DNA of 64,000 nucleotides, from assembly GCA_027623425.1 (NCBI GenBank), contig JAQBTH010000001.1, forward strand, positions 1,485 through 65,484. The letters run 5' to 3'. Source of the stretch: a bacterium (GTDB lineage Bacteria > Margulisbacteria > Marinamargulisbacteria > UBA817 > JAQBTH01). Below, piece by piece: positions 1 through 64,000 of the stretch (its first letter is position 1; each line of letters starts with the position of its first letter). The position numbers and the translations under genes were made by a program. Below the pieces are notes generated by a model, which saw only the letters and a list, made by a program, of their open reading frames with translations, did no database searches and was not told where the DNA came from.

Positions 1-536
<536 letters not shown>

Positions 537-539
537 AAC

Positions 540-959
540 ATGAGCGAACGCACCCAATTCACAGTTAAAACGATTACTCCGTCTGGTGTTCAGCTAGAAA
601 AAACGGCAACTTTTGCCCGTATTTCGTCTAGCATAGGTGAAATTGGCATTATGCCAAATCACACACCGTCGTTAGTAACCATAGAACCTTGTGAATTTGT
701 GGTGCGCGTCGGCGAAAAAGAAGAGCTGTCATACTTCGTTCCCGAAGGTATCGCTCAAATTAAAGAAGGCGAGCTAATACTTGTCGTGCCATACATTGAA
801 GCAATGGCAGACATTGATAAAGGCCGCGCGGAACAAGCAAAGAAACGGGCTCAAGAACGTTTAGCTGGAAAAATCAAAGACGAAGAAACAGATATTAAAC
901 GCGCAGAAGCATCATTCAAACGCGCAGAAAATCGCCTAAAAACCCTGGCTCAAGGGTAG
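540..959 (+). CDS. atpC: ATP synthase F1 epsilon subunit
   Basis: 139 aa immediately after atpD; N-terminal beta-sandwich plus C-terminal helical AKKRAQERLA region typical of epsilon. Confidence 0.85.
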   Translation: MSERTQFTVKTITPSGVQLEKTATFARISSSIGEIGIMPNHTPSLVTIEPCEFVVRVGEKEELSYFVPEGIAQIKEGELILVVPYIEAMADIDKGRAEQAKKRAQERLAGKIKDEETDIKRAEASFKRAENRLKTLAQG

Positions 960-968
960 TTTACCACA

Positions 969-1316
969 CTAATTGTATGGCCGTATATCGTCCAGGTGCA
1001 TTTCAACCGCACCAAAACGTACAATAATCAAATCAAAACGGCATTGGGTATCGCGCACCCCGTTAGCAACCAAATACAACTGAGCAGTACGCCACAAGTG
1101 CCGCCATTTCTTCTGATTAATCGCGTATCTGGCATCCATAAAGTCCGTCTCGTAGGTCTTCACCTCAACAAAAACCAAAAGTCCCTTGTAGCGACAAACA
1201 ATATCGATTTCCCCCACATTCCGGCGAAAGTTACGTTCCACCACCCGGTAACCTGCCTTTTCTAAAAAAGCGACGGCCACATCTTCCCCATCACGGCCTT
1301 TAATAATATGTTTCAT
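969..1316 (-). CDS. yraN: YraN/UPF0102 family putative endonuclease
   Basis: About 115 aa with a D-EIDIV-…-VFVEVK nuclease-like core; the ATG at 1316 is preceded by a GGGGGG SD; the longer track ORF start is unlikely; conserved downstream partner of rnhB. Confidence 0.7.
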   Translation of the reverse strand: MKHIIKGRDGEDVAVAFLEKAGYRVVERNFRRNVGEIDIVCRYKGLLVFVEVKTYETDFMDARYAINQKKWRHLWRTAQLYLVANGVRDTQCRFDLIIVRFGAVEMHLDDIRPYN

Positions 1317-1454
1317 ATATCCCCCCGAATTAAAGTTCTGAAGTAAGTGAACCATATCTGGAAACTCAAAACAAGGGAGTTTACAAAATAATTGCAATAT
1401 GTAAAATTATTAAGATAAATTTTTATTAATTATACGTTTATTTTGGAGATAAAT

Positions 1455-3194
1455 ATGCCAACTCCCTGCACACTAACCCCAAGACAAGTTTCAATTGGCA
1501 GTGAATTCATAAAAGGAAACCGCCTTTTTGATAGACTGCCTATAGTGATTCAAGAGACCCTAGTTAGAGAAATAAGAAGCCGATCTGCTGTAACACGAGG
1601 CGAAGCAGGATTGCCTCCCAATATTACCATTCCCGTATATGCACAATGGCATCCCCAATTAACTTGCACAGAAATCAGACACTGCGAAGCTGGGTATCCG
1701 AAACCCCTTTCAGTTAAATGGATCTCCCCATTAGAAGAGGCCATATCAAGATTAAATACCATGCTTGGCTTCCGAAGATTCCACCATTTCCCAAACGCCA
1801 GTGCGCCAGAAAACGGAAATAGTTACCGCATTACGATAATGCACACAGGAGCAGGACTAGGCGGCAGAACCATAGGGCATTCCAGTACAGTCAATTTGAA
1901 TGAACTCCACAATTATTCATGGCCCATTTCTGGAGTAATCGCCATTCCAGAAAATTCAAAAGGGTGCGACGATGATTTAGTCGCACTACTGCTACATGAA
2001 TTAGGGCATCAAATTGGAAGTGGGCATGCCCCATTTGATGGTAGTTGTGCCAAACTCATGGGTGCCAGAAGTGTGATGGAAGCCATACATAACCCCCACC
2101 ATGATAGCAACCCCTACACAACATTAATGCTGCAAACAGCGGACTCAGATGCTGCATATATGCGCCGTGAATTCCCAAGATTGCACAGCATGACACAGCT
2201 TTTTGCCAAAAGCTTGGATGAATGCCCACGTATTGAGTCTCCTGGAAACAGCGCACTGGGTGAATGCGGCACCAAACAAGACTTATGGTGCAATGTCGGT
2301 GAAGAGCTAAAATCTATCGTTCCCAAAAAATTAGAACCCGCCACTATAGTGGCATTCGCAGGCGGCATTATCCCAGCAATCAACCACAACCTATTACCAA
2401 ACCACAAACTATCTTTACCAGCCCAGCAGATTGCAAGCGCCACCCTGATTTTAACCGCAATCGCACTCACCCACCAAAACCAACCACTGCATACTAACGA
2501 AATACCCAGCCTAGAAACGGAACTCCTCATCGCATCGGCCACCTTAATAACGGGAAACCTACTGCGAACTGGCGCTACCTACACATCTACTAAATTATCT
2601 GGCTATTCCAAAGCCTCCATCGACATTATCTTCAATTCCATGTTCACACCTCTAATTTTTACCATTATCACATTAGCCGCTTCAGATACCCAAAACAAAA
2701 AAGAAACGTTTTCAACCAACATACAAGCCATGGTATTAGGCACACTATTAAACGCATTAATTGCCTGGCTAAGTGTGAAAATAGCATACTGGTCCGGTCT
2801 ACTTACATCCCCTACCCCCCCAACCAAAGTAGAAAACTTAGACAATGCATTCAGAATAAGAATTGACGCAGCAGACAGTGACGAAGAGCGACCAAGCTCG
2901 AATCGGCCACACAGCGCCGAGCAAAGAAGAGTGTATAGCCCAGATAATCCTTTAGGTTGGAGTGTCAGACAAGCCCCCAGATTGAGACAACGCTCAATTC
3001 TAAACTCACATCAATCCCCCTCCCCTGAAAAAGAAGAATCGCCAGATAAATACATTAAAGCGCTACCTAAACACCGCATAGAATCAACATCTACCGACAT
3101 CGAATCAGATACATCTCCCGCAAAATATGTCCCTAATTGGGATGGAAAAACAGCCCGAATAAACCCCGACCGCCATGACACGTTTCAAACGTAA
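1455..3194 (+). CDS. Hypothetical membrane protein with a metzincin-type zinc-protease motif (HELGHQIGSGH = HExxHxxGxxH), about four predicted TM helices and a Ser/Pro/Arg-rich C-terminal tail
   Basis: ATG at 1455 with GGAG SD 6 nt upstream (the track start at 1443 is TTG); motif encoded at 1995-2027; a possible Met-turn (SVMEA) follows; hydrophobic segments at residues ~300-440. Confidence 0.6.
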   Translation: MPTPCTLTPRQVSIGSEFIKGNRLFDRLPIVIQETLVREIRSRSAVTRGEAGLPPNITIPVYAQWHPQLTCTEIRHCEAGYPKPLSVKWISPLEEAISRLNTMLGFRRFHHFPNASAPENGNSYRITIMHTGAGLGGRTIGHSSTVNLNELHNYSWPISGVIAIPENSKGCDDDLVALLLHELGHQIGSGHAPFDGSCAKLMGARSVMEAIHNPHHDSNPYTTLMLQTADSDAAYMRREFPRLHSMTQLFAKSLDECPRIESPGNSALGECGTKQDLWCNVGEELKSIVPKKLEPATIVAFAGGIIPAINHNLLPNHKLSLPAQQIASATLILTAIALTHQNQPLHTNEIPSLETELLIASATLITGNLLRTGATYTSTKLSGYSKASIDIIFNSMFTPLIFTIITLAASDTQNKKETFSTNIQAMVLGTLLNALIAWLSVKIAYWSGLLTSPTPPTKVENLDNAFRIRIDAADSDEERPSSNRPHSAEQRRVYSPDNPLGWSVRQAPRLRQRSILNSHQSPSPEKEESPDKYIKALPKHRIESTSTDIESDTSPAKYVPNWDGKTARINPDRHDTFQT

Positions 3195-3764
3195 TTAAAA
3201 CAAACGCGCCTGTTTATATAAGTTAAAACTACGGCGATGTTGGGGGGTGAGCCCTAATCGTAAAATGGCATCATAATGGGCCTCTGTTCCATAGCCTTTA
3301 TGCCGTGAAAAATCATAACCTGGATACCGCAAGTCAAACCGTTGCATTAACCGGTCACGCATCACTTTTGCCACAATCGACGCAGCGGAAATACATGCAT
3401 GGAGAGAATCACCCTGAATAACGGCTTTCGTAGGCACAGACACACCGCAAGGAACTCGGTTGCCATCTACCATGCACTCGCGTGGCCGTATTCGTAACCT
3501 CCCTATCGCGCGCGAGAAGGAGCGCATAGTCGCATTCAAAATATTCACATCATCGATGAGCTTAGGCCCCACCATGGCCACAGAGATCACTGCGTCACTG
3601 GCTTTAAGTTCTTCAAAAAGGCGTTCTCGTGCTCTAGGAGACAATTTCTTAGAGTCATCCAGCCCCAAAAGTATAGTGTCACCCCGTAAAATCACAGCAG
3701 CAGCCACTACAGGCCCCACTAATGCACCCCGCCCTGCTTCGTCTACTCCAGCAACTAAATCCAT
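3195..3764 (-). CDS. rnhB: Ribonuclease HII
   Basis: MDLVAGVDEAGRGALVGPVVAAAVIL… N-terminus and DDSKKL motif diagnostic of RNase HII. Confidence 0.9.
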   Translation of the reverse strand: MDLVAGVDEAGRGALVGPVVAAAVILRGDTILLGLDDSKKLSPRARERLFEELKASDAVISVAMVGPKLIDDVNILNATMRSFSRAIGRLRIRPRECMVDGNRVPCGVSVPTKAVIQGDSLHACISAASIVAKVMRDRLMQRFDLRYPGYDFSRHKGYGTEAHYDAILRLGLTPQHRRSFNLYKQARLF

Positions 3765-3879
3765 GGGACAAGCCTACCATGCAAATGAGGCGAATATCTA
3801 CCATGCAAAATACCATGTAAAAACCATGGGGAACTGTGTTTCATCAGTAAGTTACTTATTCTGACTACTAGATAGGGTT

Positions 3880-3965
3880 GTATACTATAAGTTGTATAAT
3901 TCATCGTTTTAATGATCTATTAATATTATAGTATACATGAAACTATCTATATGGCATACTATAAG
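3880..3965. promoter_or_regulatory. Candidate AbiEi operator/promoter: three copies of (G/C)ATACTATAAG, two direct (3880-3891, 3955-3965) and one inverted (TTATAGTATAC, 3926-3936), in the AT-rich region upstream of abiEi
   Basis: Perfect 11-bp inverted repeat spaced ~35 bp plus a third direct copy, 50-135 bp upstream of the ATG at 4015. Confidence 0.4.
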
Positions 3966-4014
3966 GCGTTTAGTTCATTTTATACGTGAAATATAGAGGT
4001 TATAATATATAAAG

Positions 4015-4803
4015 ATGAAAAAGCCAAAACAAAAACTTGGGAAGATTATTAGAGACGCAGGGGAAATATTTAACGTTTCCTCAGCGGCCAAAGTATTGGA
4101 TGTCCCTAATACAGAGGCTGCTAAGATACTGGCGCGATGGACAAAACAGGGTTGGTTAACTCGTATTCAGCGAGGTTTATATGCCGTTGTCCCTATTGAA
4201 GCCTCTACAACAAATCAGGCACTTGAAGATGCATGGATTCTTGCACCGGAGCTTTTTGCACCTTGTTATATAGGAGGATGGTCTGCTGCAGAACATTGGG
4301 ATTATACGGAGCAAATATTTAGAGATATTTGTGTGATAACAGAGCGTGTTGTAGCGACTAAAAAGAAAGAGGTACACGGTATTAAATTCATAGTGACTCG
4401 AATAAAGAATGCGCTGGATTTTGGTACCAAAACTTTGTGGCGCCAAGATAAGAAAATCCTAATTTCTGACCCCCACAAAACTATTATTGATATGATGGTT
4501 AACCCCGAACTTGGCGGTGGCATTCAGCATACTATGGAATGTTTCTCTGCCTATCTTGAAAGCACGCACTTTGACCCTGATAAATTAGCTGATTATGCAG
4601 AAAAACTAAGTAATGGCGCTGTATATAAACGACTAGGTTATTTATGTGAAAGAAAATTGGGGGATACACACCTACTAACGAAAATCTGCAAATCAAATCT
4701 TAGCAAAGGTAATGCGTACCTAGACCCTAATATAAAGAATGGGGCTCTAATTTCACGTTGGCGGTTATTTGTGCCTGTTAATATTAGGGATAGTAATAAG
4801 TGA
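4015..4803 (+). CDS. AbiEi-like antitoxin / transcriptional regulator (type IV TA / abortive-infection family)
   Basis: N-terminal wHTH-like segment with the RGLYAVVP motif characteristic of the AbiEi_4 domain; stop codon overlaps the GTG start of the downstream nucleotidyltransferase (GTGA). Confidence 0.6.
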   Translation: MKKPKQKLGKIIRDAGEIFNVSSAAKVLDVPNTEAAKILARWTKQGWLTRIQRGLYAVVPIEASTTNQALEDAWILAPELFAPCYIGGWSAAEHWDYTEQIFRDICVITERVVATKKKEVHGIKFIVTRIKNALDFGTKTLWRQDKKILISDPHKTIIDMMVNPELGGGIQHTMECFSAYLESTHFDPDKLADYAEKLSNGAVYKRLGYLCERKLGDTHLLTKICKSNLSKGNAYLDPNIKNGALISRWRLFVPVNIRDSNK

Positions 4804-6074
4804 TTCCAAAACGAGAAATTCTTGAAATTGCCACTAACAGCAACCTTACGCCTCATGTCATAGAAAAGGATTATGTGCTGGGGTGGATGCTTGAAGGTAT
4901 CCACAATCATGCAGAACTCAAAGAATCATGGGCATTCAAAGGTGGAACATGTCTTAAAAAATGTTACTTTGAAACATATCGTTTCTCAGAAGACCTGGAT
5001 TTTACACTTACTGATAAATCCCATATCAATGAAAAGTTTCTAAAAGGTGTTTTTGCAGAAATAAGTGACTGGGTTTATGAATCTTCTGGCGTAGAGATTC
5101 CAGTTGATAGAATGATTTTTGAAATTTGCGAGAATCCCAGAGGCGTGATGTCATGTCAGGGAAGGCTGTTTTATCGAGGCCCAAACGCACCACAATCAAA
5201 TAAACAAATGCCACGTATAAAACTTGATCTGTCAGTAGATGAAGTAATTGTAGCAACTCCTGTTATTAACCTGGTTAGCCATTCCTACAGTGATCTTACA
5301 GAAGACGGCTTCCATATACGATGCTATTCATACGAAGAGGTCTTCGCAGAAAAAATTAGGGCACTAGGTGAAAGGACGCGCCCCAGAGATTTGTACGACG
5401 TTATAAATTTCTACCGCAGGCCAGAATCAGAAGAAAGATCGCCTGCAGTAAACAATATTTTACAGCAGAAATGTAAGTTTAAAGATATTAAAATTCCAAC
5501 ATATGCCGCCTTGGAAAAACATAGAGAAGATTGTGCTTCTGGTTGGCAACAAAAGTTGAGTCCCCAACTACAAGCACTTCCTCCTTTTGAATCGTACTGG
5601 GATGAGTTGCCTGGCTTCCTTGAATGGCTAAATAGTCCTGAATCAGTCGCGCCAAGAACACGCGAAATTATTCCATCAAAACCTGGGACCATTGTTGACA
5701 ACACGCCTATTGATTTAAGGAGTCTTGATAGTGGTACTTCACAGTTAAGCTTACTTAACAGGATTCGTTTTGCTGCCGCTAACCACCTATGTGTTGAGTT
5801 GGTTTATCGTAAGGAAGATGGAGAACAAAATACCTATATCATTGAGCCCTACTCATTAAGGCGGACATCAGATAATAACTTGTTACTATACTCAATGAAG
5901 CATGGCACTGCAGACGATGGAAGGCCCCGTGCATTCAGGACAGATCGTATTATAAGCGCGAAAGCCACAGATAAAACCTTTACGCCAAAATATATGGTCG
6001 AATTTTTACCCTCCTGCCCTGTAAACACCAGTATGCCTGTATCCAGCGGTAAAAAAAGTTTAGGGCTAACCTAA
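4800..6074 (+). CDS. AbiEii/AbiGii-family nucleotidyltransferase toxin (DUF1814) fused to a C-terminal WYL-like domain
   Basis: GTG start; motifs FKGGTCL, SEDLDF and RPRDLYD (NTase motifs I-III); C-terminal ~120 aa with Y..EDGE…IIEPYSL…LLLYSMK…RAFRTDRI pattern typical of WYL domains. Confidence 0.75.
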   Translation: MIPKREILEIATNSNLTPHVIEKDYVLGWMLEGIHNHAELKESWAFKGGTCLKKCYFETYRFSEDLDFTLTDKSHINEKFLKGVFAEISDWVYESSGVEIPVDRMIFEICENPRGVMSCQGRLFYRGPNAPQSNKQMPRIKLDLSVDEVIVATPVINLVSHSYSDLTEDGFHIRCYSYEEVFAEKIRALGERTRPRDLYDVINFYRRPESEERSPAVNNILQQKCKFKDIKIPTYAALEKHREDCASGWQQKLSPQLQALPPFESYWDELPGFLEWLNSPESVAPRTREIIPSKPGTIVDNTPIDLRSLDSGTSQLSLLNRIRFAAANHLCVELVYRKEDGEQNTYIIEPYSLRRTSDNNLLLYSMKHGTADDGRPRAFRTDRIISAKATDKTFTPKYMVEFLPSCPVNTSMPVSSGKKSLGLT

Positions 6075-6180
6075 GCCAGACAAGAAGAAGTAATTCCCCC
6101 AGAAGACAAAAAAGTAGCGAAAACCCAGTTAACCCCACACTATGCGTGAAGAAGGGTTCAATTTTTTATAGTGCAAGGCA

Positions 6181-6240
6181 AAACAACTAAAGTTACCGCA
6201 GGCGTATTTAACATACGTCGAGGACAGCTTTAGTTGTTTT
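6181..6240. repeat. Palindromic intergenic element (copy A of dispersed repeat CGCAGGCGTAT…ATACGTCGAGGACAGC) flanked by a perfect 12-bp inverted repeat AAACAACTAAAG/CTTTAGTTGTTT; probable bidirectional terminator between convergent abiEii and fabF
   Basis: Seen directly; the core recurs at 25447-25482 and 42194-42237. Confidence 0.6.
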
Positions 6241-6259
6241 AACGCCGCAATAGAAAAAA

Positions 6260-7495
6260 TTAAACTCTTCTAAAAATTAATACCGCGTTATGCCCACCAA
6301 ACCCAAATGAGTTCGACATAACCGAATTCACTTTCATTTCACGCGCCACATTTGGCACATAATCCAAATCACAGTCTGGGTCTTTATGCTCGTAATTAAT
6401 CGTAGGCGGCACAACTTGGTTCTGCAGGACTTGCACAGCGGCTACCGCTTCAATTGCGCCTGCAGCGCCTAACAAATGGCCTGTCATTGATTTTGTAGAG
6501 CTAACCGCAAATTTATAAGCATGATCGCCAAATACAGCTTTCATCGCGGCCGTTTCATTTTTATCATTTAATTTAGTAGAGGTACCATGGGCATTCACAT
6601 AATCCACATCCACAGTGTTCATCTGCGCATCTTCAAGAGCCGCTTTCATCGCACGCTGAGCGCCTTCACCTTCTGGTGCAGGAGCTGTTAAATGGTACGC
6701 ATCACCTGAACTACCATATCCCACCAATTCAGCCAAAATAGTGGCGCCACGTTTTTTGGCGGATTCATACTCTTCTAAAATAACGATGCCAGCACCTTCA
6801 CCCATTACGAACCCATCTCGCTCACCATCAAAGGGGCGACATGCATGCATAATGTCATCATTACGCTGCGACAACGAGCGCGCCGCACAAAAACTGCCCA
6901 ACCCCACAGGAGTCACGCAGGATTCTGCACCACCCGCAATCATCGCATCTGCTTGACCACGTTCAATAATTTTAGCGGCATTACCAATGGCATGCGTTGA
7001 TGACGCACAGGCCGTAACAGTGGCAGAATTCGGGCCTTTAGCACCCGTTTTCATCGACACCATTCCCGTGGCCATATCAGCAATCATCATTGGCACCGTA
7101 AATGGGCTCATTTTAGAAGGACCGCGCTCAGCCAATGTGATGCACGCTTCTTCTAATATTTCCAATCCGCCAATACCGGATCCAATTTCCACCCCAATGC
7201 GATTGGCATTTGCTTCCACATCATAGCCAGAATCTTCTAGAGCCTGACGGGCAGCAATAACAGCCAACATCACAAACTTCGACGTACGACGCGCTTCCTT
7301 TTTATCAAAATGATCCTCATAATTCAGACCCTTAATTTGCGCAGCAAAACGGGTTGAAAACTCAGTCACATCAAAATGTTCCACTGGTGCAACACCCGAA
7401 CGCCCAGTCATTAAACCTTCCCAATAGTCAGCAGGATTTAATCCGAGCGGATTTACAGTCCCCACACCAGTGATGACAACGCGTCGCTTAGTCAC
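6260..7495 (-). CDS. fabF: 3-oxoacyl-ACP synthase II
   Basis: 411 aa, KAS II motifs (active-site Cys region …TACASSTHAIG…, HGTSTKLND, GHLLGAAG); last gene of the fab operon. Confidence 0.95.
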   Translation of the reverse strand: MTKRRVVITGVGTVNPLGLNPADYWEGLMTGRSGVAPVEHFDVTEFSTRFAAQIKGLNYEDHFDKKEARRTSKFVMLAVIAARQALEDSGYDVEANANRIGVEIGSGIGGLEILEEACITLAERGPSKMSPFTVPMMIADMATGMVSMKTGAKGPNSATVTACASSTHAIGNAAKIIERGQADAMIAGGAESCVTPVGLGSFCAARSLSQRNDDIMHACRPFDGERDGFVMGEGAGIVILEEYESAKKRGATILAELVGYGSSGDAYHLTAPAPEGEGAQRAMKAALEDAQMNTVDVDYVNAHGTSTKLNDKNETAAMKAVFGDHAYKFAVSSTKSMTGHLLGAAGAIEAVAAVQVLQNQVVPPTINYEHKDPDCDLDYVPNVAREMKVNSVMSNSFGFGGHNAVLIFRRV

Positions 7496-7504
7496 GATTC
7501 GAAA

Positions 7505-7756
7505 TTACTCTGAAACGTTTTTAAGGATGTAATCTACAGTCAAACCAACTGTTGTTAGCTTTTCTGCATCTTCATCAGCGATTTCCGTGCCAAACTCTTC
7601 TTCTAAAGCCATAACTAGCTCTACTGTATCAAGAGAATCTGCACCAAGATCCTCTGTAAATGATGCGTTTTCGCTTACATCGTCTTCAGATACACCTAAC
7701 TGCTCTACAACTACACCTTTTACTTTTTCTAATACTTGTTCTTTACTAAGTGACAT
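7505..7756 (-). CDS. acpP: Acyl carrier protein
   Basis: 83 aa with the [20 protein letters not shown] phosphopantetheine-attachment motif. Confidence 0.95.
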
Positions 7757-7777
7757 AATTTGTTCCTCCTTGAGTTT

Positions 7778-8512
7778 TTACATTAAAAGTCCGCCATCAA
7801 TCGTTAACACCTGACCAGTCATATACTGAGACTGATCCGACGCTAAGAAGGAAACTAGGTTCGCAATGTCAGACACTTGACCCAATCGCCTTAATGGCAC
7901 ACTTTCAATTATAGTATTAAGGTACTGCTCAGGTAAAGACTCAATCATATCTGTCTCAATAAATCCAGGGGCAACCACATTTGCCAGTATACCTTTTGGG
8001 CCATATTCCTTTGCAAGAGACTTGGTAAATGCAATCGCACCCGCCTTAGAAGCCGCATAATTGGCCTGCCCTGGGTTACCCATTTGACCCACAACAGATG
8101 AAATCGTGATAATACGTCCAGCACGCTGTTTTAGCATCGGACGAAGCACTGCTTTGGAACAATAGAATACCGAATTTAAATTTGTGGTGATGACCGATTG
8201 CCAATCTTCAGCGCTCATACGAAGCAACAAATTGTCGCGAGTAATCCCTGCATTATTGACCAATACATCCACACGACCGAAAGCAGCCATAGTGGCATCT
8301 ACCATCGCCTTAACAGACGCTTCATCAGAAACATCCACCCCCACGCCCAACGTTTTAACACCGTATTCAGCGGCTAAACGGGTTGCCACTTCTTTAGATT
8401 TTTCTTCTTTAGTTGAACTCACCACAATAGTGGCGCCAGCCGCAGCCAAACCTTCGGCAATCGCAAGGCCAATTCCACGACTCGATCCAGTTACAATAAT
8501 CACCTTATCCAT
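7778..8512 (-). CDS. fabG: 3-oxoacyl-ACP reductase
   Basis: 244-aa SDR with TGSSRGIG and NNAG motifs; sits between fabD and acpP. Confidence 0.9.
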   Translation of the reverse strand: MDKVIIVTGSSRGIGLAIAEGLAAAGATIVVSSTKEEKSKEVATRLAAEYGVKTLGVGVDVSDEASVKAMVDATMAAFGRVDVLVNNAGITRDNLLLRMSAEDWQSVITTNLNSVFYCSKAVLRPMLKQRAGRIITISSVVGQMGNPGQANYAASKAGAIAFTKSLAKEYGPKGILANVVAPGFIETDMIESLPEQYLNTIIESVPLRRLGQVSDIANLVSFLASDQSQYMTGQVLTIDGGLLM

Positions 8513-8518
8513 ATATTT

Positions 8519-9433
8519 TTATACCTCCAATTTTTCTAAAAACACATCACTGTTCATAGAATCACATTCAATTTCAGGGGCAATTTTTTTAATTAGCGCG
8601 CCCAACACCTTACCTGGCCCAAATTCAGTAATACGCGTTACCTCACCAGATATCGATTGAATGGATTGTGTCCAACGCACTGGCGATTTTACTTGTTCTG
8701 GCAAATTCGCTTTTAGCGCCGCCGCAGAGGTCTCTTTTTGAGCCGTACGATTAAGAACGATAGGTATACGTGCATCATGAAAATCAATCCCTTCAATAAA
8801 GGCTGCCAACCCTTCAGCGGCACCTGCCATCTGTTCCGTATGAAACGCCCCACCGACTTTAAGTGGCACAACACGTTTCGCACCCGCCTTACTAAGCGCT
8901 TCTCCGGCAGCAAAAACACCGTCTTTAGTACCAGATATAACCGTTTGAATGGGTGCGTTATAATTGGCGATTACAGCACCGTCTATAGGCGCAATAACAG
9001 ATTCAATTTTAGCGGCATCCATACCTAAAATAGCTGACATCGCACCAGGTTGATTTACCGCTGCCTGACGCATCAATGACCCACGCTTATCAACCACCTT
9101 TAGCGCTGAATCAAAATCCAACACTCCGGCCACATAATAGGCCGTTAATTCGCCCAAACTATGCCCTGCTAAAAATGCGGGATTCAATGGTGTGCGCTCA
9201 TTCACCAATTCATACAGCGCCGCCGAAATCACAAATATACCCAATTGCGCGTTATCTGTTTGAACTAATTCATCTTCAGGCCCTTCGAAACAAATCCGTT
9301 TTATGTCTCGGCCTGATACCTCGCTTGCCCGATCAAAATACGCATTAACGCGAGATTCTGCCGCCGCTAATTCTTTTCCCATCCCCACAAATTGAGACCC
9401 CTGCCCTGCAAATACAATTCCTAATCCACTCAT
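8519..9433 (-). CDS. fabD: Malonyl-CoA:ACP transacylase
   Basis: 304 aa, GQGSQ and GHSLGE motifs. Confidence 0.9.
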   Translation of the reverse strand: MSGLGIVFAGQGSQFVGMGKELAAAESRVNAYFDRASEVSGRDIKRICFEGPEDELVQTDNAQLGIFVISAALYELVNERTPLNPAFLAGHSLGELTAYYVAGVLDFDSALKVVDKRGSLMRQAAVNQPGAMSAILGMDAAKIESVIAPIDGAVIANYNAPIQTVISGTKDGVFAAGEALSKAGAKRVVPLKVGGAFHTEQMAGAAEGLAAFIEGIDFHDARIPIVLNRTAQKETSAAALKANLPEQVKSPVRWTQSIQSISGEVTRITEFGPGKVLGALIKKIAPEIECDSMNSDVFLEKLEV

Positions 9434-9446
9434 TGTTATATCTCCT

Positions 9447-20557: not shown

Positions 20558-22591
20558 TTAAAATAGGGCTGTATGAGCGGGAGATGGTGCTGCATCTGAA
20601 ATTTCAGACAAAGGAGCAACACGTCTATTGTGCCTGCTGAGATGACCTAAGTCACCAAATCGTTGACTCTGTGGCAATCTGCTCCATAAAGTACTCAAGG
20701 CATTAACCACACGCTTTACACTTGCCTCCAACACATCTCGAACACCAAATCGAGGGGAAAGAATCAAGGTATCAACACAAGATTGTATGTCATCCCCATT
20801 TTCTTTAGTAGCGCCGCGCTTTCTGAGTAAAAGACCTCTAATATCATACTGACCGAATTTCGGATGCAAGGGGTTCCATTCACGAATCATCACCGGCATA
20901 ATCGCAGCCACCATCATCGCCAATTCACTCAACATAATATGTAGGGCTTGATCTTCTTCTTGCTCAGACAACACCATTACTGCCCGAACAATTTCATACG
21001 CCAACTTTACACCTCCCATATAAAGCAAAGGTTGTAACATTTTATAGAGATAATGCATCTTAGAAAAACAGACTGACTCACCTGACACCGAACACATCAG
21101 GGCCATACGGTGTTCTTTCAGCGTTTCTTTTACCACCTCTACCATCATAGTGGCCGTTGCTAGCCCCACCACCACATACCCTATCGTTTGTAGGTTATCG
21201 GCAACAGCGAGAAAATCAGTCTCATTTGATTGAATATATGTAGCTGGTCCGCGCGCTAACTCTGCTTTGCCATACAGCTTAAGTAACGGGTCTAAATGTT
21301 CAAAGGTAAACCCACGAGCACTACGCCACCCCGGCGATCCAGGATTTCCAACAAACACGCCAGGATCAACACTATCAAGAGTACGAGTTATATCAGTTCG
21401 GGACAACAACCCCGCTGTCGCTGCCAATTCCGAAAGCGCCAACTTAACAGGTAGTAGATCCATTACCCACCTCACGCCACCTGCAATCCCAGCTCCATAC
21501 TTAGCAAGAGTTAAGACTTCGCGTAGAACACCCACCCCCTGCTCGACAACCTGAAGCCGATCATGACGCAGAAGAGTTTGAGCTGTATCGGTGGCATGCA
21601 TTGGTAAATCCGGCGCCGTTTCAACATGCCTATTACCTATATGTTGTAACCACGAAAAACCAGGCAAGGCCTCTGGCTTTTCTCCTAAAATAAGTGGCGA
21701 TAACTCCGCTTGAACATCATTCGGCAATTCATTAAACGCCTCTAATAATTCTCGCTTTGCTTCTCGCATATCCTTAGTTTCACCATCTAACCACCCTGTG
21801 AGTAGCTTTGTTGCCGCAAACGCCACTAGTTTTAACTGAGGAGACAATAAGGAAGTAAAAAACTGCCCTAAATACACCGATAAAGGGCGCTCATCAGTAC
21901 GACCTTTTAGGTTAGATAATATATGATTTACAAGACTCATTGAAACCACATAAACCGATAACTTGATAGCGCTACTATGTTGACCATGTTGATTCAATCG
22001 CCGTTGCAAATCGGAAGCATTTCCACTACCCAGTTGCTCCAAAGCATCTGCTAAGCGAGTGGCCTGTCTTTGGGAATGAAGGGTGTTAAAATGCAAGAGC
22101 AACGGAAACAATCCCGAACCAAGCAAAAGACCCAATTTTTGCGATATTTTCGAAAAGGCCTCGATTTCAATATCTACCCCACTTAGCTTTTTTAATTCCG
22201 TTAATGCGATTAAAATTTTATCTTTATAAAACACATTATCTCGACCAAGATTTTGTAAATAATCAGCCATCACAAAATAATTAGATGCTTCTAAATTACG
22301 TTGGATATCAACAATTTGATTCAGGGCAACCTTAGCATGAGGCATAATTTTAACCTCAAGTCGTATTAATTCGCGAATTAGAGCGACAAAATTAGAAAGG
22401 ACCACGGCCCCCGCACCTAATTTTACTGCCGCCAACACATTATCTAGCTGCCGATTAAGAAATGAGGTCTTTTGTGAAACTGAAACATCTGTTTCTTGTA
22501 ATTCAGGAAAGTCAGTAGTCGCATCCGCAACACACACATCTCCTAAAAACAGAACATCATCCGAGCGTTCCACTGAAATTCTACGATACAT
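20558..22591 (-). CDS. Large hypothetical protein (~678 aa), effector-like; N-terminus MYRRISVERS is weakly similar to the shared RIA(T)S module
   Basis: The track ORF start (22717) overlaps tRNA-Ala; the ATG at 22591 is preceded by an AGGGAGGGGG SD. Confidence 0.6.
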   Translation of the reverse strand: MYRRISVERSDDVLFLGDVCVADATTDFPELQETDVSVSQKTSFLNRQLDNVLAAVKLGAGAVVLSNFVALIRELIRLEVKIMPHAKVALNQIVDIQRNLEASNYFVMADYLQNLGRDNVFYKDKILIALTELKKLSGVDIEIEAFSKISQKLGLLLGSGLFPLLLHFNTLHSQRQATRLADALEQLGSGNASDLQRRLNQHGQHSSAIKLSVYVVSMSLVNHILSNLKGRTDERPLSVYLGQFFTSLLSPQLKLVAFAATKLLTGWLDGETKDMREAKRELLEAFNELPNDVQAELSPLILGEKPEALPGFSWLQHIGNRHVETAPDLPMHATDTAQTLLRHDRLQVVEQGVGVLREVLTLAKYGAGIAGGVRWVMDLLPVKLALSELAATAGLLSRTDITRTLDSVDPGVFVGNPGSPGWRSARGFTFEHLDPLLKLYGKAELARGPATYIQSNETDFLAVADNLQTIGYVVVGLATATMMVEVVKETLKEHRMALMCSVSGESVCFSKMHYLYKMLQPLLYMGGVKLAYEIVRAVMVLSEQEEDQALHIMLSELAMMVAAIMPVMIREWNPLHPKFGQYDIRGLLLRKRGATKENGDDIQSCVDTLILSPRFGVRDVLEASVKRVVNALSTLWSRLPQSQRFGDLGHLSRHNRRVAPLSEISDAAPSPAHTALF

Positions 22592-22678
22592 AAATCCCCC
22601 TCCCTTAAAATATATAAAATTATATATACATAGCGTAAAGTTTGGGATGATGATTTCACCGTTAGAAAACAAAAAATT

Positions 22679-22754
22679 TGGTGGAGCTAAACGGGATCGA
22701 ACCGATGACCTCAACACTGCCAGTGTTGCGCTCTCCCAGCTGAGCTATAGCCCC
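22679..22754 (-). tRNA. tRNA-Ala (GGC)
   Basis: GGGGCTATAGCTCAGCTGGGAGAGC 5' half with the G3:U70 identity pair, anticodon loop CTGGCAG, encoded CCA. Confidence 0.9.
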
Positions 22755-22814
22755 ACGTAAACTGAGAAGTGTATTTTACACTGGTAAGCATGACCCGTAA
22801 AGTAGATGGGGAAT

Positions 22815-23183
22815 TCAAATATGTTCTACTGAACTGGCGCGTTTTTCGTAAATGGAATCCAAATCATAATGAGCGCGCATATCCACCGTCAAAATATGCA
22901 CCAACACTGAATTCAAATCCACAACAAGCCAGCCACTGTCCGGAGAACCAGAAACACGCGCAGGCTTAAACAATTCATCACTATTTTTAAACTCATCTTC
23001 TTTACTTAAAGACTGCATCGCTTCCATTAATGCACGGCAATGCACTTCATTATTTGCACTCACAACAACCACTCTATCCGTTAGTGCGTTGTTGCCTTCC
23101 ACATCAAACACGGCTATCGCGGTGGCCTTCTTGGCATCTAGTGCTTTTACAATCGCCTCTACAATAGTATCTAATTCACTCAT
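22815..23183 (-). CDS. rsfS: Ribosomal silencing factor RsfS (Iojap)
   Basis: 122 aa, …AIAVFDV…DRVVVVSANNEVH… family signature; downstream of yqeK as in nadD-yqeK-rsfS clusters. Confidence 0.85.
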   Translation of the reverse strand: MSELDTIVEAIVKALDAKKATAIAVFDVEGNNALTDRVVVVSANNEVHCRALMEAMQSLSKEDEFKNSDELFKPARVSGSPDSGWLVVDLNSVLVHILTVDMRAHYDLDSIYEKRASSVEHI

Positions 23184-24693
23184 TTTTTACATCCTCTGTA
23201 CTAAGCATTTCCAACTCTGGTAACACCGGAAATATCCGTTCCCAATCATCGCCAATAACCAACGTCACATCTAACGGCTTCGAGGGCCTATCATAAATAA
23301 CGATGTTCTTGGGGTCAATGCCTAAATCATTTGCCATGACCAATACCGTCTGTAAATTATCCTTCCAATCAACGATCTTTGTTTCCGCATAATCAAAATG
23401 CTTTGAGTTATCCACACGAATAATTTGGTACCCTTTAGCTGCCATAAATTTCGTCACCCGAGTGGCCAAACCTTCTGCTCCCACGCCATTTAAGATTTCA
23501 AGTTTTAATGTATTTTGGGCAATGGTTAACGATCTGTCGTCTGCCAAGTCCGTTTGATTGGCAATGCGAGACACTTCTTTCTTCGTTGCCTGGCGCCATT
23601 GAGCATCCTCCTGTGGCGGGTCTGGACGCTTTGGTGCTTTCTCCTTTGCGACAACAACCACGTTTGCCGGGGGCGTTTGCACCTTTCTTTCCGTTGGTTG
23701 CGGAGTAGCCGTTTCGATAACAGGCGCCGGTAATTTAGCCACTTCATCAAAACCAAACAACACCCGATCCACAACTTCATCCATTGCCGTGATATCCGGT
23801 CGCCAATAACTTACCCCATCAATCAACGTTACCGCACCTGGCACTGTACCCGATTGAAACCGATTGGATACAAAGGCACGACCAAACTGCCGAACAAACC
23901 CCAACATTTGCCGCAAGCTCAAGTTTGTATTGACCATTCCAACTAATTTTCGAAGCAAGCGTGGTGAACTTAGTAAATTTCCAGACTCCAACACTTTCTC
24001 GGTCACAGACTTCAAAAACTGTTGTTGACGATCAATTCGCCCAATATCACCCTTGCTATCGCGACGAAATCGTAAATAGGCGGATGCATCTTTCCCACTT
24101 AATACCTGGTCACCCGCCTGCAAATCAATATGCAAATCCCCTGCAAAATCATCGTATTTCAAAGCCTTCTCAACATGAATAGGAATTCCACCCAATTCAT
24201 CCACTATTTTTTCCACCCCGCTCAAATTCACTTGTACATAATAATCAATAGGAATATTTAAAAAACTCGACACTGTTTGCTGCAATAACGACATTCCGCC
24301 ATGGGCATACGCATGGTTAATTTTTGTCATGCCATACCCGGGAATATTTACGTGAGTATCCCGAGGAATAGACAACACACCAATTCGATTTTTAACCTCA
24401 TTTAGATGCAAAAGCACGATGGTATCACTACGTTGAACCGTTTTTGTGTTGTCAATACCAACCACCAACACATTCACACCTTGCAGTGAATCTTTTGGAA
24501 TAATCGCAACCAACCCTTCAATTAATGCGCCTTGGGAAAGCAGTAACGCCCAGTAAAGCACGAAAATGAATCCCAATACGCCACCCAAAAAGGCAGAAAC
24601 AAATACACCAAATCGGCGCCATTGGGTAAACGCAATAATAAGCTCTAGAAATAGTGTCAATGCGTGCCTTAATAAGGCTTTGATAACTGTCAT
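23176..24693 (-). CDS. LytR-CpsA-Psr (LCP) family protein with a C-terminal LytR_C-like domain
   Basis: N-terminal TM, …VVGIDNT…RSDTIVLLHLN…LSIPRDTHVNIPGYGMTKINHAY… LCP core; C-terminal …LNGVGAEGLA… domain. Confidence 0.8.
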   Translation of the reverse strand: MTVIKALLRHALTLFLELIIAFTQWRRFGVFVSAFLGGVLGFIFVLYWALLLSQGALIEGLVAIIPKDSLQGVNVLVVGIDNTKTVQRSDTIVLLHLNEVKNRIGVLSIPRDTHVNIPGYGMTKINHAYAHGGMSLLQQTVSSFLNIPIDYYVQVNLSGVEKIVDELGGIPIHVEKALKYDDFAGDLHIDLQAGDQVLSGKDASAYLRFRRDSKGDIGRIDRQQQFLKSVTEKVLESGNLLSSPRLLRKLVGMVNTNLSLRQMLGFVRQFGRAFVSNRFQSGTVPGAVTLIDGVSYWRPDITAMDEVVDRVLFGFDEVAKLPAPVIETATPQPTERKVQTPPANVVVVAKEKAPKRPDPPQEDAQWRQATKKEVSRIANQTDLADDRSLTIAQNTLKLEILNGVGAEGLATRVTKFMAAKGYQIIRVDNSKHFDYAETKIVDWKDNLQTVLVMANDLGIDPKNIVIYDRPSKPLDVTLVIGDDWERIFPVLPELEMLSTEDVKNE

Positions 24694-25298
24694 AATGGAA
24701 TGAAGGCCATAATATCATCTTGGCGGGCCTCTGACACCCGTCTTTTGTAGAACGACGCACACGCCTCACTCGCCACATACAATACCGCGCCTTTTTCACG
24801 CACTCTCTTATTGGTTAATACACTTACAGCCCACGTGGCTTCGTCTAAATTTTCAAATGCCAATCGTTCCAAATCACGTCTATAGGGCCAAGGGCGACCG
24901 TCTTCAATATAATCAGCAACGAATAATAGTTGGCTTAACAACGCCATATCCCCATCCCCAGTGGTGTGCCAATAAATGGCATCTAACACCACATCATCAT
25001 CACATTCAAATAACTTTCGCACCACATCTGGGCCAATAAATGCATGCCAAATGGGGAAGAAATGGGAAATAATACGGCGGTGCTCCTTTGGAATGGCAAT
25101 ACCAAGATCTTGCACGCGTTCCACGCTCATTTCCTTAGCGGCATCATGCAACATGCCTGCAAGGTAGGCCTGTTGTGCGTTGGCTCCCCAACGCGCAGCC
25201 AATCGTACCGCCATGTCAGCCACCCGTTCGCAATGGGCAAATCGCTTTTCCGACATCAACGAGCGTAACAATTCCAATTGATCAGAGCTTAAATCCAT
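24690..25298 (-). CDS. yqeK: HD-superfamily hydrolase YqeK (bis(5'-nucleosyl)-tetraphosphatase-like)
   Basis: RFAHCERVADMA…LHDAAKE HD motifs. Confidence 0.75.
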   Translation of the reverse strand: MDLSSDQLELLRSLMSEKRFAHCERVADMAVRLAARWGANAQQAYLAGMLHDAAKEMSVERVQDLGIAIPKEHRRIISHFFPIWHAFIGPDVVRKLFECDDDVVLDAIYWHTTGDGDMALLSQLLFVADYIEDGRPWPYRRDLERLAFENLDEATWAVSVLTNKRVREKGAVLYVASEACASFYKRRVSEARQDDIMAFIPL

Positions 25299-25354
25299 AA
25301 CAGGATTATAACATCAAAAAAATAAGTGAATTTTTGAAATTATCGAACCCTTAG

Positions 25355-25482
25355 ATTCCCGATCAAGCCGGGAATGACGATACCCGACCAACACGCAGGA
25401 GAAGAAGCCTTAAGCGCCTAGTGCCAGGCAGGAGGGCTACGAGGAACGCAGGCGTATTAATAATACGTCGAGGACAGCCTTA
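25355..25482. repeat. Composite intergenic repeat locus: hairpin motif TTCCCGATCAAGCCGGGAATGA (25355-25377) plus copy B of CGCAGGCGTATTAATAATACGTCGAGGACAGCCTT (25447-25482)
   Basis: Both motifs recur elsewhere in the window (17231-17250; 6196-6230; 42199-42236). Confidence 0.5.
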
Positions 25483-25522
25483 CTCGCAAAAATGGGCAAA
25501 GGTCGCCAAAATATGGCCGAAT

Positions 25523-26740
25523 TTATGCGTCTTCTCCTCGGGCAACAATAACTGAAGCCACAGCATCACTATAAACATTCACCGTCGTCCTAAACACATC
25601 CAACACGCGATCCACTGCAAGAATTAGCATAATGCCTTCTAGCGGCAAGCCAACAGTGTTGAAAATAATGGCCATGGTAATGAGACCGGCACTTGGAATC
25701 GCAGCAGCACCCACAGATGCTAAGGTAGCAGTAACCACGATAATTACCATTTGAGTCATACTTAAATGCACACCATAGACTTGCGCGATAAATACAGACG
25801 CAACTGCCTGATAAAGAGCTGTTCCATCCATATTAATAGTGGCACCTAAGGGGCAAACAAAACTAACCACTTTATCGGGAATACGAAGCTTCTTTTTCAA
25901 ACAATCCATGGTTAAGGGCAATGTGGCGATACTGGAACTCGTTGAAAAGGCAGTTCCAAATGCGGGCAACATACTTTTCAAAAATTGAAGAGGAGAAAAT
26001 CGGCCAAACACCACCAAATAGGTAGGCAAAACAACAAACGCGTGAATCGCCAAACCCACTAACACAACGGTAACGTACAAGGCCAATGGCTTGAAGGCTT
26101 CTCGACCCGTTAATCCAACCAAGGAAGCAATGAGTGCAAACACACCGATGGGTGCTAAACGCATAATCCAATCCACCATTTTAAGAACAGCTTCATTCAT
26201 ACTATCCACAACATTAATCATGGTTTCCGCTCGCTTGCCAATAGCAATGAGCGCCATTCCTAAAATTAGCGCAAAGAAAATAACAGGTAAAATCTGCCCT
26301 GCTGCCATTGCGCCAGCAATATTAGACGGTACGATTTCAGTAACGAGCATTGCCAATGAGGTGGGCTCAGATGTGGCAACAGCCGTCGCGTTACTCGTAG
26401 AAGAACGTAATAACTCAAGATTTGCACCTCGACCTGGCTGAACCAACAACGTTAAAACAATACCAATTGTTGCGGCAATCACCGTTGTTGTAACAAAGAT
26501 TAAAGCCGTTTTGACACCCATTTTTCCAAGGTGCTTAATATCACCTAAGCCAACAACACCCATAATAATAGAGGTGAGAACTAGGGGCACAATAAGCATT
26601 TTTAAAAGCCGTAAAAACAGCTCCCCGATTGGAACTAGCATTGCCGCATCTTCTTTTAAGTAAATACCTGCAGCAATACCCAGTAATATCCCCAATAAAA
26701 TTTGAGTGTTTAGCTTTTTAAACAACGTAAGGGCCTCCAT
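25523..26740 (-). CDS. Dicarboxylate/amino acid:cation symporter (DAACS/GltP family)
   Basis: 405 aa, ~8-10 TM segments, conserved C-terminal …VNVYSDAVA… region. Confidence 0.85.
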   Translation of the reverse strand: MEALTLFKKLNTQILLGILLGIAAGIYLKEDAAMLVPIGELFLRLLKMLIVPLVLTSIIMGVVGLGDIKHLGKMGVKTALIFVTTTVIAATIGIVLTLLVQPGRGANLELLRSSTSNATAVATSEPTSLAMLVTEIVPSNIAGAMAAGQILPVIFFALILGMALIAIGKRAETMINVVDSMNEAVLKMVDWIMRLAPIGVFALIASLVGLTGREAFKPLALYVTVVLVGLAIHAFVVLPTYLVVFGRFSPLQFLKSMLPAFGTAFSTSSSIATLPLTMDCLKKKLRIPDKVVSFVCPLGATINMDGTALYQAVASVFIAQVYGVHLSMTQMVIIVVTATLASVGAAAIPSAGLITMAIIFNTVGLPLEGIMLILAVDRVLDVFRTTVNVYSDAVASVIVARGEDA

Positions 26741-26902
26741 AAAAATTGTACTATATTAGGTTGATAATGCCATATTATCATACGTTTCATACAATCATAA
26801 TCGAATATTAAAATAGAGCGCCCATATCTGGTAAGAACACAGCAATTTATTAACTCTTAACAGTCACACTCATATTTGCTATCATAACGAACTTACCAAT
26901 GT

Positions 26903-26978
26903 GATCCGGTAGCTCAGCCGGTAGAGCACCTGACTTTTAATCAGGTGGTCGTGAGTTCGAACCTCACCCGGATCACCA
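26903..26978 (+). tRNA. tRNA-Lys (TTT)
   Basis: GATCCGG acceptor, anticodon stem-loop CCTGA-CTTTTAA-TCAGG, GTGAGTTCGAACCTCAC T-arm, encoded CCA. Confidence 0.9.
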
Positions 26979-26979
26979 T

Positions 26980-27984
26980 TTATTCTATGGAACTAGTGCG
27001 CCACAATTCTGACAATCTAGACGACCCATCAAAACCACCCACCACATAAATTTGATTTTTAAAAACCACCTGTTGATGGGCAGAACGACCACCCCATTTT
27101 ATGGAACGGCTCGCCAAACGCTGCCATTCAATTCCGTTTGTACTAGACCATGCATCACTTAAATAATTTCCATTTACTCCACCAGACACCACGATATTCC
27201 CTTCATACACGCAAACACTATGTAACGTACGGCCTGACCACTTATCATCAGTCAAGACCCGAGACCAAGCCGCCCCATCTTCACTGGTCCATATATCACT
27301 AGAAAACAAGTCATTTCGTCCCCCTAACAGCCATAACCGATCGCTATGCACAACCATTTTATGTTCGGTTATGCCGCCAAACGTAGCAGCATCTGTCACC
27401 TGCTCCCAGGTCACCCCATCCGTACTGCGCCACACATCCGATTGATTGGCGCCGTCTGAGCCTCCAACCAACCACAACGCATCTTGAAACGCCGTCACCG
27501 TGTGCGATTCACGACCACCCCAGGCGGCATTTTCAGTTACCGATTCCCACGACAATCCATCATCACTGACCCACACATCACTCAGATAGTCACCATTAGA
27601 ATAGCCCCCAATCAGCCATAGCTGCTCTTGGTACACAACAAGAGAATGGCCACTTCGCCCATCCCACGGCCTATCCGGCTCAACCGATGCCCAATCCACA
27701 CCATCGTCACTAAACCACACATCATTTTGGTAGCCACCAGTATACCCACCAACAAGCCATAATTTATCTTTAAAAACAACCACTCGATGCCCGGTACGAG
27801 CTGTCCATGCGCCATGATTAACACTTTCCCAGCCCGCAACTGAAATAAGTGATTGAGCGGTCACAATGGACTCACTACTTGAGCTAAGGTCTGTGATCGA
27901 CTCTGTCGCTGCGCCATTGCAACCAATGAACGCGACAGATGTAACAACAGCCAGAAGCCATACTTGGCACCGATATCCCCCCAT
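26980..27984 (-). CDS. Kelch-like beta-propeller lipoprotein (6-7 tandem ~48-aa repeats …R.GH..VVF.D.LWL.GG……DVW.S.DG..W…)
   Basis: Lipobox VAFIGC after an N-terminal signal peptide; tandem repeats visible in the translation. Confidence 0.65.
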   Translation of the reverse strand: MGGYRCQVWLLAVVTSVAFIGCNGAATESITDLSSSSESIVTAQSLISVAGWESVNHGAWTARTGHRVVVFKDKLWLVGGYTGGYQNDVWFSDDGVDWASVEPDRPWDGRSGHSLVVYQEQLWLIGGYSNGDYLSDVWVSDDGLSWESVTENAAWGGRESHTVTAFQDALWLVGGSDGANQSDVWRSTDGVTWEQVTDAATFGGITEHKMVVHSDRLWLLGGRNDLFSSDIWTSEDGAAWSRVLTDDKWSGRTLHSVCVYEGNIVVSGGVNGNYLSDAWSSTNGIEWQRLASRSIKWGGRSAHQQVVFKNQIYVVGGFDGSSRLSELWRTSSIE

Positions 27985-28087
27985 AAAAATCCCCTTTTCG
28001 CATCATATGAAATGTGTGCTTAACAAGATTATCGATGAAATTTAACTAAGACTTAACTAAATTAATGAAGAGCAAAATAATTCAATA

Positions 28088-28669
28088 ATGCCTTACCTAA
28101 GCTTTCCCTATTTGCCCATTTCAATTACACTAATAAAAATGAGATACACCCTCCTAGCATTACTATTATGTATAAGTTCAGAGCTAGCCGCCGCACCACA
28201 AAACCAAGTTACAATTGAAACGGATGCGTTCATTTTTAACACCCAAAAACAAAGCGTCGCCGCATCAAAAAGCGTCTATATCAATTATGGAAATTTAAAC
28301 ATTCAAAGCGACTCTGCGGCATATTCAAGCATCAAAAATACCCTTGAAATAAAAGGAAACGTACTCGCCCAGCAACACAACACGACCATACGCAGCAATC
28401 TATTGATTAGCAATTTAAAAACAGGCATTATTTACGCACCCCAACCCATGATATTTAAGCACAATGAAATTTTCGGGAAATCCGAGAACAGCCACTACAA
28501 CACCCGATCTCAAGTACTAACATTAAAAGGAAAACCGCAAATTACCGAAGGAAAAAACACACTAGAGGCCGATGAAATAACCTTCGATTTCAAAACAAAC
28601 AAAGTGAAGTCTAGAGGTAAAACAAAAATATCCGTTTCCGAAACAACGGACATACCAAACGACATATAA
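28088..28669 (+). CDS. Periplasmic LptA/OstA-N-like protein (putative LPS transport); the likely true start is ATG 28139 (MRYTLLALLLCISS… signal peptide)
   Basis: Signal peptide plus a beta-jellyroll-like …ITADxxxY…GNV… pattern; weak. Confidence 0.45.
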   Translation: MPYLSFPYLPISITLIKMRYTLLALLLCISSELAAAPQNQVTIETDAFIFNTQKQSVAASKSVYINYGNLNIQSDSAAYSSIKNTLEIKGNVLAQQHNTTIRSNLLISNLKTGIIYAPQPMIFKHNEIFGKSENSHYNTRSQVLTLKGKPQITEGKNTLEADEITFDFKTNKVKSRGKTKISVSETTDIPNDI

Positions 28670-28733
28670 AAAGAGTAAGAATATTAGGGTAAAGATATGT
28701 TAAAATGATGCCAAACCTAAGGTAGGAGAAACC

Positions 28734-29699
28734 ATGTTAATAGACACCGAAGTTAAACTAGAAAAATTAGTTCCTCAACACAAGGAAGCCTTTGACTTTA
28801 CTATTATAGGCGCCGGCCCTGCTGGAATGTCAGCTGGCGTATGCGCCGCTCGAGCGGGGTTAAAAGTACTTGTAATTGAAAAAGCACTACCTGGGGGCGA
28901 ATGTTCCACTGCTTGCATGATTAATAACTACCTTGGAAATCCAGGTGGTATTTTGGGCGAAAAACTGGGTCAAAAAATGGAAGAACAATTATTCTCCTAC
29001 CCCGTGTATTACACCTGCGAAAATGTAAATGATATTTACGACATTCATGAAAAAGAAAAAACGATCATAACAGACCTCGACCACGAATATAAAACCAGCA
29101 GCATTATTATTGCAACTGGCCTTGAACCTAAAAAACTAGAAGCCGGTTGGGAAGCCAAATTCCTAGGTCGTGGAATATCTTATTATGCGAGATGCGATGT
29201 TGATTATTACCGAAACGAAGACGTCATGGTCATTGGCGGTGGAAATTGTGCCTGCTATGCCGCAGATTATTTGGCCAACTTCGTCAATCAAGTGTATTTA
29301 GTGCATTCGTCTAACCAATTACGCGCGGTAAAAACCATTAAAGAAAAAATTCTAAACAACCCGAAAATAACACCCATGTGGGACTCAAAAGTAACCGAGG
29401 TATTTGGAATCGATAAAGTTGAAAAAACAAAAGTCGTCAGCGCTATCACCCAAAACCACACATGGATCGATGTAAAAGGTATATTTGTCTACATTGGTAG
29501 AATACCACCCTCCATATTAAACATTGAGCTACGTATCGATGAAGATGGCTATATTATTACCGATGAATTTATGAGAACCAACATACCTGGCGTCTACGCG
29601 GCTGGTGACATCCGTTCAAAACAGATACGTCAAATCGCAACAGCAGTATCTGATGGTATGGTGGCCGCAATTAATGTGGAACGAGATATCTTCAGGTGA
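28734..29699 (+). CDS. Thioredoxin-reductase-like FAD/NAD(P)H flavoprotein lacking the CxxC redox motif (possibly a TR-type ferredoxin-NADP+ reductase)
   Basis: GAGPAG FAD motif, GGGNxA NAD(P) motif; YARCD replaces the TrxB CATCD active site. Confidence 0.7.
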   Translation: MLIDTEVKLEKLVPQHKEAFDFTIIGAGPAGMSAGVCAARAGLKVLVIEKALPGGECSTACMINNYLGNPGGILGEKLGQKMEEQLFSYPVYYTCENVNDIYDIHEKEKTIITDLDHEYKTSSIIIATGLEPKKLEAGWEAKFLGRGISYYARCDVDYYRNEDVMVIGGGNCACYAADYLANFVNQVYLVHSSNQLRAVKTIKEKILNNPKITPMWDSKVTEVFGIDKVEKTKVVSAITQNHTWIDVKGIFVYIGRIPPSILNIELRIDEDGYIITDEFMRTNIPGVYAAGDIRSKQIRQIATAVSDGMVAAINVERDIFR

Positions 29700-29712
29700 A
29701 GGAGACCAAACA

Positions 29713-30504
29713 ATGAGTGCAAACGTTGCCATCATATTATTTCCAGGATCAAATTGCGAAAAAGAAACACTGGCAGCCTGCAAACAGGTGGGCATCCACG
29801 CAGAAATCGTACGCTGGAACACAAATCCAGAGCAATTAGCGCGCTATGATGCCTATATTTTACCTGGCGGATTTTCATACCAAGACCGCGTGCGTGCGGG
29901 CGCTATTGCAGCAAAATTGCCTGTACTAGACACCATTCGCGACGCAGATAGACAGAACAAACCTATTTTAGGCATCTGCAACGGGTGCCAAATCTTAGCG
30001 GAATCTGGCATCATGCCCAATACCGATGGCGCCGCGTCAATGAACGTTGCGTTAGCCCCAAACCGAAATGAAGGTGGCCCAATTGGGTTTATGTGTGAAT
30101 GGATGACGGTAAGCATCCAACGCAATTCAAACTGCGTATTTACCCGTGAATTACCAGAAAACACCACGATTCCCATACCAATAAACCATGGTGAAGGCCG
30201 TTTTGTTTTTGATGAGAAAACCGCCGCATCATTTGAAACGCACACCATTATTCGCTATACCAATGCCCAAGGAAATCCAGCAGGCGCAACACAAATGAGT
30301 TTTCCGGAAAACCCAAATGGCAGCACCCAAAACATCGCTGGATTAAGCAATAAAAAGGGGAATGTATTAGCGATAATGCCACACCCTGAACGGGCCATTT
30401 CAGAAAAACAAATTCCACACCATATTGCCCGCCAATACAGCCAAGCCCCCTTATGGAATCACCTATTTCTTGGGCTTAAAACCGCAATAGGAGTACCCGC
30501 ATGA
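29713..30504 (+). CDS. purQ: Phosphoribosylformylglycinamidine synthase subunit PurQ (glutaminase)
   Basis: ATG 29713 with a GGAG SD (track start 29605 is unlikely); …ILFPGSNCE…LPGGFSYQD…GICNGCQIL…HGEG…MPHPER motifs. Confidence 0.85.
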   Translation: MSANVAIILFPGSNCEKETLAACKQVGIHAEIVRWNTNPEQLARYDAYILPGGFSYQDRVRAGAIAAKLPVLDTIRDADRQNKPILGICNGCQILAESGIMPNTDGAASMNVALAPNRNEGGPIGFMCEWMTVSIQRNSNCVFTRELPENTTIPIPINHGEGRFVFDEKTAASFETHTIIRYTNAQGNPAGATQMSFPENPNGSTQNIAGLSNKKGNVLAIMPHPERAISEKQIPHHIARQYSQAPLWNHLFLGLKTAIGVPA

Positions 30505-31001
30505 AGCTTTTCGTTTACAACAAAAACGCCGATCTACACTGTATCTCTGCAAAAGAAACCTTAATCCACACCATGGGCGTGTCGGATTTAAAACATTTAC
30601 AACGTTACACCATGTGGGAAATTGAATTCGAAAATAGCGCAAATAATAACGATACAATAACCACGCTACTCAATAAGAGTTATCTATTATCCAATCCAAA
30701 CAAACACCACCACAGCGTGGAAACCCCACCGAAAAACACGCCGAACTATTGGTACATCGAAGTAAAAAGCCAAGCCAAGGGCGAAGATATTGAAACCAAA
30801 AACGCCTTAAACAAAAGCTTCAATGCCAAGATTAAAACGCTAACACAATCAATCGTGTGGGAAATAGAGCTTACCTCACCAGACCACAACACTGAGCACT
30901 TTATCAGCACAAAACTCGCGCTAACAACAAACAAAGAAAATGGACTACTCGTGAATCCACTTTATGAAACCGCTCGTATAGTGAAGGCAAATGACCTTTA
31001 A
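30501..31001 (+). CDS. Hypothetical protein (166 aa); possibly a divergent tandem PurS-like protein given its position after purQ
   Basis: Two internally similar halves; similarity to PurS is weak. Confidence 0.4.
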   Translation: MKLFVYNKNADLHCISAKETLIHTMGVSDLKHLQRYTMWEIEFENSANNNDTITTLLNKSYLLSNPNKHHHSVETPPKNTPNYWYIEVKSQAKGEDIETKNALNKSFNAKIKTLTQSIVWEIELTSPDHNTEHFISTKLALTTNKENGLLVNPLYETARIVKANDL

Positions 31002-31878
31002 GCCTGACTTAAGTGTCCTAATTGTAAATTGGAATGGCGCACAGTTTCTAAAAGGCTGCCTAGACAGTCTATTAAATCAAACGTGGCGCCACACAATAGA
31101 AATCATTCTCATTGATAACCAAAGTAGCGATGACAGCTTACGTATTTTAGCCCCCTACAACGACAAGATCACGCTAATTGCGCACAACGAAAATGCAGGG
31201 TTTGCAAGAGGAAACAATCTTTGTTTGCCCCACGCAACAGGCAAGTACCTGTTATTGCTCAATAACGACACCATAGTCAAACCTGGTGCGTTAGACACAC
31301 TGCTCGATTTTTTTGAGGCCACGCCCGATTGTGGCGCCCTCTCGCCACAATTATTGAATGCCGATGGCAGCATTCAAACCCAAGGCTCCGCCTTGGGCGC
31401 GTGGCGCTTCAAATCCAAAACCCCGCGTACCCTACCCTTTATTTGCGGCGCCGCATTAATAACCACGCGGGAGTTTTACACGTCCATTGGCGGGCTAGAT
31501 GAAAACCTGTTCTTCTATAACGAAGACATCGATTTTTGCACACAAGTAAAAAAAAGCGGAAAAAAAGTCTATTACCTTCCCAGTGCGCAAATCACTCACT
31601 TTGGCGGCGGCTCTACAAAATTTAGAAAAGTCGGCGCGATTTATGACGGCACACGAGGCAGCCTGTACCTAAGTTGGAAATCCTACCCAATAATGGTGCA
31701 TTACCTATTTAGAGTTCTAGTTCTCATCGATGCACTCATACGCACATTGGTATTTGCCATACTCGGCGCGTGCCATCAAAAAGCCCGGCCATATTTACAC
31801 ACTTATCTGCGGATCATTAGAATGATTTTTAATGGTGAGTTCAAACCACAGAAAGGCAACCATGCCACACAAAACTAA
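30991..31878 (+). CDS. Family 2 glycosyltransferase
   Basis: …LSVLIVNWNG…DNQSSDDS… GT2 N-terminal DxD-type motifs. Confidence 0.75.
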   Translation: MTFKPDLSVLIVNWNGAQFLKGCLDSLLNQTWRHTIEIILIDNQSSDDSLRILAPYNDKITLIAHNENAGFARGNNLCLPHATGKYLLLLNNDTIVKPGALDTLLDFFEATPDCGALSPQLLNADGSIQTQGSALGAWRFKSKTPRTLPFICGAALITTREFYTSIGGLDENLFFYNEDIDFCTQVKKSGKKVYYLPSAQITHFGGGSTKFRKVGAIYDGTRGSLYLSWKSYPIMVHYLFRVLVLIDALIRTLVFAILGACHQKARPYLHTYLRIIRMIFNGEFKPQKGNHATQN

Positions 31879-32527
31879 ACTAAAACTAGTGGCACTTCTT
31901 CTCACGGTGATGCCTGCCACCCATACTATGGCCGCAATACACCATGTGCCAGACGCATTAGTGGCCGAACAACAGGTATTTGAACAGCGGCTTGCCGAGA
32001 ACTACAACGCGGAAAACTTATTCGAACTGGCCATGATTTACGCGATGAGCGGATGGATCGAATTGGGATGGGACACCTTAAAACAAATTCCAGATTATGA
32101 TGAAGACTACCATAAAACAGTCTTATCAAAATACGGTGCACTAATCCAGAAAAACCCAAAGGTTTGGCAATACCATTTCAAAATCGCATTTGGGCATTAT
32201 TTCGATAAGAATAAAGTCGAAGCGCAAAACTCATTTCAACGCGCCCTTGAATTAGCCCCAAAAAACCCATGGATCATGGGGCTACTCGGCTTAGTCGTTG
32301 GTGAACAAAAAGACTATGAACGCACCATCAAATTAGCAAAAAAAGCCCTCAAAATAGAACCCGATGGTGCCGCACTTCACTTTCTATTGGGGTTAGCCTA
32401 CAAAGAAACTGGGCAGTATTTCGGCATGATTGGACAGGCGACACAGGTAGCGCGATTAAAATCTGCAGAAGCAAAATACCGCCCCGTACCGCCACAAGAC
32501 CCTAAAAAGAAAAGCCACGATAAATGA
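31862..32527 (+). CDS. Secreted TPR-repeat protein
   Basis: Signal peptide MPHKTKLKLVALLLTVMPATHTMAA (ATG at 31862); TPR-like …ALELAPKNPW…LAYKETGQY… repeats. Confidence 0.6.
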   Translation: MPHKTKLKLVALLLTVMPATHTMAAIHHVPDALVAEQQVFEQRLAENYNAENLFELAMIYAMSGWIELGWDTLKQIPDYDEDYHKTVLSKYGALIQKNPKVWQYHFKIAFGHYFDKNKVEAQNSFQRALELAPKNPWIMGLLGLVVGEQKDYERTIKLAKKALKIEPDGAALHFLLGLAYKETGQYFGMIGQATQVARLKSAEAKYRPVPPQDPKKKSHDK

Positions 32528-33093
32528 AAATAAAATCACTCATTTTAAATAAAATGGTACTTACCTACGCGCTTATCTTATCTGGATTTACAGCCTTACT
32601 TTTATTTGTGGTGCACCCACCCAATATTGTGGATTTGAAAATAACGCCCTTTAACAAACCCGATTACAGCTTTCAAAATGTCACTATCTCACTAATTGAA
32701 GATGGAAATCCAACCTGGGAAATTGATGCTCAGTACGCCGCCATCGACAAGAAAAAAGCACTGACAACCCTGCAAACAGTAACCGGAAATATATTTTCAA
32801 ACGACTCCAAAAAAGTATTTCATTTCACATCACCTGTAAGCACCTACCATCTTAATAAACAGGAAATGAAAATTAACCTACCAGAAACCATTATTTATGC
32901 AGCGCAAGACCCCATTTACCTGTCATGCGACACGATCACCTGGTCACCACAAAAAAACACACTTGAGGGCGTTGGAAACATCATAACAAGATACAAAAAC
33001 ACCGTGATGAAAAGCCGGAAGTTTTCAGCCGAACTCCCCATAAAAAATATCGCCTTTTCTGGCAAAGCGTCGATGACAATTAACCTAGATTAA
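32524..33093 (+). CDS. LptC-like membrane-anchored protein (putative LPS export)
   Basis: 189 aa, N-terminal TM anchor followed by a beta-rich domain; weak similarity. Confidence 0.4.
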   Translation: MKIKSLILNKMVLTYALILSGFTALLLFVVHPPNIVDLKITPFNKPDYSFQNVTISLIEDGNPTWEIDAQYAAIDKKKALTTLQTVTGNIFSNDSKKVFHFTSPVSTYHLNKQEMKINLPETIIYAAQDPIYLSCDTITWSPQKNTLEGVGNIITRYKNTVMKSRKFSAELPIKNIAFSGKASMTINLD

Positions 33094-33286
33094 TTAGCAA
33101 CTACGACAAAAGCAGTGAGTTTACACCCACTGCGATTATCATTAACAAAAAGCCTGCCCTTAAACTTTCATACTAAATTTATCGATCAGAACATAAAATT
33201 CTTAAAGTCGCTAAATTTCTAATGTCCACACCTCTTGGTACCCATCAGTTGCAGCATTAAAACCACCCATCACCCAAATTTTGCCC

Positions 33287-34487
33287 TCAAACGAGGCACA
33301 AGACATCATCGATCGGCCAACCCACTGGGGAACCCGTCACTTGTAACTGCGTCCACGTGGCCCCATCAGAGGAATACCATACGTCAGGATGATACACATC
33401 TTCGGGGGTATTTTCTTCTCCACCAATCATCCAAATTTTACCCTCATGCACTAAGGTACAATGGGAACTACGTTCAGACCAGATGTCTCCGGTTATAGGC
33501 ACAACGTTCCAGTTTGCGCCATCCGACGTATTCCACACATCATTGGCCGAATTACCATCACCCAAATACCCACCAATAATCCACATTTTATTATTAAATA
33601 CAATCGCATCCATATATGCTCGGCGAGACCAATGATGCACAGACTGCTCTATTTCAGACCAATTCGTACCATCTGTGGAGCTAAACACATCATAATCATA
33701 GTCACCAAAATCTTCATCTGCACCACCCATAATCCATAACTTATCTTTAAATACCGCCGATGCCGCATAATTCCGTGATGTAAAACCCGCATTATCCGTT
33801 GCCTGAACCCAAGTAATACCATCTTCGCTATACCACACATCGTTTAATTTATTATCCGCAGCATCATCGCCTGCAAATAACCACAATTTGTCATTAAATA
33901 CCTGCAACTCAAAATCATCGCGTTTTGAAAAATTAGCCGAAGACGTTAGCTCCGTCCAAGTCGTACCATCAGTTTTATAGACATCGTTATACAACGCAGA
34001 TTCATCCCCTTGACCGCCCACGATATAAAGTTCATTATTGAACACCGCGGCAGCAAACCCTTGCCGTCCCGCCCAAGGTGGTGTTGTTTCTTGCTTCCAT
34101 TGTGCAGACGTCACGTTCGCTACAAAAGTTGTGGTTATGGTCTCATCCAATATAGCCGTCGCCGTAATGGTCACAGAACCTGTCGCAATACCACTAATTA
34201 CACCAGACCCACTTATAGAGGCCAATGCAGAATCATCTAAGGAGTATGTAACCGCTTGTTGAAGCACCGGCAGGTAAAGCCGAAACACTCAACGAACGCC
34301 CCAAACCAATAAATACATTTTGTGTACTTGCAGAAACGGAAATACTAGTTGGCGGAGTTAATGAATCCGAACTACTGCTACTTGAATCATCGTTAGACGA
34401 GATAAGCGACCCACAACCTGTTACCACGCCTAAAACCAACATAATACATAAGACAATGCCTTGTTTTAATTTATTCAAAAACCCCAA
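33287..34487 (-). pseudogene. Kelch-like beta-propeller lipoprotein with an N-terminal Big_2-like domain, interrupted by a frameshift (pieces 34233-34487 and 33287-34288 overlap at 34233-34288)
   Basis: The upstream piece has lipobox VTGC plus the first half of the Big_2 domain; the downstream piece continues the Big_2 domain (…VTYSLDDSALASISGSGVISGIATGSVTITATA…) and then the Kelch repeats; a paralog is intact. Confidence 0.6.
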
Positions 34488-34595
34488 CTCCTTTGACCCT
34501 TAATAGATTGAGTTATCGGCAAAAATTATCATTTTCATTAACCTAAAATTACCGCCAATTGTCGAATAGTGGTTTCACTAGTATGCTTATGCGTG

Positions 34596-35357
34596 ATGAA
34601 GAAAATACAAAAAAAGAAAAAACATAATCCATACAAATTGAATTTAGGGCAGTTTATTGCCAGCCAAACGCCCATGGCACGGCGTAAAGTAATGGAATTA
34701 TTAACAAGTGGCAGAATTTTAGTAAATGGCACCATCGCCACAGACATCACCACGCCCATCATACCCAATCGCGACATTGTAACCGTAGACGGTAAAGCGC
34801 TAAGCAGCGGACTAAACTTGGTCTATTACAAATTTTTCAAACCTGGCAACGTGATTTGTACCCTGCATGACCCCAAAGGGCGCCGTACCATCAAAGATTA
34901 TACCGACCGATTAACCGAATCCGTGTTCCCCGTTGGTCGCCTAGACCGACCAACTAAAGGCTTAATTCTACTAACAAACGACGGTGCTTTAGCCCATCGC
35001 ATCCTACACCCGTCTCACGAACTCACAAAAGTCTATGAGGTTCAAATTGACCTACCCATTAGCAAAGACCATCTCGCTCGTCTTACGTCAGGCTTCTTTC
35101 TAGATGACGGGCCTGTGATTTTTCAAAAGGTCGTTTCTCACACACGCACAGAACTCACTGTAACCATTACCGAGGGCCGAAATCGCATCATTAGACGTGC
35201 ATTTGCCTTCTTTGGTTATGATGTAAAAAAATTGGTACGCACCCACATTGGCCCAATTACCCTTGAAGGTGTAAAAGAAGGCCGAATCGAACCCCTCACC
35301 AAAAAAGAATTAGAAGCGCTAGATGTGTTAATAACACAACCTGGATCACGCTACTAA
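34596..35357 (+). CDS. RsuA/RluB-family rRNA pseudouridine synthase
   Basis: S4-like N-terminus, PVGRLD catalytic motif, …HPSHELTKVYEV… region. Confidence 0.8.
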   Translation: MKKIQKKKKHNPYKLNLGQFIASQTPMARRKVMELLTSGRILVNGTIATDITTPIIPNRDIVTVDGKALSSGLNLVYYKFFKPGNVICTLHDPKGRRTIKDYTDRLTESVFPVGRLDRPTKGLILLTNDGALAHRILHPSHELTKVYEVQIDLPISKDHLARLTSGFFLDDGPVIFQKVVSHTRTELTVTITEGRNRIIRRAFAFFGYDVKKLVRTHIGPITLEGVKEGRIEPLTKKELEALDVLITQPGSRY

Positions 35358-35506
35358 CGAGCACCGCGACGTGAGAGGGGGAGGCTCCAGTTAGGGCCCT
35401 TGCCCGCTGGAGGGGGCGACGCTAGCCCCATATATTAGAAGCGCTAGATGTGTTAATAACACAACCTGGATCACGCTACTAACGAGCACCGCGACGTGAG
35501 AGGGGG
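35309..35506. repeat. Perfect 73-bp direct duplication (35309-35381 and 35434-35506) of the 3' end of the pseudouridine-synthase gene, separated by a 52-bp spacer containing palindromes (AGGGCCCT; CTCCAG…CTGGAG)
   Basis: Both copies read ATTAGAAGCGCTAGATGTGTTAATAACACAACCTGGATCACGCTACTAACGAGCACCGCGACGTGAGAGGGGG. Confidence 0.8.
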
Positions 35507-35563
35507 CTTAAGCTCTCACCTTGCTCATGCGTGTAAATAATGATACTCTACCTCCGTTGTATT

Positions 35564-35640
35564 GGCGGCGTAGCTCAGTTGGTTAGAGCACACGGCTCAT
35601 ACCCGTGGCGTCACTGGTTCAAATCCAGTCGCCGCTACCA
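35564..35640 (+). tRNA. tRNA-Met (CAT), elongator-like
   Basis: GGCGGCG acceptor (G1:U72), anticodon stem-loop CACGG-CTCATAC-CCGTG, TTCAAAT T-loop, encoded CCA. Confidence 0.85.
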
Positions 35641-35664
35641 ACGACCACACAATTTAAGGGATTT

Positions 35665-38427
35665 ATGCTAAAACGACTACTTTCTTTACCACTATTATTT
35701 GCAGCTCTATTCATTGGCTTAAATGTAACGGTGCGATTATACCCGGAATGGCTATGGTTTAAATCCATGAATTACCAGGAACTCTGGTGGTTCGTTATTC
35801 AAAGCAAATTAACCACAATGCTCGTGTTTTCAAGCATTGCCTATGTGTTCATCAAAACCAATGTGTGGATAGCGCGAACCATATCAGAACGCACGCTTTC
35901 CCGCGGTGAACCTTTAAATTTCAAACCTCCGTTTGATTTTCTAAACCAATTGCATCGCGATTTCATGAATGCAAAACCCAAAAGCGGTTTCTTAGCCCTT
36001 TCCAAAAAAGCATATTCCTACTTAGTTGAGATCGGTTTAGTGGTATTGTCCCTACTATTAGGATTAATTGCCAAGAACTGGTGGCAAGATCTGTATATGG
36101 CTATAAATGCCACACCATTTGGAATCGCCGACCCTGTTTTTGGAAATGATGTGTCTTTCTATGTATTCCAATTACCCCTTTTAAATAACGTACAAACCTG
36201 GATTGGCTTGTTGTTTATGGCAACTGTTCTCGCCGTGTCCTGGGTCTATTTCAGCAAAAACATACTGGCATATCTATTCAGCAACGTACGCAATATCGGC
36301 ATTAAATTACACCTATTCTCATTGGTCTCTCTACTCATTGTTGGCGTTGCAATTGGATTTCAAATCAAAATATATGGGCTACTATATTCATCCGATGGCG
36401 CAGTATTTGGTGCCGCATACACCGACATACATGCCACTAAATTAGCCTACCGATTTATGCAAATCGCCTTGTTGGCGCAAGCTATCGTCCTGCTCATTTG
36501 GGGATTTAGAAGCAAATTACGCATTCCAGCGGCAGGCTTCGCCTTTATTTTCACAGGGTGGGTTCTGTTGGGAGTTCTATACCCTGGCATGGTTCAAAGC
36601 TACATCGTATCGCCGAATGAAATTGAAAAAGAACGCCAATACATTGAACGCAACATCAAATACACCCAAATTGCTTATGGCCTAGACCGCATTAAAGTCG
36701 TAGATTACCCCGCTAAAACAAATTTGTCTGCACAAAGCCTGAAAGACAACCAAGACATATTAGATAATATCCGGCTGTGGAACCCAGAACCGCTAAAACA
36801 AACCTTTAAACAACTTCAAGAAATTCGTCTGTACTACGAGTTTACAAATATGGACGTGGACCGTTACGTTATCAACAATTCATTACAGCAAGTCATGCTA
36901 AGTGCGAGAGAACTAGACATTAGCCAAATCACCGAGCAAGCGCAAACATGGGTTAATCAGCGCCTCATTTACACACACGGTTACGGGGCAGTTATGTCGC
37001 CCGTACATAAAATCACACCCGAAGGCCTTCCTTACTTTTACATTAAAGATTTACCACCAATCAGCAGTATTAACGTTCAAATTACACGCCCTGGTATCTA
37101 CTTTGGCGAAGTAAACAATAATTACGTCATTACAAATAGCAAACAACCCGAGTTCGACTACCCAAAGGGAAGCACGAATGAACACACTCGCTATACAGGA
37201 AAAGGGGGCATCAAACTTGATTCGTTCTTCAAACGGGTCCTTTTCGCATTTAAATTCTCTGAAATCAAACTGATTATCAGCCGCTACATTACCAATGACT
37301 CTAAAATATTATTTGACCGACAAATAAATCGCATATCAAAAAAGATTGCCCCGTTCCTAATCTACGATCAAGATCCTTACCTTGTGATTACCGACGAGGG
37401 TGAAATGGTATGGATGCAAGACGCGTACACAATCTCTCGCATGTTCCCCTATTCCGAACCCTACGAAAACTCACGTGTAAACTATATTCGCAACGCCATC
37501 GTGCTAACAATTGATGCCTATGATGGCACCACAAACTTCTATTTAAAAGACCCAACAGATCCGATTGCACAAACATTAAGTAAAGTGTATCCAGGCCTAA
37601 TTAAACCGTTTAGTACCATGCCAGCCACACTGCAAAATCACATTCGTTACCCAAAAGATTTATTCACCATACAATCAGTCATGTATAGCACCTACCACAT
37701 GACTGACCCACAGGTATTTTACAACCGAGAAGACCTTTGGGAATTACCAAAAGAAATTTACGGCGAGCAAGAGCAAGTCATGAAACCCTACTATATCGTG
37801 CTAAAACACCCTGATGATTCAGAAGCCAGCTTTTCGGTCATGTTACCATTTACGCCTACCCATAAAAACAACATGATTGCATGGTTAAACGCTAAATCCG
37901 ATCTAAAGAATTATGGTGAACTCACTATCTACAAAATTCCAAAAGAACGCACCATTCTAGGGCCAACACAAATTGAATCGCGCATCGACCAAGACACCAC
38001 GATTTCCCAAAGCCTAACACTGTGGGGCCAAATGGGCTCTCGGGTTATCCGTGGGAATTTAATGGTTGTTCCAATCGATGGCACATTAATTTATGCCGAA
38101 CCTATTTATCTACAAGCCACGCAAAGCAAACTCCCTGAACTTAAACGGGTTATTTTAGCCTACAATGATCGCGTTGTGATGGAATCATCTTTAGCACTTG
38201 CTCTAGATGCCTTACATTCTGGCAGACCATCTCAAGGACAAACAGATACCCGCTCGCAGGTCATAAAGCCCGGTGAAACACTTAACAAACTCATACAACA
38301 ATTAATTCAAGAAAACGCGGCACTCAAACGGCATCGCCAATCTGGAAATTGGAATGAGTTTGGAAACAGCCTTAATAATATTGACAAACTCGTTCTTGAT
38401 ATACAAAAATATCAAACACCGAACTAG
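35665..38427 (+). CDS. UPF0182-family large polytopic membrane protein
   Basis: ~920 aa; N-terminal third has multiple TM helices, large C-terminal soluble region; the track GTG start at 35605 overlaps tRNA-Met, so ATG 35665 is preferred. Confidence 0.7.
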   Translation: MLKRLLSLPLLFAALFIGLNVTVRLYPEWLWFKSMNYQELWWFVIQSKLTTMLVFSSIAYVFIKTNVWIARTISERTLSRGEPLNFKPPFDFLNQLHRDFMNAKPKSGFLALSKKAYSYLVEIGLVVLSLLLGLIAKNWWQDLYMAINATPFGIADPVFGNDVSFYVFQLPLLNNVQTWIGLLFMATVLAVSWVYFSKNILAYLFSNVRNIGIKLHLFSLVSLLIVGVAIGFQIKIYGLLYSSDGAVFGAAYTDIHATKLAYRFMQIALLAQAIVLLIWGFRSKLRIPAAGFAFIFTGWVLLGVLYPGMVQSYIVSPNEIEKERQYIERNIKYTQIAYGLDRIKVVDYPAKTNLSAQSLKDNQDILDNIRLWNPEPLKQTFKQLQEIRLYYEFTNMDVDRYVINNSLQQVMLSARELDISQITEQAQTWVNQRLIYTHGYGAVMSPVHKITPEGLPYFYIKDLPPISSINVQITRPGIYFGEVNNNYVITNSKQPEFDYPKGSTNEHTRYTGKGGIKLDSFFKRVLFAFKFSEIKLIISRYITNDSKILFDRQINRISKKIAPFLIYDQDPYLVITDEGEMVWMQDAYTISRMFPYSEPYENSRVNYIRNAIVLTIDAYDGTTNFYLKDPTDPIAQTLSKVYPGLIKPFSTMPATLQNHIRYPKDLFTIQSVMYSTYHMTDPQVFYNREDLWELPKEIYGEQEQVMKPYYIVLKHPDDSEASFSVMLPFTPTHKNNMIAWLNAKSDLKNYGELTIYKIPKERTILGPTQIESRIDQDTTISQSLTLWGQMGSRVIRGNLMVVPIDGTLIYAEPIYLQATQSKLPELKRVILAYNDRVVMESSLALALDALHSGRPSQGQTDTRSQVIKPGETLNKLIQQLIQENAALKRHRQSGNWNEFGNSLNNIDKLVLDIQKYQTPN

Positions 38428-38445
38428 ATTTGGAAGGACGACACA

Positions 38446-38643
38446 ATGGCCAGCTATACCTATAAATGTAAATCCTATGAACATGAATTCACAACGGAAC
38501 AATCCATGAACGATGCCCCTTTAACCGAGTGCCCGGAATGCAAAGGCGACATTTTTCGAAAGATTGGCAAAAATGTCGGAATCTCTTTCGTAGGCAGTGG
38601 GTTCTACGTAAATGACACCAAAGGAAGCCCTAGCGAATCGTAA
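38446..38643 (+). CDS. FmdB-family zinc-ribbon protein
   Basis: 65 aa, YKCKSYEHEF…CPECKG: CxxC…CxxC ribbon typical of FmdB. Confidence 0.7.
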   Translation: MASYTYKCKSYEHEFTTEQSMNDAPLTECPECKGDIFRKIGKNVGISFVGSGFYVNDTKGSPSES

Positions 38644-38755
38644 CGACTCGCCATCACAGCCATTCATACCTAAGGATTAGATAAGTGACCAGAGCTCAAA
38701 TAGTGCAGATCACCAACATAGTGCCAAGCCATACAAAGATGATATAATACCCCCT

Positions 38756-40015
38756 ATGATTAACATTTGCATCTACGAGGACAGTATTTTTAATCAGCTC
38801 CTACCGCTGACATTCTCCCGTCCCGCATACGACCTTTTACTAGGTACCGAACGATTAACCGACAAGGTCACCTACTACTATCCCAAGTCAAACATCACAC
38901 TGCATTGCCGCGATTATTTAGGGAAGCTCGTCAAAACAACCTATCCAAAATACGCCGTAAATATCATAAATACCGGTGCGCCTTGCCTCTTTTTAAATGG
39001 CCGAGTCACCGTAAACTCAAGGCTAGTTGAACGGATCGCCAAAGAAGAAAAAGACCGTGACTTACTACTCACTCACCGGGGCCAAGTCGTGGCCCTTTAC
39101 CTATCGGGTGAAAAAATGAGTGACATGAAAGAACGGCTCGAAAAAATTCCAGATAACAAATCACTAATTGAACATTTTCGCCCCATCTGCTTAACCCAAG
39201 AAATAGAAGACGTCACCATTATCTCAAACGTATGGGACTTAATTAATCACAATTCCGAAATCATCAGAAACGATTTCAATCGGTTTGGGAAACGGGGCAT
39301 TATTAAAGGCGACGTAAAACCATTAACCGCATTTTACAATGAAAATAACATTTATGTGGAAAAAGGCGCTGAAATAGAAGACTTTGTGGTCTTGGATGCC
39401 ACCCATGGTCCTATTTTCATTGATAAAGGGGCCAAAATTGAAGCACATTCCCGTTTACATGGGCCACTCTACATCGGAAAAAACTCCACTATTCTAGGCG
39501 GAAAGATTCGAAATTGCACCATCGGACCAAACTGCAAAATTGGTGGCGAAGTAAATAGCTCCATATTTTATGGGTATTCCAACAAATCACACGATGGTTT
39601 CATTGGGCATTCGTATATTGGTGAATGGGTAAACATGGGCGCACTTACCACAAATTCCAATCTAAAAAACAACTATAAGCCAGTCAAAATCATCCAAGGC
39701 GCAAACAACATACAATCTCCCAACCAATTCCTTGGTGCAATTGTAGGTGACCACGTTAAAACTGGCATCGGCACACTACTAAACACGGGTTCGATAATTG
39801 GCTACGGTTCCAGCATATGCGGCGCCGCACTACACAGTCGGTATATACCGCCATTTAGCTGGGGAACATCTGGCCGTTACACATTACATGCCTTAGATAA
39901 ATTCTTTGATACGGCAGAAATCATGATGAACCGACGCAAAATCGAATTACACCCTGACCATAAAACAGTCATCGAACTGCTTCACGATTCGGCAAAAAGC
40001 GCTCACCAGAATTAA
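38756..40015 (+). CDS. GlmU/GlgC-like protein: degenerate N-terminal nucleotidyltransferase-like domain (no G-rich loop) plus a C-terminal left-handed beta-helix acetyltransferase-like domain
   Basis: Hexapeptide repeats (…IGKNSTILGGKIRNCTIGPNCKIGGEV…), then …TNSNLKNNYKPVKIIQG… resembling the GlmU acetyltransferase NYDG…K…IGD region. Confidence 0.6.
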   Translation: MINICIYEDSIFNQLLPLTFSRPAYDLLLGTERLTDKVTYYYPKSNITLHCRDYLGKLVKTTYPKYAVNIINTGAPCLFLNGRVTVNSRLVERIAKEEKDRDLLLTHRGQVVALYLSGEKMSDMKERLEKIPDNKSLIEHFRPICLTQEIEDVTIISNVWDLINHNSEIIRNDFNRFGKRGIIKGDVKPLTAFYNENNIYVEKGAEIEDFVVLDATHGPIFIDKGAKIEAHSRLHGPLYIGKNSTILGGKIRNCTIGPNCKIGGEVNSSIFYGYSNKSHDGFIGHSYIGEWVNMGALTTNSNLKNNYKPVKIIQGANNIQSPNQFLGAIVGDHVKTGIGTLLNTGSIIGYGSSICGAALHSRYIPPFSWGTSGRYTLHALDKFFDTAEIMMNRRKIELHPDHKTVIELLHDSAKSAHQN

Positions 40016-40157
40016 GCTTTTTAGCACAACTATTCCGTAAGTCCGTAAAAATTCGGCCCCCTCCTGTTATTTATAAACAACCATAAAATAATGTAAATTT
40101 TGTTTCACTACTACAAAATTAGGGAATAAAACCCATACATTAACAAGGAGTAAGATA

Positions 40158-41117
40158 ATGGAACGTTACGCAAGCTACGGTGGTTCTGCGACGCGTGAAG
40201 CAAAACTTCAAGCGGCACAAAGCAACGATCGAACTAAAACCGCCTCGGAACATGGGCTAGAAATAGGTAGTCTGTTTAAAAAAAGCATATCAACTAATGA
40301 TGCCATTTTTGGGTTCTATGAAAGCCAGATCAAGGCAATTCGCTCGATTACCAGCAGCATACGAAGCGAAGAGGAGTATACAGCATTAGAACATCTTTTA
40401 GAAAAGATCCTACAACACGCATCTGCAATAAGTACGGTGATGCAATTAATAGATGGCTCTATTACAGCCCAAATAGTTGAGGATGCTGAAGATAGTGGAG
40501 AAAGTAAAGAAGCGGCGGACGTATCATTACAAGATCAACTTAAAGAGTTAAGTGGAAACCCTATTGCTATGGACTTATGGAAGTATATGAATGAGCACCC
40601 TAATCCAAAATTTCACCTGACAAATCCTAATGGAACATTAAAATACGATAGTAGCACTCTAAAAGAAGGAGAAGAGTTGCGTAAACAGTTATTTGGAAGA
40701 CTATCAAAAGCATTTTTACATATGCAATGTGAACAAGGACATCATGTGTTTTTTGAATTATCATCAGACTTTGGTAGCGAAAGCGAAACAATGGATTTTT
40801 TTGTGGGTCAAAAAACGGGTGGCAGCGATAGTCTAGGACTGAATGACCGAGACCGAGACCGAGAACGAAAAACAACCACAAGAGAACTAATGACCGTGTT
40901 TAGAAATCGGGATAATCCGATCATACGAAAAGGCGTCGTTTTCATGAAAGACGGAAAAGTGTGCGAGCCACCATGGGTAACACACCCAGAAAAGTTTGAG
41001 CGCTACAGACAGCAACAAATCGCAAAACTAACCGGTGCTAGCGGTTCCCCAACAGATCAACACATGCGAATGCAAGTTCTAGACAAAAAAGCAATTCTGC
41101 AGCGCCTCCACTCATAG
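40158..41117 (+). CDS. Hypothetical hydrophilic protein (319 aa; DRDRDRER stretch)
   Basis: ORF with AAGGAG SD; no recognisable domain. Confidence 0.5.
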   Translation: MERYASYGGSATREAKLQAAQSNDRTKTASEHGLEIGSLFKKSISTNDAIFGFYESQIKAIRSITSSIRSEEEYTALEHLLEKILQHASAISTVMQLIDGSITAQIVEDAEDSGESKEAADVSLQDQLKELSGNPIAMDLWKYMNEHPNPKFHLTNPNGTLKYDSSTLKEGEELRKQLFGRLSKAFLHMQCEQGHHVFFELSSDFGSESETMDFFVGQKTGGSDSLGLNDRDRDRERKTTTRELMTVFRNRDNPIIRKGVVFMKDGKVCEPPWVTHPEKFERYRQQQIAKLTGASGSPTDQHMRMQVLDKKAILQRLHS

Positions 41118-41229
41118 ATAGAAGCACTAAACCAGTACGCCAACCCAATGGTACATTTGCGCCTCGCTCAAGTAGTCCCCCTCTACTCAAAAACTAAAAC
41201 CCACACAATAAACAACTGGTTGAGTAGAA

Positions 41230-41475
41230 TTACTTCAACATCTCACGAAGTATGCGTGCGGAAGGGGTAGATCTGCCAATTAAAAGTAGGTTTAAGACAG
41301 CCGCATATCTCCTTATTTCTTTTTTTGGATATTTTACCAGTTGATCCAAACATTCATTAATTGCGCCCTGCTGCGTCGCAGTGCGCTCTACTCCAGTTGA
41401 ATTTAATATACACGTAACAACGAGAGTCCACGCTGGTTCCAAGCTATTTGAAGTCGCTATTCGTTTATACATCAC
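41230..41475 (-). CDS. Small hypothetical ORF (81 aa) beginning (V/M)MYKRIATSNS, i.e. the shared N-terminal module
   Basis: GTG/ATG start; 5' coding DNA AAACGAATAGCGACTTCA is nearly identical to the AAACGAATTGCGACATCA at the J-domain gene start. Confidence 0.4.
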   Translation of the reverse strand: MMYKRIATSNSLEPAWTLVVTCILNSTGVERTATQQGAINECLDQLVKYPKKEIRRYAAVLNLLLIGRSTPSARILREMLK

Positions 41476-41560
41476 ACATTACCTCACTTCTATTATATCG
41501 AATACTAACATACACCAAATTCACTTTAGCGTTATTCCACTTCTAGCGACCACACATCAT

Positions 41561-41974
41561 CTAGCTCAGTCGAAGCATCTCGACCAGCAAACAGCCAAAT
41601 TTTACCGTCACACTCCCTGTGCTCACACCTGTTAATACGCCATCCTCGTCTATCGTGGCGTTATTCGTCGCATCCACACTCCACGTTACCAAAGAAGAGG
41701 CACCAGAAGGCAGCACACTCACCGTAAATTGACGATCAAGCCCGATGTTTAATGTAGCAGTAGCGCTAGTAAATGAAAGTGATGTAGGCAATGTCGTGCC
41801 ATCGCCTTCTTCGTCATCAGAACTTTCATTATTATCTGTGTTCGGCAATAAATCCGAACCGCCATCAAGGCTTGTACACGCACCAATGAACGCAAAAACA
41901 AACAAAAAACACAGCACTAAACCCAATTTACTTTTTGTTTTCATAAGTAGTTTATCGGTGAAAATGTAATCCAC
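41561..41974 (-). CDS. Lipoprotein fragment: signal peptide plus lipobox (FIGAC) and a Big_2-like domain only; probably a truncated paralog of the Kelch/Big_2 lipoproteins
   Basis: …SLSFTSATATLNIGLDRQFTVSVLPSGASSLVTWSV…GVLTGVSTGSVTV… parallels the N-terminus of the 33287-34487 gene; no propeller follows. Confidence 0.4.
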   Translation of the reverse strand: MDYIFTDKLLMKTKSKLGLVLCFLFVFAFIGACTSLDGGSDLLPNTDNNESSDDEEGDGTTLPTSLSFTSATATLNIGLDRQFTVSVLPSGASSLVTWSVDATNNATIDEDGVLTGVSTGSVTVKFGCLLVEMLRLS

Positions 41975-42193
41975 TTTATTCGCGACTATTTAATCCGACA
42001 ACACGCCCTACTGGGCATATCGCGGTTCTGTTCGCCTTTTATTTGTAGAATCCGTACAAAAAAGGCGGTATTTAGCCGGCTATTGCAAAGGGGATAGTAC
42101 AAGCGTACAGACCCGACGCAATCCGGCAAAATACCCCTACTAAATATCTCCATTGATTTAAAATTTTGAGGAGATTTGGATTTATCGAGAAAA

Positions 42194-42237
42194 AGTTACC
42201 GCAGGCGTATATAAAATACGTCGAGGACAGCTTTTTT
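42194..42237. repeat. Copy C of dispersed repeat AGTTACCGCAGGCGTAT-ATAAA-ATACGTCGAGGACAGCTTTTTT, just downstream of the tmRNA 3' end
   Basis: Shares AGTTACCGCAGGCGTAT…ATACGTCGAGGACAGCTT with 6191-6230. Confidence 0.55.
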
Positions 42238-42273
42238 GATGAAAAAGGCAAAGATGCCAAAATTTTAAATCAA

Positions 42274-42661
42274 TGGTGGAGGTGAGGGGATTTGAACCCC
42301 TGTCCAAAAGAGCCCACACAAAGGCGCTACGAGTGTAGTTTGTGAGAAAAGATTCCCCAGATGATTATCCACAAACAGATTCCCAAATAGGTATTACTCA
42401 GTGAAAGTTTCGCGTCTACCGCTGAATACGCCAGTAGTTGCTAGTTGACTAAGTGACGCCAGATCCGACTACATCAACGATAATCGGGTGACGATTGCTA
42501 ACCTAAATTAGGCAGCAAGTAGTTCAGTTTGTTTACCAAACTGAGCTGTAAGAATTTGAGCATTGTCAATTCTTGTTGTTATGCCTTTTAACGTGGCCTG
42601 GCATCTCCACGACTCGCTCCTCAGCGTAAAGTCTTCTTTTGTCGAAACCAAAAACACCCCC
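42274..42661 (-). ncRNA. ssrA: tmRNA (SsrA)
   Basis: 5' end GGGGGTGTTTTTGGTTTCGACAAAAG…, 3' tRNA-like end …CAGGGGTTCAAATCCCCTCACCTCCACCA; internal tag ORF ending …AQFGKQTELLAA-TAA (stop at 42508-42510). Confidence 0.9.
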
Positions 42662-43266
42662 AAAGGTGATTTTGCAAAGAAAATTTGCAATATCAAAGAA
42701 CCACTAATGTAACGTTAGCACAGTATAAAAAGTTACAATTTAAGTCAAGCGAAAGAGCATTTTAAGAAAATAGACCCCAGCCAGAAAAGAAGCCAGGAGC
42801 AGGGTCTGCAAGCACCCCCTCATCACCACAATCATCCCCCGCTACAATAAAGGATTTCCCTGTTCGAATTATGGGTCGTTGAAATCTTAATACAACGTCA
42901 CGAGTATCTCCAACACCATTCTCTGTAGCAGACCCGCCAATCCCAAGTTCAGCCCAACTCCACCCCATAACGTCTGAGTAGCACCCTAGTTATCATCTGT
43001 AACAGCACGCCATTTTCGAACTACAGGCATACAATTTAAAGCCAATGGGTTCAGTTTCCAAGCAATCACATCGTCTAGCCCACAACACTGACCCGCAAGT
43101 CGTTTAAACATATACTATCTCATAAATTTTAAACATTATTACTTAAATTATATATAAATATGATGAAATAATCGAACAGTAAAAAATGTGACATTTAATC
43201 ACAAAAATGCTATTCTAGTTGCGCTATTCCAGAAAATAAACCAGACACAACAATAAGGAGTTTATC

Positions 43267-44577
43267 ATGGCCCAACGCGGCATACTTGAGTACGATGCAA
43301 AGTCATTAGTAACACGTCTTTGGAACGATTATATTGGCGACTCACTAATCTGCAATTTTCGCAGCGTATTAGTGGAAACGGAAGATGAATTAGACACCGC
43401 AGCAAAAGCCCAAGACTGGCTCAATCAGCCTGGCTTAGTCGTAAAACCCGACATGCTATTTGGAAAACGCGGCAAAAACAACCTTGTGTTATACAAAACA
43501 ACCACAGCCGGAGACGTATCATTGGCCGATGCAAAAAAATGGATACACGAAAAACGCATCAACGAAATCGCCTTATTAAATGGTGAAAAAGGCTGGTTGC
43601 GTCGGTTCATTATAGAGCCGTTTGTGCCCCACTCTATAGAGCAAGAGTACTACATTAGTTTTAGAAGCGAAACAGAAAACGATGTCATGGCAATATCAGC
43701 CTGTGGCGGCGTGGATATTGAAGAAAATTGGGACACCGTTACCGAAGTATTCATACCTGTATTAAGCGAAGATAAAGAAGCTAAGAATCTAATTTTGTCT
43801 CAAATTCCAGATGAAATCCAAGAACGCAATGCCGTTGGCACGCTCGCCGTTGGTCTTTACAGTTTATTTAAAGACCTACATTTCGCCTACCTCGAATTAA
43901 ACCCATTTGTCATAGAAGGCAATACCATTCATTTATTAGATATGGTCGCCAAATTAGATGATACCGCTGGCTATTTAATGCAAGAAGAATGGCAAGGCAT
44001 CGAGTTTCCGTCTGGCTTTGGGCGCGCAGGCTTAACAAAAGAAGAGAAATTCATTACAGAACTAGACGAAAAATCAGGTGCCAGTTTAAAACTAACCATC
44101 CTTAACCCAAAAGGCGTCGTATGGACATTAGTAGCAGGTGGCGGCGCATCCGTTGTATTTGCGGACACGATTGCCAACACATGGGGAGCAAATGAGCTGG
44201 CTAATTACGGCGAGTATTCTGGCAACCCCAACACCGAAGAAACCTACTACTACACAAAAACAGTTCTAGACTTAATGACCAGAGAAAAAGACGATAAAGG
44301 CCGCAACAAAATTCTACTTATTGGTGGCGCCATCGCAAACTTCACTGATGTCGCAAGCACCTTTAAAGGCATCATTCAGGCCATGGAAGAATACGCCCCT
44401 AAAATGCGCGAAATTGGCGTGCAAATTTATGTACGTCGCGGTGGGCCTAACTATGAAATTGGCCTTCGTAACATTAAAACAGCCGCCAAGAAATTAAAGC
44501 TACCCATTGATGTATACGGACCAGAAACCCATATGACTGATATCGTCGCAATTGCGATGGAAGACGCCAACGCCTAG
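43267..44577 (+). CDS. aclB: ATP-citrate lyase, beta/small subunit (ATP-grasp)
   Basis: Strong similarity to the ACLY N-terminal part: …LDEKSGASLKLTILNPKGVVWTLVAGGGASVVFADTI…NELANYGEYSG…LMTREK…IGGAIANFTDVASTFKGI…YVRRGGPNY…. Confidence 0.9.
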   Translation: MAQRGILEYDAKSLVTRLWNDYIGDSLICNFRSVLVETEDELDTAAKAQDWLNQPGLVVKPDMLFGKRGKNNLVLYKTTTAGDVSLADAKKWIHEKRINEIALLNGEKGWLRRFIIEPFVPHSIEQEYYISFRSETENDVMAISACGGVDIEENWDTVTEVFIPVLSEDKEAKNLILSQIPDEIQERNAVGTLAVGLYSLFKDLHFAYLELNPFVIEGNTIHLLDMVAKLDDTAGYLMQEEWQGIEFPSGFGRAGLTKEEKFITELDEKSGASLKLTILNPKGVVWTLVAGGGASVVFADTIANTWGANELANYGEYSGNPNTEETYYYTKTVLDLMTREKDDKGRNKILLIGGAIANFTDVASTFKGIIQAMEEYAPKMREIGVQIYVRRGGPNYEIGLRNIKTAAKKLKLPIDVYGPETHMTDIVAIAMEDANA

Positions 44578-44592
44578 GCAAAGGAGACTAAA

Positions 44593-46452
44593 ATGAGCGC
44601 ATTATTTACACCTGATAGCAAAGCAATATTTTGGAACAATAACGTAAAAGCAATTCAACGCATGTTGGATTATGGCTATATATGCCGACGCGAAAGCCCA
44701 TCAGTTGTGGCCATCGTTCACCCAAGCAGCCAATCCAGTGTTCAAAAGTTTTTCTATGGCCCCCATGAAGTATTAATTCCCATATATAAAACCATTTCAG
44801 ATGCGGCAGAAGCCCATCCAGAAGCGGATTGCTTCTTAAACTTTGCATCATTCCGCACCGCATGGGAAACCACCATGAAAGCCATGGAATTTAATAACAT
44901 CAAAACCTTAATGGTAACCGCTGAAGGCATACCAGAACGACTAACCCGTATTATGGTCGCCACAGCACGTAAAAAAGGCAAGATGCTGGTGGGTCCCTCA
45001 ACAGTAGGCGCCATCACTCCTGGTGCGTTGAAAACAGGAAATATCGGCGGCACGATCGAAAATATTGCCAAAACAAAACTACACCGCCCAGGATCTGCTG
45101 GGCTGGTTACAAAATCCGGTGGGTTATTTAACGAACTCGCCAACATCATTTCAATCAATGGCGATGGCATTGCAGAAGGTGTTGCCGTTGGTGGTGATCG
45201 CTACCCTGGTTCTATTTTCATTGACCATTTATTACGCATGGAGAAAAACCCAACAGTTAAATATTTTGTACTTTTAGGTGAAGTAGGCGGAACGGATGAA
45301 TATGATGTTGTTGAGGCATACAAAGAAGGAAAACTAACAAAACCAATCGTGGCGCTATGCACAGGTACTGTTGCCAAACACTTATCTAGCGGCGTTCAGT
45401 TTGGGCACGCTGGGGCAAAAGCCAACTCCGATTTGGAAACCGCTGATGCAAAAAACAAGGCAATGAAAGACGCAGGCTTCAATGTACCTGACAACTTCAA
45501 TGAGTTCCCAGTGATGATCAAAGACACCTACGAAGACTTAGTGGCTAAAAACCAAGTAAGCGCCGAAGAAATTAGTGATCTTCCTGAAATTCCTGAAGAT
45601 TATTCCGCGGCTAAAAAAGAAGGCCGAGTGCGCAAACAAACCAACTTCATATGCACGATTTCCGATGACCGAGGCGATGAAGCCGTATACGCAGGTGTAC
45701 CAATTTCATCATTAGCCACGCCAGAAACAGGCTACGGAATTGGCGATGTCATTACCCTACTTTGGTTTAAAAAGCGCTATCCAAAATGGGCAACTGATTT
45801 TATTGAAACTGTACTTAAAACCGTTGCAGACCACGGCCCAGCAGTATCTGGCGCTCACAACACTCGCGTCACTAGCCGTGCCGGAAAAGACCTAGTTAGC
45901 TCAGTGGTAACCGGGTTACTGGCAATCGGCCCGCGCTTTGGTGGTGCCATTGATGGTGCTGCTAAATATTTCAAATATGGCGCCGACCAGCAATTATCGG
46001 CACGCGGATTTGTAAATTACATGAAAGAAAAAGGCGAACCAATTCCCGGGATCGGCCATCGTATTAAATCGTTGAAAAATCCAGATCTTCGCGTGAAAGC
46101 ATTAATTGAATACGCAAAGGCGAACTTTCCATCTACCGACCTGTTGGATTATGCCCGCGAGATTGAACAAGTCACCACCAGCAAAAAAGACACATTGATT
46201 TTAAACGTCGATGGCGCCGTTGGTGTGTTACTAGTAGACATGTGGAACGCACTTGGGTACTCCGATGCTGAAATTGACCAAATGATCGATTCTGGGGCGT
46301 TAAACGCATTCTTTGTTCTTGGGCGCACCATTGGGTTCATTGGCCACGCTTTGGACGAGAAACGATTAAATATGCCGCTCTATCGTCATGAATTGGATGA
46401 CATTCTGTATGATGTGGATGTCGCCGAAGAAATGACGGTTAGAGTAAAGTAA
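44593..46452 (+). CDS. aclA: ATP-citrate lyase, alpha/large subunit (CoA-binding, phosphohistidine, citryl-CoA lyase domain)
   Basis: 619 aa; GHAGAKAN phosphohistidine loop; C-terminal citrate-synthase-like domain; AAGGAG SD; 15 nt after aclB. Confidence 0.9.
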   Translation: MSALFTPDSKAIFWNNNVKAIQRMLDYGYICRRESPSVVAIVHPSSQSSVQKFFYGPHEVLIPIYKTISDAAEAHPEADCFLNFASFRTAWETTMKAMEFNNIKTLMVTAEGIPERLTRIMVATARKKGKMLVGPSTVGAITPGALKTGNIGGTIENIAKTKLHRPGSAGLVTKSGGLFNELANIISINGDGIAEGVAVGGDRYPGSIFIDHLLRMEKNPTVKYFVLLGEVGGTDEYDVVEAYKEGKLTKPIVALCTGTVAKHLSSGVQFGHAGAKANSDLETADAKNKAMKDAGFNVPDNFNEFPVMIKDTYEDLVAKNQVSAEEISDLPEIPEDYSAAKKEGRVRKQTNFICTISDDRGDEAVYAGVPISSLATPETGYGIGDVITLLWFKKRYPKWATDFIETVLKTVADHGPAVSGAHNTRVTSRAGKDLVSSVVTGLLAIGPRFGGAIDGAAKYFKYGADQQLSARGFVNYMKEKGEPIPGIGHRIKSLKNPDLRVKALIEYAKANFPSTDLLDYAREIEQVTTSKKDTLILNVDGAVGVLLVDMWNALGYSDAEIDQMIDSGALNAFFVLGRTIGFIGHALDEKRLNMPLYRHELDDILYDVDVAEEMTVRVK

Positions 46453-46500
46453 AAATTTACAAATTTAAATTGAATTAAGTGTGAAAGATAGATACAATGT

Positions 46501-46528
46501 GGCGGTATGACACTATTATCGTACCGCC
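46501..46528 (+). terminator. Hairpin GGCGGTATGA-cactatta-TCGTACCGCC ~50 nt after the aclA stop (no U-tract)
   Basis: 10-bp stem with one G:U pair. Confidence 0.35.
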
Positions 46529-46649
46529 GCATTGCAAGTCCAAACCCTAGGCGTTATGCGTTTAGCGCACCTTCAGATTTTGCATAAGCAACCCTGCACT
46601 TAATTCAAAGGTAAGCGCCACCATTCACAGACTGCATATCCTAGCAGCA

Positions 46650-47462
46650 GTGGACGGCGATCACAGAAAAACACTAAACATCATACGCAACCCCTTACCT
46701 AGACACGATCATGCGCAATTCTATCCTATTTACACCTGGTACACATGCCCCACTGCACCACAAGACTGCGTACTTTCCCAAGAATCCGAACAAGAACAAA
46801 GCGCGCTTAGACGAGCTGATTTCAACGGGCAAAAGTTCTATCGAACTGGCATTTATCTTGTAATATCCGTTCCCGCATATGCTAGCGCCAGCGCCAATAG
46901 TGTAGGAAATATTGACGAGTACAAAGGCGATATCAGTGAGCAACCAAGACAGATTATCTGCGACGAAGTTCTATTAGCCCGCCATATCGAAAGCCCAAAC
47001 GTCATCTATTTCGCATACTACAACCCTTATTTTCAAAATATACTAACACAACGTCACCCAATACCTACACTGGACTATATTCAAGCCAATAAAGAAACAT
47101 GGAACACACCCTTCAGAGAATTACCAACAGAAACACAAGCACTTAGTCTATTGGCGGATTCCGTGAATAACCATATCGTAAGCCTAAATTTTAAGCACCT
47201 CGCAGTACGCACAGATGAATCCAGCAGACTAACAACTTATGTGCGCGACTCCCTTAGATTCGATGTTCCTAACTCTGGATTATACAATGTTCGCCCCATA
47301 CCTCCTGAAACAGAACCTCCTCCAGCAGAAGAAACGAAACCATCACCAACACACCCCTCGCATCAACATAATTACCGATACGCAGTCAAAAAATGGGAAG
47401 CCTTCAAGGCACAAGAACGCCGCATGGCTTTACTGAGACAAGCGCCACAAACATGTGTATAA
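46650..47462 (+). CDS. Hypothetical protein (270 aa) with a Pro-rich C-terminus
   Basis: ORF only. Confidence 0.5.
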   Translation: MDGDHRKTLNIIRNPLPRHDHAQFYPIYTWYTCPTAPQDCVLSQESEQEQSALRRADFNGQKFYRTGIYLVISVPAYASASANSVGNIDEYKGDISEQPRQIICDEVLLARHIESPNVIYFAYYNPYFQNILTQRHPIPTLDYIQANKETWNTPFRELPTETQALSLLADSVNNHIVSLNFKHLAVRTDESSRLTTYVRDSLRFDVPNSGLYNVRPIPPETEPPPAEETKPSPTHPSHQHNYRYAVKKWEAFKAQERRMALLRQAPQTCV

Positions 47463-47467
47463 ATCAG

Positions 47468-48412
47468 TTACGATTTAAAAAAAGCAACCGTGTGTTTTAA
47501 ACCCTCTTCCAGCGTTATGAACTCGCCCACGCCCAATAGATCCTTAAGCCGACTAACATCCGCACGGGTATGTTTCACATCGCCCGCACGCAATGCGCCA
47601 TACTCAAGCCCCAGGTTGCTACCCAACGTTTTGCCAATGCCAAGTGCAAGCTGATTAATCGAAATCTGATCGCCACAGCCCACATTTATCGCTTGGCCGC
47701 ACGCCGCTGAACTCGCCACACACGCATTTAAATTAGCCGCAACCACGTTCTTTACATAGGTAAAATCACGGGTTTGTTCCCCATCACCATGAATTAACGG
47801 CGCTTCATTATTCAAATAGGCGGTCACAAATTTTGGAATCGCAGCCGAGTATTGAGAATTTGGATCTTGGCGCTCACCAAACACATTAAAATAACGAAGC
47901 GCGACTGTTTCCAAACCAAAGGCATCGTAAAATAACTTGCAATAAATCTCGCCCAACAACTTACCCGCCGCATACGGACTAAGTGGCACCGGCGTCATGG
48001 TCTCAACTTTTGGCAACCCAACGGTACCGCCATAAACAGACGACGAACTGGCAAAGACAAACCGCTTTATTCCCGCATCACGCGCCGCTAATAACATATT
48101 GTGCACACCCGTAACATTATTATCGTGGTACGAATCTGGCATTTCCATTGAACGGGGAACAGACCCTAGAGCCGCCTCATGCAACACAAAATCAGCATCC
48201 TCACACACTTTTCGGCAGGTGTCTAAATCTCGGATATCGCCTTCAACAAACGTAAAGCGATCGCCAACATTCATTCCATCAACGAACGACAGATTCTCAC
48301 GTTTTCCAGCAAACAAATTATCTAGCGCAACAACAGAATCCCCATTCGTTAAAATGGATTCAACCAAGTGCGACCCAATAAATCCTGCTGCTCCAGTTAC
48401 CACATACTTCAT
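47468..48412 (-). CDS. NAD-dependent sugar-nucleotide epimerase (GalE/WbpP-like UDP-hexose/UDP-HexNAc 4-epimerase family)
   Basis: VTGAAGFIGSHL Rossmann motif and the YxxxK catalytic region. Confidence 0.8.
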   Translation of the reverse strand: MKYVVTGAAGFIGSHLVESILTNGDSVVALDNLFAGKRENLSFVDGMNVGDRFTFVEGDIRDLDTCRKVCEDADFVLHEAALGSVPRSMEMPDSYHDNNVTGVHNMLLAARDAGIKRFVFASSSSVYGGTVGLPKVETMTPVPLSPYAAGKLLGEIYCKLFYDAFGLETVALRYFNVFGERQDPNSQYSAAIPKFVTAYLNNEAPLIHGDGEQTRDFTYVKNVVAANLNACVASSAACGQAINVGCGDQISINQLALGIGKTLGSNLGLEYGALRAGDVKHTRADVSRLKDLLGVGEFITLEEGLKHTVAFFKS

Positions 48413-48423
48413 TCGTTATTTAC

Positions 48424-49722
48424 CTACTCTTTCACAAACCCTAAGCGCAATCGCGCAGGCACTTCTTGTACCACGTTCAAGGTTTTTAATTTTTCCAATA
48501 CATTATCTAAAACACCTTCACTAGTCACTTCCGTAATAATGACAATTTCCGCAATCTTACCCGAACTTTCCTTTTGCAAAAACTGACTCAAATTAACCTG
48601 GTGCGCAGCAAATACGTTGCCCAATTTACTTAATACCCCCGGCGTATTATCCACAAGTACACGCAAGTAAAATTGACTCAAATGTTTAGCACGAGGCGCC
48701 ACTTTAACTTTGTTAAATTTATATTCTAAATTTCGGCGGGAATTCTTCTGATTTCCTTCAAATGCAATATCAAGAATATCCGACACCACTGCCGAACCTG
48801 TTGGCAATCCGCCAGCACCTTTTCCATAAATAAGCGATTCACCCACCATATTTCCAATAGAGTAAATCGCATTAAACTCGTTACGTACAGTTGCCAATGG
48901 GTGATTTTTTGGAATTAAAGTAGGCATGACGCTAAAACGCATTTTTCCTTCATCCATATATCGGCCAACCGCCAACAATTTCACCACAAATCCCAATTGA
49001 TCCGCATACTCAATATCAGTTAATTGTATGCCTTCAATTCCTTCACAAACCACATCAGCAACATTGATATTCACCTTAAAGGCAACTGCGGCTAAAATCA
49101 CTAATTTATAGGCCGCGTCCAAGCCTGAAATATCCATTGCAGGATCCGCCTCTGCAAACCCCAACTGTTGCGCTTGCGCTAACACCTCATTAAATGTTTT
49201 TTTCTCTTCTTGAATTTTAGTCAAAATATAATTAGTGGTGCCATTTAATATGCCATAAATCGCTGTGATTTGGTTAGCAGCATACCCCACCTTATAGCTA
49301 CGAATAATTGGTATACCACCGCCAACTGACGCTTCAAAATAAATATCCGTCTTGTAGGCTTTCGCCAATTTAAAGAAAGTATCTTTGTGCTTCGCAATCA
49401 CTTCTTTATTGGCCGTTACCACATACTTCCCCGCTTTAAGCGCCCGTTCGATATACTCAAATGCCGGGTGTTCTCCGCCTATTACTTCGACAACCACATC
49501 AATATCCGGGTTTTCCAACACCTGCGCTGGATCAGTAGTCATAAGCGTATCTGAACCAAAACGACTGGCCCAGTCTTTGTATTTCTCAGGATTCCTAACC
49601 ACGATAATAGGAATAGTAATGTTATGCCCCACCCGTTCAACTAAGGTCGCTGCATTTTGAGTTAAAATCTCATAAACACCTTGACCGACAAAGCCAAATC
49701 CAATTAATCCTACACGCAACAT
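48424..49722 (-). CDS. hom: Homoserine dehydrogenase (with C-terminal ACT domain)
   Basis: 432 aa, …LRVGLIGFGFVG… NAD-binding motif, catalytic-domain conservation. Confidence 0.9.
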   Translation of the reverse strand: MLRVGLIGFGFVGQGVYEILTQNAATLVERVGHNITIPIIVVRNPEKYKDWASRFGSDTLMTTDPAQVLENPDIDVVVEVIGGEHPAFEYIERALKAGKYVVTANKEVIAKHKDTFFKLAKAYKTDIYFEASVGGGIPIIRSYKVGYAANQITAIYGILNGTTNYILTKIQEEKKTFNEVLAQAQQLGFAEADPAMDISGLDAAYKLVILAAVAFKVNINVADVVCEGIEGIQLTDIEYADQLGFVVKLLAVGRYMDEGKMRFSVMPTLIPKNHPLATVRNEFNAIYSIGNMVGESLIYGKGAGGLPTGSAVVSDILDIAFEGNQKNSRRNLEYKFNKVKVAPRAKHLSQFYLRVLVDNTPGVLSKLGNVFAAHQVNLSQFLQKESSGKIAEIVIITEVTSEGVLDNVLEKLKTLNVVQEVPARLRLGFVKE

Positions 49723-49725
49723 ATC

Positions 49726-52230
49726 TTAAGCTCCTATAACAGTCCGGGTTTTTTTATCTGGGTCCGGTGCTGAAATTATACCAGCTTCTTCCAACTCATC
49801 AACCAAGCGTGCAGCGCGGTTATAACCGATACGCAATTTACGCTGTAAAAAAGACGTCGACACATACTGCGTGCTTTGAATAATTTCTTTGGCTTGAGAA
49901 AACAGTTCATCTTCGCCCGAATTTGAATCAGAATCGGAATCACCACCAGACTCATCCACCTCAACTTCTAAAATAGCGTCCACAAATTGCGCCGTTCGTT
50001 GTTTTTTACAAAAACTCACCACGGCCTTCACTTCTTGTTCAGACACAAACACACCCTGCGCACGAATCGGCTTTAAAGTACCCACCGGCAAATACAGCAT
50101 ATCCCCACGGCCAAGTAGTTTTTCAGCACCCGCCATATCAATAATGGTGCGACTATCAATTTGAGATTGCACAGAAAAGGAAATACGAGAGGGAATATTG
50201 GCCTTAATTAAACCAGTCACAACATTCACACTAGGTCGCTGAGTGGCCACAACCAAGTGAATACCCGTTGCCCGTGCCATTTGCGCCAAACGGCAAATCG
50301 TATTTTCTACCTCTTGGCTGGCAACCATCATTAAGTCTGCCAATTCATCAATAATAACCACGATATAAGGCAATTTATCCCGAGGGCCAAACCCATCGGC
50401 TATCTCGTCCACAGAAAATTCCTTACCCTCTATTTCCACATTGTGTTCTTCTACAAACTTGTTATAGCCCGCAATGTCTTTCACGCCACACGCCGCAAAC
50501 AACTCGTAACGTTGCTCCATCTCCACCAAGGCCCATTGTTTTAACGTTGCAGAGGCCTTATGCGGATTAGTCACAACAGGTGCCAATAAATGAGGTATAT
50601 CCTCATACAAGCTTAATTCCACCTTTTTCGGGTCAATCATCAAGAACTTCACTTCATCTGGTGTGCTACGCAATAAAATCGAAATAATAATCACATTGAT
50701 ACACACCGATTTACCCGAGCCCGTCGCACCCGCAATTAATAAGTGTGGCATTCTTTCCAATTGCAAACTCACCGGCTCGCCCGTTATGGTCATGCCCATT
50801 GAACACAATAATTTGGAAGGATGAATCATAAAATCCGTTTGTTCGATAATGGTTCGCATATTTAAGGCATCCACATTTGCATTTGGCACTTCTATACCAA
50901 TCAACGCCTTACCAGGAATAGGCGCTTCAATACGAACATGGGGGGCCGCTAACTGCAAAGCAATATCTTGAGCCAACCCTGTAATCTTACTAATCTTAAC
51001 CCCAACACCAGGCTGTAATTCGTATCGGGTTACCGCTGGGCCAGGCGATACATTCACAACCTGTGCATCCACACCAAAACTACTCAAAGTAATTTCCAAA
51101 ATCTTCGCTTTTTCCTGCGCTTCTTGAATGCTTTTCTTTGAGCGATTCTGCAATTTTACGGGCTTATCAAGTAAGGTAAGTGGCGGCAAGGCATAGTCAC
51201 TTTTTTCGCTGACTACAGCCGTCCCCGTCATCTGCTGTTTTTTAGCTTCATGAATATGCACTTCTGGTAAGCGTGGCGCCGCAATCATAGCGGGCTCGGG
51301 CTCGTCTTCAGGCTCAGGAATTTCAGCCAATTTAGGTATTTCTAAACGTTGCTGTTGGTGCGGAGCCTCAACCGCTTGGGAAGTCACCTTAGTACTAACG
51401 CGTGTCACTTTAGAACCACGTAATGGCGCCACATCTTCTAACCCTCGAATACGTCTTAAATCCGTATCATCGTAGCCATGGGTAACAATCGTTCGAAAAA
51501 ACAACATACGCACCACACGCCCTGAAATCCGTTTCCAGCGATCTGTAAATCGATTGCCTTCGTGACGGTGGTGTTCCTCTGCCAAAATATCTAAAATAAA
51601 TCCAATCCCCCTAGCGAACGCCTGAACCGTTCGGCGCACCGAAAAGTTAAACACCAGTACCGTACTCACCAAGGCACTAGCTGCTAAAAAGATCAGCGCC
51701 CCATAAATGCCCAATAATTTATATAATCCATACGCACCCACCACCCCAATTAAACCGCCACCATTAATCGGCATTGGAAAATGAAGCGCGGTTTGCGGAC
51801 CATTAATTTTTAATTCCAAATAAATCGCAAAAGCCATAAACGCGGTGATAACACCGCCGATAACCGATTTATAATTATCTTTGTTTGTAAAAAATAGCGC
51901 CACCGCACCTGACATTAAAAACCAAGCAAGATAATCCACCGCGCTACCTGCTAAATTCACCGCAAAATAATCCACCACCCAAAAACCAACTGTACCCGTG
52001 GACATGGGGTATTTCACAGACACATACACAAAAAGCCCCAAAAATAACATCACAAGCGCCGTCACTTCACGCATTTGGTCGGTAAACGGTTTTGGGATGT
52101 GTTCTTTGGCCATCACATCAGGCCTGGCAGCAGTTGATTTCCGCTGACGAGACGTTGTTGATTTAGACTTCGGTTTGGCTGTCGATTTTCGTCCACGACT
52201 GCCCCCCGTTTTAGTACGAATTCTGGACAT
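49726..52230 (-). CDS. ftsK: DNA translocase FtsK
   Basis: 834 aa; basic N-tail, N-terminal TM helices, Walker A (AGATGSGKSV), C-terminal gamma wHTH domain. Confidence 0.9.
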   Translation of the reverse strand: MSRIRTKTGGSRGRKSTAKPKSKSTTSRQRKSTAARPDVMAKEHIPKPFTDQMREVTALVMLFLGLFVYVSVKYPMSTGTVGFWVVDYFAVNLAGSAVDYLAWFLMSGAVALFFTNKDNYKSVIGGVITAFMAFAIYLELKINGPQTALHFPMPINGGGLIGVVGAYGLYKLLGIYGALIFLAASALVSTVLVFNFSVRRTVQAFARGIGFILDILAEEHHRHEGNRFTDRWKRISGRVVRMLFFRTIVTHGYDDTDLRRIRGLEDVAPLRGSKVTRVSTKVTSQAVEAPHQQQRLEIPKLAEIPEPEDEPEPAMIAAPRLPEVHIHEAKKQQMTGTAVVSEKSDYALPPLTLLDKPVKLQNRSKKSIQEAQEKAKILEITLSSFGVDAQVVNVSPGPAVTRYELQPGVGVKISKITGLAQDIALQLAAPHVRIEAPIPGKALIGIEVPNANVDALNMRTIIEQTDFMIHPSKLLCSMGMTITGEPVSLQLERMPHLLIAGATGSGKSVCINVIIISILLRSTPDEVKFLMIDPKKVELSLYEDIPHLLAPVVTNPHKASATLKQWALVEMEQRYELFAACGVKDIAGYNKFVEEHNVEIEGKEFSVDEIADGFGPRDKLPYIVVIIDELADLMMVASQEVENTICRLAQMARATGIHLVVATQRPSVNVVTGLIKANIPSRISFSVQSQIDSRTIIDMAGAEKLLGRGDMLYLPVGTLKPIRAQGVFVSEQEVKAVVSFCKKQRTAQFVDAILEVEVDESGGDSDSDSNSGEDELFSQAKEIIQSTQYVSTSFLQRKLRIGYNRAARLVDELEEAGIISAPDPDKKTRTVIGA

Positions 52231-52274
52231 AAATATATTATAGCACGTAGAAATTATGGTATAATACTACTCAT

Positions 52275-52670
52275 ATGAAACTAAAGCGTTTGGTAGATCC
52301 TAAAACAGGTAAATCCATTGTAATTTTGGATACTGGAGACGCATTGGTTGAGGTATACACACCTGAAGCCATTCACAACCATATCAATCCAAAACATCCT
52401 CTTGAAGCAACCGTTTCCGAGCAACGAAGCGCCATTGATCTTCACAAGAAAACCATAAAAACATTGGAAAACAAACTACATGCCGTTGAAAATCAGCGCA
52501 GCGAATTGCAACTTACCATTCAAAAATTAAATGCTGAAACACAAGAATTAAGTCATTGGAAAGAAAGCGGCATTTACTATACAGCGCAAATGATTGTGGC
52601 TGTAATCATGATCCTTGTCATCGCAAGTACATGTCTTGCCTTTTACCTTATGACACGCCCAGCCTTTTAG
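52275..52670 (+). CDS. Hypothetical coiled-coil protein with a C-terminal TM anchor (131 aa)
   Basis: ORF only. Confidence 0.45.
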   Translation: MKLKRLVDPKTGKSIVILDTGDALVEVYTPEAIHNHINPKHPLEATVSEQRSAIDLHKKTIKTLENKLHAVENQRSELQLTIQKLNAETQELSHWKESGIYYTAQMIVAVIMILVIASTCLAFYLMTRPAF

Positions 52671-53340
52671 ACACTGGCAGCTCAAATTCAAGACGCTCCG
52701 CGCGCGCGGGATGGTCAAAATGCAGCAAATAAGATTGAAGCAACTGACCCGTTGGGCGCTCTTTTCCCTTTTTCTGTTTTCGTCGACGAATGTCCATATA
52801 CAGTGGGTCACCAATAACCGGAAAACCTGCCGCAGTCAGATGCACACGAATTTGATGTGTACGACCCGTTTTAGGTAAGGCCCTAACCCATGTCTTGGTA
52901 TTGTAGCGCTTAATAACCTGTATCGTAGTATACGCCTCTTTAAGCGTGCCTTTAATATACGACACCGTGCTTCTCATGTAACGCCGGTTTCGATCCCGAC
53001 CCATTGGCGTATCTAAAATTAATTCATCATCCACAATATCGCCATACACCACAGCATAATAGCCTTTTGTAACAGTGCGCTCACGAAATTGGGCGGATAT
53101 CGCCTCATAGGCGCCCACCGTTTTGGCAATCACCATTAACCCATACGTATCCCGATCCAAACGGTGAATGATACCCCGCCTAACGGGGTCTCCCATATCC
53201 GCCAACGCAATGCCATCTTCGGTTAACGCATCCACCAAACTCTTGGTCTGCACTCCCGCCCCGGCATGCACGACCACACCCGCTGGTTTATTAATCACAA
53301 AAAACTCATCATCATCATGCACAATATCGTAAAATTTCAT
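52648..53340 (-). CDS. RluA-family pseudouridine synthase
   Basis: ATG at 53340 (MKFYDIVHDDDEFFVINKPAG…); HRLDRDTYGL catalytic motif; no S4 domain. Confidence 0.8.
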   Translation of the reverse strand: MKFYDIVHDDDEFFVINKPAGVVVHAGAGVQTKSLVDALTEDGIALADMGDPVRRGIIHRLDRDTYGLMVIAKTVGAYEAISAQFRERTVTKGYYAVVYGDIVDDELILDTPMGRDRNRRYMRSTVSYIKGTLKEAYTTIQVIKRYNTKTWVRALPKTGRTHQIRVHLTAAGFPVIGDPLYMDIRRRKQKKGKERPTGQLLQSYLLHFDHPARAERLEFELPVSKRLGVS

Positions 53341-53473
53341 TGCCCCATTGTAACAGATATCACCATTTTCCAGCACACCTGCGCGCCGATGCCGCCGAAA
53401 CGAAACGAAGACACTACCTACGATCAAGGTTTAGCGTGCAGCATTAAACGAGTTTCGTTATAATGAACACACA

Positions 53474-53845
53474 ATGCAAAACACCAGTCTTACAGAACAG
53501 TTAGAGCGTTTAAGCGAGTCAAAAGGGCACGTCGTAAGTAGCGCGGCAAAAGAAGCGCGTTTGAATGCTGAAAGCGTGGATTTCGATTCCTTTGCGGGCG
53601 AACACACGCGAAACATGTCAGACATTGAACTGTTTAACGAAAACGTCAAACTACTGGTTGCCGTGTTAAAACACACCCGATTCGATGAATTTGTAGTACT
53701 CATCGGTCAACCTCAACGCTTTATCATATTATCGTTTATTAGTGGGCTTACCAGAGGCTTAGGCTTTGCCCTAGGCGCACTCATTGTCGCAGGTCTTGCA
53801 CTAACCGCTGGTGGCGACATCATTACCACTCTGTTGCAACGCTAA
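53474..53845 (+). CDS. Hypothetical protein with a C-terminal TM segment (123 aa)
   Basis: ORF preceding lspA. Confidence 0.4.
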   Translation: MQNTSLTEQLERLSESKGHVVSSAAKEARLNAESVDFDSFAGEHTRNMSDIELFNENVKLLVAVLKHTRFDEFVVLIGQPQRFIILSFISGLTRGLGFALGALIVAGLALTAGGDIITTLLQR

Positions 53846-54330
53846 TGCTATTTAACAAACGATTCACGGCGGCCTTACTATTTGGTGTCTTAGTTGATCA
53901 AATCACGAAGCAAATTGCGCTTCATAATTTATCCATGTTTAAACCATTCGCGATAATTCCCCATATTTTTGAATTTCAATTGGTTAAAAACTTTGGCGCT
54001 GCCTACGGAATCTTTCAAAACCAACGCTTCTTTTTATTAATGGTAAGCGTGGCTGTCATATTATTTTGCATCATTTTTCAACGGGTGTTTGAAGGTAACC
54101 GGGCAAGGCGCCTTGGTGTATTATTTTTATTGATAGGGGCAATTGGAAACCTGATTGATAGGCTCTATTTCGGGTATGTAATCGACTTCATAAATATTCA
54201 AATTTTCCCAGTATTCAACATCGCTGATATGGCCATTGATGTGGGTGTGGGCTGCTTTATTTATGATGTGTATTTGGATTGGAAACACAATCAAAAACCT
54301 GGTAAAACGCACACCTCAGAGAGTGAATAA
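53845..54330 (+). CDS. lspA: Lipoprotein signal peptidase (signal peptidase II)
   Basis: 161 aa, four TM helices, NxGAAYG and FNIADMAID conserved blocks. Confidence 0.85.
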   Translation: MLFNKRFTAALLFGVLVDQITKQIALHNLSMFKPFAIIPHIFEFQLVKNFGAAYGIFQNQRFFLLMVSVAVILFCIIFQRVFEGNRARRLGVLFLLIGAIGNLIDRLYFGYVIDFINIQIFPVFNIADMAIDVGVGCFIYDVYLDWKHNQKPGKTHTSESE

Positions 54331-54341
54331 GCTGAGTTATT

Positions 54342-55550
54342 CTAGGTTCTGAGTATCGCGATTCCAGGCAGTTCTTTACCTTCTAGAAATTCTAAGGACG
54401 CGCCGCCACCAGTGCTTACATGGCGCATTTGATCGGCTAACCCAGCCTGGTTCACAGCAGCCACACTATCACCGCCACCCACAATAGTATTCCCATCACA
54501 GGCTGCCATCGCCTCAGCTATCGCATTCGTGCCTTTAGCAAAGGTTGGCAATTCAAACACACCCATCGGGCCATTCCACACTACCGTACGCGCGCCTTTA
54601 ATGACATTAGCGAATTCATGGGCACTTTTGGGCCCAATATCAAGCCCCATAGTACCAACAGGAATGGCATCAATACCCACAATTTGAGTTTTTGCATCAT
54701 TATCAAAGGCGTCTGCCACAACCAAGTCCTTTGGAAACATGACTTTGGTTTTACTATTTTTAGCTTCATCTAAAAATGAACGGGCAACATCAATTTTATC
54801 CACTTCAACAAGTGAATTTCCCACTTCCAAACCTTCTGCTTTTAAAAAGGTAAACACCATTCCCCCACCAATTAACAAAGCATCTACCTTACCTAAAAGA
54901 TTAGATAAAACCGCAATTTTTGTGCTCACTTTTGCCCCACCGATAATAGCCACAACGGGCGCCTCCGGTGCATCTACAACAGCCCCTAGCGCCGCCAACT
55001 CTTTTTCCATCAACAACCCTGCATAGGCCGGCAAATAGGTTGCCACACCCACAGTAGAAGCGTGCGCTCTATGCGCCGCACCAAAGGCATCTTGTACAAA
55101 CAAATCGCCATTTCGGGCAAGTTCACGGGCAAAGTCTGGGTCATTCTTAGTATCACCCTTGTGAAAACGCACGTTTTCTAGAAGCAACACTTCACCGTCA
55201 GCAAGTTCTGCCACCATTGCACGCACTTGTTCACCAATACAATCATTGGCTTTTTTCACGTTTAACGCCAATAACTCACTCAATCGGTCTTGAACTGGCG
55301 TTAAACGCAAACTCTCAACTACCTTGCCACTTGGGCGCCCCATGTGAGCCATGATCACAACCTTCGCACCACGATCAACTAAATAGCGAAGCGTTGGTAT
55401 GCCCTGTTGAATACGCGAATCATCGGAAATACCGCCCGCCTCATTTAACGGCGTGTTTAAATCCAAACGCAGCAAAACCCGCTTTCCAGCGAGTTCTGAT
55501 TGGTTTAAATCACGAATTGTACGATAACCCACAGTGGCAGCCACCGTCAT
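54342..55550 (-). CDS. pgk: Phosphoglycerate kinase
   Basis: 402 aa with the conserved PGK N- and C-domain motifs. Confidence 0.95.
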   Translation of the reverse strand: MTVAATVGYRTIRDLNQSELAGKRVLLRLDLNTPLNEAGGISDDSRIQQGIPTLRYLVDRGAKVVIMAHMGRPSGKVVESLRLTPVQDRLSELLALNVKKANDCIGEQVRAMVAELADGEVLLLENVRFHKGDTKNDPDFARELARNGDLFVQDAFGAAHRAHASTVGVATYLPAYAGLLMEKELAALGAVVDAPEAPVVAIIGGAKVSTKIAVLSNLLGKVDALLIGGGMVFTFLKAEGLEVGNSLVEVDKIDVARSFLDEAKNSKTKVMFPKDLVVADAFDNDAKTQIVGIDAIPVGTMGLDIGPKSAHEFANVIKGARTVVWNGPMGVFELPTFAKGTNAIAEAMAACDGNTIVGGGDSVAAVNQAGLADQMRHVSTGGGASLEFLEGKELPGIAILRT

Positions 55551-56573
<1,023 letters not shown>

Positions 56574-57122
56574 CTACGGTTCGATTAAATCAATATCCCC
56601 ATCAGCATCCACAAATACAACGTTAATCTCTTCTGTGGTTGCGTTACGAAACATCAAAAAGCTTAAATGCTCTCCTGCTAAAATAGCCGCCGCATCTTCT
56701 GGATGCATTGGTTTTGGCACATAATGACGCACCACTTTCGGTTGTGATTTCGATTTCCCTTTTTCTGCGACTGCTAAAAGCGGGTTTTCCTTTGCTGCTC
56801 GGCCTTCACCATGTCGGTTGTGCCCACGAATTTTGTCTTTATAACGACGCAATTGCTTTTCAAGCTTATCCATCAACAGATCAACAGATGCGTACATGTC
56901 CTTGGCTTTTTCTTCTGCGCGAAATACCGCTCCAGTAGCCCAAACAGTAACTTTAATTTGATGACGCTCATCTTTAGATGACACGTCTTTTACGTCCATA
57001 TCCACATCGATTTTCTGAATATCCCCTAAAAACTTATCCAATTTCCCTAGCTTTAATTCCACATATTCCTTAATTGCAGGAGTAATACTAACGTGGTGTG
57101 CAGCAATACTAATTTCAGTCAT
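56574..57122 (-). CDS. hpf: Ribosome hibernation promoting factor, long form
   Basis: 182 aa: N-terminal RaiA/HPF fold plus a C-terminal dimerisation extension. Confidence 0.85.
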   Translation of the reverse strand: MTEISIAAHHVSITPAIKEYVELKLGKLDKFLGDIQKIDVDMDVKDVSSKDERHQIKVTVWATGAVFRAEEKAKDMYASVDLLMDKLEKQLRRYKDKIRGHNRHGEGRAAKENPLLAVAEKGKSKSQPKVVRHYVPKPMHPEDAAAILAGEHLSFLMFRNATTEEINVVFVDADGDIDLIEP

Positions 57123-57247
57123 TTGGCATCCCTACCTTTCTAGACCCGACATCATAACAAAATTCATCACGTTATTCCAGCATTACTGGCAGAATAGTTG
57201 AGTAAAATGGCACCAAAACCCACATTAATGTTATAATCCTCCACATA

Positions 57248-57994
57248 ATGATTAAAGCCATTGTTTTAGCGGCCGGCAAGGGCACGCGTATGAATTCAGA
57301 TTTAATTAAGGTTGCTCACAAAGTGGGGGGGAAACCCATCATTAACCATGTGTTGGACACCCTTAAAGGAATGAGTGAGCTCACCGAAATTTTCATTGTT
57401 GTTGGCCACCAGGCCGACACCGTTAAGGCATTAACAAATGGCCCAAATGTGTCATTTGTCGAACAAAAAGAACAATTGGGAACTGGCCATGCTGTCATAC
57501 AAGTAGCGCCAACTATTTCCTTAACCAATTCGGATTTGGTTATTATAATCGCTGGCGATTGCCCCCTCATTTCTGAGACCTCGCTAAACACACTAATTGC
57601 CACCCACAACCGTGCCAATGCCAAAGGAACAGTGTTAACAATTCAGCTCGATGAGCCCGCACGCTACGGTCGCATTTTAAAAGATGAAGATGGAAATGTA
57701 CTGGCCATACGAGAAGCAAAGGATTGCACACCCCAAGAACTAAAGATTAAAGAAGTGAATTCTGGTGTGTATTGTTTTCACGGAAAATCCTTATTTAATG
57801 CCCTATCTCACCTAAGTACAGATAATTCCCAAGGCGAGTATTATTTAACTGATGTACTTGAAATTTTAAGGCGAAACGGCGATAAAATTGCAGCCTACTG
57901 CACGCCAAATTCAGATGAAGCACTGGGCGTAAACACCCCCGAAGATCTGGCTCAAATAGAAGCCATTTTAGAAAACCATACTCAAAAGACTTAA
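57248..57994 (+). CDS. GlmU-N-terminal-like UDP-GlcNAc pyrophosphorylase (uridyltransferase domain only; no LbH acetyltransferase domain)
   Basis: …IVLAAGKGTRMNSDLIKVAHKVGGKPIINHV…EQKEQLGTGHAV…QGEYYLTDV… closely parallels the E. coli GlmU N-domain; the protein ends at 248 aa. Confidence 0.8.
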   Translation: MIKAIVLAAGKGTRMNSDLIKVAHKVGGKPIINHVLDTLKGMSELTEIFIVVGHQADTVKALTNGPNVSFVEQKEQLGTGHAVIQVAPTISLTNSDLVIIIAGDCPLISETSLNTLIATHNRANAKGTVLTIQLDEPARYGRILKDEDGNVLAIREAKDCTPQELKIKEVNSGVYCFHGKSLFNALSHLSTDNSQGEYYLTDVLEILRRNGDKIAAYCTPNSDEALGVNTPEDLAQIEAILENHTQKT

Positions 57995-58143
57995 AACTTA
58001 TTACACACAGCCAAATTTCTGACCGATAGCGCGGCCTAAAATATACACAGATCCGCTAACAGGGAAAACCCTCTAACAAGCACAAGCTCACCATTTTACC
58101 CACATGCATGATTAATGGTAAATTATAAAAATAAAATAAAATT

Positions 58144-59377
58144 ATGGAGTTTGCCATGTTATGCCGCCGAATTGCAGCGTCATCAAACCAACAGACCCGT
58201 TGGGTCATATTAGATAATCTACCCTTTAAGTACGCAAAAGACGTTGAATGGAAGGACGTAAAAAAAACACCCCAAGATGGAAGATCACCATACATCGTCC
58301 CCCTTCCTCACGGGCATGCCTCATTAAAAGCAGCCAAAAACTCGCTACTCGCCACTCACCAAGACTTAGTGGACGTGCTTAAGCTTATTCGAAGCCCTCT
58401 TGAGTATAAATTTGGAGTGGCCTCCGGCAAGAATGATAGCTTAGACTACAAAATAAGCATAAATCCAAACCACGATAAGTCATTTTCAATCCACATCATG
58501 ACAAGCGCAAACACCGTTACGCTGAACTTCCACATGAATTTTGATAAAATGGGACAGCTGGTAGAGGAAATCTACATACAAAACACCATTGATGGCACAA
58601 TTACAGCCTACAAATACCGGCATCATCGAAAAGGATTAGAAACCTCTCTTAGTGATACGCCGAAAATTAAGTTTCCCCCCAAAATTGCATGCATAGAGAT
58701 TGATTTTGGATCCAACCCTGTCGCCTGGATCAACACAACTAAAAATGGTGAGCTGTACTATGAGGGACAAGCGTTATTAGTGGAAGATGCCGCCCCAGAA
58801 CCACATGGAAAAGGACAATTGGTTGTAGCCGACGCCATCACTATTATGGGGGTATTTAGTAACGGAACACTCTCTGAAGGCCATGAATCACTGCGTATTG
58901 ATACCCAAGAAGTAGACCCTTTCTACCAATTGGGCGTGCATAATAAAGCTGGGAATCAAATAGAGGGCAAAGTGTATGCTTACCATGATGCTACTTACCA
59001 TCATGAAATTAGACTGTACCTAGAGAGGTTTTATTCACGTGCACGAAAGACAGCAGGGGATTTCCCCCTTCCTCCCCGCCTTTCCCTTGGAGAGGCAACG
59101 CTTAATTGATTTAGCCGCATATACATGTGGGATGGTGCCACAATTAGTAGGATCAGACACAGAGGTGCTTCATCAACGACTGGCTGTCGCGGAACAACGT
59201 GCAAAGGCAGCAGAGGAGATGCTCGCCCATAACGCAGCGCAACATGAGCCGCTGGCCGAAACACCAAGGGCCGCCGCTAGCATCCGGCACGCCCGAAGCA
59301 GCAGATCGCGCCAGAATCCAATCCCGCACCTGCGCCCTGCAATAAAAAGCCCGCTCCTAAAAAGGAGCGAATCATGA
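58144..59377 (+). pseudogene. Effector-like hypothetical gene (paralog of 60273-60971) carrying a frameshift near 59040-59110; N-terminus MEFAMLCRRIAASS
   Basis: The 321-aa ORF (58144-59109) and the overlapping +1 ORF 59039-59377 together parallel the C-terminus of the 232-aa paralog (…LHRL…AELAH.NA…). Confidence 0.5.
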
Positions 59378-59418
59378 TGAACCGACACATTGCAACATAA
59401 CCAAAGATTATCTTAAAA

Positions 59419-60165
59419 TCACAACTTGAGGGTCATCGACGGCGCTATATCCACGCCACAACTAAACCGTTCTTTTAAACGCAGTGCAATTTCAGGCAAC
59501 ACAACCACTTCTGATTCCTTATGGCCTAAAAGCAACAAACCCATGTGGTTTAACTCCGCAAACACTTCATCGTGGTACCCCATTTCACCGGTAATAAATA
59601 AATCAATATTACGAGCCACCGCTTGGCGAAACAGCCCTTTACCGCTACCCCCACAAAAGGCAATTCGACTGACTGTTTTATGGGCACAATAACCCGCAAC
59701 TCGACCACCCAAAACAGCCTGCAGATCAGACACTTTAGCCGGTTCGGCCAACTCCAACCACTTTCCTATCCCACCATTAAATACCGCCATATTGGTGGGG
59801 TCTAAACCATAACATTTTACCAAACAATCCGTCACACCACCGGGCGCCGCATCCAAATTGGTATGCATCGACCACAAACTGGTTTCCGCATTCAGAAACG
59901 ATTTAATAATACGCCCCATATCCTCACCGGTATTAATACTTTTAAGGGGGGAAAACAGTAACGGATGGTGTGTAATAACCAAGTCATAAAATCCCGTTTC
60001 CACAGTCTCTAAAACTGCCGCATCCACCTCTAAAGCCACTAAAACATTGCTAACAGCCCGCTGCATATTCCCAATTTGCAAGCCCACATTGTCCCAATCG
60101 CACGCCAAATGCGCGGGGGCCCACTCTTCCAAATACTGCGCAATATCCCCAACTAATATACTCAT
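59419..60165 (-). CDS. NIF3-family (YqfO/DUF34) dinuclear-metal-centre protein
   Basis: 248 aa; conserved N-terminal LAxxWDNVGLQIG region and C-terminal metal-binding region. Confidence 0.8.
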   Translation of the reverse strand: MSILVGDIAQYLEEWAPAHLACDWDNVGLQIGNMQRAVSNVLVALEVDAAVLETVETGFYDLVITHHPLLFSPLKSINTGEDMGRIIKSFLNAETSLWSMHTNLDAAPGGVTDCLVKCYGLDPTNMAVFNGGIGKWLELAEPAKVSDLQAVLGGRVAGYCAHKTVSRIAFCGGSGKGLFRQAVARNIDLFITGEMGYHDEVFAELNHMGLLLLGHKESEVVVLPEIALRLKERFSCGVDIAPSMTLKL

Positions 60166-60272
60166 ATCTACAGGATATCACATCTACGAATCCCCATTAA
60201 ATGGCATACGACAAAATTACCGAAAAGTCAGTTTAATTGGACATTTAAATTTTATTAAAATAGTATATAATT

Positions 60273-60971
60273 ATGAGAATCGCGACACCCACCACAGTGC
60301 AATGCCGCCGAATCGCAACACCTGCACCAGCAGCCTCAATAGATATGGATGAGGCGTGTGGATTAACCATCACTGAATCTCGGACGATTACATGGAAAGA
60401 CTTCAGCATTTCTGGACAGTTTAAAGAAGGTGTACCAGACGATAAAGCGCGCCCATTACCTGGGGAAGTATATGTCATCAAAAAGGGTACTACTCTAGTG
60501 GGAATCGGCGAATTAAAACCATCCTTTGATCCTGGCGAAGTCTTTATTTATATTACGGATGCCAGCACGCAAGACGTCCAATATGAACTCGCCATAGGCT
60601 CCTCCTCGCATAGGGGTGATCACGCCGATATATTAAAAGAGCTACTACATAGGCTCGAATCAGCACGCCATAGCACTGATAATGCCAAGCAAGCAGCAAC
60701 CGAACTAGCACACAGTAATGCTGAATGGGAACACGCATTTTACGCGCAAAGAGAGGCTCTAATGGCTAGAGAATCCGAACTCCAAGCCGCAAGAGCAGAG
60801 ATCGCCGCGCTAAAAGAACAAAATTTAGCACTAGCAAAACGCGCATCTCGCCCCCCAACACACACAGAAACAGTTAGTCCGCCACGTACCCCGCCCAACC
60901 ACCGAGCCCCCACACACGCCAGATCCCCACTGGCACAACGTAAATTTCCAATAAGTGATGAGGATAATTAA
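60273..60971 (+). CDS. Effector-like hypothetical protein (232 aa) with N-terminal MRIATPTTVQCRRIATPAP, a central coiled coil and a basic Pro-rich tail
   Basis: ORF; 5' UTR and first codons are homologous to the 58144 gene. Confidence 0.55.
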   Translation: MRIATPTTVQCRRIATPAPAASIDMDEACGLTITESRTITWKDFSISGQFKEGVPDDKARPLPGEVYVIKKGTTLVGIGELKPSFDPGEVFIYITDASTQDVQYELAIGSSSHRGDHADILKELLHRLESARHSTDNAKQAATELAHSNAEWEHAFYAQREALMARESELQAARAEIAALKEQNLALAKRASRPPTHTETVSPPRTPPNHRAPTHARSPLAQRKFPISDEDN

Positions 60972-60972
60972 G

Positions 60973-64000: not shown

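Follow-up and report, generated by a model that had tools for sequence, protein, structure and literature searches.

A lineage-restricted, fast-evolving gene between rnhB and yraN encodes a putative membrane-anchored metallopeptidase of divergent metzincin type

To our knowledge, the peptidases of the metzincin clan are almost entirely secreted or extracellular. Membrane-type MMPs and ADAMs have a type I topology, in which a signal peptide and a prodomain come with a catalytic domain outside the cell and one transmembrane helix, and leishmanolysin (M8), whose third His follows a long insert, is a GPI-anchored surface protein. HtpX (M48) and BlaR1/MecR1 (M56) have an HExxH domain that several helices anchor at the inner face of the membrane. 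These are gluzincins, in which Glu serves as the third ligand and the helices lie N-terminal to or around the domain. The metzincin clan, MA(M), is marked by the extended zinc motif HExxHxxGxxH/D. Its members also share a Met-turn located after the third ligand (PMC1266349, PMC3427221), and their fold combines a five-stranded sheet with a backing helix, the active-site helix and a lower subdomain made of helices (PMC3427221). Archaemetzincins (M54) are small metzincins in which HExxHxxGxxH is followed by Cys and then by C-x-M, with the fingerprint HEXXHXXGXXHCX4CXMX17CXXC (PMC3427221).

We examined a 64,000-nucleotide stretch of bacterial DNA (the window) in which a gene encoding an orphan protein with such a motif, here called gene X, lies between yraN and rnhB (Table 1), both of which have strong NCBIfam matches. 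The reading frame of gene X spans 1443/1455..3194 on the forward strand and gives 583 aa from a TTG start or 579 aa from the ATG at 1455, whereas the NCBI entry (MDA1352844.1, hypothetical protein) begins at GTG 1545 and has 549 aa. Gene X is a genuine gene, intact in this genome and provided with its own ribosome-binding site: its frame is open over 583 codons, an independent ENA assembly (L081, a 22-kb contig) encodes an identical 579-aa protein, and a related genome (L083, below) carries a protein-level homologue. The stop codons of gene X and rnhB directly adjoin, with 0 nt between them. On the other side, the promoter-like site forms a near-palindrome with one on the minus strand (1405-1378) and may act as a bidirectional promoter for gene X and yraN. 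No repeats or target duplications were found flanking gene X, and no integrase or transposase flanks it. Insertion of a mobile element with target duplications was rejected as its origin on the grounds that flanking repeats are missing.

Table 1. Coordinates of gene X, its sequence features and its neighbors within the window.
Feature	Position	Strand	Remarks
yraN (UPF0102 endonuclease)	969..1316	-	Pfam UPF0102, 6.7e-26; divergent from gene X
Promoter-like site TTTACA-16-TAAAAT	1380..1407	+	Consensus match only; such sites no more numerous than in shuffles
GGAG, ribosome-binding site of gene X	1445..1448	+	6 nt 5' of ATG 1455; read from sequence
Gene X, 579-aa orphan protein	1455..3194	+	TAA stop at 3192-3194; identical product on L081
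N-terminal soluble domain of gene X (aa 1-293)	1455..2333	+	8 Cys; no signal peptide
Zinc-binding motif HELGHQIGSGH (H181, E182, H185, G188, H191)	1995..2027	+	aa 181-191
Conserved Cys198 followed by M202 (CAKLM)	2046..2060	+	Preferred Met-turn candidate, from two-sequence alignments
Five hydrophobic helices of gene X	2334..2807	+	Hydropathy; helices in low-confidence model
S/P/R/D-rich tail of gene X, predicted coil	2808..3191	+	Missing from the L083 homologue
rnhB (RNase HII)	3195..3764	-	RNase_HII, 4.8e-40; convergent with gene X
AbiEi (4015-4803) and AbiEii-WYL (4800-6074)	4015..6074	+	A further insertion, beyond rnhB as seen from gene X

The motif HELGHQIGSGH is, as originally predicted, an exact metzincin zinc-binding signature, and no other HExxHxxGxxH occurs in any of the window's six frames. 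The pattern appeared in 0/300 shuffled versions of the window, and the expectation from window composition is 8e-4 per 20,000 aa. It is also the best-conserved block between gene X and the L083 homologue: HExxHxxG is kept together with the Gly after it, Pro193 and Cys198, as is the I-A-I strand that comes before. At the same place the homologue reads HEIAHALGHGSH, in which +9 and +12 are His but +11 is not. Its third His is therefore one position out of register with that of gene X, which counts against reading gene X as a metallopeptidase. The Met-turn first proposed, SVMEA (M208, nt 2076-2078), is the weaker candidate, since M208 is not conserved in the only homologue, which has F in that column. 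M202, four residues past Cys198, would be the better candidate: the homologue reads CSCM in this region, and in both proteins a Met lies 2-4 residues past the conserved Cys. Further downstream, a conserved P-Y...Q-T-x-D block in gene X (residues 220-230) resembles the start of the metzincin C-terminal helix (Q-D-D-I-D-G-I-Q in MMPs), a lead only.

A word-indexed search of 5.8 billion proteins found no significant relative of gene X, and full HMMER over 1.84 billion representative proteins returned gene X itself only. None was recovered by phmmer against the PDB or by a viral-contig scan, and tblastn against plasmids and phages gave no match. Two metagenome scans likewise yielded no relatives of gene X, and they also missed L083 itself. 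Neither gene X nor the L083 homologue matched PADLOC-DB 2.0 or PHROGs.

Below significance, the matches of these proteins fall almost entirely in the metzincin clan, in keeping with the type of motif recognized at the outset. No family match passed a curated threshold. The best was that of gene X to Reprolysin_5, which spans 85 residues at E 0.0017-0.016 and scores 19 bits where the cut-off is 27, and Reprolysin_3 and Peptidase_M10 were also hit sub-threshold. For the homologue, the sub-threshold matches were to Reprolysin (0.041), Peptidase_M8 (0.093) and Peptidase_M7 (0.17). When the PDB was searched with a two-sequence profile, 11 of the 17 hits were metzincins, among them leishmanolysin (the best, E 0.052), acutolysin A and C (0.06-0.09), BaP1 and an archaemetzincin. 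These matches are partly circular, since the zinc motif largely drives them. The profile searches that had been proposed gave sub-threshold matches to Reprolysin and M10 families and none to Astacin at E <= 10. The M10 match (E 0.19, 23 residues) covers the motif helix only, so the suggested matrixin- or astacin-like character was not recovered.

Among the profile and PDB hits below threshold, those to reprolysins/adamalysins (MEROPS M12B; Pfam Reprolysin, Reprolysin_3 and Reprolysin_5) are the best, for gene X as for its homologue. Gene X resembles these enzymes in its HELGHxxGxxH helix preceded by hydrophobic residues and in a Cys soon after the third His that is followed by Met (compare C-I-M in the snake-venom enzymes). 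It differs in scoring 13-19 bits against gathering cut-offs of 21-27, in having Ala rather than Asp after the third His, in lacking a signal peptide and a prodomain, and in carrying a polytopic C-terminal anchor instead of disintegrin/Cys-rich domains. In leishmanolysin, GVINIP...THEMAHALG aligns with GVIAIP...LHELGHQIG of gene X across strand and helix, although the PDB match, made with the two-sequence profile, is not significant at E 0.052. A Cys-rich C-terminal subdomain is a further likeness to the archaemetzincins, and there is a weak PDB match to 2x7m (E 0.74). However, gene X reads HELGHQIGSGHAPFDGSCAKLM, the four-Cys pattern is absent, Ala follows the third His with only one Cys nearby, and archaemetzincins, unlike gene X, have no membrane helices. 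Matrixins (M10) are marked by Ser next to the third His, an ALMYP Met-turn, the PRCGxPD cysteine switch and a signal peptide; gene X reads HAPF and has neither ALMYP, PRCG nor a signal peptide. Astacins (M12A) carry HExxHxxGFxHExxRxDRD and an SxMHY Met-turn; in gene X the third His is not followed by Glu, and MHY is missing. Because matrixin, astacin and archaemetzincin signatures are absent, we place gene X in no existing family, while its sequence suggests, with moderate confidence, that it would work like a metzincin. Membrane-type MMPs and ADAMs share with it a metzincin domain tethered to the membrane and a proline-rich or basic tail, but gene X has five helices, no signal peptide and no detectable homology to them beyond the motif. 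The likeness to HtpX and BlaR1/MecR1 would be one of working mode, namely a membrane-held HExxH domain at the inner face, and gene X has no Pfam match to M48 or M56.

The architecture of gene X is indeed unusual, as had been remarked. We count five hydrophobic helices (aa 294-312, 321-342, 351-378, 386-413 and 421-451), where about four had been expected; with a strict hydropathy threshold, just the final two are retained. The L083 homologue likewise has five hydrophobic segments by hydropathy. The S/P/R-rich tail described earlier is present after the helices (aa 451-579; 12% S, 12% P and 10% R). In a hydropathy check with 15-residue windows, none reached 1.0 before residue 292, and by this measure no signal peptide or hydrophobic segment precedes that residue. 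N-terminal domains of 290 residues without a signal peptide are not normally translocated. Since gene X has no signal peptide ahead of its first membrane helix, which starts at residue 294, its catalytic domain probably faces the cytoplasm. Five spans would then place the tail outside the cell, though the charge distribution leaves the positive-inside rule ambiguous for this protein. AlphaFold2 single-sequence models were unusable (pLDDT 32.7 and 37.9), and Foldseek on the low-pLDDT model returned noise only. The order of elements in the low-confidence model (helix 92-103; strands 124-130, 138-143 and 158-165; helix 173-188) is compatible with a metzincin fold.

Relatives of the locus were sought with rnhB as the anchor, and only two close ones, L082 and L083, were found; the closest rnhB among GTDB species representatives is 52% identical. 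In L082, the nearest relative (rnhB 86-88% identical, yraN ~83% identical at the nucleotide level), the order rpmF-plsX-fabH-fabD-fabG-acpP-fabF-rnhB-yraN is collinear with the window. Spacings there are 181 nt for fabF-rnhB and 64 nt for rnhB-yraN, with neither gene X nor AbiEi/AbiEii present, which bears out the original description of gene X as an opposite-strand gene separating the pair. On L083, a 2-kb contig whose rnhB is 78% identical to that of the window, a 394-aa ORF lies 19 nt downstream of rnhB in convergent orientation. Its product aligns with residues 78-251 of gene X (26% identity over 189 aa, BLASTP E 2e-6), DNA similarity between the two genes is undetectable, and both proteins start M-x-x-x-C. 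The L083 ORF is preceded by an in-frame TGA and a further 75 codons. Recoding of this TGA was rejected, because TGA acts as a normal stop codon in this genome, where it ends 5 of 28 genes. A strain variant, L084, has a 10-nt frameshifting deletion in gene X, between short repeats, and four substitutions (two synonymous and two nonsynonymous, one of the latter beside the deletion). Two of the four copies read are thus interrupted, two of the four being near-identical assemblies. This suggests that gene X is dispensable, although we weight the interrupted copies lightly since L083 and L084 are short, low-quality contigs; L084 contains runs of N and its rnhB is also split.

The rnhB identities (86% for window-L082, 78% for window-L083 and 75% for L082-L083) make L083 the outgroup to the other two. 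As the homologue occupies the same convergent position there, gene X appears to be an old, patchy resident of this site rather than a recent import. The simplest history would place it here in the common ancestor, with loss in L082; two independent insertions or a replacement are also conceivable, the branching order being read from one short marker. Position in the lineage is therefore partly conserved, being shared with L083 and not with L082. The composition of gene X is native (GC 0.454 against 0.449 for the genome; GC3 0.404 against 0.407), and together with the L083 homologue this speaks against the proposal that the gene was acquired. Nothing indicates that it arrived recently or from a eukaryote. 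Between the window and L083, where gene X is 26% and rnhB 78% identical, the divergence of gene X is about five times faster. Its rapid divergence, patchy presence and interrupted copies would fit either a dispensable conflict gene or decay.

We consider that gene X is best explained, with a probability of roughly 0.5, as a lineage-restricted, fast-evolving accessory gene for a polytopic, membrane-anchored zinc metallopeptidase of a divergent metzincin type. In such an enzyme, the strand GVIAIP (aa 160-165) would precede the active-site helix, H181, H185 and H191 would bind one zinc with E182 as the general base, and Cys198 and M202 would lie under the metal site. The catalytic domain, at the cytoplasmic face and tethered by the five helices, would cleave a membrane-proximal substrate. 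Its rapid divergence, patchy presence, interrupted copies and AbiE neighbor point to a dispensable role related to conflict or niche rather than to housekeeping.

That gene X might be no gene at all, but an ORF open by chance or the shadow of an antisense frame, is very improbable. One antisense frame does equal or beat the sense frame in codon statistics, but it is fragmented into ORFs of at most 142 aa against 583 open codons in sense, a ribosome-binding site precedes the sense frame, and L083 encodes a protein-level homologue of the same orientation and architecture. A more serious rival, though we hold it doubtful, is that gene X is a decaying or non-catalytic orphan under relaxed constraint, its motif either a relic or a site for metal binding without proteolysis, and its protein of no important role. 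None of the 28 comparison genes scores as low in combined codon and amino-acid usage, and for synonymous codons gene X ranks near the bottom (z = -2.0 against 26 reference genes). The absence from L082, the stop codon in L083, the frameshift in L084, the non-conserved tail and the third His that is out of register would all suit decay. Against this, the 579-codon frame is intact in two assemblies, and the two interrupted copies come from the poor contigs described above. Moreover, it is HExxHxxG, its flanking strand and the downstream Cys that remain best conserved after all DNA similarity has been lost, and the five-helix architecture is retained in the homologue.

The metallopeptidase reading has also to be set against two more specific roles. 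The original prediction took gene X for an acquired effector or surface protease of eukaryote-like, matrixin or astacin character, a view that can be widened to ADAM-like and secreted proteins; in one variant the protein is delivered to a host cell, and its helices insert into host membranes. The metzincin motif with its sub-threshold reprolysin-like hits, the opposite strand and absence from the nearest relative, the fast evolution, the shared M-x-x-x-C start and the Kelch-repeat and large DnaJ-domain proteins also encoded in the window can be cited for it. We nevertheless judge this origin and role highly unlikely: no significant similarity to eukaryotic or any other protein was found, including among the 1.84 billion representatives, Astacin gave no match and M10 the motif only, hydropathy gives no signal peptide, and no secretion-system genes occur among the 20 large ORFs examined in the window. 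GC and GC3 are native, and the outgroup L083 has a homologue at the same locus. Furthermore, the window holds genes for complete fatty-acid synthesis as well as for ATP-citrate lyase, homoserine dehydrogenase and PBP2, a set that in our view fits a free-living cell. Somewhat less improbable, yet still unlikely, is an anti-phage or abortive-infection effector, that is, a membrane-anchored protease in a defense islet beside AbiEi/AbiEii. AbiEi and AbiEii are identified with confidence in PADLOC-DB 2.0 (2.9e-106 and 2e-168), and the pair hints at a small accessory or defense islet around rnhB. Like gene X, it runs opposite to the fab-rnhB-yraN genes and is missing from L082, so that rnhB has an accessory insertion on either side; defense genes, in addition, typically diverge fast and are patchily distributed. 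On the other hand, neither gene X nor its homologue matches PADLOC or PHROGs, and the L083 contig cannot show whether AbiE accompanies the homologue. Gene X and the AbiE pair were probably not acquired together, because rnhB separates them and their GC3 differs (0.40 against 0.32-0.34), the pair (GC 0.40) being poorer in GC than gene X. The adjacency is circumstantial as regards the role of gene X.

More broadly, we tentatively raise the possibility that gene X and the L083 homologue found an unrecognized metzincin family with a cytoplasm-facing domain, no signal peptide and a five-helix anchor, confined to a deep, barely sampled aquatic lineage, whose roughly fivefold rate relative to rnhB would fit genetic conflict such as phage defense or competition. 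If gene X is an active metzincin, it adds an inward-facing, polytopic, membrane-anchored family to the clan and implies that enzymes of this kind can go unnoticed as orphans, scoring under all profile thresholds. The significance is limited in that the organism is uncultured, two family members are known and the sequence proposes neither substrate nor phenotype.

The setting of gene X also bears on the rnhB-yraN pair, which had been called widely conserved. In a survey of 80 rnhB loci, a search of all ORFs with the two-sequence profile (hmmsearch) revealed no relative of gene X. The pair proved common, but it is not universal: yraN lies downstream of rnhB on the same strand and within 6 kb in 24 of the 80 loci, and the Alphaproteobacteria loci are without it. 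Spacing between the two genes is 17-112 nt in 11 of the 24 paired loci, which come from many phyla. In the window, both flanks of rnhB accept accessory genes within an otherwise collinear fab-rnhB-yraN block. The genes that split the pair in other lineages are unrelated to gene X: DUF2469 and a Tad-like gene in Actinomycetota, FliK- and FlhB-like genes in a Defluviitaleaceae MAG, and an unknown 737-aa ORF in Selenomonas.

The intergenic region between yraN and the gene for the metzincin-like membrane protein is 138 nt long and contains a near-palindromic TTTACA-N16-TGTAAA site that scores as a promoter on each strand (see table). The rnhB-yraN spacer of L082, the contig of the closest relative, lacks this site, and insertion of the metzincin-like gene may have supplied yraN with a new promoter. 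On the other side of the locus, the three tandem T(T/G)xCATGGTA-like motifs directly upstream of the rnhB start are conserved in L082 and may represent an operator or promoter element. YraN has been described in a recent preprint as the endonuclease that processes the transformation D-loop with the ComM helicase (bioRxiv 10.1101/2024.02.06.579203). No comM gene adjoins yraN (969-1316) in the window, where yraN is followed by a convergent atpC.

Interruptions were observed in other copies of the metzincin-like gene. In the homologue on L083, a contig of a more distant relative, an in-frame TGA (L083 1683-1700) aligns near Thr70/Cys71 of the window protein. In the strain variant contig L084, a 10-nt deletion (~845, corresponding to window 2180-2189) is flanked by short CACAGC repeats and splits the gene into products of 242 and 334 aa. 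Assembly artefacts are possible in L084, because the first ~60 nt of the contig are GC-rich and unrelated to the locus, and runs of N occur in the contig. The window protein (MPTPC, 1455-1469) and the L083 homologue (MAEIC, L083 1911-1925) have in common an M-x-x-x-C start, which is not a lipobox; with only two sequences, the shared start may be due to chance.

Features of the window, with coordinates in nt.
Feature	Coordinates	Strand	Remarks
Near-palindromic TTTACA-N16-TGTAAA	1378-1407	both	promoter score on each strand
Tandem T(T/G)xCATGGTA-like motifs TTTTTACATGGT, ATTTTGCATGGTA, ATTTGCATGGTA	~3793-3830	-	three copies, directly upstream of rnhB start
AbiEi antitoxin and AbiEii toxin with fused C-terminal WYL domain	4015-6074	opposite fab-rnhB-yraN genes	PADLOC 2.9e-106 and 2e-168
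Dispersed 31-nt core GCAGGCGTATnTAAnATACGTCGAGGACAGC	6198-6228, 25448-25478, 42201-42231	all +	three copies
821-aa protein	14356-16821		DnaJ domain the sole recognisable part
Kelch-repeat protein	26980-27984
UPF0182 membrane protein	35605-38427
ATP-citrate lyase	43267-46452		two subunits

The AbiEi/AbiEii pair is inserted between fabF and rnhB, is absent from L082 and has a GC content of 0.40, below that of the rest of the window. A 31-nt core, which also occurs after fabF in L082, is present three times in the window versus none expected by chance, and all three copies are intergenic (after fabF, beside a symporter gene and beside the tmRNA). The outer stems around the core hairpin differ between copies while pairing is kept in each, and one copy (6170-6250) has a folding energy of -31.8 kcal/mol (z = -6.2). 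The element matched no Rfam family; it may act as a terminator, encode a small structured RNA or belong to the REP-like elements.

Beyond the genes listed in the table, four further large ORFs (11768-12838, 20558-22717, 40158-41117 and 46650-47462) had no match in Pfam. At 90% identity, not even AcpP and L32 of the window have a named relative, a sign that the lineage is deep and barely sampled.

What the first reader, a model, noticed from the sequence alone, without database searches (positions are those of the whole stretch)
33287..34487. Paralogous family of Kelch-like beta-propeller lipoproteins with Big_2 domains: one intact, one frameshifted, one truncated
Three loci encode lipobox-containing proteins with the same ~48-aa tandem repeat (…R.GH..VVF.D.LWL.GG……DVW.S.DG..W…):
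- 26980-27984 is intact.
- 33287-34487 additionally has an N-terminal Big_2-like domain, and its reading frame breaks inside that domain (overlap 34233-34288).
- 41561-41974 retains only the signal peptide and Big_2 domain.
Kelch-type propellers are eukaryote-like interaction modules, often expanded in amoeba- or host-associated bacteria. The gradient from intact to frameshifted to truncated suggests ongoing decay or phase-variable expression. A genuine frameshift cannot be told apart from a sequencing error from sequence alone.
Basis: partly seen in the sequence, partly recalled or inferred. Interest (0 to 1): 0.5.

Follow-up and report, generated by a model that had tools for sequence, protein, structure and literature searches.

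The report
Decaying Kelch-propeller lipoprotein gene copies
An uncultured bacterium carries three old copies of a gene for a membrane-anchored six-bladed Kelch propeller protein: one is intact and conserved, one is broken by two frameshifts, and one is gutted by an internal deletion, which is ordinary gene decay.

Summary
All three minus-strand loci have a PROSITE-type lipobox, and Pfam places them in Kelch and Big_2 above its curated cut-offs.

- **Locus 1 (26980-27984):** an intact six-blade Kelch lipoprotein. A relative at about 72% DNA identity keeps it in the same position.
- **Locus 2:** more damaged than reported, and it runs to 33211, not 33287.
  - Frameshift 1 lies at 34253-34259 inside Big_2, outside any repeat tract. 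It is present in three assemblies.
It puts blade 6 in a third frame. Another assembly of the same population has C3 and reads through.
- **Locus 3:** not a simple truncation. An internal deletion fused Big_2 out of frame to the last half-blade, whose remnant with its stop codon survives at 41532-41603.

The paralogs are old (31-40% identity) and have ordinary base composition. Homologs at 30-45% identity occur in Bacteroidota, spirochaetes, Planctomycetia and other lineages, including one archaeal hit. I found no support for a eukaryote-like, host-associated reading or for phase variation.

Verdict: recent pseudogenes of a common bacterial lipoprotein type. Interest is low.

The parts
26980..27984 (-). 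Locus 1: intact Kelch lipoprotein gene, 334 aa. It has a signal peptide with lipobox FIGC (Cys22), a Ser-rich linker and six Kelch blades of 47-48 aa.
   Evidence: ORF. Pfam Kelch_1 100.7 bits and PF24681 108.4 bits. Six blade-HMM domains. Lipobox. The syntenic ortholog in a relative is intact: 333 aa, 62% aa identity, dN 0.29, with dS saturated at about 1.3.
34233..34487 (-). Locus 2, frame A: start codon (TTG 34487, or more likely TTG 34478 behind AGGAG), signal peptide, lipobox VTGC, Ser-rich linker and the N-terminal half of Big_2. It ends at a premature TGA at 34233-34235.
   Evidence: The gene caller on L003 gives 81 aa, i.e. a start at 34478. The sequence aligns with locus 3 across the break without a gap.
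34253..34259 (-). Frameshift 1 of locus 2: one extra base (or two missing) between codon ACA (T77) and GCG (A78) in 'TCA ACA A GCG GTT'. There is no repeat tract.
   Evidence: Read from the sequence. Homology to the locus 3 Big_2 domain runs in frame A up to 'GAS(T)' and in frame B from 'AVTYSL'. The shift is present in the window, L003 and L004.
33287..34288 (-). Locus 2, frame B: C-terminal half of Big_2 (profile positions 34-68) plus Kelch blades 1-5.
   Evidence: Big_2 23.5 bits at residues 11-45; PF24681 106.3 bits. Five blade-HMM domains.
33327..33330 (-). Frameshift 2 of locus 2: a C4 run. ENA scaffold_2355 has C3 here and reads through to the natural stop (P0001, 358 aa).
   Evidence: This is the only indel between the window and about 21 kb of L003. 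The apparent extra 100 bp elsewhere in L003 is a run of N.
33211..33336 (-). Locus 2, frame C: Kelch blade 6 and the natural stop codon. This part lies outside the coordinates given in the finding.
   Evidence: Blade HMM E=1.6e-16. Kelch_1 22 bits against a cut-off of 20.1.
41561..41974 (-). Locus 3 ORF: signal peptide (likely start ATG 41944), lipobox IGAC, acidic linker and Big_2 lacking its last strand (profile positions 3-66 of 79). A 13-aa out-of-frame tail follows.
   Evidence: 40% identical to the N-terminus of locus 2. Called as a 127-aa product on L003.
41532..41603 (-). Locus 3 relic: second half of the last Kelch blade, 'KIWLFAGRDASTELDDVWSLEVE', plus its stop codon, in a different frame from the Big_2 ORF. 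The deletion junction is at about 41597-41610 ('GTGACGGTAAAA'), where the two homologies overlap by about 7 nt.
   Evidence: Blade HMM E=8.7e-6 in the six-frame window. DNA-level repeat family D2. tblastn.

Best explanation
The window holds three anciently diverged paralogs of a bacterial lipoprotein. The protein has a lipidated N-terminal cysteine, a low-complexity linker, an optional Ig-like Big_2 domain, and a six-bladed Kelch beta-propeller.

The propeller most likely serves as a ligand-binding (protein or glycan) module on the cell envelope. That function is inferred, not shown.

**Locus 1** is a working gene kept under purifying selection.

**Locus 2** is a recent pseudogene.
- A 1-base insertion inside Big_2 stops translation after about 80 residues.
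- That lesion is seen in every assembly that covers the site.
- In part of the population a second 1-base change (C3 to C4) also cuts off blade 6.
- No other stop codons have accumulated.

**Locus 3** is an older or more drastic wreck. An internal deletion of roughly 0.85-0.9 kb, judged by comparison with locus 2, removed the end of Big_2 and about 5.5 blades. It joined the stump out of frame to the last half-blade. The deletion possibly occurred through a 7-nt microhomology.

Shown here: the domain families, the fold, the lesions, their presence or absence in other assemblies, and the conservation of locus 1. Inferred: lipidation, surface or periplasmic location, ligand binding, and that the lesions abolish function.
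For: - **Families and fold.** Kelch and Big_2 score above Pfam cut-offs. AlphaFold2 models residues ~130-424 at pLDDT mostly above 90. The closest solved folds are six-bladed Kelch domains (LZTR1, KLHDC2/3/10, designed SAKe6) at E about 1e-18 and target-normalised TM about 0.8.
- **Lesions.** The locus 2 protein is spread over three reading frames.
- **Frameshift 1.** It is shared by the window, L003 and L004.
- **Frameshift 2.** It is absent from L003/P0001. It is the only indel in about 21 kb compared. A 1.27-kb target would be hit by chance about 6% of the time, which fits relaxed constraint on a gene that is already dead.
- **Locus 3.** The last-blade relic is significant.
- **Locus 1.** It is intact and syntenic in a relative, with dN 0.29 well below a saturated dS.
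- **Variable slot.** In that relative the position of locus 2 is occupied by an unrelated 231-aa putative lipoprotein.
- **Precedent.** Kelch-like propellers disrupted by frameshifts and deletions have been described before (PMC9218822).
Against: - No reads could be inspected. The three assemblies may share read sets in part: the window and L004 are identical over 1641 bp.
- No intact ortholog of locus 2 or locus 3 exists in 5.8 billion proteins, the GTDB species representatives or the JGI metagenomes (best 37-45% identity). The ancestral intact state is therefore inferred only from paralogs and distant homologs.
- The locus 3 stump (signal peptide plus most of Big_2) is still an open frame and could in principle be expressed as a small lipoprotein.
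Confidence: 0.82

Rival explanations
1. Sequencing or assembly error: locus 2 is really a single intact 424-aa gene, and the frame changes are consensus artefacts of a metagenome-assembled genome.
For: The window comes from a MAG (NCBI 'bacterium', 65,971-bp contig). Frameshift 2 lies in a short homopolymer and differs between assemblies.
Against: Frameshift 1 is not in a homopolymer. It occurs in three assemblies, and one of them (L003) differs from the window by three substitutions and one indel, so it is a separate consensus. The assemblies otherwise agree to 99.97% or better, with no other indel in about 21 kb. C4 is seen in two assemblies and C3 in one, which looks like two haplotypes rather than noise. 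Locus 3 is a large deletion, not an indel error, and it is identical in L003.
Confidence: 0.08
2. Phase-variable (contingency) expression: slipped-strand mispairing switches the surface lipoprotein on and off.
For: The products are predicted envelope lipoproteins, a class that often phase-varies. The C3/C4 difference between assemblies is a length change in a homopolymer.
Against: Frameshift 1 has no repeat tract ('TCAACAAGCGG'), so it cannot revert by slippage and keeps the gene off whatever the C-run does. A 3-4 nt run is far below the tract lengths (about 7 or more) known, from general knowledge, to give useful switching rates. No tandem repeat was found at either site.
Confidence: 0.04
3. 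Programmed +1 ribosomal frameshifting yields the full-length protein. A candidate site is 'CUU AGA UGA' at 34233-34241, which resembles the Ty1-type CUU-AGG-C and prfB CUU-UGA sites.
For: Both breaks are +1. The frame-A stop is preceded by CUU AGA (the resemblance is from memory only).
Against: Homology to Big_2 switches frames about 6 codons upstream of that site. Frame B 'AVTYSL' matches the paralog's 'LVTWSV', whereas frame A 'SGYILL' does not. A shift at CUU-AGA would therefore destroy a beta-strand. The paralog at locus 3 has no shift there. The second break is absent from another assembly. No orthologs exist to show conservation.
Confidence: 0.03
4. Adaptive gene loss: the Big_2-bearing copies were inactivated because losing an exposed surface protein is advantageous, for example as escape from a phage or grazer that recognises it. 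This would be selection rather than neutral decay.
For: Two of the three copies, and both Big_2-bearing ones, are independently disabled by different lesions. The locus 2 slot is variable between relatives and holds another lipoprotein there. The lesions are recent, since no further stop codons have accumulated.
Against: There is no direct evidence of selection. Two events are few. No phage or defence genes lie nearby.
Confidence: 0.1

Closest known systems
Bacterial Kelch-repeat ('galactose oxidase'-annotated) lipoproteins and secreted propellers (Pfam clan Beta_propeller; PF01344 and PF24681)
   Same: The repeat is the same 47-50-aa unit (R..H..VVF..K.W.IGG......NDVW.S.DG..W, consensus). The proteins have six blades and often a lipobox (21 of 68 sampled). 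A variable N-terminal module (Ig-like, fn3 or PKD) is common.
   Different: At most 45% identity to any database protein. None of the top 120 hits has a precomputed Big_2 domain, so the Big_2+Kelch combination is uncommon. Two of the three copies here are disabled.
BamI of Bacteroidota (NCBIfam NF053688; Bt3727; PMC12578637)
   Same: [quoted passage not shown] There is weak HMM similarity over the propeller (E 7e-7 and 3e-10). Loci 1 and 2 lie beside LptA-like and LptC-like outer-membrane biogenesis genes.
   Different: Scores are 29-40 bits against a family cut-off of 370. BamI is largely confined to the class Bacteroidia, and this organism is not one, judged from the nearest PGK relatives. 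No BamA or BamH context is present. Locus 1, the only working copy, lacks the Ig-like domain.
Eukaryotic Kelch substrate-recognition domains (LZTR1, KLHDC2/3/10, KEAP1, KLHL family)
   Same: These are the best structural and PDB sequence matches. The fold is a six-bladed Kelch propeller.
   Different: 15-22% identity. There is no BTB/BACK domain and no Cullin-adaptor context. The proteins here are exported lipoproteins. The similarity reflects a shared fold, not recent transfer from eukaryotes.
NanM/YjhT N-acetylneuraminate mutarotase (TIGR03547, PF24996)
   Same: A periplasmic bacterial six-bladed Kelch propeller, with weak HMM hits.
   Different: 29 bits against a cut-off of 256, and 33.8 bits against 45. 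There is no sialic-acid gene context.
Disrupted Kelch-like beta-propellers described by Pereira and Lupas 2022 (PMC9218822)
   Same: Bacterial Kelch-like propellers broken by a deletion within a blade plus a frame change, with leftover blades detectable downstream in another frame. This is the state of loci 2 and 3.
   Different: Their examples are highly repetitive, recently amplified propellers (blade identity about 76%). The blades here are diverged.

Membership tests
Kelch-repeat beta-propeller (PF01344 / PF24681) | Profile HMM score above the curated gathering threshold | tested here: met
   Locus 1: Kelch_1 100.7 bits (cut-off 20.1), PF24681 108.4 bits (cut-off 50). Repaired locus 2: 84.2 and 131.9 bits. 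Blade 6 alone in frame C: 22 bits.
Kelch-repeat beta-propeller (PF01344 / PF24681) | Tandem units of about 44-56 aa that close into a propeller, typically with six blades | tested here: met
   Six units of 47-52 aa in locus 1 and in repaired locus 2. AlphaFold2 pLDDT is mostly above 90 over residues ~130-424. Foldseek to solved six-bladed Kelch domains gives E about 1e-18 and TMt about 0.8.
Big_2 bacterial Ig-like domain (PF02368) | Profile HMM score above the gathering threshold (22.8 bits) | tested here: met
   Locus 3: 47.5 bits. Repaired locus 2: 34.0 bits over profile positions 3-68. ORF B alone covers only positions 34-68 at 23.5 bits. The AlphaFold2 model of this part has low confidence because the alignment had no Big_2 homologs.
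Bacterial lipoprotein (PROSITE PS51257-type lipobox) | Signal peptide ending in [LIVMFWSTAG]2-[LIVMFYSTAGCQ]-[AGS]-C, with a basic n-region | tested here: met
   A regex match in all three loci and in the relative's locus 1 ortholog.
Bacterial lipoprotein (PROSITE PS51257-type lipobox) | Actual lipidation and cleavage by Lgt, LspA and Lnt | not testable with these tools
   These enzymes are not in the window, and no experiment is possible.
BamI (NCBIfam NF053688) | Equivalog HMM score of at least 370 bits | tested here: not met
   28.9 bits (locus 2) and 40.1 bits (locus 1), over the propeller part only.
BamI (NCBIfam NF053688) | [quoted passage not shown] | tested here: met
   Met by the repaired locus 2 architecture, compared with the description in PMC12578637. 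Locus 1 lacks the Ig-like domain.
NanM/YjhT mutarotase (TIGR03547, PF24996) | Family HMM above its cut-off | tested here: not met
   29.3 bits against 256.35, and 33.8 bits against 45.
Phase-variable contingency locus | The frame change lies in a long homopolymer or short tandem repeat tract | tested here: not met
   Frameshift 1 is in 'TCAACAAGCGG'. Frameshift 2 is in C4, or C3 in L003.
Programmed ribosomal frameshift | The frame change coincides with a slippery site and is conserved among homologs | tested here: not met
   Homology changes frame about 6 codons before the only candidate site (CUU AGA UGA). The paralog has no shift there. Frameshift 2 is absent from L003. No orthologs are available.
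Pseudogene | Disabling lesions relative to intact homologs, with homology continuing in another frame | tested here: met
   Locus 2 is spread over three frames. Locus 3 has an internal deletion with an out-of-frame relic of the last blade.

The most novel reading that the evidence does not exclude
The Big_2-Kelch lipoproteins are exposed surface receptors or antigens of a deep-branching, uncultured diderm lineage. Their repeated, independent and still-polymorphic inactivation (frameshift 1 shared by all assemblies that cover it, frameshift 2 segregating, locus 3 deleted, a different lipoprotein in the same slot in a relative) would record ongoing selection for surface-protein loss or turnover, for example under phage or grazer pressure. 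Meanwhile the Ig-less copy next to the LptA-like gene would be a conserved accessory of outer-membrane biogenesis, analogous to BamI or BamB.
Probability: 0.08. Interest if true: 0.4.

Novelty: new member of a known kind. Interest (0 to 1): 0.15.

Why it matters
Mostly for annotation. Locus 2 should be annotated as one pseudogene spanning 33211-34487 with two frame changes, and locus 3 as a deletion remnant. Neither should be annotated as short 'hypothetical proteins'.

The case also gives a clean small example of successive lesions. A second lesion is still polymorphic in a gene that is already dead, in a wild population of an uncultured bacterium.

It does not bear on any open question about Kelch function. 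It gives no evidence of eukaryote-to-bacterium transfer or of a host-associated lifestyle.

Tried and rejected
**Searches for an intact ortholog of locus 2 all failed.**
- 5.8-billion-protein search: the best non-self hit is 37-45% identical.
- GTDB species representatives: best 42%.
- JGI metagenomes: best 42%.

**The one close relative found does not carry locus 2.** I found it through the LptC-like neighbour. It has the locus 1 ortholog, but an unrelated lipoprotein sits in the locus 2 slot, and its contig ends before the locus 3 region.

**Taxonomy could not be settled.**
- The source MAG is named only 'bacterium'.
- The nearest named PGK relatives are 56-60% identical and scattered over Anaerolineae, Margulisiibacteriota, Firmicutes and cyanobacteria.
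- A search for the sample accession numbers in the literature found nothing.

**Horizontal transfer or a genomic island was considered.** All three loci lie near tRNA or tmRNA genes. However, GC and GC3 are ordinary, and I found no integrase and no att-like direct repeat.

**An apparent 100-bp insertion in L003 is not real.** It is a run of N at a 73-nt repeat.

**Other items.**
- dN/dS for locus 1 is only a bound, because dS is saturated.
- A literature search for characterised bacterial Kelch lipoproteins, including in Leptospira, gave nothing specific.

Full report
**1. What is in the sequence**

*Locus 1 (26980-27984).* It encodes an uninterrupted 334-aa protein. The protein has a signal peptide ending in the lipobox FIGC, a Ser-rich linker and six tandem units of 47-48 aa.

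Translating all three frames shows a third piece. The frame-B product ends in 'VTGSPVGWPIDDVLCLV*'. The next frame continues with 'QWVGRSMMSCASFEGKIWVMGGFNAATDGYQEVWTLEI*', which is a complete sixth blade with the family's usual C-terminus. tblastn with the repaired protein finds it in three frames.

*Blade HMM.* I built an HMM from the 12 blades of loci 1 and 2 and ran it against a six-frame translation of the window. It finds:
- six blades in locus 1;
- five blades in frame B of locus 2;
- the sixth blade of locus 2 at 33214-33336, at E=1.6e-16.

Locus 2 therefore spans 34487-33211 and carries two +1 frame changes.
- The first lies between codon ACA (34257-34259) and GCG (34253-34255), in 'TCA ACA A GCG GTT'. 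There is no repeat tract there.
- The second is a C4 run at 33327-33330.

*Locus 3 (41561-41974).* It has a signal peptide, the lipobox IGAC, an acidic linker and a Big_2 domain that stops at profile position 66 of 79. Directly behind it, in another frame, lies 'KIWLFAGRDASTELDDVWSLEVE*'. This is the second half of a last blade with its stop codon.
- It scores E=8.7e-6 in the six-frame window search. The next best chance hit is at E=1.7.
- It also appears as a DNA-level match to the 'EGKIW.IGG' segments of locus 2 (family D2).

Locus 3 is thus an internal deletion of about 5.5 blades and the end of Big_2, joined out of frame. The Big_2 homology ('...GSVTV') and the blade homology ('DGKIW...') overlap on 'GACGGTA'. 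That overlap would fit a microhomology-mediated deletion, but this is an inference.

No other copies are in the window.

**2. Family assignments**

- Pfam places locus 1 and the repaired locus 2 in Kelch families well above curated cut-offs. It places locus 2 and locus 3 in Big_2 above the cut-off.
- I predicted a structure with AlphaFold2 from a 68-sequence alignment. Residues ~130-424 have pLDDT mostly above 90. The Big_2 part is poorly modelled because the alignment contained no homologs for it.
- Foldseek against the PDB returns six-bladed Kelch domains first: LZTR1, KLHDC2/3/10, NS1-BP and the designed SAKe6 proteins. These score E about 1e-18 with target-normalised TM about 0.8. A sequence search of the PDB with locus 1 agrees.
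- All three N-termini satisfy the PROSITE lipobox rule.

**3. Are the lesions real?**

The window is part of an NCBI MAG labelled only 'bacterium' (65,971-bp contig, locus tags O3A01_). Two other public assemblies of the same population cover locus 2.

| Assembly | Identity to window | Frameshift 1 | Frameshift 2 |
|---|---|---|---|
| ENA scaffold_2355 (L003, 41.8 kb) | ≥99.97% | present | absent (C3) |
| Logan contig from SRR2027830 (L004, 1.6 kb) | 100% | present | present (C4) |

- In L003 the called product (P0001, 358 aa) reads through blade 6 to the natural stop.
- Over about 21 kb compared, L003 differs from the window by three substitutions and this one indel.
- A seeming 100-bp insertion in L003 is a scaffold gap of N.
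- Frameshift 1 is therefore supported by at least two distinct consensus sequences, and it is not in error-prone sequence.
- Frameshift 2 looks like a second, still-segregating lesion in a gene that is already dead. It is the only indel in the compared stretch. A 1.27-kb target would be hit by chance about 6% of the time.
- Apart from these lesions the frames are clean, so the inactivation is recent.
- I could not inspect reads. That remains the decisive test.

**4. Evolutionary context**

- The three copies are old paralogs. Locus 1 and locus 2 share 31% identity over the propeller. Locus 3 and locus 2 share 40% over the signal peptide, linker and Big_2. Their GC and GC3 match neighbouring genes.
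- A relative at about 72% DNA identity (Logan contigs L027 and L028) was found through the LptC-like neighbour. It is syntenic from RsfS to the LptC-like gene.
- That relative carries an intact locus 1 ortholog: 333 aa, 62% identity, lipobox LMGC, dN 0.29 against a saturated dS.
- In that relative the position of locus 2 holds an unrelated 231-aa putative lipoprotein on the opposite strand. Locus 1 is thus a conserved gene, and locus 2 sits in a variable slot.
- No ortholog of locus 2 closer than 37-45% exists in the protein database, the GTDB representatives or the JGI metagenomes.
- More distant homologs are very numerous and taxonomically broad. They include Bacteroidota, Spirochaetes/Brevinematales, Leptospira, Planctomycetia, Melainabacteria and Neomarinimicrobiota, plus one protein hit named Methanoregula.
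- The homologs share the consensus R..H..VVF..K.W.IGG....NDVW.S.DG..W, and about 30% have a lipobox.
- This is a common bacterial envelope-protein type. Nothing points to eukaryotic origin or to a host-associated lifestyle. The organism's phylum could not be fixed.

**5. Mechanism and rivals**

*Best explanation (confidence about 0.8).* This is ordinary gene decay of two redundant Big_2-Kelch lipoprotein paralogs, while a third Ig-less paralog is maintained.

*Phase variation* is rejected because frameshift 1 has no slippage-prone tract and the C-run is only 3-4 nt.

*Programmed +1 frameshifting* was considered because the frame-A stop is preceded by CUU AGA. It is rejected for three reasons.
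- Big_2 homology changes frame about six codons upstream of that site ('AVTYSL' against the paralog's 'LVTWSV').
- The paralog has no shift there.
- The second shift is absent from another assembly.

*Assembly error* keeps a small probability until reads are checked.

*Adaptive loss of exposed surface proteins* cannot be excluded, but there is no evidence specific to it.

**6. Comparison with known systems**

- The closest architectural analogue among characterised proteins is BamI of Bacteroidota. [quoted passage not shown]
- The NCBIfam BamI model scores only 29-40 bits against a cut-off of 370, so these proteins are not members of that family.
- Loci 1 and 2 lie next to LptA-like and LptC-like genes. 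That proximity is noted, but it rests on two syntenic genomes only.
- NanM/YjhT also fails its cut-offs.
- Disrupted Kelch-like propellers with out-of-frame leftover blades have been described before (PMC9218822).

**7. Verdict**

The loci are new members of a known kind, and their interest is low.

Noticed in passing
window 35309-35381 and 35434-35506: A perfect 73-nt direct repeat. The 3' end of the RluB-like gene, including its stop codon, is duplicated 125 nt downstream, just before tRNA-Met (35564-35640). ENA scaffold_2355 has a 100-N scaffold gap exactly here. The repeat is therefore either a real duplication or an assembly problem.
   Followed up: partly
window 26903-26978, 35564-35640, 42274-42661: All three Kelch/Big_2 loci lie beside small-RNA genes. 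tRNA-Lys abuts the stop of locus 1 with a 1-nt gap. tRNA-Met is about 1 kb from locus 2. The tmRNA gene (tag DNAQILTAQFGKQTELLAA) is 300 nt upstream of locus 3. I found no integrase and no att-like repeat.
   Followed up: partly
L027 10491-11186 (relative; corresponds to the window slot 33094-34568): In a relative at about 72% DNA identity, the position of locus 2 holds an unrelated 231-aa ORF with a lipoprotein-like N-terminus ('...ALINGC') and no Pfam match. The slot after the LptC-like gene appears to be a variable lipoprotein site.
   Followed up: partly
window 28088-28669 and 32524-33093: An LptA/OstA-like gene (PF03968, 48 bits) lies divergent to locus 1. A weak LptC-like gene (21.5 bits, cut-off 21) lies convergent to locus 2. 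Between them are TrxB, a GATase, a GT2 glycosyltransferase and a TPR protein, so this looks like an envelope-biogenesis neighbourhood.
   Followed up: partly
window 43240-46452: Two adjacent genes (about 445 and 624 aa) have ATP-grasp_2, citrate-binding and related domains. They resemble the two subunits of ATP-citrate lyase, which is unusual outside autotrophs that use the reductive TCA cycle.
   Followed up: no
window 42150-42168 / 42258-42276: A 19-nt perfect inverted repeat with an 89-nt loop. Its right arm overlaps the 3' end of the tmRNA gene.
   Followed up: no
window 16857-17193: RNase P RNA (bacterial class A, 290.7 bits) lies directly after a large 821-aa ORF of unknown function (14356-16821).
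   Followed up: no

Follow-up and report, generated by a model that had tools for sequence, protein, structure and literature searches.

The 64,000-nucleotide stretch of DNA analysed here (the window) carries aclB and aclA, which by their sequences encode a genuine and intact heteromeric ATP-citrate lyase (ACL; EC 2.3.3.8) of an ordinary, known type. The host is a marine or brackish-water Marinamargulisbacterium (phylum Margulisbacteria), a relative of the Cyanobacteria, and every organism-named top match to the FtsK protein of the window (MDA1352889.1) was from Candidatus Marinamargulisbacteria or Margulisiibacteriota. The suggestion of an initial annotation that ACL occurs here in a lineage outside the classical phyla with a reductive tricarboxylic acid (rTCA) cycle was borne out. 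Our preferred reading, to which we give about even chances, is that this is a competent ACL, vertically inherited for a long time, that would cleave citrate outside an autotrophic rTCA cycle; for this reading we infer both which way the reaction runs and where the citrate comes from.

The two genes are adjacent and co-oriented on the + strand, with aclB (beta subunit, 436 aa) at positions 43267 to 44577 and aclA (alpha subunit, 619 aa) at 44593 to 46452, each identified as an open reading frame with Pfam and PDB matches. The 15-nt spacer between them indicates an operon, and nearly all of the 80-plus related loci showed the same aclB-aclA arrangement with short spacers. The reading frames matched those of the initial annotation exactly, and a Shine-Dalgarno sequence, AAGGAG, was read 6 nt 5' of each ATG (43255 to 43260 for aclB and 44581 to 44586 for aclA, both + strand). 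A weak candidate for a sigma-70-like promoter, GTGACA-17-TATTCT with a TG, was found within the AT-rich spacer 5' of aclB (43188 to 43216, + strand), but since promoter-like sites were no commoner in the region than in shuffled sequences (10 versus 11.2 ± 3.8), it is a lead rather than a finding. An inverted repeat, GGCGGTA...TACCGCC (46501 to 46528, + strand), lies 49 nt past the aclA stop codon and may be the stem-loop with which the operon ends, although it is not followed by a T-tract and was not called by a terminator scan, which performed no better than on shuffles. A regulatory RNA 5' of aclB was rejected, as an Rfam search of the whole window at the gathering threshold gave only RNase P RNA, tmRNA and four tRNAs.

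AclB comprises an ATP-grasp domain and a citrate-binding domain of the ACL type (Citrate_synth_N, PF24948, 1.4e-64; Citrate_bind, PF16114, about 4e-81), while AclA comprises Ligase_CoA (PF00549) followed by Citrate_synt (PF00285) over residues 390 to 598. All the catalytic and citrate-binding residues checked against human ACLY were conserved. In AclB, the citrate-binding residues G309, N346, T348 and R379 of the human enzyme correspond approximately to G319, N358, T360 and R391. In AclA, the phospho-histidine His272 in the motif GHAGA aligns with H760 and Glu111 with E599, and in the C-terminal citryl-CoA-lyase module His414, His489/Arg490 and Asp540 correspond to H900, H975/R976 and D1026, the last being the residue mutated in structure 6ZNW. 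The ACLY-like motifs quoted in the initial annotation (GASLKLT, NYGEYSG, GGAIANFT, VRRGGPNY and GHAGAKAN) were also present. The best PDB match was Methanothrix (Methanosaeta) concilii ACLY-A/B (6hxi; 1.5e-126 for AclB and 5.9e-219 for AclA), and human ACLY structures matched at 5e-104 and 1.4e-212, respectively. Citrate cleavage by two enzymes, CcsAB and Ccl, as in Hydrogenobacter, was rejected because AclA carries the lyase module as a fused part; 6HXQ/6HXP matched at just 1.5e-11, 1.1e-25 and 1.6e-17, whereas true ACL matched at 1e-126 and 1e-219. From homology to solved ACLs, we infer that AclB would bind ATP and citrate, that His272 of AclA would be phosphorylated and citryl-CoA formed, and that the C-terminal citrate-synthase-like module (Asp540, His414 and His489) would split citryl-CoA into acetyl-CoA and oxaloacetate.

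The initial annotation had regarded the enzyme as eukaryote-like, a view that the comparisons did not uphold. AclA was 67 to 76% identical to sequences from Marinamargulisbacteria, the closest named one being that of AG-439-L15 at 76%, and 64 to 68% identical to those of Campylobacterota and Chlamydiae, whereas its identity to the human enzyme was 53%. The window ACL shared a 50%-identity cluster with Campylobacterota enzymes, and the two sequences that represented eukaryotes, one fungal and one from a dinoflagellate, branched outside the bacterial crown group. A eukaryotic-type ACLY was therefore rejected, as the nearest relatives are bacterial and the subunits are encoded by two separate genes, which is the prokaryotic norm. 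The ACL trees were neighbour-joining trees from simple distances in which deep nodes had less than 50% support. In these trees the Campylobacterota formed a clade supported by 100% of bootstraps, and every Marinamargulis and Chlamydiae sequence fell outside that clade; monophyly of all the Marinamargulis ACLs was recovered in just 0 to 2% of the neighbour-joining bootstraps, with the alternatives also weak at 40 to 74%.

Among known systems, the AclBA of Campylobacterota (for example Nitratiruptor, Caminibacter/Nautiliaceae and Sulfuricurvum), which belongs to the rTCA cycle, resembles that of the window in its operon, protein lengths and domain order, with AclB 53 to 60% identical, but its hosts are chemolithoautotrophs, whereas the window host is of an aerobic-heterotroph type with no rTCA partner genes nearby. 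Another known case is that of the Chlamydiae of family MCF-D, in which ACL was reported without pyruvate:ferredoxin oxidoreductase (PFOR) or 2-oxoglutarate:ferredoxin oxidoreductase (OGOR) (Koestlbacher et al. 2021, PMC8242063). These non-autotrophs have the same ACL subfamily (AclA 64 to 67% identical) with stable synteny within the lineage, but they belong to another phylum, are obligately intracellular and have a different locus, NUDIX-aclBA-MFS-Pyr_redox-Na/H exchanger. The M. concilii enzyme (6HXI/6ZNW) is likewise heteromeric and has all the catalytic residues, but is archaeal and only 54% (AclA) and 51% (AclB) identical. Human ACLY shares the chemistry, and its role would be analogous to the production of acetyl-CoA from citrate proposed here; it differs in that its parts are fused through a linker into a single polypeptide, which is cytosolic and lipogenic, its 53% identity applying to the AclA part.

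Gene order and composition point to long vertical inheritance within each Marinamargulis sublineage. Eight syntenic genes, at 51 to 71% identity, are common to the window and to locus L002 of SI072_bin188 from Saanich Inlet. A tmRNA gene lies upstream of aclB in both; that of the window (42274 to 42661, - strand, by Rfam) is real, as the initial annotation had it. In another Marinamargulis group, which is deeply diverged (AAA071-K20, L008, L078 and P0406), the ACL genes occupy a different locus that is conserved over 12 to 13 genes. The composition of the ACL genes was normal, with a GC content of 0.456 against 0.438 for the window and a GC3 of 0.42 to 0.43 against 0.407 ± 0.047. Taken together, the synteny, the composition and the conserved locus of the second group suggest long vertical descent within each group, which answers the initial question of whether the genes were inherited or acquired at the level of the sublineages. 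As to their deeper origin, one ACL subfamily is spread over the unrelated Marinamargulisbacteria, Campylobacterota and some Chlamydiae, so that an ancient transfer between phyla, in whichever direction, is probably at its root. As for the description of the DNA as low-GC, the 43.8% of the window is only moderately low.

The idea that the locus is an artefact, either a recent island or a misbinned or chimeric Campylobacterota fragment foreign to the organism, is effectively refuted. It would draw on the high identity to Campylobacterota (64 to 68%), on the tmRNA gene just upstream, such genes being common sites of island integration, and on the implausible taxonomic labels of several public MAGs with the same type of ACL. 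However, the same 64-kb sequence was present in independent assemblies (an NCBI contig of 65,971 bp, ENA scaffolds and a Logan contig), and its flanks are of Marinamargulis type. A tmRNA-linked genomic island was rejected because L002 has the same tmRNA and both flanks and because the ACL composition is normal, so that the accessory genes mentioned in the initial annotation are no hint of acquisition. A misbinned Campylobacterota contig was rejected because FtsK matches Marinamargulisbacteria and the ACL lies outside the fully supported Campylobacterota clade.

A canonical citrate synthase is very probably encoded in the same MAG as the ACL. The protein, MDA1354166.1, is encoded in the ENA assembly that also holds the window, on scaffold_5898, with a GC content of 0.458 and a tetranucleotide correlation of r = 0.92 with the window; the assignment is based on this composition, on the shared assembly and on the accession block (window AclA is MDA1352885.1), not on physical linkage. 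Citrate synthase and ACL also occur together in SI072_bin188 (MBT5855229 and MBT5856091), on a single contig of 810,696 bp (MBT5954012 and MBT5954269) and in L090, where 3 kb separate them. Together with MDA1354166.1, these pairs weaken the idea of ACL as the only citrate-forming enzyme.

Three other readings of the function were weighed. That ACL runs backwards within an oxidative TCA cycle, making citrate while conserving ATP (acetyl-CoA + oxaloacetate + ADP + Pi -> citrate + ATP + CoA), appears improbable, given that citrate synthase is very probably in the same MAG and clearly accompanies ACL in three relatives, so that ACL would not be needed for making citrate. The precedent is Desulfobacter postgatei, whose ACL is described as operating oxidatively (Moeller et al. 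1987, as cited in PMC9768450); by that cited description it shares with our case a non-autotrophic TCA context, but it comes from a strict anaerobe in which ACL replaces the citrate synthase that coexists with it here. The reverse direction would also fit ACL-bearing AAA071-K20, which has a near-complete oxidative TCA cycle with citrate synthase undetected (K01647 = N/A), although that genome is only 82% complete; its gene content counts against our preferred reading in that it fits a citrate-forming role there. Relatives can obtain acetyl-CoA both from acetate and through beta-oxidation, and a high supply would favour reversal. No aerobic bacterium is known to run ACL as a citrate synthase. 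Participation of ACL in a complete or facultative rTCA cycle, with autotrophic or mixotrophic CO2 fixation, for example in low-oxygen water, is also rather unlikely. ACL is the standard marker of that cycle, the Campylobacterota relatives of the present enzyme are rTCA enzymes, the oxygen-minimum zone of Saanich Inlet harbours relatives of the window, and one Marinamargulis single-cell genome (SAG), AG3B, has KorAB (OGOR). Against this, published tables for three Marinamargulis SAGs list pyruvate dehydrogenase (PDH) E1 and 2-oxoglutarate dehydrogenase (OGDH) as present and the PFOR subunits as N/A in all three, with KorAB absent in AG2A and in ACL-bearing AA1A. Relatives also have an aa3-type oxidase and NQR, and the SAG authors, whose table never included the ACL KOs, concluded that there were no CO2 fixation pathways. 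OGOR, PFOR and fumarate reductase were not found within the 64-kb window, nor were rTCA partner genes within 10 kb of ACL at any Marinamargulis locus examined, and the co-occurrence of citrate synthase with ACL speaks against the cycle as well.

The third reading, put forward in the initial annotation, is that a bacterium in or on a eukaryote imports cytosolic citrate from its host and uses ACL to make acetyl-CoA for lipids, as eukaryotes do; we consider it possible but unlikely. An association with eukaryotes has been seen in the lineage, as a sorted protist cell yielded the aclBA-bearing AAA071-K20, in the form of 'bacterial symbiont contigs', and Ruthmannia eludens, also of the Marinamargulisbacteria, is intracellular in Trichoplax. 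Yet the supplementary tables for Ruthmannia, the one proven intracellular member, listed citrate synthase but no annotation containing 'citrate lyase' or 'ATP-citrate'. Similarly, ankyrin-repeat genes adjoin ACL in SI072_bin188 and the window holds a Kelch-repeat gene, but neither repeat is specific to symbionts. The same ACL subfamily is found in obligately intracellular Chlamydiae beside an MFS transporter and RING/Ank effector-like genes; the window ACL nevertheless resembles eukaryotic ACLY no more than do other bacterial ACLs. As claimed initially, fatty acid synthesis (FAS-II) genes are present in the window, as a plsX-fabH-fabD-fabG-acpP-fabF cluster at 6260 to 11437, which would suit a lipogenic role. 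No citrate transporter was seen in the 64-kb window, however, the sole candidate carrier there being an SDF-family dicarboxylate/amino-acid symporter (25523 to 26740). The present MAG and its closest relatives came from water-column metagenomes, and the window held no sign of the host association that had been proposed. The sample may be from the Caspian Sea, to judge from the MEHR18 prefix of its records and from BioProject PRJNA279271, which is a Caspian Sea project.

The reading that we prefer, citrate cleavage outside an autotrophic rTCA cycle, takes its direction from the likely citrate synthase in the same genome and from the aerobic-heterotroph relatives with PDH and OGDH but without PFOR. 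Because descriptions of Marinamargulisbacteria have them as aerobic heterotrophs that do not fix CO2, their ACL probably acts outside the classical reverse Krebs cycle, and the non-rTCA role proposed initially is plausible. The citrate could be taken up or be formed from amino-acid-derived 2-oxoglutarate by reductive carboxylation, and the acetyl-CoA could feed, for example, FAS-II, with oxaloacetate as the co-product. Given PDH, it is not obvious why ACL would be needed to supply acetyl-CoA. In a broader and more speculative form, which we think unlikely, ACL and citrate synthase would form a switchable citrate node, with the upper branch of the TCA cycle run reductively in aerobic, possibly protist-associated heterotrophs. 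Amino-acid- or host-derived 2-oxoglutarate or citrate would then yield acetyl-CoA and oxaloacetate by way of citrate, in a bacterial equivalent of the lipogenic pathway that runs through ACLY in eukaryotes. The module would have been exchanged anciently among bacteria associated with eukaryotes (Marinamargulisbacteria and Chlamydiae) and the Campylobacterota stem.

ACL in non-autotrophs is already known from Chlamydiae, and the window adds a further member of a known enzyme type. Literature searches for ATP citrate lyase in Margulisbacteria and Marinamargulisbacteria turned up no paper that takes up ACL in the phylum. ACL routinely serves as an rTCA marker gene in metagenomic surveys of dark carbon fixation. 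Here, both a bona fide ACL and citrate synthase occur in a widespread marine and brackish clade, sibling to the Cyanobacteria, whose genomic background has been published as heterotrophic, and this combination, as earlier in some Chlamydiae, suggests that marker-based counts of rTCA autotrophs can be inflated. The finding also points to a gap in the published metabolic reconstruction for Marinamargulisbacteria, in which the ACL KOs were not tabulated and the representative genome had no detected citrate synthase. The clade offers a tractable case of ACL in an aerobic heterotroph, where the enzyme may serve biosynthetic citrate cleavage, a redox valve or ATP-conserving citrate synthesis.

The two genes encoding the ATP-citrate lyase (ACL), aclB (43267 to 44577, + strand; 436-aa ORF) and aclA (44593 to 46452, same orientation; 619-aa ORF), are separated by a 15-nt spacer, and reading of the sequence placed an AAGGAG Shine-Dalgarno motif 6 nt before the ATG of each. 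The initial annotation had described both genes as intact with strong Shine-Dalgarno motifs, and its coordinates were reproduced exactly. Pfam searches identified two ACL domains in AclB, an ACL-specific ATP-grasp (PF24948, 1.4e-64) and a citrate-binding one (PF16114, 4.1e-81), and in AclA the CoA-ligase domain PF00549 and a C-terminal citrate-synthase-like domain, PF00285. In NCBIfam, the models that matched were those for succinyl-CoA ligase, citryl-CoA lyase and citrate synthase, all below threshold, as expected for an ACL. The best solved-structure match was Methanothrix concilii ACLY-A/B (6HXI; 1.5e-126 for AclB and 5.9e-219 for AclA), with human ACLY at 5e-104 and 1.4e-212; the Chlorobium limicola ACL was a far poorer match (9.3e-40 and 8.1e-128), and the structures of Hydrogenobacter CCS/CCL matched more poorly still. 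In a residue-by-residue alignment with human ACLY, AclA His272 (in GHAGA) aligned with H760, which we take to be the phospho-histidine, Glu111 with E599, presumably also of the catalytic/citrate-binding set, and His414, His489/Arg490 and Asp540 with H900, H975/R976 and D1026, assumed to be lyase-module residues (D1026 being the residue mutated to Ala in 6ZNW). The human positions G309, N346, T348 and R379, which we take to bind citrate in the beta-subunit part, were all conserved in AclB. Every sequence-testable feature of a heteromeric ACL was thus found, and by these criteria the enzyme is intact and predicted to be competent. A CCS/CCL two-enzyme citrate cleavage system was considered and rejected, as the window enzyme does not conform to it.

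The enzyme had also been called eukaryote-like, a description that did not hold. AclA is 53% identical to the human protein and 54% to that of M. concilii, versus 64 to 76% to bacterial ACLs, comprising Marinamargulis relatives (67 to 76%), Campylobacterota such as Nautiliaceae, Nitratiruptor and Sulfuricurvum (64 to 68%), and Chlamydiae MAGs (64 to 67%). When the sequence library was clustered at 50% identity, the window AclA shared a cluster, represented by P0081, with the Campylobacterota enzymes; fused eukaryotic ACLYs, one of the fungus Paraphysoderma and one of a dinoflagellate, came next among the representatives (49 to 52%), and archaeal ones after them (approximately 43%). The window enzyme is eukaryote-like only in the sense that is true of all ACLs, and assignment to the eukaryote-type ACLY was rejected.

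The window AclA is identical to the NCBI entry MAG: ATP citrate synthase [bacterium] (MDA1352885.1), encoded on a 65,971-bp contig; the window FtsK is MDA1352889.1, and the same DNA recurs in a Logan assembly and in ENA assembly ERZ23495043. The record name, with "MEHR18", suggests that the sample may have come from the Caspian Sea. Among named sequences, the AclA of Marinamargulisbacteria AG-439-L15 is the closest (76%), and the named matches to the conserved C-terminal half of FtsK (64 to 68% identity), including the SAGs AG-439-L15, AAA071-K20 and AG-410-N11 and several MAGs, are all Ca. Marinamargulisbacteria/Margulisiibacteriota, bar one evident mis-binning. The window (GC 43.8%) carries diderm envelope genes (LptC-like), GAPDH/PGK, RNase P RNA and tmRNA, together with a plsX-fabHDG-acpP-fabF cluster that bears out the FAS-II operon noted initially. 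An AbiEi/AbiEii (nucleotidyltransferase-type) toxin-antitoxin or abortive-infection pair adjoins RNase HII at 4015 to 6074 (+).

Eight genes occur in the same order around ACL in the window and in the Saanich Inlet MAG SI072_bin188 (loci L002/L088): UPF0182, NTP_transf_4, aclB, aclA, epimerase, homoserine dehydrogenase, FtsK and RluA. These syntenic genes share 51 to 71% identity, with the ACL genes commensurate at 60% and 71%. Both genomes have the tmRNA gene between NTP_transf_4 and aclB (window 42274 to 42661, − strand; L002 4016 to 4401, + strand), with different cargo around it: in the window, a Big_2 protein and an unknown of 319 aa; in L002, LTXXQ, coproporphyrinogen oxidase and two unknowns. 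The opposite strands and differing neighbors suggest a local inversion and cargo turnover at tmRNA. The location beside tmRNA and accessory genes, noted initially, is therefore real but is itself conserved, which rules out ACL as island cargo. A 270-aa GTG-start ORF with a proline-rich tail (46650 to 47462, +), without a Pfam hit, separates aclA from the epimerase gene in the window; it is missing at that position in L002, whose epimerase gene comes immediately after aclA.

In a second, deeply diverged Marinamargulis group, ACL occupies another locus, conserved over 12 to 13 genes (RlmN, LOG-like, ExbB, ExbD, TonB, x, x, aclB, aclA, holB, (HIT), S21, LptFG, TPR, x, x, Lnt) with flank identities down to 24 to 66%. 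Its members include SAG AAA071-K20 (L010), L008 (CAZIFG010000001.1, labeled uncultured Rickettsiales by NCBI), L078 (PBBE01000005.1, labeled Actinomycetota SP4294) and the genome with the 810-kb contig. Since L008 and L078 share the 12 to 13 syntenic genes with AAA071-K20, their labels are almost certainly wrong. Separately, L014 ("Bacteroidales") carries a Nautiliaceae-type ACL and L074 ("Pseudomonadota") a Sulfuricurvum-type ACL; both are probably mis-binned contigs.

Whether ACL was vertically inherited or acquired had been left as a question for AclA/AclB phylogeny. Distance-based neighbor-joining trees with bootstrapping were built for AclA alone (99 sequences) and for concatenated AclB and AclA (28 taxa, outgroup M. 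concilii). The Campylobacterota and Chlamydiae clades each received 100%. The window clade (the window, SI072_bin188, AG-439-L15 and metagenome sequences) had L090, a related locus, as its sister, the two together receiving 73 to 90%, and the AAA071 group received 54 to 77%. Support for joining the window clade to Campylobacterota was 74% with AclA and 40 to 49% with the concatenated subunits, a single clade of all Marinamargulis ACLs received 0 to 2%, and the order among the four groups was not resolved by these trees. The window sequence was not nested inside modern Campylobacterota. Composition was unexceptional (GC 0.456 for the ACL region versus 0.438 for the window; GC3 0.42 to 0.43 for the ACL genes versus 0.407 ± 0.047 for window ORFs) and, with the synteny and the conserved locus of the second group, argues against recent acquisition. 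We conclude that ACL has long been vertically inherited within each Marinamargulis sublineage, while the spread of this subfamily over three unrelated phyla implies an ancient transfer, the direction and number of events being left unsettled by distance trees.

With respect to function, we favor citrate cleavage by ACL in an organism that is not autotrophic. Its citrate would come from import, or from reductive carboxylation of 2-oxoglutarate via isocitrate dehydrogenase and aconitase, and ACL would convert it to acetyl-CoA and oxaloacetate. A role in the reductive TCA cycle seems quite improbable; Marinamargulisbacteria were described as aerobic heterotrophs with NQR, alternative complex III and A-type oxidase that "lack CO2 fixation pathways" (Matheus Carnevali et al. 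2019, PMC6349859). In the KO table of that study, pyruvate dehydrogenase E1 and 2-oxoglutarate dehydrogenase are present and PFOR subunits absent in all three SAGs (AA1A, AG2A and AG3B), and KorAB is present in AG3B but in neither AA1A nor AG2A; with no rows for K15230 or K15231, the table did not cover ACL at all. It also lists citrate synthase (K01647) as "#N/A" for AA1A (AAA071-K20, 82% complete; Supplementary Data 2), while the text states that all TCA enzymes are present. This representative genome does carry aclBA, which raised the idea that ACL replaces citrate synthase, forming citrate with ATP gain, as reported for Desulfobacter postgatei (Moeller et al. 1987, as cited in PMC9768450). 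We regard this too as quite improbable, as citrate synthase was found with ACL in L090 (a stand-alone gene 3 kb from aclBA, whose closest named matches are citrate synthases of Marinamargulis), in SI072_bin188 (MBT5855229 and AclA MBT5856091), on a single 810,696-bp contig (MBT5954012 and AclA MBT5954269), and in the same assembly as the window. The last, P0476 (MAG: citrate synthase [bacterium], MDA1354166.1), is 1,281 accession numbers past the window AclA, on scaffold_5898 of the same ENA assembly (GC 0.458; tetranucleotide correlation with the window 0.92 versus 0.75 to 0.86 for other organisms' loci); accession block, assembly and composition very probably place it in the same MAG. ACL thus coexists with citrate synthase in the lineage and is not needed for making citrate, which is why the cleavage direction is favored.

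A specific version of the cleavage reading, proposed initially, is that host-derived citrate is cleaved for lipid synthesis. In its favor, a sorted cell of a heterotrophic protist was the source of AAA071-K20, one Marinamargulisbacterium, Ruthmannia eludens, lives intracellularly, ACL in SI072_bin188 is flanked by ankyrin-repeat genes, and in Chlamydiae the same ACL subfamily adjoins an MFS transporter and RING/ankyrin effector-like genes. However, the Ruthmannia tables give citrate synthase and no entry annotated citrate lyase, the source samples are water-column metagenomes, and no citrate carrier was seen among the window genes, where the sole candidate carrier is an SDF-family symporter 17 kb away; nothing within the 64 kb demonstrates host association. 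We consider a host source of citrate unlikely.

The window ACL is not a new kind of system. AclA/AclB related to the epsilonproteobacterial and Aquificae enzymes were described in Chlamydiae family MCF-D, in genomes without PFOR and OGOR (Koestlbacher et al. 2021, PMC8242063), a published precedent for ACL in non-autotrophic bacteria. Within the literature library searched, no paper discussing ACL in Margulisbacteria was found, though the genes are annotated in GenBank. The finding corrects the metabolic picture of Marinamargulisbacteria and calls for care when rTCA autotrophy is surveyed by marker genes.

Eukaryote-like repeat proteins encoded near ACL comprise a Kelch-repeat protein in the window (33211 to 34288, −), two ankyrin-repeat proteins in SI072_bin188 (L088 15608 to 16462 and 17773 to 18603) and three RING+ankyrin proteins in the Chlamydiae-like MAG L093 (12076 to 16396). 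Outside the window, a family of AclA homologs of approximately 1000 to 1040 aa (P0004, P0006 to P0011, P0013 to P0015, P0018, P0019 and P0241; contigs reaching 102 kb) is partially duplicated in tandem within the protein, so that a second copy of residues ~168 to 619 comes after a full AclA. In P0006, the FGHAGA phospho-His motif survives in copy 1, whose lyase motifs are degenerate (ADRDPQASGATN, GIGHCTYS), and copy 2 has a degenerate His motif and intact lyase motifs (ADHGPAVSGAHN, GIGHRVKS, LILNVDG), a pattern that, judged from these motifs, looks like subfunctionalization. Finally, the AclA P0032 ("[Caminibacter pacificus]") and the FtsK P0127 (68% to that of the window) are both listed with 34,378 bp, to the base, as the length of their longest contig, which is either a coincidence or a Marinamargulis-like FtsK and a Nautiliaceae-type ACL on one contig.
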